A stretch of DNA of 64,000 nucleotides from an uncultured Phycisphaerales bacterium (lineage in GTDB: Bacteria; Planctomycetota; Phycisphaerae; Tepidisphaerales; Tepidisphaeraceae). The DNA lies in the NCBI GenBank assembly GCA_963758525.1, contig CAVWVQ010000002.1, forward strand, positions 96,001 through 160,000. The letters run 5' to 3'. A program made the translations under genes and the position numbers. The notes below the pieces were generated by a model. That model was not told the DNA's origin. It ran no database searches and worked only from the letters and a program-made list of their open reading frames with translations. Shown here one piece after another: positions 1 to 64,000 of this stretch. Each line of letters starts with the position of its first letter. The stretch's first letter is position 1.

Positions 1-1351
1 CGACCCGCAGCTTTCCCTGAACACGCCCAACTGGCCCATCATCTGGGATCACATCTTTGGATGGAACAATTCGACAATCGTCAATCCCTCGAAGGAGGCG
101 GCCGAGCAATACAATCCTCCGTCCGCGGAAGATTCGAAAGACGACACCGCCAGATTCCTCTTTGAAGGAACCGACCAGGAAGGCAAAGGCGCCGGCCTGC
201 TCGGCGTTGCGATCATCTTCTTCATCATCTACTGGATCGCGGCTGGTCCCGGCAGCTTTTTTGTGCTCTCCAATCGCAAGCGCAAGGACTTGAGCTGGTT
301 TGTCTTTGGCGCAGCGGCGATCATTGCCGCCGCCTGCACCGCTTTGCTGGTGAAGCTCATTCTCCGCGGCAGCCCCGAACTGAAGCACATGAGCATCGCG
401 CGGACTGCCCCTGGCGAGCACGCCCAGGTGCTGAGCAGAATCGGTCTTTATATTCCGCGCGACGGCAACCAGTCGATCTCCCTTCTCGAAACCGCCAACG
501 ATGCGCAGAGCGTTCTCTCCCCGTTGATCGTTCATCCGCAGTCGGTGGAGGACACCGAGTTCCCGGCCGCCCAGGATTACACTGTGCCGGTGCATGATCC
601 CGATCAGCCGGTTGCGATCGAAGTCCCCTTCCGCAGCACGCTGAAGAAACTGGAAGCCCGCTGGGTGGGCGACACGCAGAGCGGAATTACCGGTTCGGCG
701 CAGCTCGTCGAGCCCAGCGGCAGAGGCGGCTACATTGCCGGCACCCTCGTCAATCAGACGGGTTACGATCTGCAAAACGTTTTCTTCGGTTTCCACCACC
801 CCGTCGGCAACGGGAGCCAGCCGACCAACTGGGTGCTCTTTACCCCGTGGTGGAAGAAAGGGGACACCCTCGACCTCGGACACGAGTTCGCCATCGCTCC
901 ATCGCTGCTGAAGGTCATGGATAACACCCCGGATTGGAGCAAGCAGCGCGCGCGCGATTTCATCGACCCGCACTGGTCCAACTACTGGTACTCTTATCTC
1001 GACGGCGTGGGCAACAGCGACGACAAGAGCGGCGTTGAGTCTCGCGCGGATTTGCCGATTCTGACTTTCTTCGATCTGCTGCCGCCTCCGAAAAACACGG
1101 GGCAGAATGTCCAGCCGCAGGAGCGCAGCTTCAATGTCCTGCGCCGGGGCGGACGCGCGATGAATCTCAGCGCCGCGGTCCTCGCCGGCAAGCTCGTTGT
1201 TGCCGCCCAGGCGTTCTCCAGCAATATCCCCTGCCCGCTTTCGGTGGACGATCAAAAAATTTCCGGCGACGGAACGACTATTTTTCAGGCGGTGCTCCCG
1301 CTCGACGGCTCCGCGGTCAATCAGGCGCCATCGAAGGACCAGAAACGATAA
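1..1351 (+). CDS. Membrane-anchored protein associated with the ABC export operon (5'-truncated by window edge)
   Basis: Frame 2 is open from position 2 into ORF 263..1351; two hydrophobic segments (GLLGVAIIFFIIYWIAAGPGSFFVL, LSWFVFGAAAIIAAACTALLV) precede a soluble domain; directly upstream of an ABC ATPase. Confidence 0.7.
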   Translation, partial: DPQLSLNTPNWPIIWDHIFGWNNSTIVNPSKEAAEQYNPPSAEDSKDDTARFLFEGTDQEGKGAGLLGVAIIFFIIYWIAAGPGSFFVLSNRKRKDLSWFVFGAAAIIAAACTALLVKLILRGSPELKHMSIARTAPGEHAQVLSRIGLYIPRDGNQSISLLETANDAQSVLSPLIVHPQSVEDTEFPAAQDYTVPVHDPDQPVAIEVPFRSTLKKLEARWVGDTQSGITGSAQLVEPSGRGGYIAGTLVNQTGYDLQNVFFGFHHPVGNGSQPTNWVLFTPWWKKGDTLDLGHEFAIAPSLLKVMDNTPDWSKQRARDFIDPHWSNYWYSYLDGVGNSDDKSGVESRADLPILTFFDLLPPPKNTGQNVQPQERSFNVLRRGGRAMNLSAAVLAGKLVVAAQAFSSNIPCPLSVDDQKISGDGTTIFQAVLPLDGSAVNQAPSKDQKR

Positions 1352-1379
1352 CTTTCAACTTGCGATCGAGAGCCGAACC

Positions 1380-2313
1380 ATGGCAGTCATGATCAAAACC
1401 GTGAGTCTCACCAAACGCTACGGCTCACTGGTGGCGCTGGCGAACCTCAACCTCGAAATCAACGAGGGCGACTGCTTCGGGTTCATCGGGCCCAACGGCG
1501 CGGGGAAAAGCACCACCATCAAAATTCTCGCCACGCTGCTCCAGCCGACCTGGGGCGAGGCGCGCGTCTGCGATTTCGTCGTCGGCTACCAGTCGCGGCA
1601 GATCCGCCCGCTGATCGGCTACGTTCCCGACTACTTCGGCGCGTATGAGGACATGGTCGTGCAGGAATATCTGGAATTCTTTGCCGCCGCCTACAACATC
1701 AACGGGCCATCCCGGACCAAGATCGTCAACGACGTTCTGGAGCTTACGGACCTGGCCTACAAGCGCGACGCGTTGGTCGACGGCCTGTCGCGCGGGATGA
1801 AGCAGCGCCTTTCCATCGGGCGCGTTCTGGTTCACGATCCGAAGGTTTTGCTCCTTGACGAGCCCGCCGGCAATCTCGACCCGCGCCCGGATCGAAATGC
1901 GGGAACTGCTCAAGGAATTGCAGCGCCGACAGAAGACCATTTTGATCTCATCCCACATCCTGCCGGAATTGGCCGACCTTTGTAACACCGTCGGCATCAT
2001 CGAACAGGGCGAATTGCTCTACAGCGGCCCGGTCGCCGACATCGTCCGCAAGGCCAGGGGCGGCACCGTCCTGCACGTGGGCGTCGCCGAAAACCAGGAA
2101 CAGGCCGCCGCAGCGCTGAGCCAGGATCCCAACATCCTCAGCGTCGCGGCCAGCAACGGTTTCATGGAGGTTTCCCTCAAGGACGGCATCACCGATTTCA
2201 CCTTCGTCCCCGAACGTCTCGTCGCTGCCGGGTATCGGCTCACGTTGCTCAAGGAAGAAGACGTGAATCTCGAAACCGCGTTCATGCGGCTGACGAAAGG
2301 AGCGGTGCAGTGA
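1380..2313 (+). CDS. ABC transporter ATP-binding protein (frameshift near 1880)
   Basis: Walker A GPNGAGKST, signature LSRGMKQR, Walker B LLLDEP; continues in ORF 1855..2313 (ARIEMRELL..ILISSHIL). Confidence 0.93.
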
Positions 2314-2316
2314 AGC

Positions 2317-2480
2317 TGGTGATTGGTGATTGGAACGTGACGGAGACGAAGACACGGGGAATTGAGGATTGCAAATTGCAAATTGCAAATTGCAAATTTG
2401 GAGACAGGGACCCGTTGGTCGCGTCGGTATTATCTCCCAATTTTGCAATTTGCGATTTGCAATCCTCAATTTGCAATTGC
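2317..2480. repeat. Heptamer tandem repeats in inverted arrangement (GCAAATT / AATTTGC; also TGGTGAT)
   Basis: AATTGAGGATTGCAAATTGCAAATTGCAAATT at about 2360-2400 is mirrored by TTTGCAATTTGCGATTTGCAATCCTCAATT at about 2438-2480. Confidence 0.85.
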
Positions 2481-2590
2481 CTCTCCCTCTTCGCCCCTCT
2501 CCGCTCCTCGCGTCGCCCCTTCCCTCCCTTCGTGCCGCAGTTTACCCGCCGCGGCGGGTGCCTTCGTGCCTCCGTGCCTTCCCCATAACC

Positions 2591-4669
2591 ATGCTCGGAA
2601 TCGCCGACTATCTCTGGCGGCTCATCCCCGCCAATCCGATCCTGCTCCGCGTCGTCGCGACGGCGGGGAAGCGGCGGCGCGACCTGTTCATCCGTTGCGG
2701 CTACCTCGGGCTGCTTGTGCTCATGGTCATGATCCTCGGTCCGGGAGCCAGCGGAGGCGGGCTTTCGCAACTGGCCAAAGCGAGTTCCGCGCTGTTTCAG
2801 CGGATGAGCTATCTGCAACTGGGACTCGTGACGCTGCTGGCGCCCATTTTCACCGCCGGTGCGATCACGCAGGAAAAGGACAGCCAGACCTACGACATCC
2901 TTCTCACCACGCCGCTGACCAACGGCCAGATCGTTCTCGGCTCGCTGCTCTCGCGGCTCTTCTTTGTGATCGCCCTGCTCGTCAGCGGGATTCCGATCTT
3001 CGCCATCACGCAGATCTTCGGCGGCGTCGCCGTCAGCAGCATCGTTGGTTCGTTCTTCATCGCCGCTTCCACCGCATTCGTCACCGGCTCTCTCGCGATG
3101 GCGATTGCCGTGCTCAAGGTCGGCACGCGGCGCACCATCTTCGGGTTTTACGTTTTTATCGTTCTCTATATCGTCGGCATGTTCGTGCTCGATCAGTTGC
3201 CGTTCTTTCAGATCACCGGGCATCAAACCAACGCGACGGTCGCGTCACATATCAGTTGGTTCAGCGGCCTGCAGCCATTCCTCGCACTGCGGGCGACCCT
3301 GCACGATCCCGCATATACTCCCCCGCTCCCTGGCGATCTCCCCGAGAATCTCCGCTTCTGGCCCGCGAGCTGGTATCTGACCGATCCCGCCGGCTTCTAT
3401 ACAACGTTCATGTTCATCCTCAGCTTTCTGCTGGTCATGCCGTCGATCGTTGTTCTGCGACGCATGGCACAGGCGAGCAACACTCCCTTCACCTGGCTCA
3501 TGACAAAGATCAGCCGGACCGCGGGAGACAAAACGCGCAAGCCGCGCACTGTCTGGCAGAATCCCGTCGCCTGGCGCGAAGCAAAGACCAAGGGCTCGGC
3601 CATCCGTTCGTCGCTGCTGCGGTACTGCTTCATCGGCGCGGGGCTGCTCGGCGCGGTGAGCCTGGTGTGGCTGTACGCTTCGACCGAGCCGGCAACGGTT
3701 CCCGATTACGTCGACTCGTCCAGCTACAACGCGGCTTACGATAACTTCACGGTCTACGCGAAGGACGGCACCCCCACCACTCTTTCGCTCCAGCCCCCGC
3801 CGACACTCACGATCGACGGCAAGACTGCCACGCCAGGCGATATTCACGGACACCTCTCCGTCGTCGCCACGCCGGTTGTGGATTCGCTGGGCAGAAAAAC
3901 CAGTTGGTCATCGCTGGCCGTCACTGACCTTCCGCGCAAGCTCAGTGCGACGCAGGCCCGGGAATTCCTGCTGGGCGCAACGGTCGTGGAGTTTGCGATC
4001 ATCCTCCTGATCGTGACCAACGTCGCGGCTTCCACCGTCACGCGCGAAAAGGAAGACGGCACGCTCGACCTGCTCCTGAGCACCCCCATCACGAGCCGCT
4101 ATTACATCTGGGGCAAGCTGCGCGGCCTGGTCAGCTTCGTTCTGCCTCTGGTCGCGGTGCCGGTGTTGAGCGTCGGGATCTTCGTCGCCTACGACGCGTT
4201 TCATTTCTTTCTCAATCATGCCGATTCCACGATGCAATGGATCGCCTTTCCCGACGCGCTGCTGATCATGCCGGGAACGCTGATCATCATCAGCGCATTG
4301 GCAGCCATCGTAGGGATGCAGATGTCGCTGCGCTGCCGCAAGAGCGTTGTGGCGGTGATGAGCAGTGTCGGGATCGTGGTCGGCCTGTGTGCGGTGCTGG
4401 GCTTCTGCGGGTTCCAGATGCTCCAGTCTTCCGGGGCCGATACGATCGGCGTCGTCGCCGGGAGTTTCAGCCCATTCACGCTGCTCACGATGGAAATCAA
4501 TCCCTACGAGGGGGCGGCGACCGCCTTCGGCAACGGCGACAGCAGCCCGCGGGTGCTCATCTTCGTTTTCAGTTGGATCGCCGTCGGAGTGTATGCCGCC
4601 GTCGTCGCGGCGATGTATAAGTCAATGGTGAAGAATTTTGACATGACGATCCGCAAGCAATCCAGATGA
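2591..4669 (+). CDS. ABC-2 type permease with two permease domains
   Basis: Two copies of the permease motif (AGAITQEKDSQTYDILLTTPL and ASTVTREKEDGTLDLLLSTPI); many TM segments; ATG at 2591. Confidence 0.88.
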   Translation: MLGIADYLWRLIPANPILLRVVATAGKRRRDLFIRCGYLGLLVLMVMILGPGASGGGLSQLAKASSALFQRMSYLQLGLVTLLAPIFTAGAITQEKDSQTYDILLTTPLTNGQIVLGSLLSRLFFVIALLVSGIPIFAITQIFGGVAVSSIVGSFFIAASTAFVTGSLAMAIAVLKVGTRRTIFGFYVFIVLYIVGMFVLDQLPFFQITGHQTNATVASHISWFSGLQPFLALRATLHDPAYTPPLPGDLPENLRFWPASWYLTDPAGFYTTFMFILSFLLVMPSIVVLRRMAQASNTPFTWLMTKISRTAGDKTRKPRTVWQNPVAWREAKTKGSAIRSSLLRYCFIGAGLLGAVSLVWLYASTEPATVPDYVDSSSYNAAYDNFTVYAKDGTPTTLSLQPPPTLTIDGKTATPGDIHGHLSVVATPVVDSLGRKTSWSSLAVTDLPRKLSATQAREFLLGATVVEFAIILLIVTNVAASTVTREKEDGTLDLLLSTPITSRYYIWGKLRGLVSFVLPLVAVPVLSVGIFVAYDAFHFFLNHADSTMQWIAFPDALLIMPGTLIIISALAAIVGMQMSLRCRKSVVAVMSSVGIVVGLCAVLGFCGFQMLQSSGADTIGVVAGSFSPFTLLTMEINPYEGAATAFGNGDSSPRVLIFVFSWIAVGVYAAVVAAMYKSMVKNFDMTIRKQSR

Positions 4670-4717
4670 CCGGATGATCGCTACTACAATCACCAGCCAA
4701 GCCCTTGGAAATCAACC

Positions 4718-6003
4718 ATGACCGCCATTCAAACCGATCGTCTCATTCCGGATGGATCCAAACATTCCAAATTCTGGCAGAACGCGCACCTGTATTTCGA
4801 TCGCGTCTACCAGACGATGAATCTCGATCCTGTCTGGCACAGCGTGCTCTCCACTCCCAAACGCGTGCTCACTGTTTCCTGCCCGGTCCGGATGGACGAT
4901 GGCACCATTCAAGTCTTCACCGGCTATCGGCGCAGCACAACAACGCCCGCGGTCCGTTCAAAGGCGGCATTCGCTACGACACCGCCGTCAATATGGACGA
5001 GGTGATGGCACTGGCGATGCTCCAGACCTGGAAGAACGCCCTGGTGGATCTCCCCTACGGCGGAGCCAAAGGGGGCGTCGTCTGCAATCCGCGCAAGCTG
5101 TCGCTCGGTGAGAAAGAGCGTCTCACGCGACGGTTCACCAGTGAGATCATGCCGGTGATCGGCCCGCAGCATGACATCCCGGCCCCCGACGCGGGCACCG
5201 ACGCGCAGGTCATGAGCTGGGTGCTCGACACTTATTCGATGATGGTCGGCTACCAGGCGCTGGGCGTCGTCACCGGCAAACCCGTGGCCCTGGGCGGATC
5301 AGTCGGCCGCGAGGAAGCGACCGGCCGGGGGCTGATGAACATCCTCCGCAAATTTCTTGCCACGCAGAACAAGACGCTCACCGACGTGCGGATCGCGGTG
5401 CAGGGTTTCGGCAACGTCGGCTACCACGCCGCGCGGCTGCTCGACAGCCGCGGCGCAACGATCGTCGCCATCAGCGAGAAAAACGGCGGCATCTACGACG
5501 AGAGCGGCGTCGATATCGACGCCGCCGGCATTTACTACCGCGAGCGCGGCGACCTGACCGACTTCCCCGGCGGCGACGCCGTCAGCAATGAAGAGGTGCT
5601 CACCTGCGACTGCGACGTGCTCGTTCCCGCGGCGATGGAAAATACCATCGACGCCGACGTCGCCCCGCACGTTCGCGCCCGCATCGTGTGCGAAGGCGCC
5701 AACGGCCCCACCACTCCCGAAGCCGACGAGATTCTCCGCGACAACGGCATCACCGTGCTCCCCGACATCCTCGCCAACGCCGGCGGCGTGACCGTCAGCT
5801 ACTTCGAGTGGGTGCAGGGTCTGGACAATTTTTTCTGGGATCTCAAGCGAGTGCAGGACGAACTGCAGCGCGTGATGGAGAAGGCTTTTGACGAGGTGAA
5901 TGCCAAGGCCGATGCCGCCGATTGCGATTATCGCACCGCCGCCTACACGATCGCGATCAGCCGGGTCGCTGAAGCGTGCCGGTTGAAGGGATTGTTCCCG
6001 TGA
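4718..6003 (+). CDS. gdhA: Glu/Leu/Phe/Val dehydrogenase (glutamate dehydrogenase; frameshift near 4930)
   Basis: GPFKGGIRY, GGAKGG, DIPAPD, VQGFGNVG, EGANGP, PDILANAGGVTVSYFEWVQ; N-terminus in ORF 4718..5005. Confidence 0.92.
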
Positions 6004-6024
6004 TCCTGCGACACTCGAAACGAA

Positions 6025-6167
6025 GGGTGTAACTTTTATTTGTGGCGATTGCAGATTTTGCGATCGTAGGGCGGGATTCATCCCGCCGTTTTCTCAGCCG
6101 GCCAACAAATCGGCGGGATGAATCCCGCCCTACTCGGAGCCGATCGCCACTTTCGAGCGCCACACCC
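6025..6167. mobile_element. 143-bp MITE containing a REP doublet, copy 1
   Basis: Identical to 17103..17245; bipartite terminal inverted repeat GGGTGT-N11-GTGGCGAT; 8-bp direct repeat GAAACGAA at 6017-6024 and 6168-6175; internal GTAGGGCGGGATTCATCCCGCCG and its inverse at 6066-6088 and 6111-6133. Confidence 0.9.
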
Positions 6168-6283
6168 GAAACGAAAGCGCCAGCACCGCACCGCTTCCCT
6201 GAACGCTTCCTCTGGTTTATCCTCATGTTGTAACGATTCGGTTTCGAGCAACCAGCAATCCCCCCGGCGAAGGAGCAACAATC

Positions 6284-7135
6284 ATGGCGATTTCCATCGG
6301 CGTTAACGCGTGGGTCTGGCAGGCCCCTTTCACCACCAATGATCTTGGCCTGCTCGACAAAGCGGCGAAAATGGGCTTCACCAGTTTTGAGATCGGACTT
6401 GAAGACCAATCACTCATCGATCCGCAAAAGCTCAAGGACAAACTGCAGGCGACCAACCTCAAGCTGGTCGTCTGCGGCGCGTTCGGACCGACACGCGACC
6501 TGACGCACGAAGATCCGCAGTACCGCCAGGAGAGCCTGGACTACATGGCCAATGGCTTCAAGTTTTGCCAGGCGGCTGGCACCGCGATCTGGGCTGGGCC
6601 GAGCTATTCATCCGTTGGCAAGCGCCGTCAGATCTCGGCCGAGCAGAAGAAGAAGGAATGGGATCTCGCCGCGACCGGCTTGCGAAAGGCCGCGAAGATC
6701 GCGGCCGATCACGGGGTGAAGATCGCGCTGGAGCCGCTCAATCGTTTTGAAACGGATCTGGTCAACACTTCCGAGCAGGTCGTCCGGCTCATCGACGACA
6801 TCGGCGAAAAGAACGTCGGCGTCCATCTCGACACATTCCACATGAACATCGAGGAGCTCGACAGCGGCGCCGCCATCCGCCACGCCGGCGACAAGTTGCT
6901 CCACTTCCACACCTGCGAAAACGACCGCGGCGCGCCCGGGTCGGGACGCAATATCGACTGGGATAATGTCGCGCAGGCGCTGAAGGACGTGAAATATAAC
7001 GGCAACGCCGTCATCGAGTCATTTACGCCCGCCTGCTCCATCGCCGGCGCGGCGGCGATCTGGCGTCCGCTCGCCAAGTCACAAGACGCGCTGGCCAGCG
7101 AGGGCCTCGCATATTTGAAAAAGCTTCTGCATTAA
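6284..7135 (+). CDS. Sugar phosphate isomerase/epimerase (D-tagatose/D-psicose 3-epimerase family)
   Basis: LEPLNRFET, HLDTFHMNIEE, HFHTCENDRGAPGSG, VIESF metal-binding motifs; RBS AAGGAG. Confidence 0.88.
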   Translation: MAISIGVNAWVWQAPFTTNDLGLLDKAAKMGFTSFEIGLEDQSLIDPQKLKDKLQATNLKLVVCGAFGPTRDLTHEDPQYRQESLDYMANGFKFCQAAGTAIWAGPSYSSVGKRRQISAEQKKKEWDLAATGLRKAAKIAADHGVKIALEPLNRFETDLVNTSEQVVRLIDDIGEKNVGVHLDTFHMNIEELDSGAAIRHAGDKLLHFHTCENDRGAPGSGRNIDWDNVAQALKDVKYNGNAVIESFTPACSIAGAAAIWRPLAKSQDALASEGLAYLKKLLH

Positions 7136-7169
7136 GTCGCATTTGCTCCAAAATGCCCACAACCTCAAC

Positions 7170-7270
7170 GATCTGAAATCTGAGATCAAAGATCTGAAAT
7201 CTGAGATCTCAGATCTGAAATGAGATGGACGAGATCTCAAAATTTGAAATTTCCTCTCAAATTTGAAATT
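7170..7270. repeat. Heptamer tandem repeats (ATCTGAA/ATCTGAG/ATTTGAA)
   Basis: ATCTGAAATCTGAGATCAAAGATCTGAAATCTGAGATCTCAGATCTGAA... in an intergenic position. Confidence 0.8.
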
Positions 7271-7300
7271 CGCTTCTCCTCACTCCAACGAAAGGCTCCC

Positions 7301-8062
7301 ATGAACCTCCGCCCTCTTCTCGTTTCCCTGACCATCGCGTCGGCCGCACTATTCGTTCGCGCGGACGAGCCGAAAACCGATCTTCCCGCGCCCGATGCCG
7401 ACGGCTTCATCTCCCTTTTCAACGGCAAAGATCTGGCCGGCTGGGACGGCCTGGAAGGATTCTGGTCGGTCAAGGATGGCGCGATTTCCGGCGAAGAATC
7501 CAAGGAGCACCCCGCCCCGCAAACCGACCTGAACCTCGCCGCTTCCGTGGCCAATCCCGAGAAGTTCAGCAACTTCGAGTTGCACTGGTCCTGGAAATTC
7601 ACCACGCCCAAGGGCAACTCCGGCGTCCAATTTCGTTCGAAAATCGATAACGAAAAGGACAAGCACTGCGGCGGGTACCAGGCTGACTTTGACGCCGAGC
7701 GCGGATATGACGGCAGCATTTACGATGAACACGGCATCGTCGGCGGACGCCAGACCATGAGCAACCGCGGCGATCAAACGAACTGGACCGAAAAGACCAA
7801 GCGGGAAGTGAAGCCGCTCTCGGAAACCAAGGCCGAACTGCAGAAGGAAATCAAGCTCAACGACTGGAACGACGCCGTGCTCGTCGTTGACGGCAATCAC
7901 GTCACCTACACGGTCAACGGCCACCTGATGACTGACATGACCGACAACAGCCCCAAGGCCCGCAAGGACGGAGTCATCGGGATTCAGCTCCACCACGGCT
8001 TCGTGATGGAGATCCAGGTGAAGGACATCAAGATCAAGTTCCTGGACAAAGACGCGAAGTAA
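7301..8062 (+). CDS. DUF1080 / 3-keto-disaccharide hydrolase family secreted protein
   Basis: Signal peptide; GFISLFNGKDLAGW, NSGVQFRS, GYQAD, GSIY, WN, GVIGIQLH motifs. Confidence 0.88.
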   Translation: MNLRPLLVSLTIASAALFVRADEPKTDLPAPDADGFISLFNGKDLAGWDGLEGFWSVKDGAISGEESKEHPAPQTDLNLAASVANPEKFSNFELHWSWKFTTPKGNSGVQFRSKIDNEKDKHCGGYQADFDAERGYDGSIYDEHGIVGGRQTMSNRGDQTNWTEKTKREVKPLSETKAELQKEIKLNDWNDAVLVVDGNHVTYTVNGHLMTDMTDNSPKARKDGVIGIQLHHGFVMEIQVKDIKIKFLDKDAK

Positions 8063-8091
8063 GTCGAGAGAGATCCCTCGTGGCAAAAGCA

Positions 8092-8133
8092 AAGCCCCGC
8101 GGCTCGTCGAGAGTCGCGGGGCTTCATTTTTTT
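8092..8133. terminator. Intrinsic terminator between convergent genes
   Basis: AAGCCCCGCGGCTC-gtcga-GAGTCGCGGGGCTT followed by CATTTTTTT. Confidence 0.8.
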
Positions 8134-8151
8134 GCCTGGCCCCACTGGGAC

Positions 8152-9486
8152 TTACAACTCCGTCGCGTAGGGCTCGCCGAGTTCCTCTGCAGCCGTCACA
8201 AGCTTCACCGGCTTGAAGCCGCCCTTGGAGCGGTCATACAGCCAGATCGCGCCAAAGACGAACAGCAGTGCTGCCGGCAGAATCGCAACGACCCGGAACG
8301 ACATCTGCGATCCGACGACCTTTCCGGAGATTGCGGTGTAGTGGTCGTATACCTTGCCCATCTGCGGGAGCACAAGGAAGATCGACCCCATGCCCGCGGT
8401 ACCCATTAGTCCCATCAGCACGGCTCCGCCGCGCGGGAATCGCTCCGACGCGGCGGCAAGCATCGTGGGCCACATGTAGCAGACGCCGGTGCCCCAAACG
8501 GTTGCCGCAAGCAGGCCGGTGATCGGCGAATTTGCAAAGCTCAGCGACACCAGCCCGAGCGAAGCGAGGAGACACGAAATCCAAAGAAGTCCGACCGGCG
8601 AAAACTTATGTGCCATCGGACCGGCGAAGTGACGCATGACAAACATGAGGGCACTGACATAGACCAGGAGCAGAATTCCCGGCATGTGCACCGTTCGCGT
8701 CAATGCCAACTGCACCCACTGGCCTGGGGCCAGCTCGGAGGCCGCTGTCAGGAACATGGAGAAGAACCACACCAGAAAGAACGGCTTGAAGAATTCCTTC
8801 ATCATGTCGCCGGTTGAAATGCCCGCCGCGACGCGCTCGGTGGGCGGGAACTTGCAGGTGAGCATCAAGCCCCCGAAGAGCAGTGCCGGTATCAAAACGC
8901 AACCCATCTGCAGGCGCCAGTCGATGTTGATGTTGCTCAAGCCGGCGCCAATCAGGCCGCCGATGATCAAGCCGCCCGGCCACCAGGCGTGGAGCACGTT
9001 GAGCTTGTGGGTTTTGTCATCGGGATAGAGCGTGACCGCCAGCGGATTGATCACCGTTTCAACCAGTCCCCATCCGATTCCCGTCAGCAGCATCCCGACC
9101 CACAGTACCCAATAGGCGGAAAGCGCGTGAGAAAGTGGCGCGGTGAAGATGACAGTGATCGTGCCGCAGATGAAACAGAGCGAAGAGAGCCCCAGCAGCG
9201 GCCCCATGCCCAGATAATCCAGCAGCGGGCTGCCGACCGCGATGGTGATGGCAAACCCGAGAAAGGCCACTCCAAGCACGGATCCGATCATTTCCCCCGA
9301 ATGCACCGGATCGATCGGATCCAGAAACTGATGTTGAAACACGTCGGCCAGATTTCCGCGGATGCTCGCTGAAACGCCGGCCGTGACCAGCGCGATCACG
9401 CTGATGATGAAAATTCTGCGCTTGTCGTAATCGGCGTGGCGGTCCGTAGCGTGGGGAAGCGGGACGCCCGATGCTGCTTCAGTCAT
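8152..9486 (-). CDS. MFS transporter (probable sugar transporter)
   Basis: About 12 TM segments; PLLDYLG, LHAWWPGG, YMWPTML..ERFPRGG motifs. Confidence 0.85.
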   Translation of the reverse strand: MTEAASGVPLPHATDRHADYDKRRIFIISVIALVTAGVSASIRGNLADVFQHQFLDPIDPVHSGEMIGSVLGVAFLGFAITIAVGSPLLDYLGMGPLLGLSSLCFICGTITVIFTAPLSHALSAYWVLWVGMLLTGIGWGLVETVINPLAVTLYPDDKTHKLNVLHAWWPGGLIIGGLIGAGLSNINIDWRLQMGCVLIPALLFGGLMLTCKFPPTERVAAGISTGDMMKEFFKPFFLVWFFSMFLTAASELAPGQWVQLALTRTVHMPGILLLVYVSALMFVMRHFAGPMAHKFSPVGLLWISCLLASLGLVSLSFANSPITGLLAATVWGTGVCYMWPTMLAAASERFPRGGAVLMGLMGTAGMGSIFLVLPQMGKVYDHYTAISGKVVGSQMSFRVVAILPAALLFVFGAIWLYDRSKGGFKPVKLVTAAEELGEPYATEL

Positions 9487-9684
9487 GGAGATTCTCCTCT
9501 AGCCAAAAAAGAAAGGGTTGGGTTAACGTCGTATCATCTTCAAGTTACGGTTGAAATTCAAATCTTTGTTGCCATTCGCTTTATCGGGGAGGAGGCAGGC
9601 CGATAAAAACGCTTGTGAGGACCGTGCCGCTTGAATGTGGGATGGCACCACCATAGATTTCGGTGGCAATCCTCCTATTACCCC

Positions 9685-11094
9685 ATGGAAACCTACGACT
9701 ATGACCTGCTGGTGATCGGCTCCGGACCCGCCGGGCAGCGGGCGGCGATCCAGGCCGCCAAGCTGCACAAGCGGGTCGCCATCATCGAGCGCAAGGCCGC
9801 CATCGGCGGCGTCAGCGTCAACTCGGGGACCATCCCGTCCAAGACCCTCCGCGAGGCGGTCCTGCATCTGTCCGGATATCGCGAACGCGGCGTCTACGGC
9901 GCGTCATATACCGTCAAACAGCACATCACCATGGGCGACTTGCTGTTCCGCTCCGCCCATGTCATTCGTCACGAAATAGACGTCACCCGCCATCAGCTCA
10001 CCCGCAACGGTGTGGAGGTCATTGGAGCCGAGGCAATGTTCGCCGGGCCGCACACACTGAATCTCCAGCTCCTCGGCGGCACGCACGGGCAGGAGAGCGT
10101 CACGGCGCAGGCGATCATCCTCGCCACCGGCACCACCGCCACGCGCGACGAGCACATCCCCTTCGACGGCCAGCGCATTTTCGTCAGCGACGACATCCTC
10201 ACGCTCGAGCAGTTGCCGCGCACGATGACGGTGGTCGGCGCCGGCGTGATCGGCTGCGAATACGCCAGCATGTTTGCCACGCTCGGCGTGCGCGTCACGC
10301 TCATCGACAAGCGCAAACGGCTGCTTCCGTTCGTGGACGGGGAGATCGTCGAGTCGCTCGCCTATCACCTGCGCGAAAACCGCGTGACGCTGCGGCTTGG
10401 CGAGGAAGTCAGCGGCATCGAGCCAATTGAAGACGCGCTGGGCAAGCACGTGCGCATCCAACTCGCCAGCGGCAAGCAGATCATCACCGAAACCGCGATG
10501 CATTCGATCGGGCGAACCGGCGCCACCGGGTCGCTGAATCTCGCCGCCGCCGGGCTCACCGCCGACGATCGCGGCCGGCTCAAGGTCAACGAGCACTATC
10601 AAACCCAAGTCCCCCACATCTATGCAGTCGGCGACCTGATCGGCTTCCCGAGCCTCGCCTCCACGTCGATGGAGCAGGGCCGCCTCGCCGCATCCCACGC
10701 CTTTGGGATGCCCAGCAAGAGCGTCCCCGAGCTCTTCCCCTACGGGATCTACACCATCCCCGAAATCTCCATGGTCGGCATGACCGAGGAAGAACTCACC
10801 GAGCAAGGCGTCCCCTACGAAGTCGGCAAAGCCCAATATCGCGAGATCGCCCGCGGCCAAATCATCGGCGACAGCACCGGACTGCTCAAGCTCGTCTTCC
10901 ATCGCGAGCTGCGCGAGCTCCTCGGCGTTCACATCATCGGCGAGCAAGCCGCCGAACTCGTTCACATCGGCCAAGCCGTCCTCGCCTTCGGCGGCACACT
11001 CGATTACTTCATCGACACCGTCTTCAACTACCCCACGCTCGCCGAGTGCTACAAGACTGCGGCGTTCGACGGGATCAATCGTCTGGGCGGGTAA
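9685..11094 (+). CDS. sthA: Si-specific NAD(P)+ transhydrogenase (soluble)
   Basis: GSGPAG FAD motif, GGVSVNSGTIPSKTLRE (no redox Cys pair), GAGVIGCEYAS, PYGIYTIPEIS, FNYPTLAECYK. Confidence 0.9.
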   Translation: METYDYDLLVIGSGPAGQRAAIQAAKLHKRVAIIERKAAIGGVSVNSGTIPSKTLREAVLHLSGYRERGVYGASYTVKQHITMGDLLFRSAHVIRHEIDVTRHQLTRNGVEVIGAEAMFAGPHTLNLQLLGGTHGQESVTAQAIILATGTTATRDEHIPFDGQRIFVSDDILTLEQLPRTMTVVGAGVIGCEYASMFATLGVRVTLIDKRKRLLPFVDGEIVESLAYHLRENRVTLRLGEEVSGIEPIEDALGKHVRIQLASGKQIITETAMHSIGRTGATGSLNLAAAGLTADDRGRLKVNEHYQTQVPHIYAVGDLIGFPSLASTSMEQGRLAASHAFGMPSKSVPELFPYGIYTIPEISMVGMTEEELTEQGVPYEVGKAQYREIARGQIIGDSTGLLKLVFHRELRELLGVHIIGEQAAELVHIGQAVLAFGGTLDYFIDTVFNYPTLAECYKTAAFDGINRLGG

Positions 11095-11173
11095 TGCCAC
11101 TATGTCAGCCGTATTCACGCAATCTGACCGACTCACGCGTTTGCTCCTCGACCGAAAACAGTCGTCCGCGTGG

Positions 11174-11188
11174 TGGCGCACACTTTGC
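11174..11188 (+). promoter_or_regulatory. Possible sigma54 -24/-12 promoter
   Basis: TGGCGCACACTTTGC matches TGGCAC-N5-TTGC (GG-N10-GC), 75 bp upstream of the transglutaminase ATG. Confidence 0.45.
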
Positions 11189-11262
11189 GGGCGGCAACGC
11201 CCATGCGTTGAGAAAGCAGTGTGCCTCCCGCATGTTTCTGTTAGCTGGCGGAGTATTGAACG

Positions 11263-12196
11263 ATGGACATTCGAATTGGCTATGACATTTCTTTTCAGAC
11301 GACGGTGAACCTTCCGATGAATCTGGTGCTGTATACGCACCCGTCGCGCGAAATGGACTTGCTTTACCCTGATCTCATCCATGTCAAGCCGGAGTATGGC
11401 CCGGAGTTGCCGGTGCAGATCGCGCGGGATCCGTTTGGCAACAAGATCGGTCGCATTGTCTCCCCCGGCGGACGCCTTCGCATCAGCTCGGACAACGTCG
11501 TTCGCGACAGCGGGCTGCCGGATCCGGTTCCAGGCGACCAGTGGGAAAGATATCAAGCGCCGCCGGATCAGTTGCCGCCGGACGTGCTGCAATATCTGAT
11601 GCCCAGCCGCTATTGCGAGGTGGAGTTGATCCAGGATCGGGCCTGGCAATTGTTCGGTAACATCCGGCCCGGTTGGCAGCGAGCCAAGGCGGTCGTGGAT
11701 TGGGTGCACAACTATGTGACCTTCGGTTACCAGTACGCTCGAAATACAAAGACTGCGATGGATGTCTGGAACGAGCGCTGTGGTGTCTGCCGCGATTTTC
11801 AGCATCTGTGCATCAGCCTGCACCGCGCTGAACCTGCCCGCCCGCTATGTGACGGGGTATTTGGGAGACATTGGCGTGCCGCTCAATCCCGCTCCGATGG
11901 ACTTCTCGGCCTGGCACGAGGTGTATCTCGGCGGCCGCTGGTGGGCGCTTGATGGCCGGCACAACGAGCCGCGTATCGGCCGGATCCTCATGGCTACGGG
12001 GCGCGACGCAGTGGATGTTGCGCTCACCACGCAGTTCGGTCCGGGCTGGCTGCAGAGTTTCAACGTGATCACCGAGGAAATTCGCAACCCTGGGCCCGAA
12101 TTCCAGAACGCGGGATGGGGTTACTCCAACCGATCGATCGTGCAGACCTGCCAGAACTACGATTTTGGTGCGCAGACTTTGGCCGCGAGCGCCTAG
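11263..12196 (+). CDS. Transglutaminase-like protein (frameshift near 11825)
   Basis: YLMPSRYCE, GVCRDFQHL catalytic Cys, ARYVTGYLGDIGVP, MDFSAW, GRDAVDV. Confidence 0.88.
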
Positions 12197-13258
12197 AAAC
12201 CACTGAGCAATCCCATTTCGTCGTCGATCCGCCGGACCAGCCCCCAGTCGTCCTTATAGTTGGTGGGCACAAACTTGGTATGCGAGCCACTATTGAGCAG
12301 CTTCTCCAGCGAAGTGCCCTTCCAGTCAAAGCTAAGCAATGCCTCCCGCACCTTCTGCGCCAACTCCGGCTTGAGGTTGTAGGCATACCCAAGCCCCGCG
12401 GTGGGAAAACCTTCGCTCTGGAAAATCATTCGCAACTGTGAGGGGGCAATCGTTCCGGCAGCAATTTGCCGGCCGAGCATGTCATCGGCAACCGCGGCGG
12501 CCTCGTAACGATGAGCAACCACGCCGGCGATCGACGCCTCGTGGGAATGCGAATAGCGAAGACGGATATCGGAAATCGGTTGGATGCCGAACTTCTCTTT
12601 GAGCAACAGCAAAGGAGCCTTATAGCCACTGTTCGACGCTGGATTTGTCAGCGTCAATTCGTGGCCTTTCAGGTCTTCGGGCTTCTGCAATGGACTGTCG
12701 GCCGGCACGATGATGTCCGTGTGAGTGAGTGCTCCTCCATCTGCGGTGGGCAGTGCGCAGCACGGGCACAAAACCCGTGAGATTCACTGCCGGAGGGACC
12801 GCACCGGTATTGAAGCCGGCAACCTGCAGCTTGCCATCGTGCATGGCCTCCAGTTCATCCTGCGTCGAGGTGACCAATAGATACTCAACCGGCTTGCCCG
12901 TGGCCTTGGACAGGTAATCGCTGAAGGGCTGCCACTGCGCTTTGTTATCTTCGGCGTCATCTGTTGCCACGAAGCAGAACACCAGCGTCGGCGGGTCGAT
13001 CCAGTGAACCGGGTCGGTCGGCGCGTCGGCCACCAGATCGCGATCTTCGTCCTTAAACGCGGGACTCAGCTTATGCACGGAGTTGCTGAACCCCGTGAAA
13101 GCCAGGTAATCGGCGGCAGCGCCTTCGCTGACTTCGCTGGGGAAGAGCTTGATCCAAAGAACCAGTCCGATCACCGCGGCGGCCAGGCCCGCGATGATGA
13201 ACAACAAGACCGGATGCGTCGCCTTCGGCTTCGGAAGGTCCTTCTCACTCGTCGTCAT
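12193..13258 (-). CDS. Phosphate/phosphite/phosphonate ABC substrate-binding protein, PhnD family (frameshift near 12765)
   Basis: N-terminal TM anchor; YLSKATGKPV, FNTGAVP, SNSGYKAP, SHEASIAGV motifs across ORFs 12620..13258 and 12193..12771. Confidence 0.8.
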
Positions 13259-13452
13259 ACGCGTGCCCTTATTTTGTCAAGCTGAACCTAAGAAACGCAA
13301 TGATACCAAGCCGCGAAGACTGGAACACGAAAATTATCATCGTTGCACCCAGCTCTTAACTGAATCCGAATTGATTCTGGCTACCGGCTTCCCGCATCTT
13401 CCGCACTGCCGGTATACTTCACGAAACCAACGCGCCCGAGTCAGGGTGCGAT

Positions 13453-14238
13453 ATGAGTAAAATGGAAGCACTCGCTCCGATCAATGGAGTGTTGGTGGAT
13501 CTGGCCGGAGTCGTCTATCAAGGGGAATCGCTGCTTTCAGGGGCGACGGCCGCGCTGTCGCGGCTAAAGCAACGGATCCCCAAGCTTCGCTATCTTACGA
13601 ATACTACGCGGTCCACGCGGCGGACGCTGGTTGATCGCCTGCGCCGACTGGGGCTGTCGATCCAGGAGACGGAGGTGTTCAGTGCGCCGCAGGCGGCCGT
13701 CCAACTGCTCAAGCAGCGCGACCTGCGGCCCCTGCTGCTCGTGCATCCAGACCTGTTGCCGGAATTTGACGCCTTTTCCAAGACAAATCCGAACGCGGTC
13801 GTGATCGGCGACGCCGGGGCGGCGTTGACGTATGAAAGCCTGAACCAGGCGTTTCGCCTGCTGATGGACGGCGCCCCGCTGATCTCGATGGGGCGCAACC
13901 GCTATTTTCGCGAAGCAAGCGGGCTGTCGCTGGATGCCGGCCCTTTCGCGACCGCCCTTGAGTACGCGGCGGGTATTCGCGCCGAGGTGGTGGGCAAGCC
14001 GGATCCGGAGTTCTTCCATCTCGCGCTGAGCGACGCAGGCTGTCCGCCCGGCGAAGCCGTCATGATCGGCGACGATGTTCATGACGACGTTTGCGGCGCT
14101 GTCAACGCCGGCCTGCGTGGCATCCTCGTCCGAACCGGCAAGTACCGCGCCGGAGACGAGAAGCAACTCACCGAGCCATCCGCCATCGTTGTCGACGATC
14201 TCGCCGCGGCGGTCGAGCATATTCTCTCGGGCGAGTAA
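13453..14238 (+). CDS. HAD-superfamily subfamily IIA hydrolase (LHPP-like)
   Basis: DLAGVV, TNTT, LDAGPF..ALEYA, GKP, MIGDDVHDDV, LVRTGKYR. Confidence 0.88.
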   Translation: MSKMEALAPINGVLVDLAGVVYQGESLLSGATAALSRLKQRIPKLRYLTNTTRSTRRTLVDRLRRLGLSIQETEVFSAPQAAVQLLKQRDLRPLLLVHPDLLPEFDAFSKTNPNAVVIGDAGAALTYESLNQAFRLLMDGAPLISMGRNRYFREASGLSLDAGPFATALEYAAGIRAEVVGKPDPEFFHLALSDAGCPPGEAVMIGDDVHDDVCGAVNAGLRGILVRTGKYRAGDEKQLTEPSAIVVDDLAAAVEHILSGE

Positions 14239-14369
14239 TCCGCACGGCTCAACGACCGTTATGAAACTTTATGAAATGCCTTTGAAGGGCGTGGGCGAAT
14301 TTCCGGCCAATTAGGAGCAAACGCGCGCTTGCGTAGTTGCAATTGCACGCTGGAAGCCCGCGCCACAAA

Positions 14370-14578
14370 GTGCGTGCCTCGCGCCTTTGCGCGGCCCTGC
14401 TGGCCGACTGGACCGAAGCGTTGTTCGTGCGGTCGATCCTGTGTTGCTTGGGCCGTTCGTACCAGCTCGTCTCGAAGTCGATCTGCATGACGGTCGCGCG
14501 TTCGTGACGCTCGTCGCTTTTACGCAAGGGCGGCTTCGCCCGCGGATCGGCGGACGATGCACCGAGTGGATCAGTTGA
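14370..14578 (+). pseudogene. Truncated DUF2071/YqjF-like fragment
   Basis: Reads LLADWTEALFV / VDPVLLGPFVPARLEVDLHDGRAFVTLVAF, then stops at the end of the convergent OsmC gene. Confidence 0.55.
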
Positions 14579-14993
14579 CAGGTTGCCCGGCGAAGTGAAA
14601 CGTTACCGGCATCTGCACGTCCGGATGCATGCTCTTATGCACGGGACACGTCATGGCCGCGTTGCGCAGCTTTTCCTGTTGCTCGCTGGTCAGCACGGCG
14701 GGGATATGAAATTCCACCGCGAGCTGGCCGATCCTCCGCGGGCCGGTGGTCACCATTTCCTTCTGCACCTTCACGGTTGAGCCGCGCAGATCGACGCCGA
14801 TGCGCTGTGCATAAATCCCCATGGTGGTCAGCATGCACGTTCCCAGGGCGGTCGCGATAAGGTCAGTCGGGGAGAATGCCTCTCCCTTGCCCATGTTGTC
14901 CTTCGGCGCATCAGTTTGCAGCGTCGCGCCGGAGGGTCCATGCGTCGCCGCACACCGCAATGAACCCTCGTATACCGCGCTAATTTCAACCAT
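14571..14993 (-). CDS. OsmC family protein
   Basis: TDAPKDNMGKGEAFSPTDL, LGTCMLT and TCPVHKS Cys pair. Confidence 0.9.
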   Translation of the reverse strand: MVEISAVYEGSLRCAATHGPSGATLQTDAPKDNMGKGEAFSPTDLIATALGTCMLTTMGIYAQRIGVDLRGSTVKVQKEMVTTGPRRIGQLAVEFHIPAVLTSEQQEKLRNAAMTCPVHKSMHPDVQMPVTFHFAGQPVN

Positions 14994-15102
14994 GGCAGTC
15001 CCTTGAAAATGAGATATCGCTCACCGGCATTCGTACCACGAAATGACACGATCGCAAAGCGCGCAGATGCGCGCGGCGATTGCTCGCGAATGCTGATACG
15101 AT

Positions 15103-16034
15103 ATGGGAATTCGGGAGTTTCCGTCGATGCCCTGGAGCCTTATGCCATACTTATTCTGCGGCGCTGTTCTGACGATCGCCGTGCTGTTCCTCCGCGTCGA
15201 TCGCGTGAATGCGGCCGACGCCTCGGCCACGCGGCCGACGACGGAACCGGCAACGGAACCCACAACAGGACCGCAACTGAATCTGGCGTGGCCCGGCGAG
15301 AAGATCGACCAGTGGCACGGATTCAAGCGGCACAGGATCACTGTCGATGGTTGTTCCGCATGGGTTGTTGAGCCGACGACGCCGCTGCCCGGCAATCCGT
15401 GGTCATGGTGCATGGAGTTTCCAGATGCGTTCACCGATCGGTGTGCCGCTCCGCAATTGCTGGCGAAGGGATTCTTTCACGCATACATCTCTGTCGGCAA
15501 CACGTTCGGCAGCCCACCGGCGCAGAAACACCTGCAGGCATTCTACGCGGAGGTGACTTCACGCGGACTGGCGCAAAGCCCGCGCTGATCGGCATCAGCC
15601 GCGGCGGTCTGTATGCCTACCATTTTGCGGCGGAGAACCCGACGCATGTCTCAGTCATTTACGGGGACGCCCCCGTCTGCGACTTCAAGAGCTGGCCGGC
15701 GGGCAACGGCAAGGGCCAAGGCAGCAAAGCCGACTGGCAAAGCCTCATGAAACTGTACGGCTTCAAAAACGAAGCCGAGGCGCTTGCCTACATGGGGAAT
15801 CCGATCGACACGCTCCCTCCGCTGGCCGCGGCGGGAATCGCGATCATTCATGTGGTCGGAGATGCCGACAATGTCGTGCCCGTCGAAGAGAATACCGCGA
15901 TCGTCGAAGAGCAGTACCGCTTGCTGGGCGGCACAATGCAGGTGATTCACAAGCCAGGCGTGGGCCATCATCCGCACGGGCTCGACGACGACACGCCGGT
16001 GGTGGATTTTATCGTTAAACATGCCGCCAAGTAG
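15103..16034 (+). CDS. Secreted alpha/beta hydrolase (frameshift near 15575)
   Basis: GISRGG nucleophile elbow, YGDAPVCDFKSWP, GDADNVVP, GHHPHG. Confidence 0.8.
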
Positions 16035-16068
16035 TCGCCCAGGATGCCCCAGGACGCGTCTTACGCAC

Positions 16069-16097
16069 TCAAGTTCGACGATCCCGACGTCCGATAA
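16069..16097 (+). promoter_or_regulatory. Sigma28-like promoter
   Basis: TCAAG-N16-TCCGATAA, 28 bp upstream of the acetyltransferase ATG; same geometry as motifs at 55559 and 56331. Confidence 0.55.
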
Positions 16098-16124
16098 TGC
16101 AGGCAGCGGTCCTTGGGAGCACTC

Positions 16125-16793
16125 ATGCAGGTGGTCATCATTGGCGCGGGCGGTCACGGGCGAGTTGCGCTGGATATCCTCCAGGCCGCCGGGACGTATG
16201 AACCGGTCGGATTCCTCGACGCGGATCAATCGCTCACCGGCGAAACTGTTGGCAATCTGCCGGTGCTGGGCTCCGTCAACATGCTGCCCAAGCTCCGGCA
16301 ACAGCGGATCAAGTTTGGATTCGTTGCCATCGGGGACAATCGTGTTCGCCGGGAATATGCCGCTTTGCTTCGCGAGCATGGACTGACGCTGATTAATGCG
16401 GTGCATCCCAGCGCCTGCATTTCCGCATCCGTCACGACCGGGCAAAATGTGATGGTGGCTGGGGGCGCGGTCGTCTGCGCCGAATGCCGCCTGGCGGATT
16501 CAGTCATCATTAACAGCGGCGCGGTCGTCGATCACGAATGTGAAATCGAGGAATCCGCCCACATCTGCACGGGCGCGCATCTGGCCGGCCGGGTTCGGGT
16601 GGGGCGCGGCGCATTTGTGGGGATTGGAGCCAACATTATTCAATGCCTCTCGATCGGAGAGGAAGCGATCATCGGCGCAGGGGCGGTGGTCATTCGGGAT
16701 GTTCCGTCATATGCGACTGCGGTAGGGGTTCCCGCGTCGATTATCAAGACCGGCATGCCGCTGCAGCCTGAGGCAGTTATTGTCAACCGCTGA
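16125..16793 (+). CDS. Sugar acetyltransferase, PglD/NeuD family
   Basis: IIGAGGHG, GFLD, AIGDNRVR, VDHEC and hexapeptide repeats, GVPA. Confidence 0.9.
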   Translation: MQVVIIGAGGHGRVALDILQAAGTYEPVGFLDADQSLTGETVGNLPVLGSVNMLPKLRQQRIKFGFVAIGDNRVRREYAALLREHGLTLINAVHPSACISASVTTGQNVMVAGGAVVCAECRLADSVIINSGAVVDHECEIEESAHICTGAHLAGRVRVGRGAFVGIGANIIQCLSIGEEAIIGAGAVVIRDVPSYATAVGVPASIIKTGMPLQPEAVIVNR

Positions 16794-16820
16794 CGGGCGC
16801 TAGACTTGCCAGAACCTGGG

Positions 16821-16848
16821 TTGCCGCATCGTCTTTCTGCGATATAAT
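16821..16848 (+). promoter_or_regulatory. Sigma70-like promoter of small ORF
   Basis: TTGCCG-N16-TATAAT followed by GGAGGAGAGG RBS. Confidence 0.55.
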
Positions 16849-16878
16849 AATTGCGGAAGGTGCGGAGGAGAGGACCTG

Positions 16879-17061
16879 ATGAGCGCGGTGTATAACCCTG
16901 AATCGGATCTGATGGCGGAAATCGAGCGGCTTGAATTGGAAGCCCGCGAGATTTTACGCAGCATCGAACATGCGCACAACGCAGCCGACAAGCGCGTTCT
17001 GAATCGCCAGCTCAAGGAACTCTACGACGCAATTGTATACCTGCAGGCGCGGCTTCCATAA
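16879..17061 (+). CDS. Small helical/coiled-coil hypothetical protein (60 aa)
   Basis: Strong RBS, upstream promoter, downstream terminator, heptad-like EIERLELEAREILRSI and VLNRQLKEL. Confidence 0.7.
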   Translation: MSAVYNPESDLMAEIERLELEAREILRSIEHAHNAADKRVLNRQLKELYDAIVYLQARLP

Positions 17062-17102
17062 CCGCCGGTGAAATCCCAGCCTAAGACGGACCCGAAAGGG
17101 TC

Positions 17103-17245
17103 GGGTGTAACTTTTATTTGTGGCGATTGCAGATTTTGCGATCGTAGGGCGGGATTCATCCCGCCGTTTTCTCAGCCGGCCAACAAATCGGCGGGATGAA
17201 TCCCGCCCTACTCGGAGCCGATCGCCACTTTCGAGCGCCACACCC
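17103..17245. mobile_element. 143-bp MITE containing a REP doublet, copy 2
   Basis: Identical to 6025..6167; 8-bp direct repeat AAAGGGTC at 17095-17102 and 17246-17253. Confidence 0.9.
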
Positions 17246-17311
17246 AAAGGGTCTTTTTTTTCGACCTGCCTTTGGACTGCCGCCCCAACGCGGGTATCGT
17301 CACGGCGCTGC

Positions 17312-18495
17312 ATGATCATTCCGGTTCTCAGCCTCGCGGGCATCAGTTTCGTAATCGCGTGGATCGGCACATTCCTGATGAAGCGCGTCGCTCCGCGCAT
17401 CGGGTTTGTCGATCGGCCCGGCGGACGCAAGATTCATCCAAACCCCAAGCCGCTCGGCGGCGGTGTCGCGATCTTTCTCGGCTTCGCGCTTCCAGTGGCC
17501 GCCGGACTCCTCGTCGTCGCACTGCATCGAACTGCCCCACCATCTCATGACCCCGACGCTGGGCGCATTGCCGCCTACTGGGCTGGCGCAGAGAACGCGC
17601 ACCGATGATGCTCGGCGTGATCGTCGCTGCGTTGCTCATGCACCTGCTTGGACTTTGGGACGATCGCAAGGCACTGGGGCCGTACGTCAAGCTGTGCATT
17701 CAGTTGGGCGTCATCGCTGGCGTGGTGACATTCCTGAACGTGCGGGCCCTCACGTTTCTCGATGCCTTGGGCCTGGGCCGTTTTCCCTCGATCGCGCTGA
17801 CGGTGCTCTGGATTGCTGCAATCACCAACGCATTCAACTTTCTCGACAACATGGACGGTCTCTCTGCCGGCGTCGCGGCGGTGTGCACTGCCGCGTTTCT
17901 CTTCGCGAGCATTTCCATCGAGCAATGGTTCGTCGCGGCCGGCCTCTCGCTGCTGCTTGGATCGCTGCTTGGGTTCCTGTGTTTCAACTTCGCGCCGGCC
18001 AGCATTTTCATGGGAGACAGCGGGAGCCTGGTCATCGGTCTATTGCTGGGCGTCCTCACGGTGCGCAGCACATATCTCCCCCCGGGGGAGAATTTCGGAG
18101 CCGGCTGGTATGCGGTCTTCGCGCCGCTGATCGTGCTTGCGGTGCCGCTGTACGATCTGATCGTCGTCAGCACCCTGCGGCTTCTGCGCGGCAAGAGCCC
18201 GTTTGTCGGAGACACGAATCATTTCAGCCACCGCCTGGTGGCGCGCGGCATGTCGCGCCGGACGGCGGTGCTTTGCCTGTACCTCATTACCGCAGCGACG
18301 GCCATCGCCGCGATTATTTTGCCCCACCTGCAGTCTGCGCTGCTGGCCAAACTCATCTTCCTTCAGACGTGGCTCATCCTGGCGGTGGTTGCGCTGCTCG
18401 AGCAACATCCGCTCCCGCAAGCGCCAAAGGCCCCTGGGGCGGATGCGATGGCAACCGCCGCGGAACGCGCGCCCGATCTGGTCTCGACACGATAA
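17312..18495 (+). CDS. MraY/WecA-family undecaprenyl-phosphate sugar-phosphate transferase (frameshift near 17600)
   Basis: DRPGGRKIH..PLGGG, GLWDDR, NAFNFLDNMDGL, IFMGDSGS, GDTNHFSHRL. Confidence 0.9.
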
Positions 18496-20742
18496 ATGCC
18501 CAAACGCCAACCAGCTCCGCGGCATGCAACCGGCTGGCGATGGCTCACGCGCGCCGCCTTCGCGCTGACGCTGGCGCTGGTGGTCGCAAGGCTGCTGTCG
18601 ACCGAAGTCCTGCGCAATCCTGGGCAGCCCGTCCCCGGCGAGCAAGCGGCGCCGCTGGGCCCGGGGGCGGCAACGGGACTCGTGCTCGATCTGCTTGGGA
18701 TGATGCCGGCGCTGCTGGTGCTGGCCCGCGCGGCGATCGATCCCACGTGCCGCCTGCGATGGTCCTGGGCCGCCGCCGCGATGCTCGCGCTCGGATTGTG
18801 GGCCGTCGCCAGCACCCTCTGGTCCGCCGACCGCTTCGCGGCAATCGTCTCATCGATGCACTGGCTGGGGGCGATGGTTCTTCTCTGGTCCACGATCCAT
18901 CTGGTCGATTCCTGGCTGCGGGTGCGGATCGTCGGCGGCGTCTGTCTGGGGCTGCTCATCGCGCTGGTGGTCACCGGATACTACTTCCGGCTGGTCGAGT
19001 GGCGCGATCTGCGCACCGCGTGGGAGACCAACCGCACGGATATCCTGAGGGAACACAGTTGGGCAGCCGACAGCTTCGACGCCCGCCAGTTCGAGAAACG
19101 CATTCTCAGCGGCGAGGTGATGGGATTCAGTGCCTCCCCAAACACATATGCCGCACTCCTTGTGCTGCTTTGCACCATCTCCGCAGGGATCGCGCTGACA
19201 AGTATCGAGGCGGGTGACGCGCCCGGCTGGATCGTGCCGCCGATCGTGGCTGTCTGCTGCGCGGGTCCCGCCCTGTTCTGGGCTCAGTCGCGCGGCGCGG
19301 CGGGCACCGCGGTCGTCGCGGCAATTCTGCTTGCCGTCTGCGGAAAGTTCCGGTCACTGCTTCGCGAACGCGCCAGAAGGTCTATTGGCTGACTCTGGGC
19401 GGCGCGCTCCTTCTTGCCTTGGCGATTGTCGCACACGGCCTCTATCACGGCACGCTCTTTCACGACAGCCTGACCTTCCGGTGGCGCTGACTGGCTCGGC
19501 GCTGCCCGGCTCATCGCCGCCCACCCGCTGCTGGGCGTCGGGTGGGAAAATTTCGGTCCCCGCTATCTCGCGTACCGCCTTCCGATCGCCAGCGAAGAGA
19601 TCCGTGATCCGCACAACTTCATCGTTCGCATCGTCGCGGAAACCGGAATCATCGGAGGCCTTCTCCTCGCGTTCGGCTTGCTCCGCCTGGCGTGGGAGGG
19701 AACGCAACTCCCGGCCCGCGCCGCGCCGACCGAAGCGGCCGAGACGCAGTGGCGGCCCCGAGCGGAGCGGCAACTTGCAACTCTCCGCATCCTCCTGATC
19801 GCGACGCTCGCGATCGCCCTCAATTTCGCAATCGCGGTCGATCTCACTTCAACGCCCTCGTACGTTCTCATCGAAGGCATGCGTCGAGCCCTCTTCTGGC
19901 TGCTGTTGATCGTCGGCATCTCTGCAGCATCCCTTCGCGTGCCAGCGAGCACGCAACGCCGTCTGCGCGACGACGAGCTCGAGTACTTCTCTGATGCACG
20001 GCCCGCCCCATGGCTGCTGTGTTCCATTCTCATTGGGCTGGCAATGTTCCTCGTCCACAATCTCATCGACTTCGCGCTGTTCGAGCCCGGCCCGATGTTT
20101 CTCTTCGCGCTCCTTGCCGGCACGGTTCTGGGCGCGCGGCAGCCGCCGCGGGGCGCGGTCGCCAGCGGCCGCGCGGTGGCGGTCTCGATCGGCATGGTGG
20201 CGTTCGCGGCGTGGATCGCGGCGGCGGCGTTGATCGTCGCGCCGATCGCGACCGCCGAATCCCTGGTCCACGACGCAGACGACGCAATCCGCAACAATCA
20301 GCCCGCGCTCGCCGCCAAAAAACTCGAGGACGCCTTCGATCGCGTGCCGTGGAACGCGGATTACGCCTTCCGCGCCGCGATTCTGCGGGCTGACGAGCAC
20401 GACCCACAGGCCGCGATAAACTTAATCTCGGCAGCCATCAACGCCGATCCGGTGATGGCCGATGCATTTGTCTGGAAATCTCAGCTCGCGCTTGCACTGC
20501 CGCATCCGGACATTTCCGCGGCGCTGGCCGACATGGCAAGAGCCGTCGCGATCGATCCGCACAGCGTCGATCTTCACCGGCGATACGCGGAAATGCTTGC
20601 TCGCCTCGGGCGCCCGATCGAAGCCGCGCAGCAATACAAGCTGGCGCTGGACGCGAACGCCGGCCTCGATCCCCACGATGCCAAGCGATTGTCGGCTTCC
20701 GACGTCGATGCCCTGCGCCATCTCGCATCCGAAAATCCGTGA
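18496..20742 (+). CDS. O-antigen ligase-like membrane protein with C-terminal TPRs (frameshifts near 19380 and 19488)
   Basis: SPNTYA, QSRG, FRWR/W..HPLLGVGWENF, DPHN, HNLIDF motifs; TPR-like tail in ORF 19678..20742. Confidence 0.8.
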
Positions 20743-20843
20743 TATGCATCCATTGAGCGAACGGGGAATGTCCTGCTGAGCGATCCGCCATCGTCCTCAG
20801 ATGCGACCGATCACAGTGGCACGGCACGCGGAGCCAAGGATTG

Positions 20844-21422
20844 TCAGCCCCGCGGCATATATCCGCACTCGGGGCATCGCCTCGGCGTTGCCCGCAGATC
20901 GTAGCCGCAGTCGGGGCAATGACCCGCGCGGTGCTGCTTCTCCCTGAGCATCAACGCCACCAGGCTCCTGAGCGGCATCACCCCTGTCAGCAGCACGATC
21001 GACCACCACGGCATGCGAACGATCCAGCCATTATCAGGGTATGGCGGGCTCTCGGTATTCCACCGCGGCGCGTGCCAGCCTCGGGCGAGATAAAACCCCC
21101 ATCCGCCTCCCATTCCCTCCCGGACGCCCACATATTCGTAGGCGGCGTCAGCGTCGTCGCGGACATAATCCCATTGCCAGGCACTCTGCGGCTGCGGAAC
21201 GGGAAGACCCGCAGCGCTCATCCATTCGGGCTGCGCATAGTCGAAGAGCAGCCGGATCAGGTGCAGCCCCCCCGCTCCGCTGACCAGCGAGGTGGCGTGA
21301 TACGGAGTCCTCAGTGTCAGATCATCCATAACCCAGTTCCCCCGGATCCAGAAGGCGATCGCCGCTGCGCACAGCACGCCGGATGTCCAAGTGAGGAGAA
21401 TCTTCCGTCGCAAAGAGCGCAT
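20844..21422 (-). CDS. Two-TM protein with C-terminal zinc ribbon (GHCPDCGYDLRATPRRCPECG)
   Basis: N-terminal TM, aromatic-rich loop, MPWW second TM, CxxC-x10-CxxC tail. Confidence 0.8.
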   Translation of the reverse strand: MRSLRRKILLTWTSGVLCAAAIAFWIRGNWVMDDLTLRTPYHATSLVSGAGGLHLIRLLFDYAQPEWMSAAGLPVPQPQSAWQWDYVRDDADAAYEYVGVREGMGGGWGFYLARGWHAPRWNTESPPYPDNGWIVRMPWWSIVLLTGVMPLRSLVALMLREKQHRAGHCPDCGYDLRATPRRCPECGYMPRG

Positions 21423-21444
21423 CGCGGCTATCTTATCATCAGGG

Positions 21445-21672
21445 CAACGAGGCACGGAGGTAGGAAGGCATGGGAGCAGGAAGGCACGGAGGCACGAAGG
21501 CACAAAGGCACGAAGGGTGAGGAAGGAAGAGACGGCCGATGAGAAAAAATAACTCTCTACAACATCCCCTTCCTTCCCTTCGTGCCTCCGTGCCTGCGTG
21601 CCTTCCTACCTCCGTGCCTGCGTGCCTGCGTGCCTCCGTGCCTTCCTTCCTGCCTTCCTCCCTTCCTCCCTT
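21445..21672. repeat. Octamer tandem repeats in inverted arrangement (GGCACGGA / GTGCCTCC)
   Basis: GGCACGGAGGCACGAAGGCACAAAGGCACG on the left, GTGCCTCCGTGCCTGCGTGCCT on the right, between divergent genes. Confidence 0.8.
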
Positions 21673-21727
21673 CACTTGACGACGACGGCGCGTGCCGCGA
21701 CGATCCGCGAGAATCGAGCATTTATTT

Positions 21728-22435
21728 GTGAGCCAGCCACCATCACCCTATCCGCCGCAGCAGTTTCCGCGGGATTTTTCCCAATACCAATCCGCTCCTG
21801 ATGCGTTTGCCCCGTCCCGGCGGGCCGCAATCCTTCTGTTCATTCTTGGCGGCTTCTTTGTGCTGGGCAGCGGGTGCATCGGCATCGCCGCCTGGACGCT
21901 TCCGCTCGATCAGCTTCTTGCCAGCTCAAAAATCACGCTTCCGGCGCCGCCGCAAGGCCTGACGATGAACCAGTTCCTCGCGGCCGCCTATACCACCATC
22001 GCGGTGCTCGGCGTGAGTTTCGGCGCGAGTCTGATTATCGTGGGACTCTTCGTTCGGCGGGGAAGCCGCGCGGCGTCCATCACTGCCGTAGTGCTTTGCG
22101 TCCCCGCCGCCCTGTTCTTCCTCTGCAATCTCGGCTCCATTTTCGCGCAGGCCGCCGGTAATCCGGCGAAGATGGTGATCGGTTTGTGTGTAACCTTCGG
22201 GCCGTTTGTGATGCTCGTCCTGGCCTGCGTCTGGCTGATCCAGGGCCTGGGCCAACTGTCCCGCGCCTCGGTTGCCCAGCAGCAATATCAAATGCAGATG
22301 TGGCAGCATCAACAACAACAGGCCACCTTTCAACAGCCTCCCCCGCCCGTGACGAATGATCCATGGCAACGCGGATATGGGATGACTCCCCCGCCACCGC
22401 CGCCCAGCGCACCGCCCGCCCCGCCGGGCGAATGA
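21728..22435 (+). CDS. Four-TM membrane protein with Pro/Gln-rich termini
   Basis: Four hydrophobic helices; SQPPSPYPP start and QQQ/PPPP tail; GTG start inferred. Confidence 0.7.
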   Translation: MSQPPSPYPPQQFPRDFSQYQSAPDAFAPSRRAAILLFILGGFFVLGSGCIGIAAWTLPLDQLLASSKITLPAPPQGLTMNQFLAAAYTTIAVLGVSFGASLIIVGLFVRRGSRAASITAVVLCVPAALFFLCNLGSIFAQAAGNPAKMVIGLCVTFGPFVMLVLACVWLIQGLGQLSRASVAQQQYQMQMWQHQQQQATFQQPPPPVTNDPWQRGYGMTPPPPPPSAPPAPPGE

Positions 22436-22461
22436 TATAGAGCGACGGGCGCCTCGAGACA

Positions 22462-22485
22462 CGCCTCGCAAGCGAGGCGGCTAAA
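22462..22485. repeat. REP-like hairpin with GGCTAAA tail
   Basis: CGCCTCGC-AA-GCGAGGCG-GCTAAA between convergent genes; tail matches the TTTAGCC REPs at 31205 and 37600. Confidence 0.5.
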
Positions 22486-22521
22486 GGATAACGAGTGCTG
22501 CGCACGCCGATCCAGAGCCCC

Positions 22522-22597
22522 CCCGTCCCTCCGTCCCTCCGTCCCTCCGTCCCTTCGTCCCTCCGTCCCTCTCTCCCTTCGTCCCCTCCTCCCTCCC
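22522..22597. repeat. Octamer tandem repeat (CCGTCCCT)n
   Basis: About six copies immediately downstream of the aroF stop codon. Confidence 0.85.
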
Positions 22598-23653
22598 CTA
22601 CACTTCCCGATCCACCGCGATCGCAATCCTTCGAATCGCCGTCATCATCGCGGCAAACTGTTGCGGCGTGATCGACTGAGCGCCGTCGGTCAACGCATGC
22701 TCCGGATCGTTATGCACCTCGATGATCAGCCCGTCGGCGCCGGCGGCCACCGCGGCGCGGCACATGGAGTCAACCAGATGGCTCTTCCCGGTTCCCTGGC
22801 TGGGATCGACGATTACCGGCAGATGACTCACGCGATGCAGTTCCGGCACTGCAGCCAGCGCCAGCGTGTTGCGGACATAATCTTCGAACGTGCGGATGCC
22901 ACGCTCGCAGAGCATCACGTTGGAGTTCCCCTTGGCCATGATGTACTCGGCGGCGAGAAGGAATTCTTCCAGCGTCGCGCTCATCCCGCGCTTGAGCAGC
23001 ACCGGCTTTGACTGCTCGCCGACGGCGTTCAGCAAGTTGAAATTCTGCATGTTGCGGGCCCCCACCTGCAGCACGTCGGCATATTCCGCCACGAGTTTCA
23101 CCTGCTCCACCGCCATCACTTCCGTCACCACCGCCAGCCCCGTCTCTTCCCGCGCCAGGGCGAGCAGCTTGAGCCCTTCCTCGGCCAGCCCCTGAAACGA
23201 ATACGGGTTTGTCCGCGGCTTGAACGCCCCGCCACGCAACCCGACCGCGCCGGCTTCCTTCACCGCATGCGCGATCTCCAGCAGTTGCGTCTTGCTCTCC
23301 ACGCTGCACGGCCCGGCGATGATCCCGAGCTTCTTCCCGCCCGCGGAAGGCGCCTCCGTCGCCTGCACATCTTTGCCTTTCTGCGGCGGCGTGACGAAGA
23401 ACGGCACCACCGATCGTTCTTTCTTCACTTCCATCGAAGCCATTTTATACGGCGCGAGAATTGGCACGACTTTCTCCACTCCTTCCACGCTTTCCAGCAC
23501 TGTGCGGTCCTTGAAGCGGTCGTTTCCAATCACCGCCACAACGGTCCTCTCGGTTCCGACGATCACGTGATCCTTCAGGCCCATTTCACGAACCAGCTTC
23601 ACCACATGGTCGATCTGACTCTTGTTCGATCCGGATTTCATGACGACGATCAT
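22598..23653 (-). CDS. aroF: 3-deoxy-7-phosphoheptulonate (DAHP) synthase, class I-beta with N-terminal regulatory domain
   Basis: MIVVMK N-domain, [49 protein letters not shown]. Confidence 0.95.
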
Positions 23654-23682
23654 CGGGGTTCTCCTGTTGCTTTTTCCCATCC

Positions 23683-23712
23683 AAAAAAAAACCCCAGGAT
23701 CGCGTCCTGAGG
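23683..23712 (-). terminator. Attenuator terminator of the aroF leader
   Basis: Minus strand CCTCAGGA-CGCGA-TCCTGGGG followed by T9, 30 bp before the aroF ATG. Confidence 0.85.
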
Positions 23713-23740
23713 CCGGTTCGTCTGATTGTTGACGGTCAGC

Positions 23741-23812
23741 TCAGAACGCGCGGCCTCGGCGGGTGGTAAAGTACCAACCAAAACCAAAGAACATCGGCGT
23801 CGAGCGGATCAT
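23741..23812 (-). CDS. aroF leader peptide MIRSTPMFFGFGWYFTTRRGRAF (23 aa)
   Basis: Translated by hand; contains 5 Phe, 1 Trp and 1 Tyr; followed by antiterminator and terminator; absent from the ORF track because of its size. Confidence 0.85.
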   Translation of the reverse strand: MIRSTPMFFGFGWYFTTRRGRAF

Positions 23813-23994
23813 CGTGCCTGAAAGGTATCACAAGAGGGTCGGAACCGTCAAATGTTCGTGTGGAAGCTTCGCAGTCCATATGCCGGCTGCTGTATTTCTT
23901 TCACGGCAGGAACATTGCCGTCGCGGCCCACGGGACGTTGCATCTCGGATCTCCCTTCTTCCCTTCGATTCCACTCCTGCTCTAATACAACCGA

Positions 23995-24671
23995 ATGCCG
24001 TCGATCTACGCCACCGCCCTGGGCTCGGATTTTGGCCGGCTCCATCCGCACATTCAGAAGCGATATGGGTTCGACAGCACCAGCGGCGTCGGCGCGATCT
24101 GCCGCGGAATCATGCAACGGATCTGGCATGGGCCGTTCTATACGCTGCCGTTCCTCCATGTCGGCAGTTGGCGTCGGATCATGTTCCCCGAACGCGGGGA
24201 GAACATCCCGTTCACTGTCGAGAATTACGCCTACCGCGATCAGTTCGATCGCGAAACCGTCACCTGGCTTCGTTCCTTTCAAATGCGAAAGCTCCGCCGA
24301 TTGATGAATACATGATCTTCAGTGAACGGCGCAACTGCGTGGTCATTTACCTCGGCACGCATCAGCATCTCGCCGCCGACGCGGAACTGTCGGTCGATTC
24401 GCGCGGCGGACTGCGCATGCGCAGCGGCGATCAGCGACTCTACGAGCAAATGATCGGCTTCCGATTTCCGATGGCGTTCTCAGCCGTCGCGAATGTGTGC
24501 GAGTGGTATGACGACGCCGTGGGAACCTTCCGCATCGAAGTCGACGTGAGCAATCGTCTCTTCGGAAAGGTGTTCGGGTGCGCCGGTTCCTTCGACGTGG
24601 AATGGCTCAGCATCACCGAGCAGCAGATCCCCGCGCGCGTCAAGCCGATGCGGGTCGAGCAGCGGGAGTGA
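23995..24671 (+). CDS. DUF4166 domain protein (frameshift near 24300)
   Basis: SIYATALGSDFGRLHP, FPERGENIPFTVENYAY, YLGTHQHLA, FRIEVDVSN. Confidence 0.8.
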
Positions 24672-24800
24672 GACGATGACGATCGTCAGCTTCGTTCGCA
24701 CGCATTTGACTTTCGGAAGCTATTTGGCACAAATGATTCGACCCGGCTCAGCTTGTGCGCAGCGGTTGGTTCGTCGCGAGAAGATGGAGCCTGAAAATTA

Positions 24801-24875
24801 CGGGGCGTAGCTCAGCTTGGCTAGAGCACCTGGTTTGGGACCAGGACGTCGCAGGTTCAAATCCTGTCGCCCCGA
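24801..24875 (+). tRNA. tRNA-Pro(TGG), CCA not encoded
   Basis: Acceptor CGGGGCG/CGCCCCG, D-arm GCTC/GAGC, anticodon arm CCTGG-TTTGGGA-CCAGG, T-loop GTTCAAATC. Confidence 0.96.
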
Positions 24876-25108
24876 TTTGACGAGACGAAAAGCCTGTCGT
24901 CATCTGAACGTCGTCAATGTCGCTTGCAGCATCGGTGTTGCAAACGTCCAACAGCCCGGATGGCGGTTCAACGTCGGGGGAGTTTCTGTTATCCGCTCGC
25001 CTCCTTGCATAAAAGCCTGCCAAGTCAGGCAACGACCCGCTGACGCGACCCTCGGCGACATGAGCTTGGTGACGTTTTTGAAAACTTCGACTTCGCGGCG
25101 GGCCGCCG

Positions 25109-26140
25109 TCAGCCCTTGAACACCCGAAACAACAGATAGAGCGACGGCAGCAGTAACGCCATGCCGAATGGCAGGCATGCCAGGAGAAAGCGGAGCGTCG
25201 CCGCGGGGGCCGCAGCTTGGGCGAGCGTCACGTCAGGGTAGACAAAGTACGGCAGTTGGGCGACGCCCCACCCCAGGATCAGCAGAATGATCTCCGTCGC
25301 GGCGAAAATTCGGCTCAGGCGGTAGTGCCGGCGGAACACGGCCACGGCGGACGCCACAAATGCCGTCAGGCCCGCGAAGATCATCGGCAAGGAGCGCGGG
25401 CCCATGAGCTGTGCGAAAAACCACGGAACCTGATGGCGCGCCACTACCATGACGACGCCCGATAGCGCGGCGGTTGTCGTTCCCGCGAAAATCGCCCGGC
25501 GACGAAAGTCCTCGCGAAGTTCTCCGTCACACTCCGCGACCAAATAAACGGCAGCAAGATAGGCGAATGCCGAAAGCGCCAGGAGCCCGCATCCAATGCA
25601 GTAGGGACTGAGCCAGACGATGGGGTAAACCGGCATGATTGTTGCGTTGCCCGAAGCGCTGAGGCGCACATCACCCGACGTGACGACGCCAAAGGCCGCT
25701 CCCAGCAGCAGCGGAGTTGCGATGCTCACCGCACCGAACACGGTTCCCCACGCACGCGGATGTGCCAGCCAATGCGGGGTCTTTTCCATCTCCTCGCGGC
25801 CATAACTCGCATAGGCGCGGAACACAAAAGCCGCTCCGCGGAGGATGATTCCCGCCAGCGCCAGATGAAACGGCACAAATAGCGCAATGCTCAACACTGA
25901 GTACCCGTTGGGAAAACAGGTGAACAAGACGACCAGCAGGAAGATCAACCAGACGTGGTTCGCTTCCCATACCGGGCCCATTGCATGCGCGACCGCATCC
26001 CGCTGTGCCTGGCGGCGCGGGCCCGAGGCAAGCAGATCCCAGACTCCCCCGCCAAAATCCGCGCCGGCGAGAACCGCGTACGCCATCAGGGCAAACAATG
26101 CCACGGCGGCCGCGAGGATTTGAAGCGTCGAATCGGTCAT
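25109..26140 (-). CDS. cydB: Cytochrome bd ubiquinol oxidase subunit II
   Basis: GADFGGGVW, GPVWEANHVWL, LRGAAFVFR. Confidence 0.93.
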   Translation of the reverse strand: MTDSTLQILAAAVALFALMAYAVLAGADFGGGVWDLLASGPRRQAQRDAVAHAMGPVWEANHVWLIFLLVVLFTCFPNGYSVLSIALFVPFHLALAGIILRGAAFVFRAYASYGREEMEKTPHWLAHPRAWGTVFGAVSIATPLLLGAAFGVVTSGDVRLSASGNATIMPVYPIVWLSPYCIGCGLLALSAFAYLAAVYLVAECDGELREDFRRRAIFAGTTTAALSGVVMVVARHQVPWFFAQLMGPRSLPMIFAGLTAFVASAVAVFRRHYRLSRIFAATEIILLILGWGVAQLPYFVYPDVTLAQAAAPAATLRFLLACLPFGMALLLPSLYLLFRVFKG

Positions 26141-26153
26141 GTCCAGACTTCAA

Positions 26154-27489
26154 TCAAGCCAGCGCCGGCCGCGAAGTGGATGGGTGGTGCATCTCCATCG
26201 GAAGATTTCCAATATGTCGAAGCAATGCAACGACGACAACCGCCAGCAGCAGATAGAGCAGGGAGAATCCGAAGAAAAAGATCGGCACATTCGGATTGGG
26301 CGTGACTGCATCGGCCGTGCGCAACACGCCATTGATGACCCACGGCTGGCGGCCCAGTTCAGTGACCATCCATCCGGCCTCCAGCGCAATGAACCCCAGC
26401 GGCCCGGCGAAGACGATCATCCGCAACAACCAGCGATACGAGAGGACATCGAGGCCGTTTCGCCATCGCAATCCCCAAAAAAGCATCGAAACGAATAGCA
26501 ATAGCGTTCCACATCCGACCATCACGTCAAAGGCCAGATGTTCGGCCGGAACATCGGGCCAATCCTGGCGCGGAATGTCGTCGAGCCCTTTCACCTCCGC
26601 GTCGAAATGATGCGTCGCCAGGAAACTCAAGCCCCCTGGAATCTCGATAGCTCCAACATCCCGACGCGCGTTCACATCGGGAAACCCGCCGATGTGCAGC
26701 GGAGCGTATCGCAGGGTCTTGAATTCACCTTCCATGCCGGCGAATTTCGCGGGTTGGGTCTGATAAACGAATTTGGCGATCGCGTCGCCAGCGAGGGGCT
26801 GCAGCAGCGCGGCGACACCGCCCACCGCAAGTGCAATGACGATCGCCGAGCGGTGATAGGCATCGCGCCTGCCGCGCAACAACCCCATCGCATAGATGGC
26901 CGCGACGGCAAATGGCACCGACGAATAACAGGCAAGAGTCGAATGAACGCTCATGACGGCCCAGGCGTAGGTTTTGAAGATCGCTGCCGGATCGGTGGAC
27001 GTTACGCGACCGGCAGAATCCATCGTGAAGCCGATCGGCAACTGCATCCACGCATTGACCGCCAGCACGAGCACGCCTGAAACCGCTCCACTGAGGGCAA
27101 TCATGATCCCGCAGAGCCAATGTCCGACGGGGGAAAGTCGATCCCAACCGTAGAGATACAGCCCGATAAAAATCGCTTCGATGAAGAACGCAAAGCCTTC
27201 CAGGCCAAAGGCCGGTCCGGCGACGGCGCCCGCGATTTGCATATACTTCGGCCACAGCAACCCCAGTTCAAGGGACAGCGCGGTTCCGGAGACGGCCCCG
27301 ACGGCGAACAGCAGTCCGGTCGCCTTGGCCCACTTGCGCAAGGGCGAGGTAATGCGTTTGGCGGGTGCGCAGATAGAGACCTTCGGCGATGACCAGAAGG
27401 AGCGGCAAGCCAATCCCGATCGCCGCGAAGATGATATGAAACACCAGCGAAAGCGCCATTTGTCCGCGAGCTGCGATCAGCGAATTCAT
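26154..27489 (-). CDS. cydA: Cytochrome bd ubiquinol oxidase subunit I (frameshift near 27340)
   Basis: ARGQMALSLVFHIIFAAIGIG, FAVGAVSG, EGFAFFIEAIF, NAWMQ, QPAKFAGMEG, EAGWMVTELGRQPW. Confidence 0.93.
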
Positions 27490-27719
27490 GACGCCTCGGC
27501 GTTAAGAAATACGAAAAATGATGGTTGCAAAGTGTCTGCTCATGTTGTCCGCAGTTCTCCCTCGCCACAATCCCCCCGGCACGACGAGCCCGAAGCAGGC
27601 ATATTCCCGGAAGATCGGCCACGCACGCGGCACGGGAATGCGAATTTTCCGTCGGGCGGCGCTCGCTGCAGACCCGATACTCAAACAATAGGCCGCCTAT
27701 CTGCACGGAGGATCTGACG

Positions 27720-28628
27720 ATGCTTGCAAGAAGGTTTCCCAGCACGCGCGCTGTTGGTCGCCGATCGCTCACCGAGACGCTGGAGCCGCGTGCATATTTC
27801 TGTGGCCTGGCGGCGCCGACCGCTGGGTCCGTTATGCCGGCCGGGGCATCGACCAGTTTCATCTCGGCAACATTAGAGCACGCGACCGCCGTGCCCGACG
27901 GACCCACGGTTCTCACTCCAGTCATTACCGCGGAAACCCTGCCGGCTTCCGCGCCTGCTGGTATCCCGCTTACGAAGGCTTCGGTAACCGTGCAACTTAC
28001 CAATGCGTCGGCCATCAGCGCGAGAGGGCCGGTGACGATCAACCTGTATGCGGCACACGGCGCGACGCTGAACACCGATACCGACACGATTATCGCGCAT
28101 GCAACAAAATCGGAACCGCTGAAGATCGGGAAGTTCGCAACCCTCATCATTCCGATCCGGTCTTTTCCGTCGAGCCTGATCGGCAGCACGTACCACCTGA
28201 TCGCGCAAGCGGTCGACTCGGCAGGCGCAGCCACGTCGGCCTCCGGAGGCGCTTTCAGCGTCGCGGCCCCATCAATCTCATTGTCAGAGAATATCACTTC
28301 TTTGAAATTGCCCGCCACGGTTCACAGCGGGGCCAGGCTGACGGGATCTTTTCTGGACCTGACGATCGCCAACCATGGCAACATCACCGATAACGGCTTC
28401 ACCATCGATCTGTCGGCATCGCGCTCTTCGGACGAGCCGGGAGGTTCGTTCCTGCATTTTAAGAGAAGAACCAAAATCGCGGCAGGTGCTTCAATTGCCG
28501 TAATCATCCCGCTTCGAAAGGCTCCGGTGCTCGCGCCGGGAAGCTTTTACTTCATTGCCCTGACGACCGATTCCCAGGGCGGCATCAGCTTGCCGGCCTC
28601 GGGAAGCCCGTTTGTGATTTCGTCATAG
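27720..28628 (+). CDS. LEPR-motif secreted protein with two beta-rich (Ig/CARDB-like) domains; short paralog of the downstream gene
   Basis: N-terminal RRSLTETLEPRAYF; C-terminal part closely matches 30375..31108. Confidence 0.75.
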   Translation: MLARRFPSTRAVGRRSLTETLEPRAYFCGLAAPTAGSVMPAGASTSFISATLEHATAVPDGPTVLTPVITAETLPASAPAGIPLTKASVTVQLTNASAISARGPVTINLYAAHGATLNTDTDTIIAHATKSEPLKIGKFATLIIPIRSFPSSLIGSTYHLIAQAVDSAGAATSASGGAFSVAAPSISLSENITSLKLPATVHSGARLTGSFLDLTIANHGNITDNGFTIDLSASRSSDEPGGSFLHFKRRTKIAAGASIAVIIPLRKAPVLAPGSFYFIALTTDSQGGISLPASGSPFVISS

Positions 28629-28691
28629 CCTCAGACCCGCACACGCATAGCCTGCGCAATTTCTTTGAAAGCTGCCGGAGGGCGGTTCTTT

Positions 28692-28747
28692 GCAGCACGG
28701 CCGTCCCGGCTGTGATTCCAAACCCACAGCCCAGACGCCTGTGCTAT
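28692..28747. repeat. Degenerate REP-like inverted pair
   Basis: GCAGCACGGCCGTCCCGGCTGTG ... CACAGCCCAGACGCCTGTGCTAT. Confidence 0.45.
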
Positions 28748-28887
28748 ATGATTGCGCCACTGGTGGTTTGGGAATCAATCAAGTTATTCGTGTGCGAGGA
28801 CTCAGACGCCGCTTCACCCATCGGCCTATTCGGATTAGCATGAACGCTTTGAATAGAGTGGCGCACATTCGGCTGGAGGACGTGACG

Positions 28888-31108
28888 ATGTTGAGTGCAA
28901 AGTTTTCCCGCAAAAGAGTTGCTGTTCGCCGGACAATTGCAGAAGCGATGGAGCCGCGCGCGTATCTCACCGCCGTGGCATTTGCGACGCCGGTGCCGAT
29001 TCCGATCGCTAATTCCGCAGCGACGGCCGGCGTGTTCACCAGTTCTGTTTCAGCGGATTTCAACGGCGACGGGCTGCCGGACTATGCCACGCTCGATCGC
29101 GCCAATCAGACGCTCGACGTGATGATCAACAACGGGAACGGCACATTTTCCCGAAGCCAGACGCTGGCGACCGGTCGGCAGCCCGACTCGCTCCAGGCGG
29201 TCGCTTTGACCAACGGCAATATCGATCTGCTGTTCGTCAACTCCGTCGATGCAACCGCCGAATTCTACACCGGCGACGGAAACGGCACATTCGCCACGAC
29301 GCCGACGACCTTCAGCATCGGCTCGGCGCAGTCGTCGAGCTTCGCAGGCACAGTGACCGCGGACACCATCAATGCCGCGGATGTCACCGGCGACGGCTTT
29401 CCCGATATTCTCGTCGGGACGACCAACGGCGCATTGATCACCCTGTTGAACAACGGCAGCGGGCAGTTCAATCAGCAAGAGGCCGTTCAGGGCGGCCTCG
29501 GCGCGTCCGGCAACTTTTTCAATTCGACGAATACCACCGACGTGGTCAACGCGCTGCCGAACGGAGACATTCAGATATTCACCGATCACGGGGCCGGGCT
29601 GGCGCTTACCAGCGCGGCTACCACGGTTCCCAATACACTGGCCAACCAATCCAGCTATCAGTTGGCCGGCAATATCGTCGTCGGGGATTTCAACAACGAC
29701 GGCAACCTCGACATCGCCGCGGTGATCACCGACTCGCAAACCAACACGTCCTACGTGAGCACGCTGCTGGGAAATGGAGATGGAACGTTTCAGACGCCGG
29801 TATTGACGACGATTACCAGCGGAGCGACCCGGCTCCAGGTCGGCAGTTTCACCGGCGGGAGCAACGAAGATTTGCTGGCGCTCTACTCCGATCAGACCGC
29901 CGTACTCACCGGCAACGGCAACGGCACATTTACCGCGGCCAGCGTCAGCATTCCCGAAAGCGGCTGGAATTCCACCGCGATCGCCGACTTCAACAACGAC
30001 GGCCTGTTCGACGTCGTCTTCGGCAACCAGTTGCTGCTCGACACCACCGGATTGACGACCACCAGGACCTTCGTCAGCTCCACTGCCAACCCGGTCGCCC
30101 CCGGGCAGAGCGTTACTCTCAAGGCATCCGTCACCGGCGCCGGCGGAACGCCGTCGGGCAATGTGGCGTTTTTCGATACCACATCCGCGACCAGTGAGAA
30201 ACTGCTCGGCGTCGGCAAACTCACCGGCGGAGCTGCGAATATCAGCGTCGGACTCGGGAACACGGCCGCCACTCATCGCATCGTGGCGGAATATCTGGGC
30301 GATACCAAGTTCGCGGCCGGCAGCTCCACCGCCTTGAGCGAATCCGTCGAGAAGAACGCGGGCATCCCCATTGGCCCGACGATTCTCACGCCGACTGTCG
30401 TCAAAGAATCGCTCCCAGGTTCCGCGCCGGCCGGCACGAAGCTGACCAATGCCTCGGTGACGGTGCGGCTCACCAACGCCAGCGCCATCGACGCCAAAGG
30501 CCCGGTGACGATCAACCTCTACGCGGCTGTCGGGACCACACTGGACACCAGCGTGGATACGCTTCTCACGCACGTTTCGAAATCCGAATCGCTCAAGTTG
30601 ACCAAGAGCAGCAACATTCAGCATTCCGATCAAGTCGCTGCCATCGAGCCTGATCGGCGGGACGTATCATCTGATCGTGCAGACGGTCGACTCGGCCGGG
30701 ACTGCGTCCGCCGCGTCCACCGCTACGTTCGCCGTGGCTGCGCCGGTCATCACATTGTCGGAGCGGATTGGCTCTCTCAAGCTCCCCGCCACGATCGTTA
30801 GCGGCACAAAGCTCAGTGGATCGTCCCTGAATCTAGTCATCACCAACAGCGGAAACATCACCGATAACGGGTTTTCGATCGATCTGTCCGCGTCGCAGGA
30901 TCCGGATGAACCGGGAGGATCGTTCCTGCATTTCAAGCGCGCGACAAAAATCGCGGCGGGAAAATCAATCGCCGTAAAGATTCCGATCGGCAGGGCGCCG
31001 GTGCTCGCGCCGGGAAGCTACTACATGATTGCGCTCACGACGGACTCCGAAGGAGGCATCAGTCTGCCGCCGGCGGGAAGCGTGTTTGCGGTCTCAGCAC
31101 CAAACTGA
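28888..31108 (+). CDS. LEPR-motif FG-GAP/VCBS repeat surface protein with Ig-like domains (frameshift near 30610)
   Basis: EAMEPRAYL; repeated ADFNGDGLPD / GDFNNDGNLD / GNGDGTF; SSTANPVAPGQSVTLKASV..YLGD Ig-like domain. Confidence 0.85.
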
Positions 31109-31188
31109 CGCAAACCTCCCCCCCGGTTTAGCCTGTGCTTCTCGTTGGAATACGCGCTTCGCTGCGCGTCTCGGGTAACCTGCGGCTA

Positions 31189-31352
31189 AAAGGCGGTTTC
31201 AGAACCTGTTTAGCCGCGCCGCGCAGCGAAGCGCGTCCAAGAGCGCGTATTGACAGATTGCGTCAAACTCGCAGAAAACGCCGCTGGACACGCTCCGCTG
31301 CGCGTCGCGGCTAAACAGGTAACACACAACTTAAGGTTCTGAAACGGGCTCT
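31189..31352. mobile_element. MITE-like palindromic element, family 2, copy 1
   Basis: Outer inverted repeat GTTTCAGAACC / GGTTCTGAAAC; inner 35-bp inverted repeat 31205-31239 / 31285-31319 starting CCTGTTTAGCCGC; related copy at 37584. Confidence 0.7.
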
Positions 31353-31389
31353 GGACCGGGCGAAAGCACGCCGCGTTGAACTTTGAATC

Positions 31390-32070
31390 TCAGCGATTTT
31401 TTTGCGGGGTGGGCTCCACGAGAATCTTCGCGGCGGCGGCCATTCCCAAGGAAACTTCCTCGCGGCGCGGGACGCGTATTTTGACCGCTTCGGCAGCACG
31501 TTCACGTTTGCCGACGGTGACGGTCGCGCCGGGCTTGAGCCCGTTGCGATCGATGAACTGGAGAAAGCCCGGCTCCTGGTCCAAAACGCGGGCGATCACC
31601 TGCGGCACATCCACGGGACAATCGGCAAGGCTCATGCGCCGCGGCTCGTGCAGATGACCCTTGGACGTTGGAATCGGATCGCCGTGCGGGTCTTCGGTCG
31701 GATGATCGAGCAGCGCGTCCATCCGTTCGAGCACGAGATCTGAAATGGCGTGTTCGAGCGCATCGGCCTCGTCGTGAACGACAGACCAGTCGAGTCCCAG
31801 AACCTTGACGAGGAACAATTCGACCAGCCGGTGGCGGCGCAGGACGTGCAGGGCCAATTGCTCGCCGCTGCGCGTCAACCGCGCGCCGCCGCGCGGCTCA
31901 TATTCGACCAGGCCGGAGTCGGAAAGCGCTTTGACCATCGAAGTTGCGGTGCCGGGAACGACCCGCATCGCCGACGCCAGGCGGCCCATCGAGACCATCG
32001 ACTCGCCGCCAGCAGCCCGCTGTTCCAGATAAAGCTGCTTCAGATAGTTCTCGACCGTGATGGTTGCCAC
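31390..32070 (-). CDS. mntR: DtxR/MntR-family metal-dependent repressor with C-terminal FeoA/SH3-like domain
   Basis: TVENYLKQLY, PGTATSMVK, RRHRLVELFL, HDEADALEH, DPHGDPIP; divergent from mntH. Confidence 0.88.
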   Translation of the reverse strand: MATITVENYLKQLYLEQRAAGGESMVSMGRLASAMRVVPGTATSMVKALSDSGLVEYEPRGGARLTRSGEQLALHVLRRHRLVELFLVKVLGLDWSVVHDEADALEHAISDLVLERMDALLDHPTEDPHGDPIPTSKGHLHEPRRMSLADCPVDVPQVIARVLDQEPGFLQFIDRNGLKPGATVTVGKRERAAEAVKIRVPRREEVSLGMAAAAKILVEPTPQKNR

Positions 32071-32118
32071 GCGCGACGTCCTTTTTTGTCATCTAAAACA
32101 TACGGACCAATCGGCCGA

Positions 32119-32165
32119 TTGACAAATAGCTTAGTGGTCAATATTATAGTTTTGACTCATCAAAA
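32119..32165 (+). promoter_or_regulatory. Sigma70 promoter of mntH with adjacent palindromic operator
   Basis: TTGACA(32119)-N17-TATTAT(32142); TTTTGA-CTCA-TCAAAA at 32150-32165; similar TTTTTGTCATCTAAAA at 32083-32098. Confidence 0.75.
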
Positions 32166-32204
32166 TGCGATAGTTGAGTATTCGAATGGAGCAGAAGGCA
32201 TAGC

Positions 32205-33632
32205 GTGGACAGCCGGACCGCTGAAACCCTGAATTACGCAAACGCGCCCGCCGCAGCGAGCCGCGGCGGGCATCTTTCGCTGGAGGGAATGCACGGCTCG
32301 GTGCAGACGCCCCACCAGAGCGCAGGCTTCTGGAAGCAATGGCGCGTCTATGTCGGGCCGGCGTTGCTGATCAGCATCGGTTACATGGACCCGGGCAACT
32401 GGGGCACCGACCTGTCGGGCGGCGCGTCGTTCAAGTACGACCTGCTCTGGGTGGTCGCCGTTGCCAGCCTGATGGCGATCTTCCTGCAGGTGCTCTCCGC
32501 CCGCCTGGGGGTTGTGACCGGCAGGGACCTGGCGCAGTGCTGCCGCGACTGGTATCCCAGATGGACGCGCTGGCCCAACTGGCTGCTCTGCGAACTGGCG
32601 ATCGGCGCGTGCGATCTGGCCGAAGTGCTCGGCAGCGCCGTCGCCATCAATCTGCTCACGCATAATCACATCACCATCTTCTGGGCCGTCGTCATCACCG
32701 CCGGAGACGTGCTGCTGCTGCTGGCGCTGCAGCGCTACGGCATGCGCGCGATCGAGTCGGTGGTCCTGGTACTGATTTCCACGATCGCGCTCTGCTACTT
32801 CATTGAACTTTTCGTCATTCCGCAAACCAGCCCCAGCTTCCTGGAGATGGGACATGCGCTGATCACCCCCGGCTTTCGGCATGCCGGGATGCTGTACGTG
32901 GCAATCGGGATCATCGGCGCGACGGTGATGCCGCACAATCTTTACCTGCACTCGGCGCTGGTGCAGAGCCGCAAGTTCCAGAAAGACGACGGGGCGATTC
33001 GCGTCGCCATCCGGTTCAATACCATCGACTCCAGCGTCGCCCTGACCATCGCGTTTTTTGTCAACGCCGCCATTCTCGTGCTCGCCGCCATGGTCTTCTA
33101 TGGCAAATCGAGCGTGACCGTCGCGGGCGGGCAGGTCGTCCCTTTCAATGATGACACGGACTGGATTCGCGTCGCATACCTGACGCTTGCCCCGCTGCTG
33201 GGCGTTGCCGCCGCCAGCCCGCTTTTCGCGATCGCGCTGCTGGCCAGCGGTCAGGCCAGCACCATTACCGGAACACTGGCCGGCCAGGTCGTGATGGAGG
33301 GCTTCATGCATTGGAAGCTCTCGCCATGGGTGCGCCGCATCATCACCCGCCTGCTGGCAATTATCCCCGCCATTCTCGTCATCGGCGTCCGAGGCGGCGG
33401 CAGCGTGAACGACCTGTTGAACTTGAGTCAGGTGGTCCTCGCCCTGCAGTTGCCATTGGCGATGTTCCCCCTGCTTCATTTCACCAGTTCAAGAAAGCGG
33501 ATGGGGCAATGGAAGAGCGGCTGGTTTCTTCTCATTGCCGGCTGGTCCAGCGCGATCCTGATCACCGCGCTGGACATCTACGGACTGCCCGACGCGTTCA
33601 AACAAGCGTGGCAGGTAATCCGCGGAGGATAA
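32205..33632 (+). CDS. mntH: Nramp family Mn2+/Fe2+ transporter
   Basis: GYMDPGNW, CDLAEVLG, GATVMPHNLYLHS, TGTLAGQVVMEGF, SQVVL. Confidence 0.95.
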   Translation: MDSRTAETLNYANAPAAASRGGHLSLEGMHGSVQTPHQSAGFWKQWRVYVGPALLISIGYMDPGNWGTDLSGGASFKYDLLWVVAVASLMAIFLQVLSARLGVVTGRDLAQCCRDWYPRWTRWPNWLLCELAIGACDLAEVLGSAVAINLLTHNHITIFWAVVITAGDVLLLLALQRYGMRAIESVVLVLISTIALCYFIELFVIPQTSPSFLEMGHALITPGFRHAGMLYVAIGIIGATVMPHNLYLHSALVQSRKFQKDDGAIRVAIRFNTIDSSVALTIAFFVNAAILVLAAMVFYGKSSVTVAGGQVVPFNDDTDWIRVAYLTLAPLLGVAAASPLFAIALLASGQASTITGTLAGQVVMEGFMHWKLSPWVRRIITRLLAIIPAILVIGVRGGGSVNDLLNLSQVVLALQLPLAMFPLLHFTSSRKRMGQWKSGWFLLIAGWSSAILITALDIYGLPDAFKQAWQVIRGG

Positions 33633-33676
33633 TCGCAAAGGGTCTGCCGCCCATCGATCCGCGGTGAGGGAATCGC

Positions 33677-34102
33677 ATGTACGATGTCATTCTAATCACT
33701 CTCGACACCACTCCGACGGATCGGGCGATTATCGAGCACGTCAAGGCCCTGGCGGCGAGCATGAACAGCCGTGTGGTGCTGCTGCACGTCGCTGACGGCT
33801 GGGCGGCGCGCACCTTTGGACCCGATGCGGTGAGCCCGGAGATTGCGGAAGACACCGCTTATCTCAATAAAGTCCAAATGGATTTTGAATCGGTCGGGAT
33901 TGCGACGGACGCCGTACTTGCATACGGCGATCCAGTGAGGGAAATCGTGCGATGCGTGCACGAGAAAAAGTGCGATCTGCTTGCCATGGGCACGCACGGA
34001 CATCGTCTGATGGCCGATCTCTTTTTCGGCGTGACCGCCAGCCGGGTGCAGCACAGCATCGACGTTCCGGTGCTCTTAATCAGGGCCAGGCGGCCTGCCT
34101 GA
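33677..34102 (+). CDS. Universal stress protein
   Basis: VLLHVAD, GDP, DLLAMGTHGH..G..A..V.H...PVLL. Confidence 0.9.
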   Translation: MYDVILITLDTTPTDRAIIEHVKALAASMNSRVVLLHVADGWAARTFGPDAVSPEIAEDTAYLNKVQMDFESVGIATDAVLAYGDPVREIVRCVHEKKCDLLAMGTHGHRLMADLFFGVTASRVQHSIDVPVLLIRARRPA

Positions 34103-34106
34103 TCAG

Positions 34107-35024
34107 GTGAAACTGATGAGTTTCCCGCGGATGAAGATGGGGATCGCAATCATGCTCTGGAGCGCATCGGCGGCTGTCGCCAACGATCCGGCTGCCACCA
34201 GCCCCGCAGCGACCGGGCCCGAGGATAAGCGGCAATGCACGCTGTTCAACCCTGCGCCGTCAGATCAGTTGCGCGACATCGATACCGATCGTCCCGACAA
34301 GACAAATTCGCCCCACACGATCGACGCGGGCCATCTGCAGATCGAGTTCGGCCTGTTTGATTACCTCTACAATCGCGATCGCTATCACGGGGCCAACGCG
34401 CGAACCGACGCGCTCGGGCTGGCGCAGTTTAACATTCGCCTCGGCGTCCTGAACAACGTCGAGCTGAACGCGATCCTCAACCCGTATCAGTTCGAGCGCA
34501 ACACCGACAACACCGCCCGCCAGAGTTCACGTCAGACCACGTTGGGCGACACCATCATCGGCGGAAAGTTCAACTTCTGGGGCGACGATTCGGCCGACAA
34601 AGTCTGGGACACTGCGTTTGGAATTCAGCCGCAGTTCAAAATCGCTACGGCTCGCGACCCGAGCGGGAATGGCCATCCGGAACTGGTCGTCAACGTGCCC
34701 CTCGCGATCAACTTCCCGGCGGATTTTGTGCTGACCGTGCAAACCGCATCCGGCTGGGAGCGCAACAGCACCAACACCGGCTACGTCGCGAGCTGGGAAA
34801 ACTCCGCATCTCTCGATCACACGATCTTCGGAAAGCTCGACGGTTATCTCGAATACTGGTCAGCCGTCACGACGGAACGACACCAGGAAGCGGAGCAAAC
34901 TCTCGACTTCGGCGGGCTCTACACCCTCACCGACAGCCTGGTATTGGATATGGGGGTCAGCCTGGGCCTCAACCACGCGTCACCGTCCGTTGAGTGGACC
35001 GCGGGCGCGACCGTGCGGTTCTGA
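34107..35024 (+). CDS. Putative outer-membrane beta-barrel protein (TDRP-motif transporter family)
   Basis: Signal peptide, TDRPDKTNSPHTIDAGHLQIE, LGDTIIGGKFNFWG, C-terminal TVRF. Confidence 0.75.
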   Translation: MKLMSFPRMKMGIAIMLWSASAAVANDPAATSPAATGPEDKRQCTLFNPAPSDQLRDIDTDRPDKTNSPHTIDAGHLQIEFGLFDYLYNRDRYHGANARTDALGLAQFNIRLGVLNNVELNAILNPYQFERNTDNTARQSSRQTTLGDTIIGGKFNFWGDDSADKVWDTAFGIQPQFKIATARDPSGNGHPELVVNVPLAINFPADFVLTVQTASGWERNSTNTGYVASWENSASLDHTIFGKLDGYLEYWSAVTTERHQEAEQTLDFGGLYTLTDSLVLDMGVSLGLNHASPSVEWTAGATVRF

Positions 35025-35033
35025 GGGATCAAA

Positions 35034-35178
35034 TCAGGGTTCAGGGTTCAGGGTTCAGGGTTCAGGAAAATGCGGTGCGATCACTCGCGTCTCTAAGCGT
35101 TGCGGCGCATCATCCAGGCGATACCGCTCCTACCCCCTCCCTGAACCCTGAACCCTGAACCCTGACACCCTGAACCCT
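35034..35178. repeat. Heptamer tandem repeats in inverted arrangement (TCAGGGT / ACCCTGA)
   Basis: About 4.5 copies on each side of a roughly 70-bp spacer, between convergent genes. Confidence 0.88.
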
Positions 35179-35186
35179 CACCGAGC

Positions 35187-36031
35187 TCACTTCGGAAAAT
35201 CCGCCCCGAGCGTCACGTCCCTCCACTCCGCAAAATCCTTCCGCATCGACTCGATTTTCTGTTGTGCGGTTTCAAACGCCATCGCCCCCAGAAGCAGCCG
35301 CAAGGGCGGGTTGGGCGACTCGACGGCCTTGAACATCGCCTCGGCGGCGCGAACTGGATCGCCGGGCTGCTTTCCGGAGTAGTCGGATGTCTGACGCCGG
35401 CGCGCGCCGGCGGTTTGAGCGTAGTCCGAGATCTCATGTTTCGTCATCTTCAGCGATCGCCCCGCCCAGTCCGTCCGGAAGGGCCCGGGCTCGACGATTA
35501 ACACCTTGATGCCCAGCGGCTCCAATTCCTTGCTCATCGCCTCGGACAAACCCTCGACCGCGAATTTCGTCGCGTTGTAGTAGCCGACCCCGGGGAACCC
35601 GACGAGGCCGCCGATCGATGAGATGTTGAGAATATGTCCGCGCCGCTGGCGGCGCATTACGGGGAGCACGGCCTTGGTCATCTCGACCAGGCCGAACACA
35701 TTTGTTTCGAAAATGGCGCGGACCTCGGCATCCTCCCCCTCTTCGATCGCGGCGAAATAGCCGTACCCGGCATTGTTCACCAGCACGTCAATCCGCCCGA
35801 ACTTCGCCTCGGCGTTCTTCACGCTCCCGGCCACCTCCTGCGGTTTGGTCACGTCCAGCGCAACCGCCAGGGCGCGGTCTTCATGACCAGCCACCAAGTC
35901 GGCCAGCTTCGATGGATCCGCGCGGTGGCAACGATGCGCAGCCCCCGGTCGAGCGCGGTCCGTGCGAGCTCTCTGCCGAAGCCCGTTGAACAGCCCGTGA
36001 TAAACCACACCGGCGAGTAATCTCGTGACAT
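35187..36031 (-). CDS. Short-chain dehydrogenase/reductase (frameshift near 35915)
   Basis: WFITGCSTGFG, LDVT, NNAG, YNATK, EPGPFRT. Confidence 0.9.
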
Positions 36032-36201
36032 CGGTTGCTCCGTTGGTTGAAATTCGCATCCTACCGACCATCGCGCAAGCGGTGAACGCGCGGAATTTCC
36101 TGCGGCTTGCAATCGAACCATCCCCAGCGATAGTTGTGAATGCCGGTGACGCCTCTCTCGCTCCATCGCGTGAGCCAGGCCAATCACCGTCGGACCAGGG
36201 A

Positions 36202-37584
36202 ATGACCAGCGCGTCAACGAGTCCTATGCCGCCACATCTTCCTCTGATCCGGCGCACAATCCCGCACGTCTCCCACCCGCGGCAACAGTTGCTTTTCATT
36301 TCCGTTCTCGGGCTGACCTGTCTCTTCGGCTATCTGCTGATCTACCACCTGCATCACCAGGGCGCACAAAATGGTCATCGAGGCGACTTCCCGACCTTCT
36401 ATATGGCCGCGCAGCTCGCACGTGCTCATCAGGATATGTATCTGGCCAATCAGCATGGCAAGCAGCCGTATATTTACCCGCCGCTGATCGCCGTGCTCTA
36501 CATTCCACTCACTTATTTGCCGCTGCCGGTCGCGGCCCGGGTGATGCTCTTGCTTACCGCGGCGATGCTGCTTTCCAGCCTTTTGCTGAGCGCCAAAGAA
36601 ATGCTCTCCCGGCTCGCCGGAGGCTCAAGCGCCGCTGTCGTCGCACTGGTCGCGTTGATCGTGGCGGGGTTGAACGAAGACCAGCTCCGCGCGGTCTTCA
36701 CCATGCTGGAAACGGATGCGCTGATGCTGCTGCTGTTCACCCTCGCGCTGCGATGGCTCGATCGCGCGCCGATCCGCGCCGGTGTCGCACTGGCGCTCGC
36801 TTTCAACATCAAATACCTGAGCGTCGTCATGCTGCCGTACCTGTTGGTCCGCCGCCGCTGGCGCGCGTCCGCAACCATGATTGCCGGGAGCGTGGCGTTT
36901 GCTCTATTGCCCGCGCTCTATCTGGGTTGGCACGAGGACCTGCGCTGCCTGCGCGTCTCCACCGCAGGGTTGCTCGGCTGGATTGGCGGCGCGCCGCCGT
37001 CCGTCCACGCGGTCACTGTTTTCAAGATCACCGACGCGCTGAGCTTCTCCCTCACCAGCGGCGTTGCCCGCGTTCTGGCCGCGCATCACTTCTCGGGCGC
37101 CGAGTCCGCATTGGTCATCGGCTTCATCGCTCTTGCCTCCCTGGCGATCGCGAACATGATCTACCGTTCCGAGGGATTTTCACTTTGGCAAAGCCCGCCG
37201 GCGCAAGCCCAGGCGCGGCCCCCCTATCGCGCGCTAACGGGCATCGAATGGACCATGCTGATCGCCGCCACGTTGAGCTTCAGTCCCCAGACCAATGCGC
37301 GCCATTTGATTCTCAGCGTTCTGGTGAACACGCCGATCGTCGTGCTGCTGCTGCAGCCGTGCGGCTGGCGCAACCGCCGGCTGCTGCTCGCGGCGGCATT
37401 GATCATCTTCTTCAGCTTCGTGCTTCCCACCCGCGCTTTGACGAATCTGAGCGATCACTGCGGACTCCCCGGCGCCGGCCTGCTCATCGGCAGCCTTCTC
37501 TTTCTGGCGGCCGGCCTTCGCTTCGTGCGCATGCGCTCGCAAGTTCCTCCAGTTTCATCAGCGTGCGGCACGGTTGCGGCTTAA
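36202..37584 (+). CDS. GT87/DUF2029-like membrane glycosyltransferase
   Basis: GDFPTFY.AA, YIYPPLIAVLYIPL, NIKY motif, multiple TMs; start approximate. Confidence 0.75.
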   Translation: MTSASTSPMPPHLPLIRRTIPHVSHPRQQLLFISVLGLTCLFGYLLIYHLHHQGAQNGHRGDFPTFYMAAQLARAHQDMYLANQHGKQPYIYPPLIAVLYIPLTYLPLPVAARVMLLLTAAMLLSSLLLSAKEMLSRLAGGSSAAVVALVALIVAGLNEDQLRAVFTMLETDALMLLLFTLALRWLDRAPIRAGVALALAFNIKYLSVVMLPYLLVRRRWRASATMIAGSVAFALLPALYLGWHEDLRCLRVSTAGLLGWIGGAPPSVHAVTVFKITDALSFSLTSGVARVLAAHHFSGAESALVIGFIALASLAIANMIYRSEGFSLWQSPPAQAQARPPYRALTGIEWTMLIAATLSFSPQTNARHLILSVLVNTPIVVLLLQPCGWRNRRLLLAAALIIFFSFVLPTRALTNLSDHCGLPGAGLLIGSLLFLAAGLRFVRMRSQVPPVSSACGTVAA

Positions 37585-37745
37585 AGTGCCGTTTCAGAAC
37601 CTGTTTAGCCGCGCCGCGAAGCGAAGCGCGTCCAATAGCGCGTCATTGACGGATCGCGTCAACCTCGCAGAAATCGCCGCCGCCCGCGCTGCGCGGCACG
37701 GGCAAACAGATGACGAAGCGTGCGACAGGTTGCGAAACTGGTTCT
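37584..37745. mobile_element. MITE-like palindromic element, family 2, copy 2 (degenerate right arm)
   Basis: CGTTTCAGAACCTGTTTAGCCGCGCCGCG.AGCGAAGCGCGTCCAA nearly identical to 31196-31240; ends GGTTGCGAAACTGGTTCT. Confidence 0.65.
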
Positions 37746-37893
37746 CGGGCCAACGGGATGCATCGAGTGCGCACCGATTATCAACAGCCCCTGACTTTGT
37801 ACTATGTCCTCGAACGCACTGCGGATACCCTCTTGCAGCTGACTCAGCCGCTGTGCGGCGTGGTAATTGTACTGACGGCTTCACGGCGTCACG

Positions 37894-38061
37894 ATGGAAA
37901 TTGAAGCATTTGTATTCGTGGTGCTCGTCGTCGCGGCCGCGGTGATCGCGGTCGTCGCCGCGGGCACCAGGTCGACGAAACAGCAGCGGCTTTGCCCGGG
38001 TTGCGGCGCGCCGCACCCGGCCATCGCGCGTTTTTGCCGGCGCTGTGGGAAGACCCTTTGA
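37894..38061 (+). CDS. Small TM + zinc-ribbon protein (55 aa)
   Basis: Translated by hand: MEIEAFVFVVLVVAAAVIAVVAAGTRSTKQQRLCPGCGAPHPAIARFCRRCGKTL; missing from the ORF track. Confidence 0.8.
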   Translation: MEIEAFVFVVLVVAAAVIAVVAAGTRSTKQQRLCPGCGAPHPAIARFCRRCGKTL

Positions 38062-38083
38062 TGCGCTACTCAGGGAGATGATG

Positions 38084-39724
38084 ATGGAATTGCATATGCC
38101 CAAGCCCCCCGCCGACGGGTCTGCCTCGCACCCTGGACGCTTTGCGCCGCCGGGACTGCTGCGGGTTGCGGTTCTCGCGCTGGTCTCATTTCTGGTCATT
38201 TATGCCGCGTATTTCTGGTTGATTCGGCGGGTGGTCGTGGGGCCCAATGAAGTGATGATTCTCATCAAGAAAGACGGCAGCCGGAGCTTGAGCGGAGATC
38301 AGGTCATCGTCCCGCGCGCACCCGACCAGCAGCAGGATGCCGCCGCCTATGAGGCGTGGGAGAAGGACTACGGCGACTGCAACGGCATCCTCGAACAGGT
38401 TTACCTGCCGGGGACGTATTTTGCCTTCAGCCCTGTCGATTACGAGCGGATCATCCAGCCGATCGGGAGCGCCGACGTTCCCGGCAATCAGGTCGGGGTG
38501 GTCGTGCGAAAGTTCGGCGCGCCGTTGAAGCCCGGTCAGGTGATGGCCGAGGAATCCAGCGGGCAGCGCGGGCCGCTGTCGACGCTGCTGTCGCCGGGAA
38601 AGTATTACCAATATGCCAACTCGTTTGCCTATGACATCAAGCTTGTCGATCCCGTCCAGATCAATCCGGGAAATCGCGGCGTCGTCACGCTGATGGCGGG
38701 GCAACCACCCAAGCATCCCGACGAGATGCTCGTTGCCGCGGGCGAGCGCGGAGTGCAGGCGGTGACCGAGCCGGAGGGGTTTGTCTACGCCAATCCGTTT
38801 CAGAAGCGGATCAAGCCGATCACCGTCCAATCGCAACGATTTGAAATGAGTCAGAAAGAGGGGGAAATCCGTTTTCCCTCGTCTGACAGCTTCGATATCA
38901 AGCTCGATGGCTTTGTGGAATGGTCGGTCGACCCGCAGCGGCTCCCTCTCACGTACGTGCAATATTCGGAGGGGGGCGGGCTCGTCGAATTCCTCGAAGC
39001 GAAGGTGATCCTTCCGTACGCGCGCAGCTTCTGCCGGCTCGTGGGAAGCCAGTACAAGGCCCGCGATTTCATCAGCGGCGACACCAAGCTGAAGTTTCAG
39101 CAGGAATTCGAATCGCGTCTGCGCGACGCGTGCGCGAAGCAGGGAATCATCGTGCTGCAGGCGCTGGTGCGCGACATCGTCCCGCCCGAAGAGATCAAGA
39201 GCCTGATCAACGAGCGAGAGATCGCCAAGGAGCAGATCAAGTCACTTGAGCAGCAGATCGAGGTGGCCAAAAGTCAGGCGGATCTGGTGACGCAGACCGA
39301 GACGGGAAACCAGAATCAGGAGATCGGAAACGCGAACACGGCGGTGGTCACGATCAACATGAAAGCCGAGCAGGAGCGTGACGTGGCCGTGACGCAGGCG
39401 CAGCAGGAATTGGCGGTGATGAAGCTGCACCTGGAGGCCTCGCAGAAAGAGGCCGACGCGTTGACCGCGCGCGGGCAGGCGGAGGCGTCGGTCATTCTGC
39501 TGCAGCGCCAGGCCGAGGCCGAGCCGCTCCGGCAGCAGGTCGCGGCCTTTGGCGACGGACAGGCGTTTGCCCAATACTTTTTCTATCAGAAGGTTGCCCC
39601 GTCGATCAAAACGATTCTCACCAGCACCGACGGCCCGTTTGCGGACATTTTCAAACAATTCAACACGTCATCCGGCGCTCGTGACAAGGTGAGCGGTGCA
39701 AAGGTGACCGGGGTGCAGCCATGA
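38084..39724 (+). CDS. Large SPFH/band-7 domain protein A
   Basis: TM anchor, three beta-rich repeats, FPSSDSFDIKLDGFVEW SPFH core, AE/Q-rich coiled coil; start approximate. Confidence 0.82.
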   Translation: MELHMPKPPADGSASHPGRFAPPGLLRVAVLALVSFLVIYAAYFWLIRRVVVGPNEVMILIKKDGSRSLSGDQVIVPRAPDQQQDAAAYEAWEKDYGDCNGILEQVYLPGTYFAFSPVDYERIIQPIGSADVPGNQVGVVVRKFGAPLKPGQVMAEESSGQRGPLSTLLSPGKYYQYANSFAYDIKLVDPVQINPGNRGVVTLMAGQPPKHPDEMLVAAGERGVQAVTEPEGFVYANPFQKRIKPITVQSQRFEMSQKEGEIRFPSSDSFDIKLDGFVEWSVDPQRLPLTYVQYSEGGGLVEFLEAKVILPYARSFCRLVGSQYKARDFISGDTKLKFQQEFESRLRDACAKQGIIVLQALVRDIVPPEEIKSLINEREIAKEQIKSLEQQIEVAKSQADLVTQTETGNQNQEIGNANTAVVTINMKAEQERDVAVTQAQQELAVMKLHLEASQKEADALTARGQAEASVILLQRQAEAEPLRQQVAAFGDGQAFAQYFFYQKVAPSIKTILTSTDGPFADIFKQFNTSSGARDKVSGAKVTGVQP

Positions 39725-41394
39725 AATCAATCTCAAATCTCATTCGCGCGGGAATCGTCTGCCTCGTCGCCCTCTGTCTTCTGTGGGAAGGGGTGAAATC
39801 GGGCGCGATGCGCGTGTATGTTCCGGAGGACAAGGCGCTGGTGGTCGTCAACAAATTCGGCGACGCGCTGCCGGGCGATCTGCTGCTGGTTCCCAAGGAC
39901 GACAATCATTACAAGGGCGTCGAGGAAGAGGTGCGCGGGCCGGGACGATATTTCCTGGATCCGGTGGAATACAACACCGAGCTTGTCGATCTTGTGAAAA
40001 TTCCCCCCGGGGATCCGGAGAAGTGGGACTGGGACGAGGCCGGCCATCTCAAGGATCCTGCCACCGCGCCGATGATCGGCCTGGTGACAATGAAGCAGGG
40101 GAAGACTTCGCCGGCCGGCCAGGAGGTCGTCGCGGCCGGATACAAGGGCATTCAGGAGGAGGTCCTCACGCCGGGAACTTACAAAATCAATCCGTATCTC
40201 GAGGAGGTAACGCTGCTGCCGGCGGCGGTCGTGCCGCCAGGATCGGTAGGCGTCGTGACGCGATTGATCGGCAGTTCGAGCGAGAACGTGGTCAGCGCGC
40301 CGATCGCGCCGGCGACAGCTCCAACGACCGCACCGTCGACACAACCAATCACCCCGCCGAGCCGGATCGTCACGGGCGAGCAACAGCGCGGAATCCTTCG
40401 CGACGTGCTGCAGCCCGGCATCTACTACATCAATCCGCGAATGATGAATGTGACCATCGTTCCCATCGGCTACGACGAGATTTCCCTCGATCATAATTTT
40501 GGGACTGCCGTCCACTTTTACACCCACGATGGCTACGAAGTGCAGGCGGACTTCACGGTCGTATGGGGAAGATCCGCAGCCGACGCGCCGGATATCATCG
40601 CCACCATCGGCGACACCGAGCAGATCGAGATGAATCTCATCGCCCCCGCGATGAAGGCCGCCTGTCAGAACGAGGGATCGAAATACACTGCGATGGAGCT
40701 GATCCAGGGGCTCACGCGATCGCAGTTTCAGGACGATCTGTCCGATGCGCTGGAAAAACAGGTCACGCCCCGTCACGTCTCGATCCTGCTGGCGCTGGTG
40801 CGCGAAATCAACATCAAGGACAACAGCACCGGCGACCAGAGCTCCGGCCTGCTCGCGACGATTCAGCGGGCGAATATCGAAACCGAAAGGCAGATTACCA
40901 ACGAGCAGAAAACCGCCACCGCATCCACCGAAGCCGAATTGCAGCAGGCATTGAAGCTCGTGGACGTGGCCCGCGAAACGGTGGCGGCCAATACCAAGGT
41001 GAAAGTCGCCAACATCATGGCCGACGGGCGCAAGGCTGCCGCGGAAATTGACGCCCAGCGCGACTTGCAAACCGCGGCAATCCAGTTGTCGGTCGCGCAG
41101 CTCGACGCCCAGCGCACTACGATTCTCGGCAAGGCGAACGCGGATGTCGCCCGGATGAAAAACGAGGCCGATGCCAAGGGCGCGTCCCTGATGGTGCAGG
41201 CGCTGGGAACGCCGCAGGCGTATAACCAGTACATCTTCGCGAAGAATTTCGCGCCCACTGACTTGCGTCTGATCTTCGCAGGCCCGGGCACATTCTGGAC
41301 AGACTTGAAGAGCTTCCAGGAAGTCGGCGCGGGAAAGCTGATTCAGCAGGCAACGCAGCCCGATCCTCCGGCTGCGGATCCCTCCGCAAAATAG
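39721..41394 (+). CDS. Large SPFH/band-7 domain protein B
   Basis: ATGA overlap with the upstream gene; three G..E.VL.PG.Y..NP repeats, THDGYEVQADFTVVW core, Ala-rich coiled coil. Confidence 0.82.
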   Translation: MKSISNLIRAGIVCLVALCLLWEGVKSGAMRVYVPEDKALVVVNKFGDALPGDLLLVPKDDNHYKGVEEEVRGPGRYFLDPVEYNTELVDLVKIPPGDPEKWDWDEAGHLKDPATAPMIGLVTMKQGKTSPAGQEVVAAGYKGIQEEVLTPGTYKINPYLEEVTLLPAAVVPPGSVGVVTRLIGSSSENVVSAPIAPATAPTTAPSTQPITPPSRIVTGEQQRGILRDVLQPGIYYINPRMMNVTIVPIGYDEISLDHNFGTAVHFYTHDGYEVQADFTVVWGRSAADAPDIIATIGDTEQIEMNLIAPAMKAACQNEGSKYTAMELIQGLTRSQFQDDLSDALEKQVTPRHVSILLALVREINIKDNSTGDQSSGLLATIQRANIETERQITNEQKTATASTEAELQQALKLVDVARETVAANTKVKVANIMADGRKAAAEIDAQRDLQTAAIQLSVAQLDAQRTTILGKANADVARMKNEADAKGASLMVQALGTPQAYNQYIFAKNFAPTDLRLIFAGPGTFWTDLKSFQEVGAGKLIQQATQPDPPAADPSAK

Positions 41395-41406
41395 GAGTAA
41401 CACCCG

Positions 41407-41808
41407 GTGCAGACACGCGAGCATGACGGAATCATCGATCGGGCCAGTTCTCATTCCGTCGCGCAGACAGTCGAGCGCGTATTGGCCATCCTTCGCGAGA
41501 AAGGCATCACTCTCTTCGCACAGATCGATCACAGCGGCGAAGCGCACAAAGCCGGCTTTGCGATGCGGCCGACGATGCTGCTTATCTTCGGCAATCCCAA
41601 GGGAGGCACCCCGCTGATGCTGGCTTCGCCGAGCAGTGCGATCGACTTGCCGCTGAAGCTTCTGGTGTGGGAGGATGCCGGGGGGCAAGTCTGGATTTCG
41701 TTCAACTCCTCCGACTACTTGCGCGATCGGCATCATCTGCCGAAGGAATTGCTGGGGAACATCGCGGTTGTGTCGGTGCTGGCGGAGCGGGCTGCGTCCG
41801 CTCTTTAG
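41407..41808 (+). CDS. DUF302 domain protein
   Basis: FAQIDHS, LLIFGNPKGGTPLM, IDLPLKLLVWED; RBS AGGAG. Confidence 0.88.
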   Translation: MQTREHDGIIDRASSHSVAQTVERVLAILREKGITLFAQIDHSGEAHKAGFAMRPTMLLIFGNPKGGTPLMLASPSSAIDLPLKLLVWEDAGGQVWISFNSSDYLRDRHHLPKELLGNIAVVSVLAERAASAL

Positions 41809-41845
41809 AGCGGTTGTGGTAAAAATATCCCTGAGGCCACCACGC

Positions 41846-41869
41846 AGCCGCGGATGTACATCCGCGGCT
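41846..41869. repeat. Perfect 24-bp palindrome
   Basis: AGCCGCGGATGTACATCCGCGGCT between convergent genes. Confidence 0.8.
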
Positions 41870-41921
41870 TAATGTATGCGGAGTCGCGGTTTGGACGAAG
41901 GACGCGGTAACCGCGCTTTGT

Positions 41922-42623
41922 TCATTCGAAATCGGAAATGTGAGCCCGCGTGACCCGGGCGCGCCCGTCCGCTTGCCATAGGCGTCCGCTGACCGCATCG
42001 AGGCAGGTGAGCATTCCCCCACCGCAGGCGTGCGTATCCAGGCAAACAGCAAATCCTTTATTCGCGGGCTTCCCCGACTTCTGCGGAGTATGGCCGCACA
42101 CAATCACTTTCCCCGATTCGTGCGGCGAAATATTCTCAAACCGTTCCCACCTCAACATATAGTCCGGCTGCTCCGCCATCGGGACATCAGCGTAGGCGCT
42201 GGCATGGACGAAAATATGCGTGTCGATCTCCAGGTAGTCGACCAGCCCGTTCGAGAGAAATATCCAGTGCTCCTCCGGCACATCGCGCGACGTTGCCCGA
42301 ACCCCACCGTACGATTGCAGCGTCGCATCCCCGCCGTTGAGGAGCCAATCTGAACGGGCGTCATGGGACTCGCGCGCCGCCAGCATCATTTGCTCGTGGT
42401 TCCCCATGATCGCGGTCACGCGGCGCAACTGCGCGGTCTTGAGAACCAGTTGGAGAACGCCCGCAGAGTCTGGACCACGATCGACAAGATCGCCAAGGAG
42501 TACGAGATGGTCGTCGGCCGCTGGCGCCGTCGCTTGCAGCAATGCTTCAAATTGCGCGAGGCAGCCGTGGATATCACCGATGACCAGCGTCCGAGAATTC
42601 AACGATTTCCTCCGAAGCGCCAC
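41922..42623 (-). CDS. Metallophosphoesterase (PPP-family Ser/Thr phosphatase-like)
   Basis: GDIHG, GDLVDRG, GNHE, FVHA, GHT motifs. Confidence 0.9.
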   Translation of the reverse strand: MALRRKSLNSRTLVIGDIHGCLAQFEALLQATAPAADDHLVLLGDLVDRGPDSAGVLQLVLKTAQLRRVTAIMGNHEQMMLAARESHDARSDWLLNGGDATLQSYGGVRATSRDVPEEHWIFLSNGLVDYLEIDTHIFVHASAYADVPMAEQPDYMLRWERFENISPHESGKVIVCGHTPQKSGKPANKGFAVCLDTHACGGGMLTCLDAVSGRLWQADGRARVTRAHISDFE

Positions 42624-42633
42624 CGGATCATGT

Positions 42634-44005
42634 TTAAATCAGCGGCGAAAAGAGCCGCGCGGCGGTCTCGATCACGCGCCGGATCCGCCCCGCCACCGGC
42701 GGTCCGTCCGCGGCATCCTTCACGGTGTCGCCAAACCATTGCGCCAATCGACGGATTTCAGCTTCCCCGGTGAGGAAGAGCGATACTTCGTAGTCGAGGA
42801 AGAGGCTGCGCATGTCAAAATTCGCGGACCCGACGGCGGCGACCGAGTCGTCGCTGAGCACGGCCTTGGCGTGCATCATGCGCGGGACGCGCCGCACTCT
42901 CACCCCCGCGTCGGCAAGATCTCGCAAATACGGGCCGCCCACCAGATCGGCGACGGGGTGGTTCGACCGGTTCGGCACGATCACCATCACGTCCACGCCC
43001 CGGCGGGCCGCCACGCTCAGCGCCCGGGCCAGCGGCTCGTCGGGAACGAAGTACGGCGTCGCCACCCAGAACCGCCGCTCGGCGCGGAAAATCAGCGTGA
43101 GCATCGCGTCGTAAATCGGATCGCTCGCGGAGTCTGGGCCGCTGGGAACGACGCAAATGGGGACGGGGCCGCCGGCGCTGGCGGTCTGCGGCGATGGAAG
43201 CACTTCCCTGCAGGCAAACTCCCAATCCGCGCGGAAGATGGCGTCCAGCGTCGCCGCGCCCTGGCCGCTGATGAGCACCGAAAGATCGCGCCAGCGATCG
43301 GGGTTCGGGCGCGGGCCCATATATTCGTCGGCATAGTTCATCCCGCCGGTGATCGCGCGTTGGCCGTCGAAGACGGCGATCTTTCGGTGATTCCGGAGGT
43401 TGGCCTGGCCGCGGAAGGGAATATGCACGAGCGGCATGAAGCTCTCGATCCGGCCCCCCGCCGCTTTGAGCCGGGCCAGCGCGTTCCGCGGCGCTTCGAA
43501 GCGAAGCAGATCGTCAAGCAGAAGGCGGACTTCAACGCCCTCGCGCTCGTCGCGTCAGCGCCTCGACAATGGATATTCCCGTCGGATCGTTGCGCATGAC
43601 GTAGGTGACGATCCGGATGGAGTGCTTCGCATTGAGAATTTCGTTGAGGACCGCGTCATAGGCGCGAACACCGTCATCTAGCCATTCGATCTTGTCGGCG
43701 CATTCCAGCTGGCCAAGACCGTGCGCCCCAGCGAGGCCGGGAACGTTGGAAAGTTCCGCCGGCGCCGTTCCGCGTCGCACCGGGAGGTGAGACTTGGTAT
43801 TGGCCTGATGCTTGAACTTGCGGCCGCCAAACATGAGGTAGCTGGGAATTCCCAGATACGGGATGAGGATGATCGCCAGGAGCCACGCAAAGGCGCTTCC
43901 CGTCGGCCGGCGTTGCCGGAGCACCGACGCGGCAAACCAGAAGACCAGCAAATCGACACCCACTGTGAGTACGTGGTGTTCGACCGCCCAGCGAAAGAAG
44001 GCCAT
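42634..44005 (-). CDS. cls: Cardiolipin synthase / phospholipase D (frameshift near 43545)
   Basis: N-terminal AWLLAIILIPYLG, HKD motifs RNHRKIAVFD and MHAKAVLSD, TPYFVPD, GSANFDMRS. Confidence 0.88.
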
Positions 44006-44070
44006 GGCGGAAGTAGAATGGAAGCCGGCTTTAGGGTAAAGGTCCGCAAAGGCACAACGTGAAGTGAGTC

Positions 44071-45576
44071 TCAAAACGAAGTCGTGGTTGGCCGCAGCAG
44101 TATCGTCGGCGGCTCCTGATAGTTGCCGATGCGCTGCCCGATGAGCGCTGATTGCCGCGGGATGAGATACGTGATGAAGGCGGCCAGCAGCAGCCAGTTG
44201 AAGATCATCGCGGCCCAGACGCTGGCTCTGGCGAGGCGGCGCCAACCGGGGGAGAGATTCATCATCCAGTCAAATCCAAACGCGAGGCCGATGATGAAAA
44301 TGCCGCTGAAATCGATGAACGCCCGTGCGCCGAAGGCCTTGCCAAACCACCAGGCATACCACGAACTGTTGATGTACCACAGCGCGGCAAACGTCAGCGG
44401 GAGCGCGATGAGAAACCCATCACGAGACGCACCTTGTCGCGCGATTCGGTGAGCATAACCCCACACGCCAAGCAGAAGCACCGGCGACCAGAAGAACAGC
44501 CCGTGGTTGCTGGACAACATCGTCTGCCACAGCGCCGGATGCGCCCAATGGAATACCTCGCTGGCGCGATACCCGCCCATGCCTCCCCCGACGATGGCGT
44601 TGCGCGGGGCGAGGATGTGCCAGGTGATCAGTTGCAGCACGATCGGGAACGCCGCGAGTATCATGAGCGGCACGTATTTCAGAGCTTTGGTGAACAACCC
44701 GGCGCGAAGCGTCACAATCAGCGGCCAGGCGATCACGATCAATGTCACAACGTTGGTCGTTCGGCAGATGATCGACATCGAAAACGTGAAAACGATCGCG
44801 GGCCAGTGCCACCAGACAACACGCCCCTCGGCAGCCGAGCGGCTGATCCGATCCGCCAATAGAATCGTGAACATCACCCACGCCGCGGCAATCGCGTGAG
44901 CCATGAACGGCTCGCGGAAGAGGTAATACGCCCAACTGCTGCCCAGCGCGTAGACCACGGCGCCCGCCGCGATCGCGCGGCCGGGGACGTGGAAGCGTCG
45001 GGTCAGCACGTCGTCGGCGGCCGCCAGCATGCACCAGCCGAGCAGCATCACCATCCCCACGCAGAGGAACTGGTAGAGCAGGGAATATCCGTTGGGCGCA
45101 ATCAGGGACGAAGTGGTGAAATGATGAAACGCCAGAGACAACGCGTGACCTGCCAGGAATGCGGGCGCGAGCGTCATTGCCACTCCGGTCGGCCAATGAT
45201 CGCACATGCCCAGCGGGGTCTGCGGAAATTCGTAAGAATCGATCGGATGCACCCCCGAATGCCAGAGAATCTGCCGCCGAAAATCGAGGTTTCCGTCGAG
45301 CACGAGCGAAGGCATGTACACCCAGTACCCCTCCGCGTCGGTCACCACGAAGTCTAGCGGTTCGTGCGACTTGTGCGACTTAACCGCCTGGAACGTCCAT
45401 GCGAGGACGAAGAGCCCCGCAACGATCAGGGCGTAGAGACGGCGGCGGCCGCCGGCGCTGGACAGATCGAATGGGCCCGAGGCTGCGGACGAGCGGCGGC
45501 GCTCGCCGGTTGGGTTGAGCGACCAACGAGACTCTGCCAGTTCAGCATCGATGGACTGTGCGGCGGAAGAGTTCAT
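44071..45576 (-). CDS. Polytopic membrane protein, GT-C-like glycosyltransferase
   Basis: DAEGYWVY..SLVLDGNLD, HGLFFWSPV, WYAWWFG..FGARAF; about 11 TMs. Confidence 0.65.
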   Translation of the reverse strand: MNSSAAQSIDAELAESRWSLNPTGERRRSSAASGPFDLSSAGGRRRLYALIVAGLFVLAWTFQAVKSHKSHEPLDFVVTDAEGYWVYMPSLVLDGNLDFRRQILWHSGVHPIDSYEFPQTPLGMCDHWPTGVAMTLAPAFLAGHALSLAFHHFTTSSLIAPNGYSLLYQFLCVGMVMLLGWCMLAAADDVLTRRFHVPGRAIAAGAVVYALGSSWAYYLFREPFMAHAIAAAWVMFTILLADRISRSAAEGRVVWWHWPAIVFTFSMSIICRTTNVVTLIVIAWPLIVTLRAGLFTKALKYVPLMILAAFPIVLQLITWHILAPRNAIVGGGMGGYRASEVFHWAHPALWQTMLSSNHGLFFWSPVLLLGVWGYAHRIARQGASRDGFLIALPLTFAALWYINSSWYAWWFGKAFGARAFIDFSGIFIIGLAFGFDWMMNLSPGWRRLARASVWAAMIFNWLLLAAFITYLIPRQSALIGQRIGNYQEPPTILLRPTTTSF

Positions 45577-45691
45577 GTACTACAGAAGATCGGCGGCGCA
45601 ATCCCCGGCATTGCTATGGAAATACGCGACGTGCGCCAATGAGCTTTCAGTCAGTATCGCGTGGAGTTACGGGACGCTGCGCGATCGCGCG

Positions 45692-46298
45692 TCAATTCTC
45701 CTCCGGCGCGGAGGGCCGCGGAACCGGGGCCGGGGGCGTCAGCGGAGCCGAGCGGGGCTCGGGGACGCTCGTCCACTTGCGCCGTTTTCGCAGCGCTTCG
45801 GCAAACAGTTGAACGACCAGGGCCAACACGCAGCCGATGACAACCGAGCCGAGTCGTTGCGTGCCTGAGGTGACGACGGCATTGGGGTGGCTGAGCATGA
45901 TAATGATCAGCGACACGCAAGCTGTTCGCAGGCCCAGATCGAGCCGCAATCGCTCGCAGACAAGAACCACGATGACCAGCGCGACAAGCATCTGCCAGAC
46001 TCCATCGCCAAAAAAGCGGGCCATCAGAATCCCGACCAGGCCGGCAACGGTATTTGCCAGCACCCGCACGACAGTGGCGGCGATCGACTGCTCGAAGGCG
46101 GGCTGAATGACCAGCACCGCCGACACCAGCGCCCACATCACCGATTGAGCTTGAAAGTAGCGATATCCCATGAGCAGAAGGCCGACCGTCACCACCACCT
46201 GCGCAGTACATGGCCGCGGTGCGAAGACTGTCGCGCGTCGGTCGCGGCTCCGAGCGGATGAGCCGGAGAATGGCCTGGCGTTCGTGAGGTTCGAGCAT
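45692..46298 (-). CDS. FUSC/aromatic acid exporter-like membrane protein (frameshift near 46200)
   Basis: WALVSAVLVIQP, RVLANTVAG, RTACVSLIII, RLGSVVIG. Confidence 0.7.
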
Positions 46299-46431
46299 GG
46301 AGACGGGAGGTTACCCGGAGAAGCGAAAACAAGGCAGAGGCATCCTGGATCACCGTGGCGAAGCTTTGCTCTTCGCGAATTTCGATGATATTTTCCCCCA
46401 TGATCATGCTGTCATTCTTCCGGGAGCGATC

Positions 46432-48288
46432 ATGAAGCTGTGGATTGCAGGACTCGTCGTGCTGTTTGCAAGCGTCTGTCCAGGCGCGCCGGCAACTCGG
46501 CCGGCATCTCATTCAAGCGGGGCGACGCTGCCGGCGCCGGGCGACTTGATCCGTCAGATGCGAGCCGCCGAGGCGAAGAAGGCGGCGCTGACGAAGGTGG
46601 CGTTCTTCGATCTTGATCTGCCGGTGGTGGAGAAGCCGTCTGATTTTTCCCTCTTCGGCTCGGACGCGACGATGACGCTGCGCAATTTCATCGACCGCCT
46701 TCACCACGCGCGCGATGACAAGCAGATTCACGCCGTTCTGATCACCCTGGGAGATCACGGGCTGAATATGGCGCAGGCACAGGAAGTGCGGCAGGCGCTG
46801 ACGGAAATCCGCCGCGCGGGCAAACGGACGTTTGTCTATGCCGATTCATACGACACGCCGGGGTACATCGTCGCCAGCAGCGCCACGGATGTCTGCCTGC
46901 TGCAAGGCGGCGACATCATGATTCCCGGCGTCGGGCTCGAGGCAACGTTTTACAAGGGATTGTTCGACAAGCTGGGCGTGCAGGCCGACTACGTGCAAAT
47001 CGGTGAATACAAAGGCGCCGACGAGGAGTACACGCGCACCGGCGCCAGCGACGAACTCAAGGGTGAGTTCAACAAGCTCACGGAGTCGCTCTACGATCAG
47101 TTGATCGACGGCATCAGCCTCGAGCGCAATCTGCCGCGACAGACGGTGGCGCAACTGGTGGACGACTCGATCATCCCCGCCGTCACGGCGAAAGATCGCG
47201 GGCTGGTCGATCATCTGACCGATCAGGACAGCCTTCGTTCTCTCCTGGCGAAGGAACTCGGCAACGACGTCGATCTGGTGCACGACTATGGGGCTGCCGC
47301 CCGGCAGAACATCGATCTCTCCAGCCCCCTGGCACTGTTCCAACTGTTCAAGCAACCCGTGCAGGAAACGGATAAGCCACAGATCGCACTCATCTACGCA
47401 GATGGGGTCATCGCCGACGGCGAGGGAGATTCCGGGCTGTTCAGCGAGGCTGGAATCGCATCTGAGCCGATGCGCCGGGCGTTTCGCACTGCGCTGCGCG
47501 ACGACAACATCAAAGCCGTGGTGCTTCGGATAGACTCGCCGGGCGGTAGCGCGCTAGCCAGCGAGGTGATATGGCAGGCCGCGCGGCATCTTTCCGGGAA
47601 GAAGCCGCTGATCATCAGCGTCGGTTCGATGGCCGCCAGCGGCGGATACTATCTGGCCAGCGCCGGCGATTACATCTTTGCGGACCCGGCCGCGATCGTG
47701 GGATCGATCGGTGTCGTGGGAGGCAAGTTCGTCATTCACGATTTGTACGACAAGCTGGGCTTGAAGACCGAAGCCTTCACGCGCGGCGCCAACGCCGGGC
47801 TCTTCAGCTCAAGCCAGCCGTTTACCGATCGGCAGCGCAGAATGGTCACGAACTGGATGCGCGGCACCTACGATCAGTTCACCCAGCGCGTCATGACCAC
47901 CCGCACCGGCAAGATCAAGGACATCGATCAGGTTGCCCGGGGCAGAATCTTCACCGCCAGGCAGGCACAGGATCTGGGCATGGTCGACGAAATCGGCGGC
48001 ATAGAAGACGCCATCGCGTACACGGCAAAGAAGGTTCAGTTGGAGGCCGGGGCCTACGACGTGCGCATCCTGCCAGCGCCCCGCACATTGGCCGATCTCT
48101 TTGGAATGGGCGCCGGACCTGACGCCGCGTACCCCTTTCAGCCGAAACTCCAAGTCAGCGCCGATTCGATCTTGAACGTACTGCCGCCTGCTGCCCGGGA
48201 GATCCTGGTGCGTCAACTGCAGACATTCCGGCTGATCGAGGCGCATCCGGTGGTGCTGGTATCACCGTATGTCGTGACGTGGAAATGA
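46432..48288 (+). CDS. sppA: Signal peptide peptidase SppA (long, two-domain form)
   Basis: GEYKGADE, VLRIDSPGGSALASE, MAASGGYY, GSIGV, GRIFTARQA. Confidence 0.92.
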   Translation: MKLWIAGLVVLFASVCPGAPATRPASHSSGATLPAPGDLIRQMRAAEAKKAALTKVAFFDLDLPVVEKPSDFSLFGSDATMTLRNFIDRLHHARDDKQIHAVLITLGDHGLNMAQAQEVRQALTEIRRAGKRTFVYADSYDTPGYIVASSATDVCLLQGGDIMIPGVGLEATFYKGLFDKLGVQADYVQIGEYKGADEEYTRTGASDELKGEFNKLTESLYDQLIDGISLERNLPRQTVAQLVDDSIIPAVTAKDRGLVDHLTDQDSLRSLLAKELGNDVDLVHDYGAAARQNIDLSSPLALFQLFKQPVQETDKPQIALIYADGVIADGEGDSGLFSEAGIASEPMRRAFRTALRDDNIKAVVLRIDSPGGSALASEVIWQAARHLSGKKPLIISVGSMAASGGYYLASAGDYIFADPAAIVGSIGVVGGKFVIHDLYDKLGLKTEAFTRGANAGLFSSSQPFTDRQRRMVTNWMRGTYDQFTQRVMTTRTGKIKDIDQVARGRIFTARQAQDLGMVDEIGGIEDAIAYTAKKVQLEAGAYDVRILPAPRTLADLFGMGAGPDAAYPFQPKLQVSADSILNVLPPAAREILVRQLQTFRLIEAHPVVLVSPYVVTWK

Positions 48289-48350
48289 TTTGGAATTTGA
48301 AACGTGAGTGGATTTGAAATTTGAGATCTGAGATTTCGAGATTTAAAATC
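48289..48350. repeat. Heptamer tandem repeats (ATTTGAA/ATTTGAG)
   Basis: TTTGGAATTTGAAA...ATTTGAAATTTGAGATCTGAGATTTCGAGATTTAAAATC. Confidence 0.7.
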
Positions 48351-48379
48351 TCCGATCCTCCCCCTTCTTGGATTCCTCC

Positions 48380-48910
48380 ATGTTCGGTCTGAGCAAGGGC
48401 GATCAGCCGGTGGATGTGCAGGTCAGCAAACGCCTGTGCACCGACAAATTCAACGGCAAATACCCGCACGTCGGCCTCTACGACTGCCGGGCGCGCAAGG
48501 TCTGGATCAGCAAACCCTTGGGCGGGCAGGCGATTCGCACGTCGCACGCCCGGCTCATCACCGGCTCCGACAACGCCACCTCCACCGCCTGGAAAGATCG
48601 GTTCATCTGTTTCTGGTTCTACACCCCCCAGACTGGAGAAGGATACATCCACGGCTATCCAATCGACTGGGAAGAGGCGCATCTGCTCGTCCGCATCGAT
48701 CCCAACTGGGATTACGACCGCCAGCAGCCCGTCCCGCCTCACCTGGAAGACCACGTGAATGCCAACCTCGAACGACAGTTCAGACACGGCGACAAAATCG
48801 TCGAGTTCTTCCGTCTCTCCCGCCTGAAATATCCATTCAGCCTGCATTTTGTCGGGCAGCGGGCCGCCGACTCCCTGTTTTACGTGAAGCGGATCGAGCC
48901 GACGGCTTAA
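48380..48910 (+). CDS. Hypothetical protein (176 aa, no recognised family)
   Basis: Typical codon usage; same strand as sppA and glgP. Confidence 0.75.
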   Translation: MFGLSKGDQPVDVQVSKRLCTDKFNGKYPHVGLYDCRARKVWISKPLGGQAIRTSHARLITGSDNATSTAWKDRFICFWFYTPQTGEGYIHGYPIDWEEAHLLVRIDPNWDYDRQQPVPPHLEDHVNANLERQFRHGDKIVEFFRLSRLKYPFSLHFVGQRAADSLFYVKRIEPTA

Positions 48911-49075
48911 GGGAGTCCTCCCTTCGCCCAAGCTGGCTTTTCGCGAATCCGCCAGTATCTGGCCACCCCCCTGTGGCGACTCCCCTTGAATGGACCACAC
49001 CTTTGGGCTAGAAAAACGTCCAACCAAAACCGACTGGCGACCGACTGCACCACTCTAAATGCGAACAGGTGTCTT

Positions 49076-51646
49076 ATGGCTGATGGAACGACCCCCACGA
49101 TCCGAACGTTTCAGGTTTTTCCTGATGTGCCGGCGCCGCTGCAGCCGCTCATTGAGCTGGCGCACAATCTCTGGTGGGTCTGGCAGCCCGACGCCGTCGA
49201 GCTGTTCCGCCGGCTGGATCGCAAGCTCTGGGAAGACGTCTACCACAACCCGCTCAAGCTGCTGGGCGTCATCACGCAATCGAAGCTCGCAACGGCGGCG
49301 GATGATGACGGGTTCCTCGCGCACATGAACCGCGTCTACTCGGCCTTCAAGGAATATCTCGCCCAGCCCGGCTGGTATCACGATGCTCATGGTGACAAGC
49401 CGAAGCTGCTGGTCGCCTATTTTTCCGCGGAGTTCGGGCTGCACGAATCATTGCCGATTTACTCGGGGGGCCTGGGAATTCTTGCCGGCGATCATCTGAA
49501 GTCGGCCAGCGAGCTGGCGATGCCGCTGGTCGGCGTCGGGCTCCTCTATCGCAACGGATATTTCCAGCAATATCTGACTGCCGACGGCTGGCAGCAGGAA
49601 GCGTATCCGGAACTCGATTTCTACAACCTCGCGATCGAGCCGATGAAATACGCCGACGGCTCGCCTGTTCACATCCGCGTCGATTTCCCCGAGAACGCGG
49701 TCTTCTGCAAAGTGTGGCGCGCGCAGGTGGGGCGAATTCCCCTGTATCTGCTGGACACCAATCTGCAGGAGAACTCCCCCGCCGATCGCGAGATCACCAG
49801 CAAGCTGTACGGCGGCGGCACCGAAACCCGCATCAAGCAGGAAATCGTCCTGGGCATCGGCGGAGTCCGGGCTCTGGCCGCGATGAACATCACCCCCACC
49901 GTCTTCCACATGAACGAAGGCCACTCCGCCTTCCTCGCCCTGGAGCGCATTCGAACGCTTCTCGATGGAAAGTCGCTCTCGTTTGACGAGGTTCGTCAGG
50001 AGGTGATGGCGACCAACGTCTTCACGACCCACACCCCGGTGCCTGCCGGCATCGATACGTTCTCCCCCGACCTGGTTCTCAAGTACTTCCGCTCGTTCAT
50101 CCCGTTGCTCAAACTCGACGACGAGGGTTTCCTGGCGCTGGGCCGCGAGGACGTCTCCAACAAGAAGCAGGGCTTCTCGATGGCGCTGCTCGCCATTCGC
50201 CTCGCCGACCATATGAACGGCGTCAGCCAGCTTCACGGCGATGTCTCGCGCAAGATGTGGCACAACATCTGGCCGTCTGTTCCCGCCGACGAAGTGCCGA
50301 TCCGCCACATCACCAACGGCATTCACACCCGCACCTGGCTCTCGCAGGACCTGGCGTACATCCTCGACCGCTATCTCAGCAGCGAGTGGATGACCAACCC
50401 CTCAGACAACACCGTCTGGGAAGGCATCACGCAGATTCCCGACGAAGAACTCTGGCGCGCCCACGAACGCTCGCGTGCCCGCCTGGTCAGTTGGGCACGG
50501 CAAACCCTCCGCGACCAGCTCGTGCGCCGCGGCGCATCCTACGACGATGTCGCGTCGGCAGATCAGGTGCTCGATCCCGAGGCGCTGACCATCGGCTTTG
50601 CCCGTCGCTTTGCCACGTATAAGCGCGGCACGCTGCTCTTCCGCGACATGGACCGGCTGCGCAAACTCATCGAAGACTCGCGCCGCCCGATTCAGTTCCT
50701 CTTTGCCGGCAAGGCCCACCCCGCCGATCACGAAGGCAAAGACCTCATCAAGCAGATCGTCAATTTTGCCCGCGACCCGGCCGTGCGCCGCAAGATCGTC
50801 TTCATCGAGAACTACGACATGAATGTCGCCCGCTATCTCGTGCAGGGCGTCGACGTCTGGCTCAACACCCCGCGCCGCCCGTACGAAGCCTCCGGCACCA
50901 GCGGCATGAAAGCGGCCGCCAATGGCGTGCTCAATTGCTCCGTTCTCGACGGCTGGTGGGTCGAGGGCTACGAGCCCGACCTCGGCTGGGCGATCGGGCG
51001 CGGCGAAAGCTACAGCGATCCCAATTACCAGGATCATGTCGAGAGCCTGGCGCTCTACGATCTGCTCGAAAAGGAAATCATCCCCACGTTCTACGCGCGC
51101 GGCGTCGATAACAACCCGCGCGAGTGGATCAGCCGCATGAAGAACTGCATGCGCCGCCTGGCCCCGGTGTTCAACACCAACCGCATGGTGCGCAACTACA
51201 CCGAGAAGTTTTACATTCCCGCCCTCGATCGCGGCGAAGTCCTCGCCGCCGATTCCCTCAAGCGCGCCATCGCGCTGTCTCATACAAAGGACAACCTGCA
51301 TCTCCGCTGGGGCGGGATCAAGATCGTCGGGGTTCACACCAGCGGCAACGGTCATTTCAAAGTCGGCGACAGCATGCAGGTTGAAGCGATGGTCGATCTG
51401 CCAGGCTTGGTTCCCAGCGATCTGCTCGTGCAGCTCTACGCCGGCCCGATCAGCGCCAAGGGGGAAATCGAGCAGCCCCAGACGCTGGTCATGACGCTGG
51501 CTCGCACGCTGGCCGCCGATCGCCACCTGTTTGTCGGAAAGATTGACTGCCGCGTCAGCGGCCGTCAGGGCTTTGCCATCCGAGTGTTGCCAGGGAGCGC
51601 GGATCTGGTGACGCCGTTTGAGCCGGGATTGATCGTCTGGAATTGA
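49076..51646 (+). CDS. glgP: Alpha-glucan (glycogen/maltodextrin) phosphorylase
   Basis: YFSAEFG, YSGGLGILAGD, HMNEGH, FARRFATYKR, EASGTSGMKAAANG PLP motif. Confidence 0.95.
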   Translation: MADGTTPTIRTFQVFPDVPAPLQPLIELAHNLWWVWQPDAVELFRRLDRKLWEDVYHNPLKLLGVITQSKLATAADDDGFLAHMNRVYSAFKEYLAQPGWYHDAHGDKPKLLVAYFSAEFGLHESLPIYSGGLGILAGDHLKSASELAMPLVGVGLLYRNGYFQQYLTADGWQQEAYPELDFYNLAIEPMKYADGSPVHIRVDFPENAVFCKVWRAQVGRIPLYLLDTNLQENSPADREITSKLYGGGTETRIKQEIVLGIGGVRALAAMNITPTVFHMNEGHSAFLALERIRTLLDGKSLSFDEVRQEVMATNVFTTHTPVPAGIDTFSPDLVLKYFRSFIPLLKLDDEGFLALGREDVSNKKQGFSMALLAIRLADHMNGVSQLHGDVSRKMWHNIWPSVPADEVPIRHITNGIHTRTWLSQDLAYILDRYLSSEWMTNPSDNTVWEGITQIPDEELWRAHERSRARLVSWARQTLRDQLVRRGASYDDVASADQVLDPEALTIGFARRFATYKRGTLLFRDMDRLRKLIEDSRRPIQFLFAGKAHPADHEGKDLIKQIVNFARDPAVRRKIVFIENYDMNVARYLVQGVDVWLNTPRRPYEASGTSGMKAAANGVLNCSVLDGWWVEGYEPDLGWAIGRGESYSDPNYQDHVESLALYDLLEKEIIPTFYARGVDNNPREWISRMKNCMRRLAPVFNTNRMVRNYTEKFYIPALDRGEVLAADSLKRAIALSHTKDNLHLRWGGIKIVGVHTSGNGHFKVGDSMQVEAMVDLPGLVPSDLLVQLYAGPISAKGEIEQPQTLVMTLARTLAADRHLFVGKIDCRVSGRQGFAIRVLPGSADLVTPFEPGLIVWN

Positions 51647-51800
51647 TTCGTCAATCTCGACCGGTTACCGTCGGGTAAGGGCTTCGATCAGCCTCGCGTC
51701 AAGTCGTCGGGGAGTCAGCATGCGCCTGGTATCGTACTTCAAAACAGTCGGGGTGACTTTGCGCTGACCGAAGCGATGCCTCGGGTGAGGGAGGTGCCAC

Positions 51801-53449
51801 ATGATTATCGGGAAATGCGGCAACTGCCACCGTCAATGCGGAGCCTTGGAACTGACGCATCGATGGGGCACGCACATCGTCTGCTTCCAGTGTTATGAGA
51901 TCCTGCTGCGGCAGGCTTCTGCCGTTCAACGCGCTACGTTTCCGGAATCCGAGCCAATACCGTATGCGACTCCGGTCGTCGATCACGTTTGCTCATCTTG
52001 CATGGAGCCGCTTTCCGAATCGGACGCCGCTGGCGGGCTGTGCGACAACTGCGCGTTAGCCAGTGCAGTCCAACAGACAACCAGGCGGCGCCGACGGCAC
52101 CGTCGGAAGACGCCTTCATTGCTGTGGGCCTTCATCGGACTCGCCGCAGCAGGCCTGACTTTTTGGTGGACGTATCCGACGATCAAATCGTTACTGCAAC
52201 GCAGTGATGTGGCGCAGCCGGTTGCTCAGACTGACGTAAGGGCGACCGAGGAAATTGTCGAATTCTCCGAGCTGGTTTCAGAGGGTAACCGATTCTTCGC
52301 CAGCGGCGACTACGCACACGCCAAAGAGAAATACGCAACGGCCCGGCAGTTTGTTATTGCGCATCCTCAACCATCGCTTGACGCTCGTGTTCAGCAACTT
52401 GATGAGTCCATTGAAAGGATGAGCCAACGCAAAAAGACGATGCAGGGTGGGGGTATATTTTCTGAATCATCTATTTTCGACGATGGGCAGGCTCTGCCGC
52501 CGGACGGTGAGGGCGACCCAGACCCTCCCAAATCGGCCGAGGAGGCGAAGACAGCGACCGTCGGTTTTGCTCCGCCGCTCCCGGTCGAGCCGCCTGCCGC
52601 GACGTCCGTCGGGCCGGCGGTGTCGATGCCTGCGACTGGCGGGATCAGTCAAAAAGCTCCCGTCCCTGCCGTCTCCCCTCCGGACGCGCTGGAACAGGCG
52701 TGGGAGATCGACCGTAGCGGAGACGCAGCGCGCGCATTATCAGCATTCCGAAAGGTGCTCGCTCTGCGTCCTTCCAGCGCGGACGCGCGCCTGGGGGCTG
52801 GACACTGCCTGTGCAAATTGGGCAACTACAAGGAAGCCGCGCCATATTTGGAAGCGGCGCTGTCGGGCGGACAGCGGCTGGGACGCATGTTCGCGTTCGA
52901 TCTGGCCGCCACTTATTTGCGCCTCGAAATTCCAATGCGATGCGGTCGGGAAAAATTCTCCGGCAGTTTCTTCAGGAGAATCACTCAGACGAGGAGGCGC
53001 AGAACGCGCTCGGCACGGCGTTGAGCCACGCCGGCGAACGATCACGGAAGCTGCAGGCGTTTGCGGATCTCTTGCAGTTTTACCGCGACAATGATGATCA
53101 ACTTGCAGCGCATCGAAAGGACGGTCTGCGTCGCTGGGGAACGCGGTGGGTGGACGAAGCGACCGCAAGGAGGAACTGGCAGGCCGTCACTGGTGCGTAC
53201 GACGCCGTTCAAAGCGCCGAGCGAGCTTACGATCATGCATCCGAGGCCAAGGCAAAGTCGTCGAATCAATTGCACGAAATTCTGACTGACCTGGGTTTGC
53301 ACGGGAGCTTGGAATATCAATCGGCCGCGCGACAATATGAGTCGGCCGTCCGTAACGAAGATGATGCAGTGCATAATCTCGATCGAGCCCGCATGGAACT
53401 GTCGCGAACCGAGCAACCCCCTTTTCCTGAGTCGATCGATGCGCAATGA
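51801..53449 (+). CDS. Cys-rich N-terminus + TM + TPR protein (frameshift near 52940)
   Basis: CGNC, CFQC, CSSC and CDNC motifs; one TM; Pro-rich linker; TPR-like ARLGAGHCLCKLGNYKEAAPYLE; RBS GGAGGT. Confidence 0.7.
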
Positions 53450-53614
53450 CGTGCGCCGCCTGTGTACGGGGATGCTCGCGGTTTTCCGAGAGACAGCATA
53501 ATTGCACCAAGCAAGCTGGGCAGCCGGGGCGAGCAAAATCGAAAGCAATGCAACCCCTGCTGGACTTTCGTCTCTCTTGCGCGACAATGCTCCCCACTTT
53601 AGGAAAGGACTTAC

Positions 53615-53953
53615 ATGGCAGAGGAAACGCAGCCCCCCACGGATGACAAGCAGAGCGTTCACGTCATGCTCGACGAGCGCGAATTGCGCACGAGCTTCGC
53701 GAACGGTTACCGGATTCACACCACCGCCGAGGAAGTGATTGTTGACTTCGGCTTCAACCTTCTCAACCCCAACCCGCAGGGCGGCCAGCAACAGATGCTT
53801 TTCCGCGTCAGCGACCGCGTGATCATGAGCTACGCGAGCGTGAAGCGGCTCACCGGATCGCTCAACCAGCTGATCCTGCGCTACGAGCAGCAATTCGGCC
53901 CCATCGCGGTCCATCGTGATCCGACGGCGAGCGGCCCGAAAGCGGTTCGGTAG
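53615..53953 (+). CDS. DUF3467 domain protein
   Basis: SFANGYRIHTTAEEVIVDFG, RVIMSYASVKRL, YEQQFGPI. Confidence 0.85.
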   Translation: MAEETQPPTDDKQSVHVMLDERELRTSFANGYRIHTTAEEVIVDFGFNLLNPNPQGGQQQMLFRVSDRVIMSYASVKRLTGSLNQLILRYEQQFGPIAVHRDPTASGPKAVR

Positions 53954-53957
53954 ACAA

Positions 53958-55514
53958 TCAGGATGCAAGTCGCGCCGCTTGCGGCGCGATCTCCTCGTCA
54001 TAGATATGGGCGAGTATTTCGTCCGCTCCGATCGGCTGATTCCCAAGTTGCCGCACTTCGATGGACGCGGCAATGGAGCCGAGGAACGCCGCTGCCTGCA
54101 GCGATCCCCCTGCCGCCAGACCGAGGCTTGCCGCGGCGAGCAGCGCATCGCCGCAGCCGAGCGGATCGATCGCGGTGCCGGCCAGCGCGGGAATGTATTC
54201 GCTGCGCAGGCGTCCCTCGGCTGCTTGATCGTCGCGATCGAAAGTAACCAATCCCTGTTTGCCCAGCGTAATCATTGCCTGACGCGCTCCGGTTGCGTTC
54301 AGCAGGTTCCATACGACCGCCCCCAGGCCGTTGGCAAAATCGTGCTGGGATTCGCGCACTTCGCGCTCCGTCGGACAGAGCAGATCGACGTCCCGGAAGC
54401 GAAGCAGATTGCTCTGGCGTCCGCTGACGTCGGCTGAGAGCACAGGCACGCGCTGACGAAGTGCCGGCAGGATGCGGTCGAGCAGCCCGCCGGTGATCTG
54501 TCCGTAGCCGAAGTCGGTGAAGATCACCGCGGCGGCGCCATCCGCTGCCGCCAGAATCTTCGAGGCAAGCAGGCCTTCGAGCTGCGAATCCGCCGGCGTC
54601 GCGGCGCCTTCATCGACCTTGAACAACTTCGTCTGATCGGCGACATACCGATGCTTGCAGACCACGTCGCGTCGACCGGCGTAGCATTGCACGTCGACGC
54701 CGCCTGCTCGCAATCGCAATTCAATCTGCCCCGAGAGATGATCGTCGGCCAGTGAGCTGATCAGAGTGGGCTGAGCGCCCATTCGCGCCAGATGCAGGGC
54801 AACGACGCCCGCCCCGCCGTCGTAGTCTCGTTGCTCCATCGCCCGCAGGGAGAGCATCGGCCCTTCGCCGGCAACGCTCGTCGCGTCACAAAAGTGATAG
54901 CGGTCGAGAATGTAGTCCCCCACCACCAGCACGCGCATCCCCCGGCGGCGCTGGAGCAAATTTCCCAAATGCGATGATGAGAGTCCGTACCGATCCCGCA
55001 GACGCGCCACCTTCTCGTCGTTGAAGACATCCTGCCGCGGCATGGTGCCGATCAAGGCGGTCGAGGAATAGACAACCTCGCCGCTGGAGAGCACCACGCG
55101 CCCGCCATGCCGCATGACCGTCTCGCGCTCCGCGAGAAAGCGCGAATCGTTATTTTTTTCGTACTCCCGGCCTTTGACGTAAATGTCGGGCCGCAGCGAT
55201 TCGAGCAACGGCTGAGCCGTCGGATGCGGATTGATGTAAACGCAGTCGACGCATTCCAGCGCCGCGAGGCTCGCCGCCCGAAGATCGTCCGGAATCAGCG
55301 GCCGGCTCGGCCCCTTGTCAACCTGAGCGTCCGAACTCACCGACACGATCAGAATATCCCCCAGCGACCTGGCAAACTGCAGATGCTGAATGTGTCCGGG
55401 ATGAACGATGTCGAAACACCCGTGGCAGTGAACCACGGTTTTATTTGCCGCGCGCGCCTTCGCCCGCAGATCGGTTAGTGCATTGAGCGTGAGCGTCTTC
55501 GAATTCGCAAGCAT
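53958..55514 (-). CDS. HldE/RfaE-like bifunctional nucleotidyltransferase + PfkB sugar kinase
   Basis: N-terminal HGCFDIVHPGH and PDIYVKGREY; C-terminal GDYILDRY, DPLGCGDA. Confidence 0.85.
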   Translation of the reverse strand: MLANSKTLTLNALTDLRAKARAANKTVVHCHGCFDIVHPGHIQHLQFARSLGDILIVSVSSDAQVDKGPSRPLIPDDLRAASLAALECVDCVYINPHPTAQPLLESLRPDIYVKGREYEKNNDSRFLAERETVMRHGGRVVLSSGEVVYSSTALIGTMPRQDVFNDEKVARLRDRYGLSSSHLGNLLQRRRGMRVLVVGDYILDRYHFCDATSVAGEGPMLSLRAMEQRDYDGGAGVVALHLARMGAQPTLISSLADDHLSGQIELRLRAGGVDVQCYAGRRDVVCKHRYVADQTKLFKVDEGAATPADSQLEGLLASKILAAADGAAAVIFTDFGYGQITGGLLDRILPALRQRVPVLSADVSGRQSNLLRFRDVDLLCPTEREVRESQHDFANGLGAVVWNLLNATGARQAMITLGKQGLVTFDRDDQAAEGRLRSEYIPALAGTAIDPLGCGDALLAAASLGLAAGGSLQAAAFLGSIAASIEVRQLGNQPIGADEILAHIYDEEIAPQAARLAS

Positions 55515-55558
55515 TCATCTCTCCGGCCGCCAGCGGGGCGTCAATGGAATCAGATGAA

Positions 55559-55587
55559 ATATCGGCCACGCCTCTTGCGCAGCGTGA
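55559..55587 (-). promoter_or_regulatory. Sigma28-like promoter
   Basis: Minus strand TCACG-N16-GCCGATAT, 45 bp upstream of the ATG at 55514. Confidence 0.5.
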
Positions 55588-55674
55588 ATAGTTATGGGAC
55601 CAAGGAGCGGTCAAGGACGACGGAAGGGGCGGAGCGGAAGGTTTGCCAATTGAAATAATTGAAATAGAGCAAAT

Positions 55675-55932
55675 TCAGGTGCCCTCGGCAACGACGATTA
55701 CGCGCGAGTGCTCCGGCAGGGTGACGCGAGGATCGACGAGGCGGATCACCCCATTTTCAACGATGCCCGGCAGGGCCAGAGGGTGCCGCGTCGATTGGCG
55801 CAAGTGGTGTTCGACGGGCGTGGGAACAGCATCCGATGGAAGTTGAGGCGGCGGAAGAGGGGGCTCGGCAGCGATGGTCTCGTCAAGCACTCGCCGCGAG
55901 GCGCTCCGCGTATCGGGTTCTATACTATGCAT
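55675..55932 (-). CDS. Putative antitoxin (DUF104/AF2212-like C-terminal domain)
   Basis: ALPGIVENGVIRLVDPRVTLPEHSRVIV; 12 bp downstream of the toxin-like gene. Confidence 0.5.
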   Translation of the reverse strand: MHSIEPDTRSASRRVLDETIAAEPPLPPPQLPSDAVPTPVEHHLRQSTRHPLALPGIVENGVIRLVDPRVTLPEHSRVIVVAEGT

Positions 55933-55944
55933 CGCAGAATCCCT

Positions 55945-56202
55945 TCAATAGGCGGTAATCACGAAAATCAGAGTCTGTTCCAATTCGGCAAACCCATTGG
56001 GGACATCATCCTCTTCACGATCATACCGCCAGATAACCCATATCCGACGGCCTGAAGGCGTCGCCGCATACATGATGAAGGAACCGTCGCGACATTCCTG
56101 GAGACTGAAAACGCTTTGAAACGAAGCCTCGACTTCCTCGGCCGAAAGTGCGTGGGCACCGATCTTCGCGAGATTCCGGTCGATCCATTTGAATCGCCGC
56201 AA
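55945..56202 (-). CDS. BrnT-like toxin
   Basis: FKWIDRNLAKIGAHALSAEEVEASF, TPSGRRIWVIW, IFVITAY pattern. Confidence 0.65.
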   Translation of the reverse strand: MRRFKWIDRNLAKIGAHALSAEEVEASFQSVFSLQECRDGSFIMYAATPSGRRIWVIWRYDREEDDVPNGFAELEQTLIFVITAY

Positions 56203-56330
56203 GGTTTTTTCGCCTCCGAACCGCTCAACGCCTTACATCGTGCCCCCGATCCAGCTTGATCTCAAGCGCGGCCGTCAACCGCCTACTTTACACTCGCACG
56301 GAAGTCCGTGACTTCCGCCAGCATCTTTCC

Positions 56331-56359
56331 TCACCCTCTCGTACGCCTCTGTCCGATAA
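56331..56359 (+). promoter_or_regulatory. Sigma28-like promoter
   Basis: TCACC-N16-TCCGATAA, 32 bp upstream of the ATG at 56391. Confidence 0.5.
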
Positions 56360-56390
56360 CCATGACTGGCGGAGGATCCGCCGCTTTCAG

Positions 56391-58752
56391 ATGACTACTC
56401 AATCCCCCACCGCCGAGACGGACCTGGTTGCACACGATCTTCTTGCCGCCCTCCTGGGCGGAGACCTGCGGCTCGCAGCGGAGCGAGTCGCGCCGCTCAC
56501 GCCCGAGTCGCTGCTGGAGACGGCTCATGCGTGCATGCGCGGGCGGCGATGGGCTGACGCAGTGTGGGTGTTTGACCGCATTGAAACGCGCGGCGCCGAC
56601 GCCGAGGTCAAACGATGCTTCTGTAACAACCTGGCGGGCCTGCAGGTCAACCGTCCGCAGGTCTATCAGACGATCGTCACGCTCCCGACGGAAACACGTT
56701 GCTGCATCGGTTCCGCGGCCGATGGGCGGCCGACGATTATTCTCCGCCGCGCCAATGGCGAGCGCGTCTGCCTTTCGCCGGGCAACGATCCCCTGGCCAA
56801 CGTCTCGCAGGCGATCCGGGATCTGAAACCGGCTATCGAACAAGGCCTGCCCTTGGGGCTTTGCGGGATTGGCGATGGCTATTTGTTCAACCATCTCGCG
56901 CACCATCCGCCAAAGCTCTTTCTCAAGATGGAACAGGCGGTCTTTCTGATCGAGCCAGATGCGCAGGTGCTGCTGCATTGCCTGATGATCCACGACTACA
57001 CCGGCCCCGCCGGTCCGATTCAGCAGCGCCGCTTCCGGTGGTACGTGGGCTCGACCTGGCGGGAAGACATCACCCACGTTTTGACCAACGACCCCTATCT
57101 TCCCTGTCCCGCCGTGACGGTCTGCCAGGGTCTTGAGAGCGCACCACTCGCCGCGGCGCTGCGCGATCTGAGCCAGGTGATGGTCGAGCGCGACGCGCGA
57201 TTGAAAGCGCAGGTGGACGCCTATTACGCGGAGCTTGCCCGCGAGGAACTTGCCGCGCTGCTCGGCCCGCGCCCGCCTCGCCAGCCGCGCGTGCTGCTGA
57301 TGACCACCCGGTTCTCGACGGTTCTTCAGTATTCCACGCGCGATGCCGCCGACGCTTTTGAAAAGCTCGGCTGGGAGGCGCGCATCCTCATCGAGCCGAC
57401 CAATCACCATCGCCTCATGCACTCGGCCACGCGCAGCGAACTGGCGAACTTCAGGCCGGATCTGGTCTTCCAGATCGATCATCTTCGCCATGAGCATCCG
57501 GGGCTGTTCCCCCCGACGCTTCCGTTCGCCTGCTGGATTCAGGACCATCTGCCCAATCTCCGCACGCAGGAAGCCGCCCGGTCAATCTCCTCCAACGATT
57601 TTGTGCTGACCGATTCACCGGCGATGTATGGCTCGACTTTTTCATATCCTCGCCGGCAGTGCATCTCCGTCGCAAAGTTGACGCGCATCCCGCCGCGCCC
57701 CGTCGAGGACCGCGCAACGCAAGGCGATGATCTGGTCTTCGTTTCCAATGCATCGCATGTGCCCGCGAAGATCATCGCGGAGCGAACCGCCGCATATGAC
57801 GGCACGCCGCAGGGAAGGGCGTTGCTGCAGGAATGCGCCCGGCGACTGGTCGATCTGTATGCCGCCGAGCAGAATGTGCCAACCTATTTCGAGTTGCTGG
57901 AGTTAATTCGGCAGGTTCGCCGCGACACCGCCGCGCCGATCGGCGTCGCGGAATTTGACGCCATCGCCGCATGGCTCTTCCATCCGCTCAATGACGCGCT
58001 CTACCGCCAGCAGGCGCTGCGCTGGGCGCGCGATGCCGCGGACACAATGAGTCTTTCCTTCGCGATTTACGGCAACGGCTGGGAGGAGCATCCTGACTTT
58101 GCGGCATATGCCCGCGGCCCGGTGCAGTACGGACCCGCGCTTGAGGCGCTGACGCGCGCAAGCCGGTTCAATCTGCAGATCGTGCCGTATCTCTGCCTGC
58201 ACCAGCGGCTGCTCGACGGGCTCGTGGCCGGCGGATTTTACCTGATTCGCCGGCATCGCGCCGATACCGTCGCCCGCCAGTTGCTCGAATTCCTGCTCGC
58301 TCACGTCCCGACCGCACACAAGCTCGAGCTTGCCCGACGCGCGCTTTCAGAGCCGTTCCGCGGCGAACTCGACAGGCTGGCGGCGGCGCTCAAACCTGCG
58401 ATTGCCACCAGCGAACAGGATGATCCGGTCGAGGCTGTCCGTGCCTGGCATGAAATGGGATTGGTGGAGCGCGACCGGCAGATTTTGCCGCGCTTCGACC
58501 TGACCAGCTTTGACGACGCACAGAGTCTTCGACTGGCGATCGCGCGCTTCACCGCCGATCCGGATTTGCGGGAGCAGGTGCAGCAGGAGCAAAGGCAGCA
58601 GCGTCGCCGACCGGTTCACGTATGAAGCCGGCCTCGGCCGCGTCGTCGCGAAAATGCACGAACTGCTGTCGGACTCGGATATTCCGCCGAAATCCAAGAT
58701 CGAGCACCCGCGCGCATTTGCCGCCGGAGGTCGCACACGGAGAGCGGTCTGA
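56391..58752 (+). CDS. Large glycosyltransferase-like protein (Maf-like N-terminal region, CgeB-like C-terminal region; frameshift near 58598)
   Basis: GIGDGYLF and FLIEPD Rossmann-like segment; TTRFSTVLQY, CWIQD, IYGNGW, RFNL..HQRLLDGLVAGGF. Confidence 0.65.
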
Positions 58753-59937
58753 TGAAGCTCAGCTACGTGATCATCACCCGCAACCGTCGCGGGCGGCTGC
58801 TGGAGACGCTTGGGCGGCTGGAAGAACATACACCGCTGGCACCGGGGCAATGGGAAACGCTTGTCGTTGACAATGCTTCCGACGACGGGTCGATCGCAGC
58901 GGTCCAGTCAACGTTTCCGCACGTGCGTACGATCGCCCTCGCCGCGAACGAGGGGATGCCCGCGCGCAATCACGCCTTCACGCAGGCGCGCGGGGAGTTT
59001 CTCTTCTCGCTCGACGACGACAGCTACCCCGCGGCCGGCGCTGTTGCCGTCGCGTTGAATTTTCTCGCCTCGCGTCCGCGCGCGGCGGCGCTGACGGGCC
59101 GGGCGGTGCTTCCCAACGGCAAGTGGGAAGCCAGCGCGTTGCCGCGCGTGATTCTCGGGGGAGCCTGCGTGCTGCGCCGATCCGTCATCGCGAACATCGG
59201 CGGCTTCCCAGCCGAATTCTTCCGCCAGGCGGAGGAATACGATCTGAGCTTTCGCATCTGGCAGCGCCGGATATTCCGTCGAGCGTTGCGAAGAATTGAT
59301 CTTCCGCCACGACAAATCCACCGAAGGACGCAGCTCTGCCTTGACGCATCGGATGGATCTGCGGAACAACCTTATTCTGATCGAGCGATATCTGCCCCGC
59401 AGCCTGCGACGCGATTTTCGCCACGACTGGATTCGACGCTATGCCGCCCTGGCCCGGTACGACGGCTGCGAAGACGCCGTCATCGACGCATTGCGCGATG
59501 CCCGCGTCTGGGCGAAGCAAGAGCGTGATACCGGCCGAAAGACGCTTCCGCCGCTCCTGATTGAAAAGCTGTTTGAGCTGGAACGCCAGGGCGACTTAGT
59601 ACGTCGTTGGAAACGTCTGCACGCGATTCGCTCGGTTGTCATCGCCGATTTCAGCAAAAACCTGTACGCCACCTGGCGGGCCTGCAGCCTGGCGGGGCTT
59701 CAAATCACCGCCCTGGCGGATGACCGCCCCGCGTTTGCCGGTCGATCGCATCGCGGGGTTCCGATTCTTGCTCTGGGCGAAGCGATCGGCCTCGGAGCCG
59801 ACGGCATCATTCTCTCCAACATCAATCCCGCCCAGATTGACGATCGACTTGCCGCGATAAGAGCCGCGTATGCCGGGCCGATTCTTCGATTATGGGAGCC
59901 CCGCTTTTTGGCGCAGCCGGGAACATTGGCGGCATGA
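58752..59937 (+). CDS. GT2 family glycosyltransferase (frameshift near 59262)
   Basis: YVIITRNR, VVDNASDDGS, ARN, LDDDS, AEEYDLSFR. Confidence 0.85.
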
Positions 59938-61624
59938 TGCGGATTTTCAACGAGACGACCATGCAAGACACGATCAACCTCACCGACCCCACGCTCGCCG
60001 CCACGTTTGAAGTCATCTATCTTGGCCCGACGCTCACGAAACTGCGCCCGATGCGCAGCAATGCGATCGACGTTGGCGCGCATCGCGGCGACGTCACCGC
60101 GGCGCTGGCGGACCTGGGCTTCCGCGTGCTGGCGATCGAGCCGCAACCCATGATGACCCGCAGGCTCGCCGATCGGTTCCGATCTCTGCTCGACCAGGAC
60201 CTCCTGCACATCGAGCGCTGTGCCGCATCGAATCGTCGCGGTGTCGGCAGCATGTATCTGGGGTCTGCCAGCACGGTCAACACCCTGGAACGTGACTGGA
60301 CGCGCGTCGCATTTCCCGATGAATTTCGCGCGCCGAACAGATGGACGTCCCGCTTTACACCATTGCCGAGCTGGCTGACGCCGCCGGGTTCGAGCGACCG
60401 GCGTTTGTAAAGATTGATGTCGAAGGACACGAGCTTCCAGCGCTGGAGGGTCTTTTCCGCCAGACCTGCGCCAATGAACCGCCGCCAGTCGTCATGTTCG
60501 AGGCCAACCAACGCTTTCCTGATGCCGTGCGGCAGTGTCTGTCGCTGCTGGAGGCAACCGGGTATGGGCCGTTCGATATCTTCATTCGCGAGGGAATCGC
60601 GCCGATCGCGGCGGAACGCTTCACCGGGGCGGAGCTTCCCGCCGCCTGGAATGCGTGCAACTCGCGATATTTTTACGCAAACATCATCGCGTATCATCGG
60701 TCGGTCGATTCAAACATCCTCCCTGCGAGCCCCATCACGTTTCTTGAGAATTACCAGCTCGAATCGGCTCGCGACGTCCTGCGGCGCAGACTGCGCCTCG
60801 AACAATCCGAGCCTACCCCCGTTCACGCGATCTGGTCGGAGGCGCGGCAGGAGCTGCGCAAATACATTCTCGAAGCCGACTGGCGCAACTTTCTCAGTCA
60901 CCCCGTGTGCAAGCACATGTTCTTCCGCGGCCGATGGGGTCCCGGGCAGGATCACGAGTTGGCCTCGCTTTCCTCCACCGCGTTTGGACGAGGCTTGCTC
61001 GAGACACACCGCGATCCTTCGGCCGGCGTCCCGCGCATCAGCGAAAAGCTTCCGGGACTGAGCACCAACATGCTCGGCATGCTTTATTACCTGCAGCGCG
61101 TCCACCAGCATTGCGAAGGCTCGCTGCCGGAGAGGTTCATCGAGGTCGGCGGCGGCTACGGCGCTTTTGCGTTTGCCTGGATGCGGCAGAATCCCAGCGC
61201 GTCATATGTGATCGTCGATCTGCCGGAGATGCTGGCGATTCAGCATTATTTTCTCACGCTCGCGCTGCCGGGGCACCGCGTCGTCTTCGCCGCCGACTCG
61301 GACGCTCGGCCGGAACCGGGGCAGATTCTGCTGCTGCCGGCGCGGCGGCTCAGCGAGTTGCCGCTCTCCTGCGACCTGCTGTTTTCGACGTTCGGTTTTT
61401 CCGAACTGCCGCGTGAACTGCAGAAGCAGATCGAGTCGACGGCGTACTTCAACGCCTCGCGCATCTTTCTCACCGGGCAATTTGCAAGCGAGTTTCCCGA
61501 GTTGAAGTTGGTGCATCATGATGAGGTCGTAGGCGCTGCCCGCCAACGATTCAGCCATGTTGACGTCGAGCGATTCCACACGGGCGACAACTATCTTTTG
61601 ACCGCAAGCCGTTCCGCTGCCTGA
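59934..61624 (+). CDS. FkbM methyltransferase fused to a putative sugar O-methyltransferase (frameshift near 60330)
   Basis: IDVGAHRG, IEP, VKIDVEGHE, then a second SAM motif IEVGGGYG with IVDLPEM and FSEL. Confidence 0.78.
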
Positions 61625-61650
61625 TGCGATAAACCCTGGAGGAAACGAAG

Positions 61651-62668
61651 ATGCATCCGAAATTCATGGATATTCTCTGCTGCCCCGAGACCGGCGAACG
61701 CTTCTCCCTGGAGATCCGCGAGCAGCGCGTCAATGGCCTGATCATCACCGGAGCACTGCGCACCCGCGGCGGACGGAATTATCCGATCGTGCGGGGCGTG
61801 CCGCGATTCGTGAATGAAGAGGCGTACGCCGACAGCTTTGGCGTCGAATGGAATCGCTGGCCGCGAACGCAGTTCGAGTTTGAAAACGTCGGCCGGCCCA
61901 TGGAGGGGCACACGACGCGGATGTGGGAACGCATCACGCATGTCTCGCCCGACGAAGTGCGCGATCGCACCATCGTCGACTTCGGCTGCGGCCCCGGGCG
62001 GTTTCTCGACGTCGTCCGATCCAAAGGCGGATACGCCGTGGGCATCGATCTGAGCAGCGCCGTCGATGCGGCCCGTGAGAATTTTCGCAACGATCCCAAT
62101 GTGCTGATCGTGCAGGGCGACCTGCTGCACCCTCCGTTTCTCTCCGGCGTGATGGATGGCGGATACTCGATCGGCGTGCTGCATCACACCCCTCATCCGG
62201 GAGCCGGCGTGGCTTCGCTTGCCAACGTGGTCCGCTCGCAAGGCTGGCTCGCCTGCTGCGTCTACTCCAAAGATGATTTTTACGACTTCCCCTCGCTGCA
62301 GCGCCTCCGCAAGGCGCACTGCGCCCTCAAGCCCTACCTCGGCTATTCGTTTGCGACGGCGTACGCGTACGCGGCCGCGTACGGCGTCGCGCCAATGCTG
62401 CAAAAGCTCAAGGCTTTCGGCTGGTGGAGAACGGTGCAGTATATCGAGCGAAATCTGCTGCTTTGCGTGCGGCTGAAGGATCCGCGATGGCGCGTCCTCG
62501 ACATCTTCGACGCGATTACGCCGCAGATCGCGACCACGCACACGCCGCAAGAAGTGATGCAATGGCTGGAGGAGGCCGGTTGCAACGAAATCCGAACAAC
62601 CTATTGGTGCCCAACGTCGTTTGCCGCGCAGCAAGGCACAGATCGCGGCAGGATCGATCGCCGCATAA
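61651..62668 (+). CDS. Trm112-like domain + class I SAM methyltransferase (frameshift near 62630; TAA 62666-62668 is the likely true stop)
   Basis: ILCCPETG..YPIVRGVPRF, DFGCGPGRF, SIGVLHHTP. Confidence 0.8.
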
Positions 62669-62687
62669 GAACCGAGGGCCGTCAGTC

Positions 62688-63725
62688 ATGCGCATTCTCA
62701 GCGTTGTCACCCGCAACTACTACGGCCAGCCTCAGGCGCTGGAGCCGATGTTTCTTGAGTTCACGCAGCCGTTGCTGGAAATGGGGCATGTCGTCGAGCA
62801 TTTCGATCACGTGCTGACCTGCGCACAGGTCGGGCCCGACGAATGCGCCGCTCGACTTGTCGACACCATCCGCCAGCGCGGGTACGACCTGGTCCTGTAT
62901 CAGACCGGCGGGCGTGATTTCATCAACCGCGGCGCATTCATCGACGCGGGACGCCTGGCGCCGATTGTGGGGTGGAACAGCGATGACGATTGGCAATGGG
63001 AAAGCTACACCAAGCTGATCGCCCCGCTCTTCACCTACGCGATCACGACCTACCCGCACATTTACCACGGCGCTCGCCGCGAGCATCGGAACCTGCTGCT
63101 GAGTCAATGGGGATGCCTGGAAACATACGCTCAGTTTGACCGCGAGAAGGATCTGGAGTTCACCTTCGTCGGCCAAGTCTATCGGAGCCGGGTGGCGGAA
63201 CTGCGGGCACTGAGAAAAGAGGCGTCCCTCCGCGTCTTCGGACTCGGCGCGCTGCGAGTGACGATCCCGCCGATGAACAATCGCCTGATCCGCAAGTACG
63301 TCACGAAGATAGCGCCCGCGACCAACCGGGCGCTGGCATTTCCCCAGGTGCATGAGATCTGGAACCGCAGCAGGATTTCGTACACGCCGCTCGGCGCCAG
63401 CACCGATCCGCGGATGCTTCAGATCAAGGGACGCGTTTTTCAGATGGGACTCTCCGGCACGCTGATGCTCTGTCAGGCATCGGAAAATCTCGATCCGTAT
63501 TACACCGCCGGCAAGGAATACGTTGCGTTCCACGATCCGCGCGACTGCATCAACAAGGTCCGCTATTACCTCGCGCACGAATCCGAGCGCGCGTGGATCG
63601 CCGGCGCCTACGCCGCCAGAACGCGGGCCGAACATTTGTGGAGTCATCGATTCGCGGAAATCTTCCGGAAGATCGGGATCAGTGTCCCGCGTACCACGGG
63701 TTTCCAACCCGTGCTGGCGGCATAG
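62688..63725 (+). CDS. CgeB-like glycosyltransferase
   Basis: WNSDDDW, TFVGQ, QIKGRVFQM, KVRYYLAHESER, EHLWSHRF. Confidence 0.8.
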   Translation: MRILSVVTRNYYGQPQALEPMFLEFTQPLLEMGHVVEHFDHVLTCAQVGPDECAARLVDTIRQRGYDLVLYQTGGRDFINRGAFIDAGRLAPIVGWNSDDDWQWESYTKLIAPLFTYAITTYPHIYHGARREHRNLLLSQWGCLETYAQFDREKDLEFTFVGQVYRSRVAELRALRKEASLRVFGLGALRVTIPPMNNRLIRKYVTKIAPATNRALAFPQVHEIWNRSRISYTPLGASTDPRMLQIKGRVFQMGLSGTLMLCQASENLDPYYTAGKEYVAFHDPRDCINKVRYYLAHESERAWIAGAYAARTRAEHLWSHRFAEIFRKIGISVPRTTGFQPVLAA

Positions 63726-63818
63726 CAGAAAATGAAACTTCGCTTCTCTCTGGAAGCTTTAAAAACCAGATCTGTATTCCTCCTGATGCAGTTCGCACGG
63801 GTTGGAAACCCGTGGTAC
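63691..63818. repeat. REP doublet (REPIN-like, GTAC ends)
   Basis: GTACCACGGGTTTCCAACCCGTGC at 63691 and its exact inverse GCACGGGTTGGAAACCCGTGGTAC ending at 63818. Confidence 0.85.
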
Positions 63819-63822
63819 TAAC

Positions 63823-64000
63823 ATGTGTGGAATCGCAGTCATCCTCCCCGGCAGCGCACTGCGAAGCAGCCGTTTCGCGATCGAGCGCATGACCGACGCG
63901 CTGGCCCACCGCGGCCCCGACGCGCAGGCGGTCGCACATCTGGACGGCTGCGACCTGGGTCACACCAGGCTGAGCGTCATCGATCTCACCACCGGCCAAC
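63823..64000 (+). CDS. asnB: Asparagine synthase (glutamine-hydrolysing), 3'-truncated
   Basis: Translated by hand: MCGIAV..AHRGPD..LGHTRLSVIDL..GQ. Confidence 0.9.
   Translation, partial: MCGIAVILPGSALRSSRFAIERMTDALAHRGPDAQAVAHLDGCDLGHTRLSVIDLTTGQ

Follow-up and report, generated by a model that had tools for sequence, protein, structure and literature searches.

A MITE with ISKra4-family ends carries a REP doublet to positions before predicted promoters in a Tepidisphaeraceae genome

Introduction

How REP doublets multiply is still debated, and RAYT is the assumed mover. The locus described here puts the matter in a particular form. Comparison within the window (the whole 64,000-nt stretch analysed) yields two identical 143-mers, at 6025-6167 and 17103-17245, each with an inverted GTAG REP pair enclosed by terminal inverted repeats and each bordered by its own perfect 8-bp target duplication (GAAACGAA and AAAGGGTC). 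Where did the enclosing ends come from, what kind of enzyme spread the copies, and is the doublet itself the moving unit? The initial annotation had read the element as a REPIN spreading inside a MITE shell, with a DDE transposase of probable IS256-family type behind the shell.

Results

Structure of the element

The identity of the two copies and their flanks were re-checked and stand as first annotated; so do the bipartite ends (GGGTGT-N11-GTGGCGAT on both, 16/25 identical to each other) and the inverted REP pair inside, now located at 6066-6133. The features in the window are listed below, offsets being counted outward from the end of the element.

6017..6024, + strand: left 8-bp target duplication of copy 1, repeated at 6168-6175
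6025..6049, + strand: 25-bp end that corresponds to IRR, the right end of the parent ISKra4-family insertion sequence, 24/25 to loci L123 and L118; agreement ends at base 25
6050..6065, + strand: 16-bp linker with no detectable IS homology (shuffle test not significant, 280/2000)
6066..6133, no strand: inverted GTAG REP doublet, 22 + 24 + 22 bp, with arms at 6066-6087 and 6112-6133 and a 24-bp spacer between; the same 22-mer lies upstream of a RAYT in genome G031
6134..6142, + strand: 9-bp linker; no clear IS match in an alignment judged by eye
6143..6167, - strand: 25-bp promoter-facing end that corresponds to IRL, the left end of the parent, 23/25 to L123
6168..6175, + strand: right 8-bp target duplication of copy 1
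6195..6223, + strand: predicted sigma-70-like promoter (weighted score) ahead of the gene at 6284-7135, its -35 at offset 28
6284-7135: gene after copy 1, sugar epimerase-like (label below cut-off)
17095..17102, + strand: left 8-bp target duplication of copy 2
17103..17245, + strand: copy 2, identical to copy 1
17246..17253, + strand: right 8-bp target duplication of copy 2
17272..17300, + strand: predicted sigma-70-like promoter ahead of a WecA/MraY-like gene, its -35 at offset 27
55710..55717, - strand: empty target site; a contig of soil run X2 joins the element to this flank, and a -35-like box would be at offset 27

Short, non-coding and bounded by terminal inverted repeats, the element has the make-up of a MITE, and its folding as a whole gives z = -7.5 against 200 shuffles. 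An Rfam scan of the element returned hairpin miRNA models only, all far below their cut-offs. A short T run after the first REP hairpin fits a terminator pattern, so an insulating effect of the predicted hairpin is possible.

Other palindromic or inverted tandem repeat families, with 7- or 8-base units or REP-like doublets, are present in intergenic parts of the window at 2357-2481, 21443-21675 and 22512-22602, and further such intergenic families lie at 31152-31320, 35034-35165 and 63691-63818.

Copies in the source genome

The source genome (G000; 6.47 Mb in 6 contigs, 90.9% complete) contains 68 full-length copies at 97% identity or more, 45 of them identical, with 35 on one strand and 33 on the other—a copy number far beyond chance. 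The 67 gap-free copies show 23 substitutions, corresponding to 22 distinct changes. Of the 68 copies, 52 have perfect target duplications, 10 have duplications with a single mismatch and six are unclear, so that the possibility that copies elsewhere would lack them can be set aside; the 8-bp size seen in the window holds for 40 of the perfect pairs and is not the only one, the other 12 being of 9 bp. The perfect 8-mer duplications listed are all mutually different (39/39), and no target consensus was found inside the duplications of the 68 copies. Duplication pairs carry 10 mismatches where 2.5 are expected from the divergence of the element interior (P = 2e-4; about fourfold more diverged), and the true age of the copies may therefore exceed what their near-identity implies; gene conversion, imprecise duplication or selection acting on the interior could also account for the surplus of mismatches.

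Contigs of two soil runs (X1 and X2), representing related strains, join the identical 143-mer to flanks that are empty in G000, each of these two polymorphic sites resting on one junction at low depth; empty sites of this kind are what the initial annotation had suggested seeking. One is C3:3827039, and the other, at 55710-55717 in the window, falls within the end of the second of two 85-codon ORFs on the - strand. These adjacent ORFs (55675-55932 and 55945-56202) are toxin-antitoxin-like by size and arrangement and are not annotated. A separate 101-bp copy at C3:3379074-3379174 of G000 has its doublet collapsed to a single palindrome and is flanked by a perfect 8-bp duplication.

Origin of the ends

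A scan with the left-end pattern recovered this end from another Tepidisphaeraceae genome, where a transposase carries it at the 3' end (L099). The insertion sequence in question, here called the parent, is about 1,430 bp long; its two reading frames meet at a slippery-looking run. ISKra4 (NF033572, E = 1.2e-54) is by far the best NCBIfam family for its transposase, with a score of 186 bits that lies below the cut-off of 205 for the 373-aa part scanned, the N-terminal frame not being included; a candidate DDE triad and C/D(2)H residues are seen in the parent protein P0001 by eye against the published description. Across 110 related loci the parent IRL matches the right end of the MITE and the IRR its left end, the best matches of each (23/25 and 24/25) both being in L123, and IS homology to the element past base 25 is not significant. 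Parent loci have 8- or 9-bp duplications wherever any are seen. Judged by its sequence, then, the shell is the two ends of an ISKra4-family insertion sequence, and the element has the 18-39-bp ends with terminal C and the 8/9-bp duplications of that family. ISKra4, also termed p-MULT 4, belongs with its sister family IS256 to the Mutator superfamily, and the duplication size reported for p-MULT elements is 8/9 bp (PMC3942029). The expectation of a DDE transposase is supported by a parent with matching ends and duplications, and only the family changes, from IS256 to ISKra4: the parent scores 23 bits on the IS256 model NF033543, and an IS256 partner was rejected, there being no PF00872 match in G000.

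The insertion sequence with matching ends, which the initial annotation had proposed to look for, thus exists in other Tepidisphaeraceae and was not found in G000. The parent clade is present in 23 of 141 family genomes; in G000, at 90.9% completeness, the best tblastn match is 26% and none reaches E <= 1e-40. When runs X1-X3 were compared with L123, X1 and X3 yielded transposase-like pieces that are short, diverged and not assignable to this organism. G000 does have ISKra4-like elements: IS-A in two copies that differ at 1 of 1,498 bases, IS-B, and one more on C4. IS-A begins GGGTGT, makes 8- and 9-bp duplications and matches the MITE ends at 17/25 and 13/25. With no parent-clade copy found in G000 and the IS-A end match this weak, the enzyme behind the 68 copies is one that we infer and have not found.

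In parent loci, for example L107 and L123, the sequence directly inside the left end includes a conserved extended -10-like motif that the MITE lacks and that may form a promoter in the circle junction.

Reuse of the shell in relatives

The left-end pattern occurs in 20 of the 141 family genomes and 13 of 76 genera, G000 included. Outside G000 there are 83 matches, of which 72 were examined; 46 are complete short elements, distributed over 12 genomes, and the other 26 are IS ends, contig-truncated or decayed elements. Duplications with at most one mismatch border 33 of the 46. A palindromic repeat of one of five other types (classed by eye) lies inside 39 of them, in 11 of the 12 genomes; six elements, all in G034, have no hairpin, and one (L273, in G155) is a 57-bp nearly empty shell. 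The shell-bearing genomes are mutually related, and these element counts need not equal the number of independent captures. Four cargo types were counted across 14 genomes, the G085 type being left out, and are dispersed repeats in their carrier hosts, with 218 matches in G135, 170 in G155, 537 in G111 and 11 in G005; a G084 variant of one type gave no matches with the pattern used.

No empty shell was found in G000. At C1:251285 and C3:4147842 another host palindrome (CCCTCTCC type) follows an ISKra4-type end. The same REP doublet is present in G000 in a second shell-like flank with inverted ends beginning TAGTGG (about 13 older copies, for example C3:60787, C3:4582305 and C4:5779) and in a third beginning TAAGTAC (about five copies, including C1:81608 and C4:114206).

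The REP doublet and RAYT genes

The 22-bp REP has 372 matches in G000 at three or fewer mismatches, and the 68 copies account for 136 of these. A further 88 inverted REP pairs lie elsewhere, 23 with a recognisable older shell and 65 as shell-less doublets with varied spacers; a tally with and without the shell is what the initial annotation had called for. The inner doublet resembles a REPIN in being an inverted, hairpin-forming GTAG REP pair that is extragenic and also occurs free, and departs from one in that the doublet is not itself the moving unit, the unit of the 68 copies being shell plus doublet with duplications.

In G031 a frameshifted RAYT (127 bits, cut-off 80) has upstream of it an array that contains the exact 22-mer, and in G022 variant doublets flank a RAYT (176 bits) on both sides. 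The 65 shell-less doublets and these neighbours dispose of the concern that the palindrome might never occur alone or near a RAYT, and the RAYT flanked by this REP that had been anticipated exists in these two relatives and not in G000. There, the single RAYT above the cut-off (L105, C5:81001-82400, NF047646 188 bits; missed by PF01797) looks intact and is flanked on both sides by its own doublets of a different GTAG REP. The REP of the element was found within 700 bp of none of the 38 NF047646 hits in G000, except one adjoining a MITE copy, and flanks none of the 23 Y1 hits.

Terminal inverted repeats also enclose multi-copy Y1 (HUH) transposase genes in G000 (C1:315999-316775 with about 13 related copies, and C3:2875990-2876787); these genes resemble TIRtrons (PMC3733652), and many are 85-99% identical to each other.

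Insertion upstream of predicted promoters

Outward from the IRL-type end, the flanks of the copies are enriched for T-T-G at offsets 27-29 and have T-A-rich columns at 50-55, with no such enrichment on the opposite, IRR-type flank. A sigma-70-like -35 starts at offset 25-30 in 43 of the 68 copies on the IRL-type side, in none on the other, and at 65 of 5,000 random intergenic positions (1.3%); these calls are motif matches under an author-made weighted sigma-70 score, on which 25 of the 68 copies do not score. A stricter built-in promoter scan returned no sites at copy 1. Because this offset range was picked after the profile had been seen, separate sets were checked. The same range gives 23/47 for parent IRL ends against 2/67 for IRR ends and 15/46 for the shell elements of other genomes; at offsets 23-31 a -35 is scored in 8 of 23 older shelled copies against 1 of 130 sides of shell-less doublets, and both strain-polymorphic sites score one at offset 27-28. 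By the pattern in the flanks, insertion of the element is oriented and keeps a constant spacing to the predicted promoter that follows, and that of the parent insertion sequence likewise.

Copies with 8-bp duplications peak at offset 27 (18/31) and those with 9-bp duplications at offset 28 (6/8); duplication length thus tracks offset, which suggests a constant distance of 18 bp between the near cut and the -35 box. The box is 26-27 bases from the element end and 18 from the outer edge of the duplication, outside the 13-17 bp published for ISLre2/TnGBS and some ISKra4 elements, for which contact with RNA polymerase was proposed (PMC3942029); the spacing here is about 10 bp longer if the count in that paper includes the duplication, and nearly the same if not. 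Four named planctomycete elements in its Table S1 have no promoter junctions (0/19, 0/15, 0/5 and 0/2).

With a simple author-made gene caller, the next predicted gene reads away from the IRL-type end in 59 of the 68 copies, and no predicted gene contains a copy (0/68). Carried doublets are in a divergent gene context in 27/68 cases versus 8/65 for shell-less doublets (P = 4e-4), and in a convergent one in 3/68 versus 17/65 (P = 5e-4).

The resident elements IS-A and IS-B (C3:3320260-3321757, C5:72113-73610 and C3:1464719-1466184) have a promoter-like -35 at offset 26-28 on the right-end side, at 27-28 in both copies of IS-A. A further element, L315, is an ISNCY/IS1202-like 1.5-kb insertion sequence (NF033594, 381 bits) with 16-17-bp duplications and copies at C3:2149724-2151250, C3:3356228-3357754 and C3:4237641-4239167. 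All three have a promoter-like -35 almost directly after the duplication, at offsets 17-19, and two of them are 27-28 bp from a MITE end. The IS1202 preprint reports Xer-site targeting only for the 5-bp group; set against that source, promoter targeting by the ISTde1-like group (L315) may be undescribed.

Discussion

The element is very probably a non-autonomous MITE in which 25-bp ISKra4-family ends surround a host REP doublet, likely moved in trans by a DDE transposase and oriented before promoters. The observations that point this way are the homology of the ends, the 8/9-bp duplications, the copy number, the polymorphism between strains, the fixed spacing to motifs of promoter type, the identity of the REP and the reuse of the shell for other repeats; from them we infer the mover enzyme, a circular intermediate, polymerase contact and a Pack-MULE-like capture of a host segment between the ends. 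A transposase of the parent clade would bind the two asymmetric ends, and the element would be copied through a circular form, as is reported for the family (PMC3942029). It would insert with the IRL-type end toward the promoter, about 27 bp upstream of the -35 box, presumably in contact with RNA polymerase. The REP doublet is the cargo of the 68 copies and would have entered either by capture between the ends or by insertion, at a later stage, into an empty MITE. The 68 copies can be explained without RAYT, and the element has every testable feature of a MITE apart from a cognate partner in the same genome. The reading first proposed, a REPIN spreading inside a MITE shell, is therefore supported, with oriented insertion before promoters and reuse of the shell as additions to it.

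The order of events is the point on which the strongest alternative differs. The shell might first have spread empty as a small MITE, with REP doublets, attracted by the inverted repeats, inserted later and repeatedly by their own machinery, the composite then moving as a MITE. These genomes often have palindromes nested in palindromes, insertion of REPINs into or beside other REPINs is described (PMC3116915), the same doublet occupies two other shells in G000, and L273 is a nearly empty shell; set against this, G000 yielded no empty shell, the linkers differ among cargo lineages and have no IS homology beyond base 25, and L273 retains a piece of the cargo edge and looks like a deletion product. 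We consider this sequence of events possible, if somewhat doubtful. It is unlikely that the recent copies of the same element were moved by the co-resident IS-A instead of a cognate parent: IS-A is in G000, recently active, and shares the GGGTGT start, the duplication sizes and the offset of the -35 in both copies, but its end match is far weaker than the 23-24/25 of the parent clade, and its ends are nearly symmetric with promoters on the IRR side, whereas the MITE, like the parent clade, strictly has its IRL-type end at the promoter.

Two further explanations fare much worse. Survival of harmless insertions, in place of targeting, would fit the location of all 68 copies outside predicted genes, yet it would yield neither a one-sided two-base peak nor a link between duplication length and offset, and one polymorphic site at the expected offset falls within the end of an 85-codon ORF; we regard it as very improbable. 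Hardly any credence can be given to a long REPIN moved by RAYT with the shell as incidental flank, despite the association of this REP with RAYT in relatives and the intact-looking RAYT of G000: that gene is flanked by a different REP, promoter spacing is confined to shelled copies (43/68 vs 1/130), and the IS end homology and the target duplications contradict it.

Returning to the ISKra4-ended MITE, a broader proposal can be advanced tentatively, as somewhat short of probable. ISKra4 ends would repeatedly capture host hairpins in a bacterial, Pack-MULE-like manner, and REPs would multiply by DDE-driven, RAYT-independent movement that shifts them from gene ends to a fixed position before promoters, at a spacing that exceeds the published one by about a helical turn. 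The cargo hairpin may assist short elements in joining their ends, or may shield the promoter from read-through.

MITEs, REPINs and promoter targeting by ISKra4 elements are each known, and their combination appears to be the new part. The element shares the 18-39-bp ends with terminal C and the 8/9-bp duplications of ISKra4/p-MULT 4 insertion sequences (Guerillot et al. 2014, PMC3942029), and with some members of that family it shares promoter-directed insertion; the first ten bases of the planctomycete ISSiac5 (1,429 bp; Table S1 of that paper) are those of the MITE left end. Unlike these insertion sequences it is non-autonomous, and its -35 box is 26-27 bases off, against a published 13-17 whose counting basis is unstated. 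The word MITE is absent from the main text of that paper. With REPINs (Bertels and Rainey 2011, PMC3116915; Di Nocera et al. 2013, PMC3733652, which covers GTAG/CGTC REPs) it has in common an inverted, GTAG-tagged hairpin pair that is extragenic and RAYT-adjacent, but the 68 copies move inside IS ends with duplications and land upstream of promoters. Bacterial MITEs such as MITEAba12 (PMC6382973) and BrickBuilt (PMC4596501) are likewise short and non-coding, with IS-shared ends and duplications, and BrickBuilt also has an internal repeat, a minisatellite; in the present case the cargo is a separate dispersed REP family, the same shell has lineage-specific cargo, and insertion is promoter-spaced. 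Plant Pack-MULEs, as treated in the discussion of PMC3942029, have non-autonomous Mutator-superfamily ends around captured host DNA and a preference for gene 5' ends, whereas the elements here are bacterial, about 60-300 bp long and filled with palindromic repeats in place of gene fragments; the likeness is anatomical, and capture would be a proposed step. PMC5771137, bioRxiv 2022.12.17.520857 and bioRxiv 2024.10.14.618302 were also compared. No report of a REP doublet carried in a MITE shell was found in the literature covered, subscription papers and ISfinder lying outside that coverage.

The shell likely gives REP repeats a second route of spreading, without their usual enzyme. Since 136 of the 372 REP matches are in copies made by another enzyme class, REPIN statistics can be distorted by such hitchhiking, which can skew REPIN counts, estimates of duplication rate and position statistics. 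The 68 natural insertion sites mark predicted promoters in a poorly studied phylum, and a 143-bp donor with a known partner insertion sequence would be a simple substrate for studying how Mutator-type transposases find promoters.
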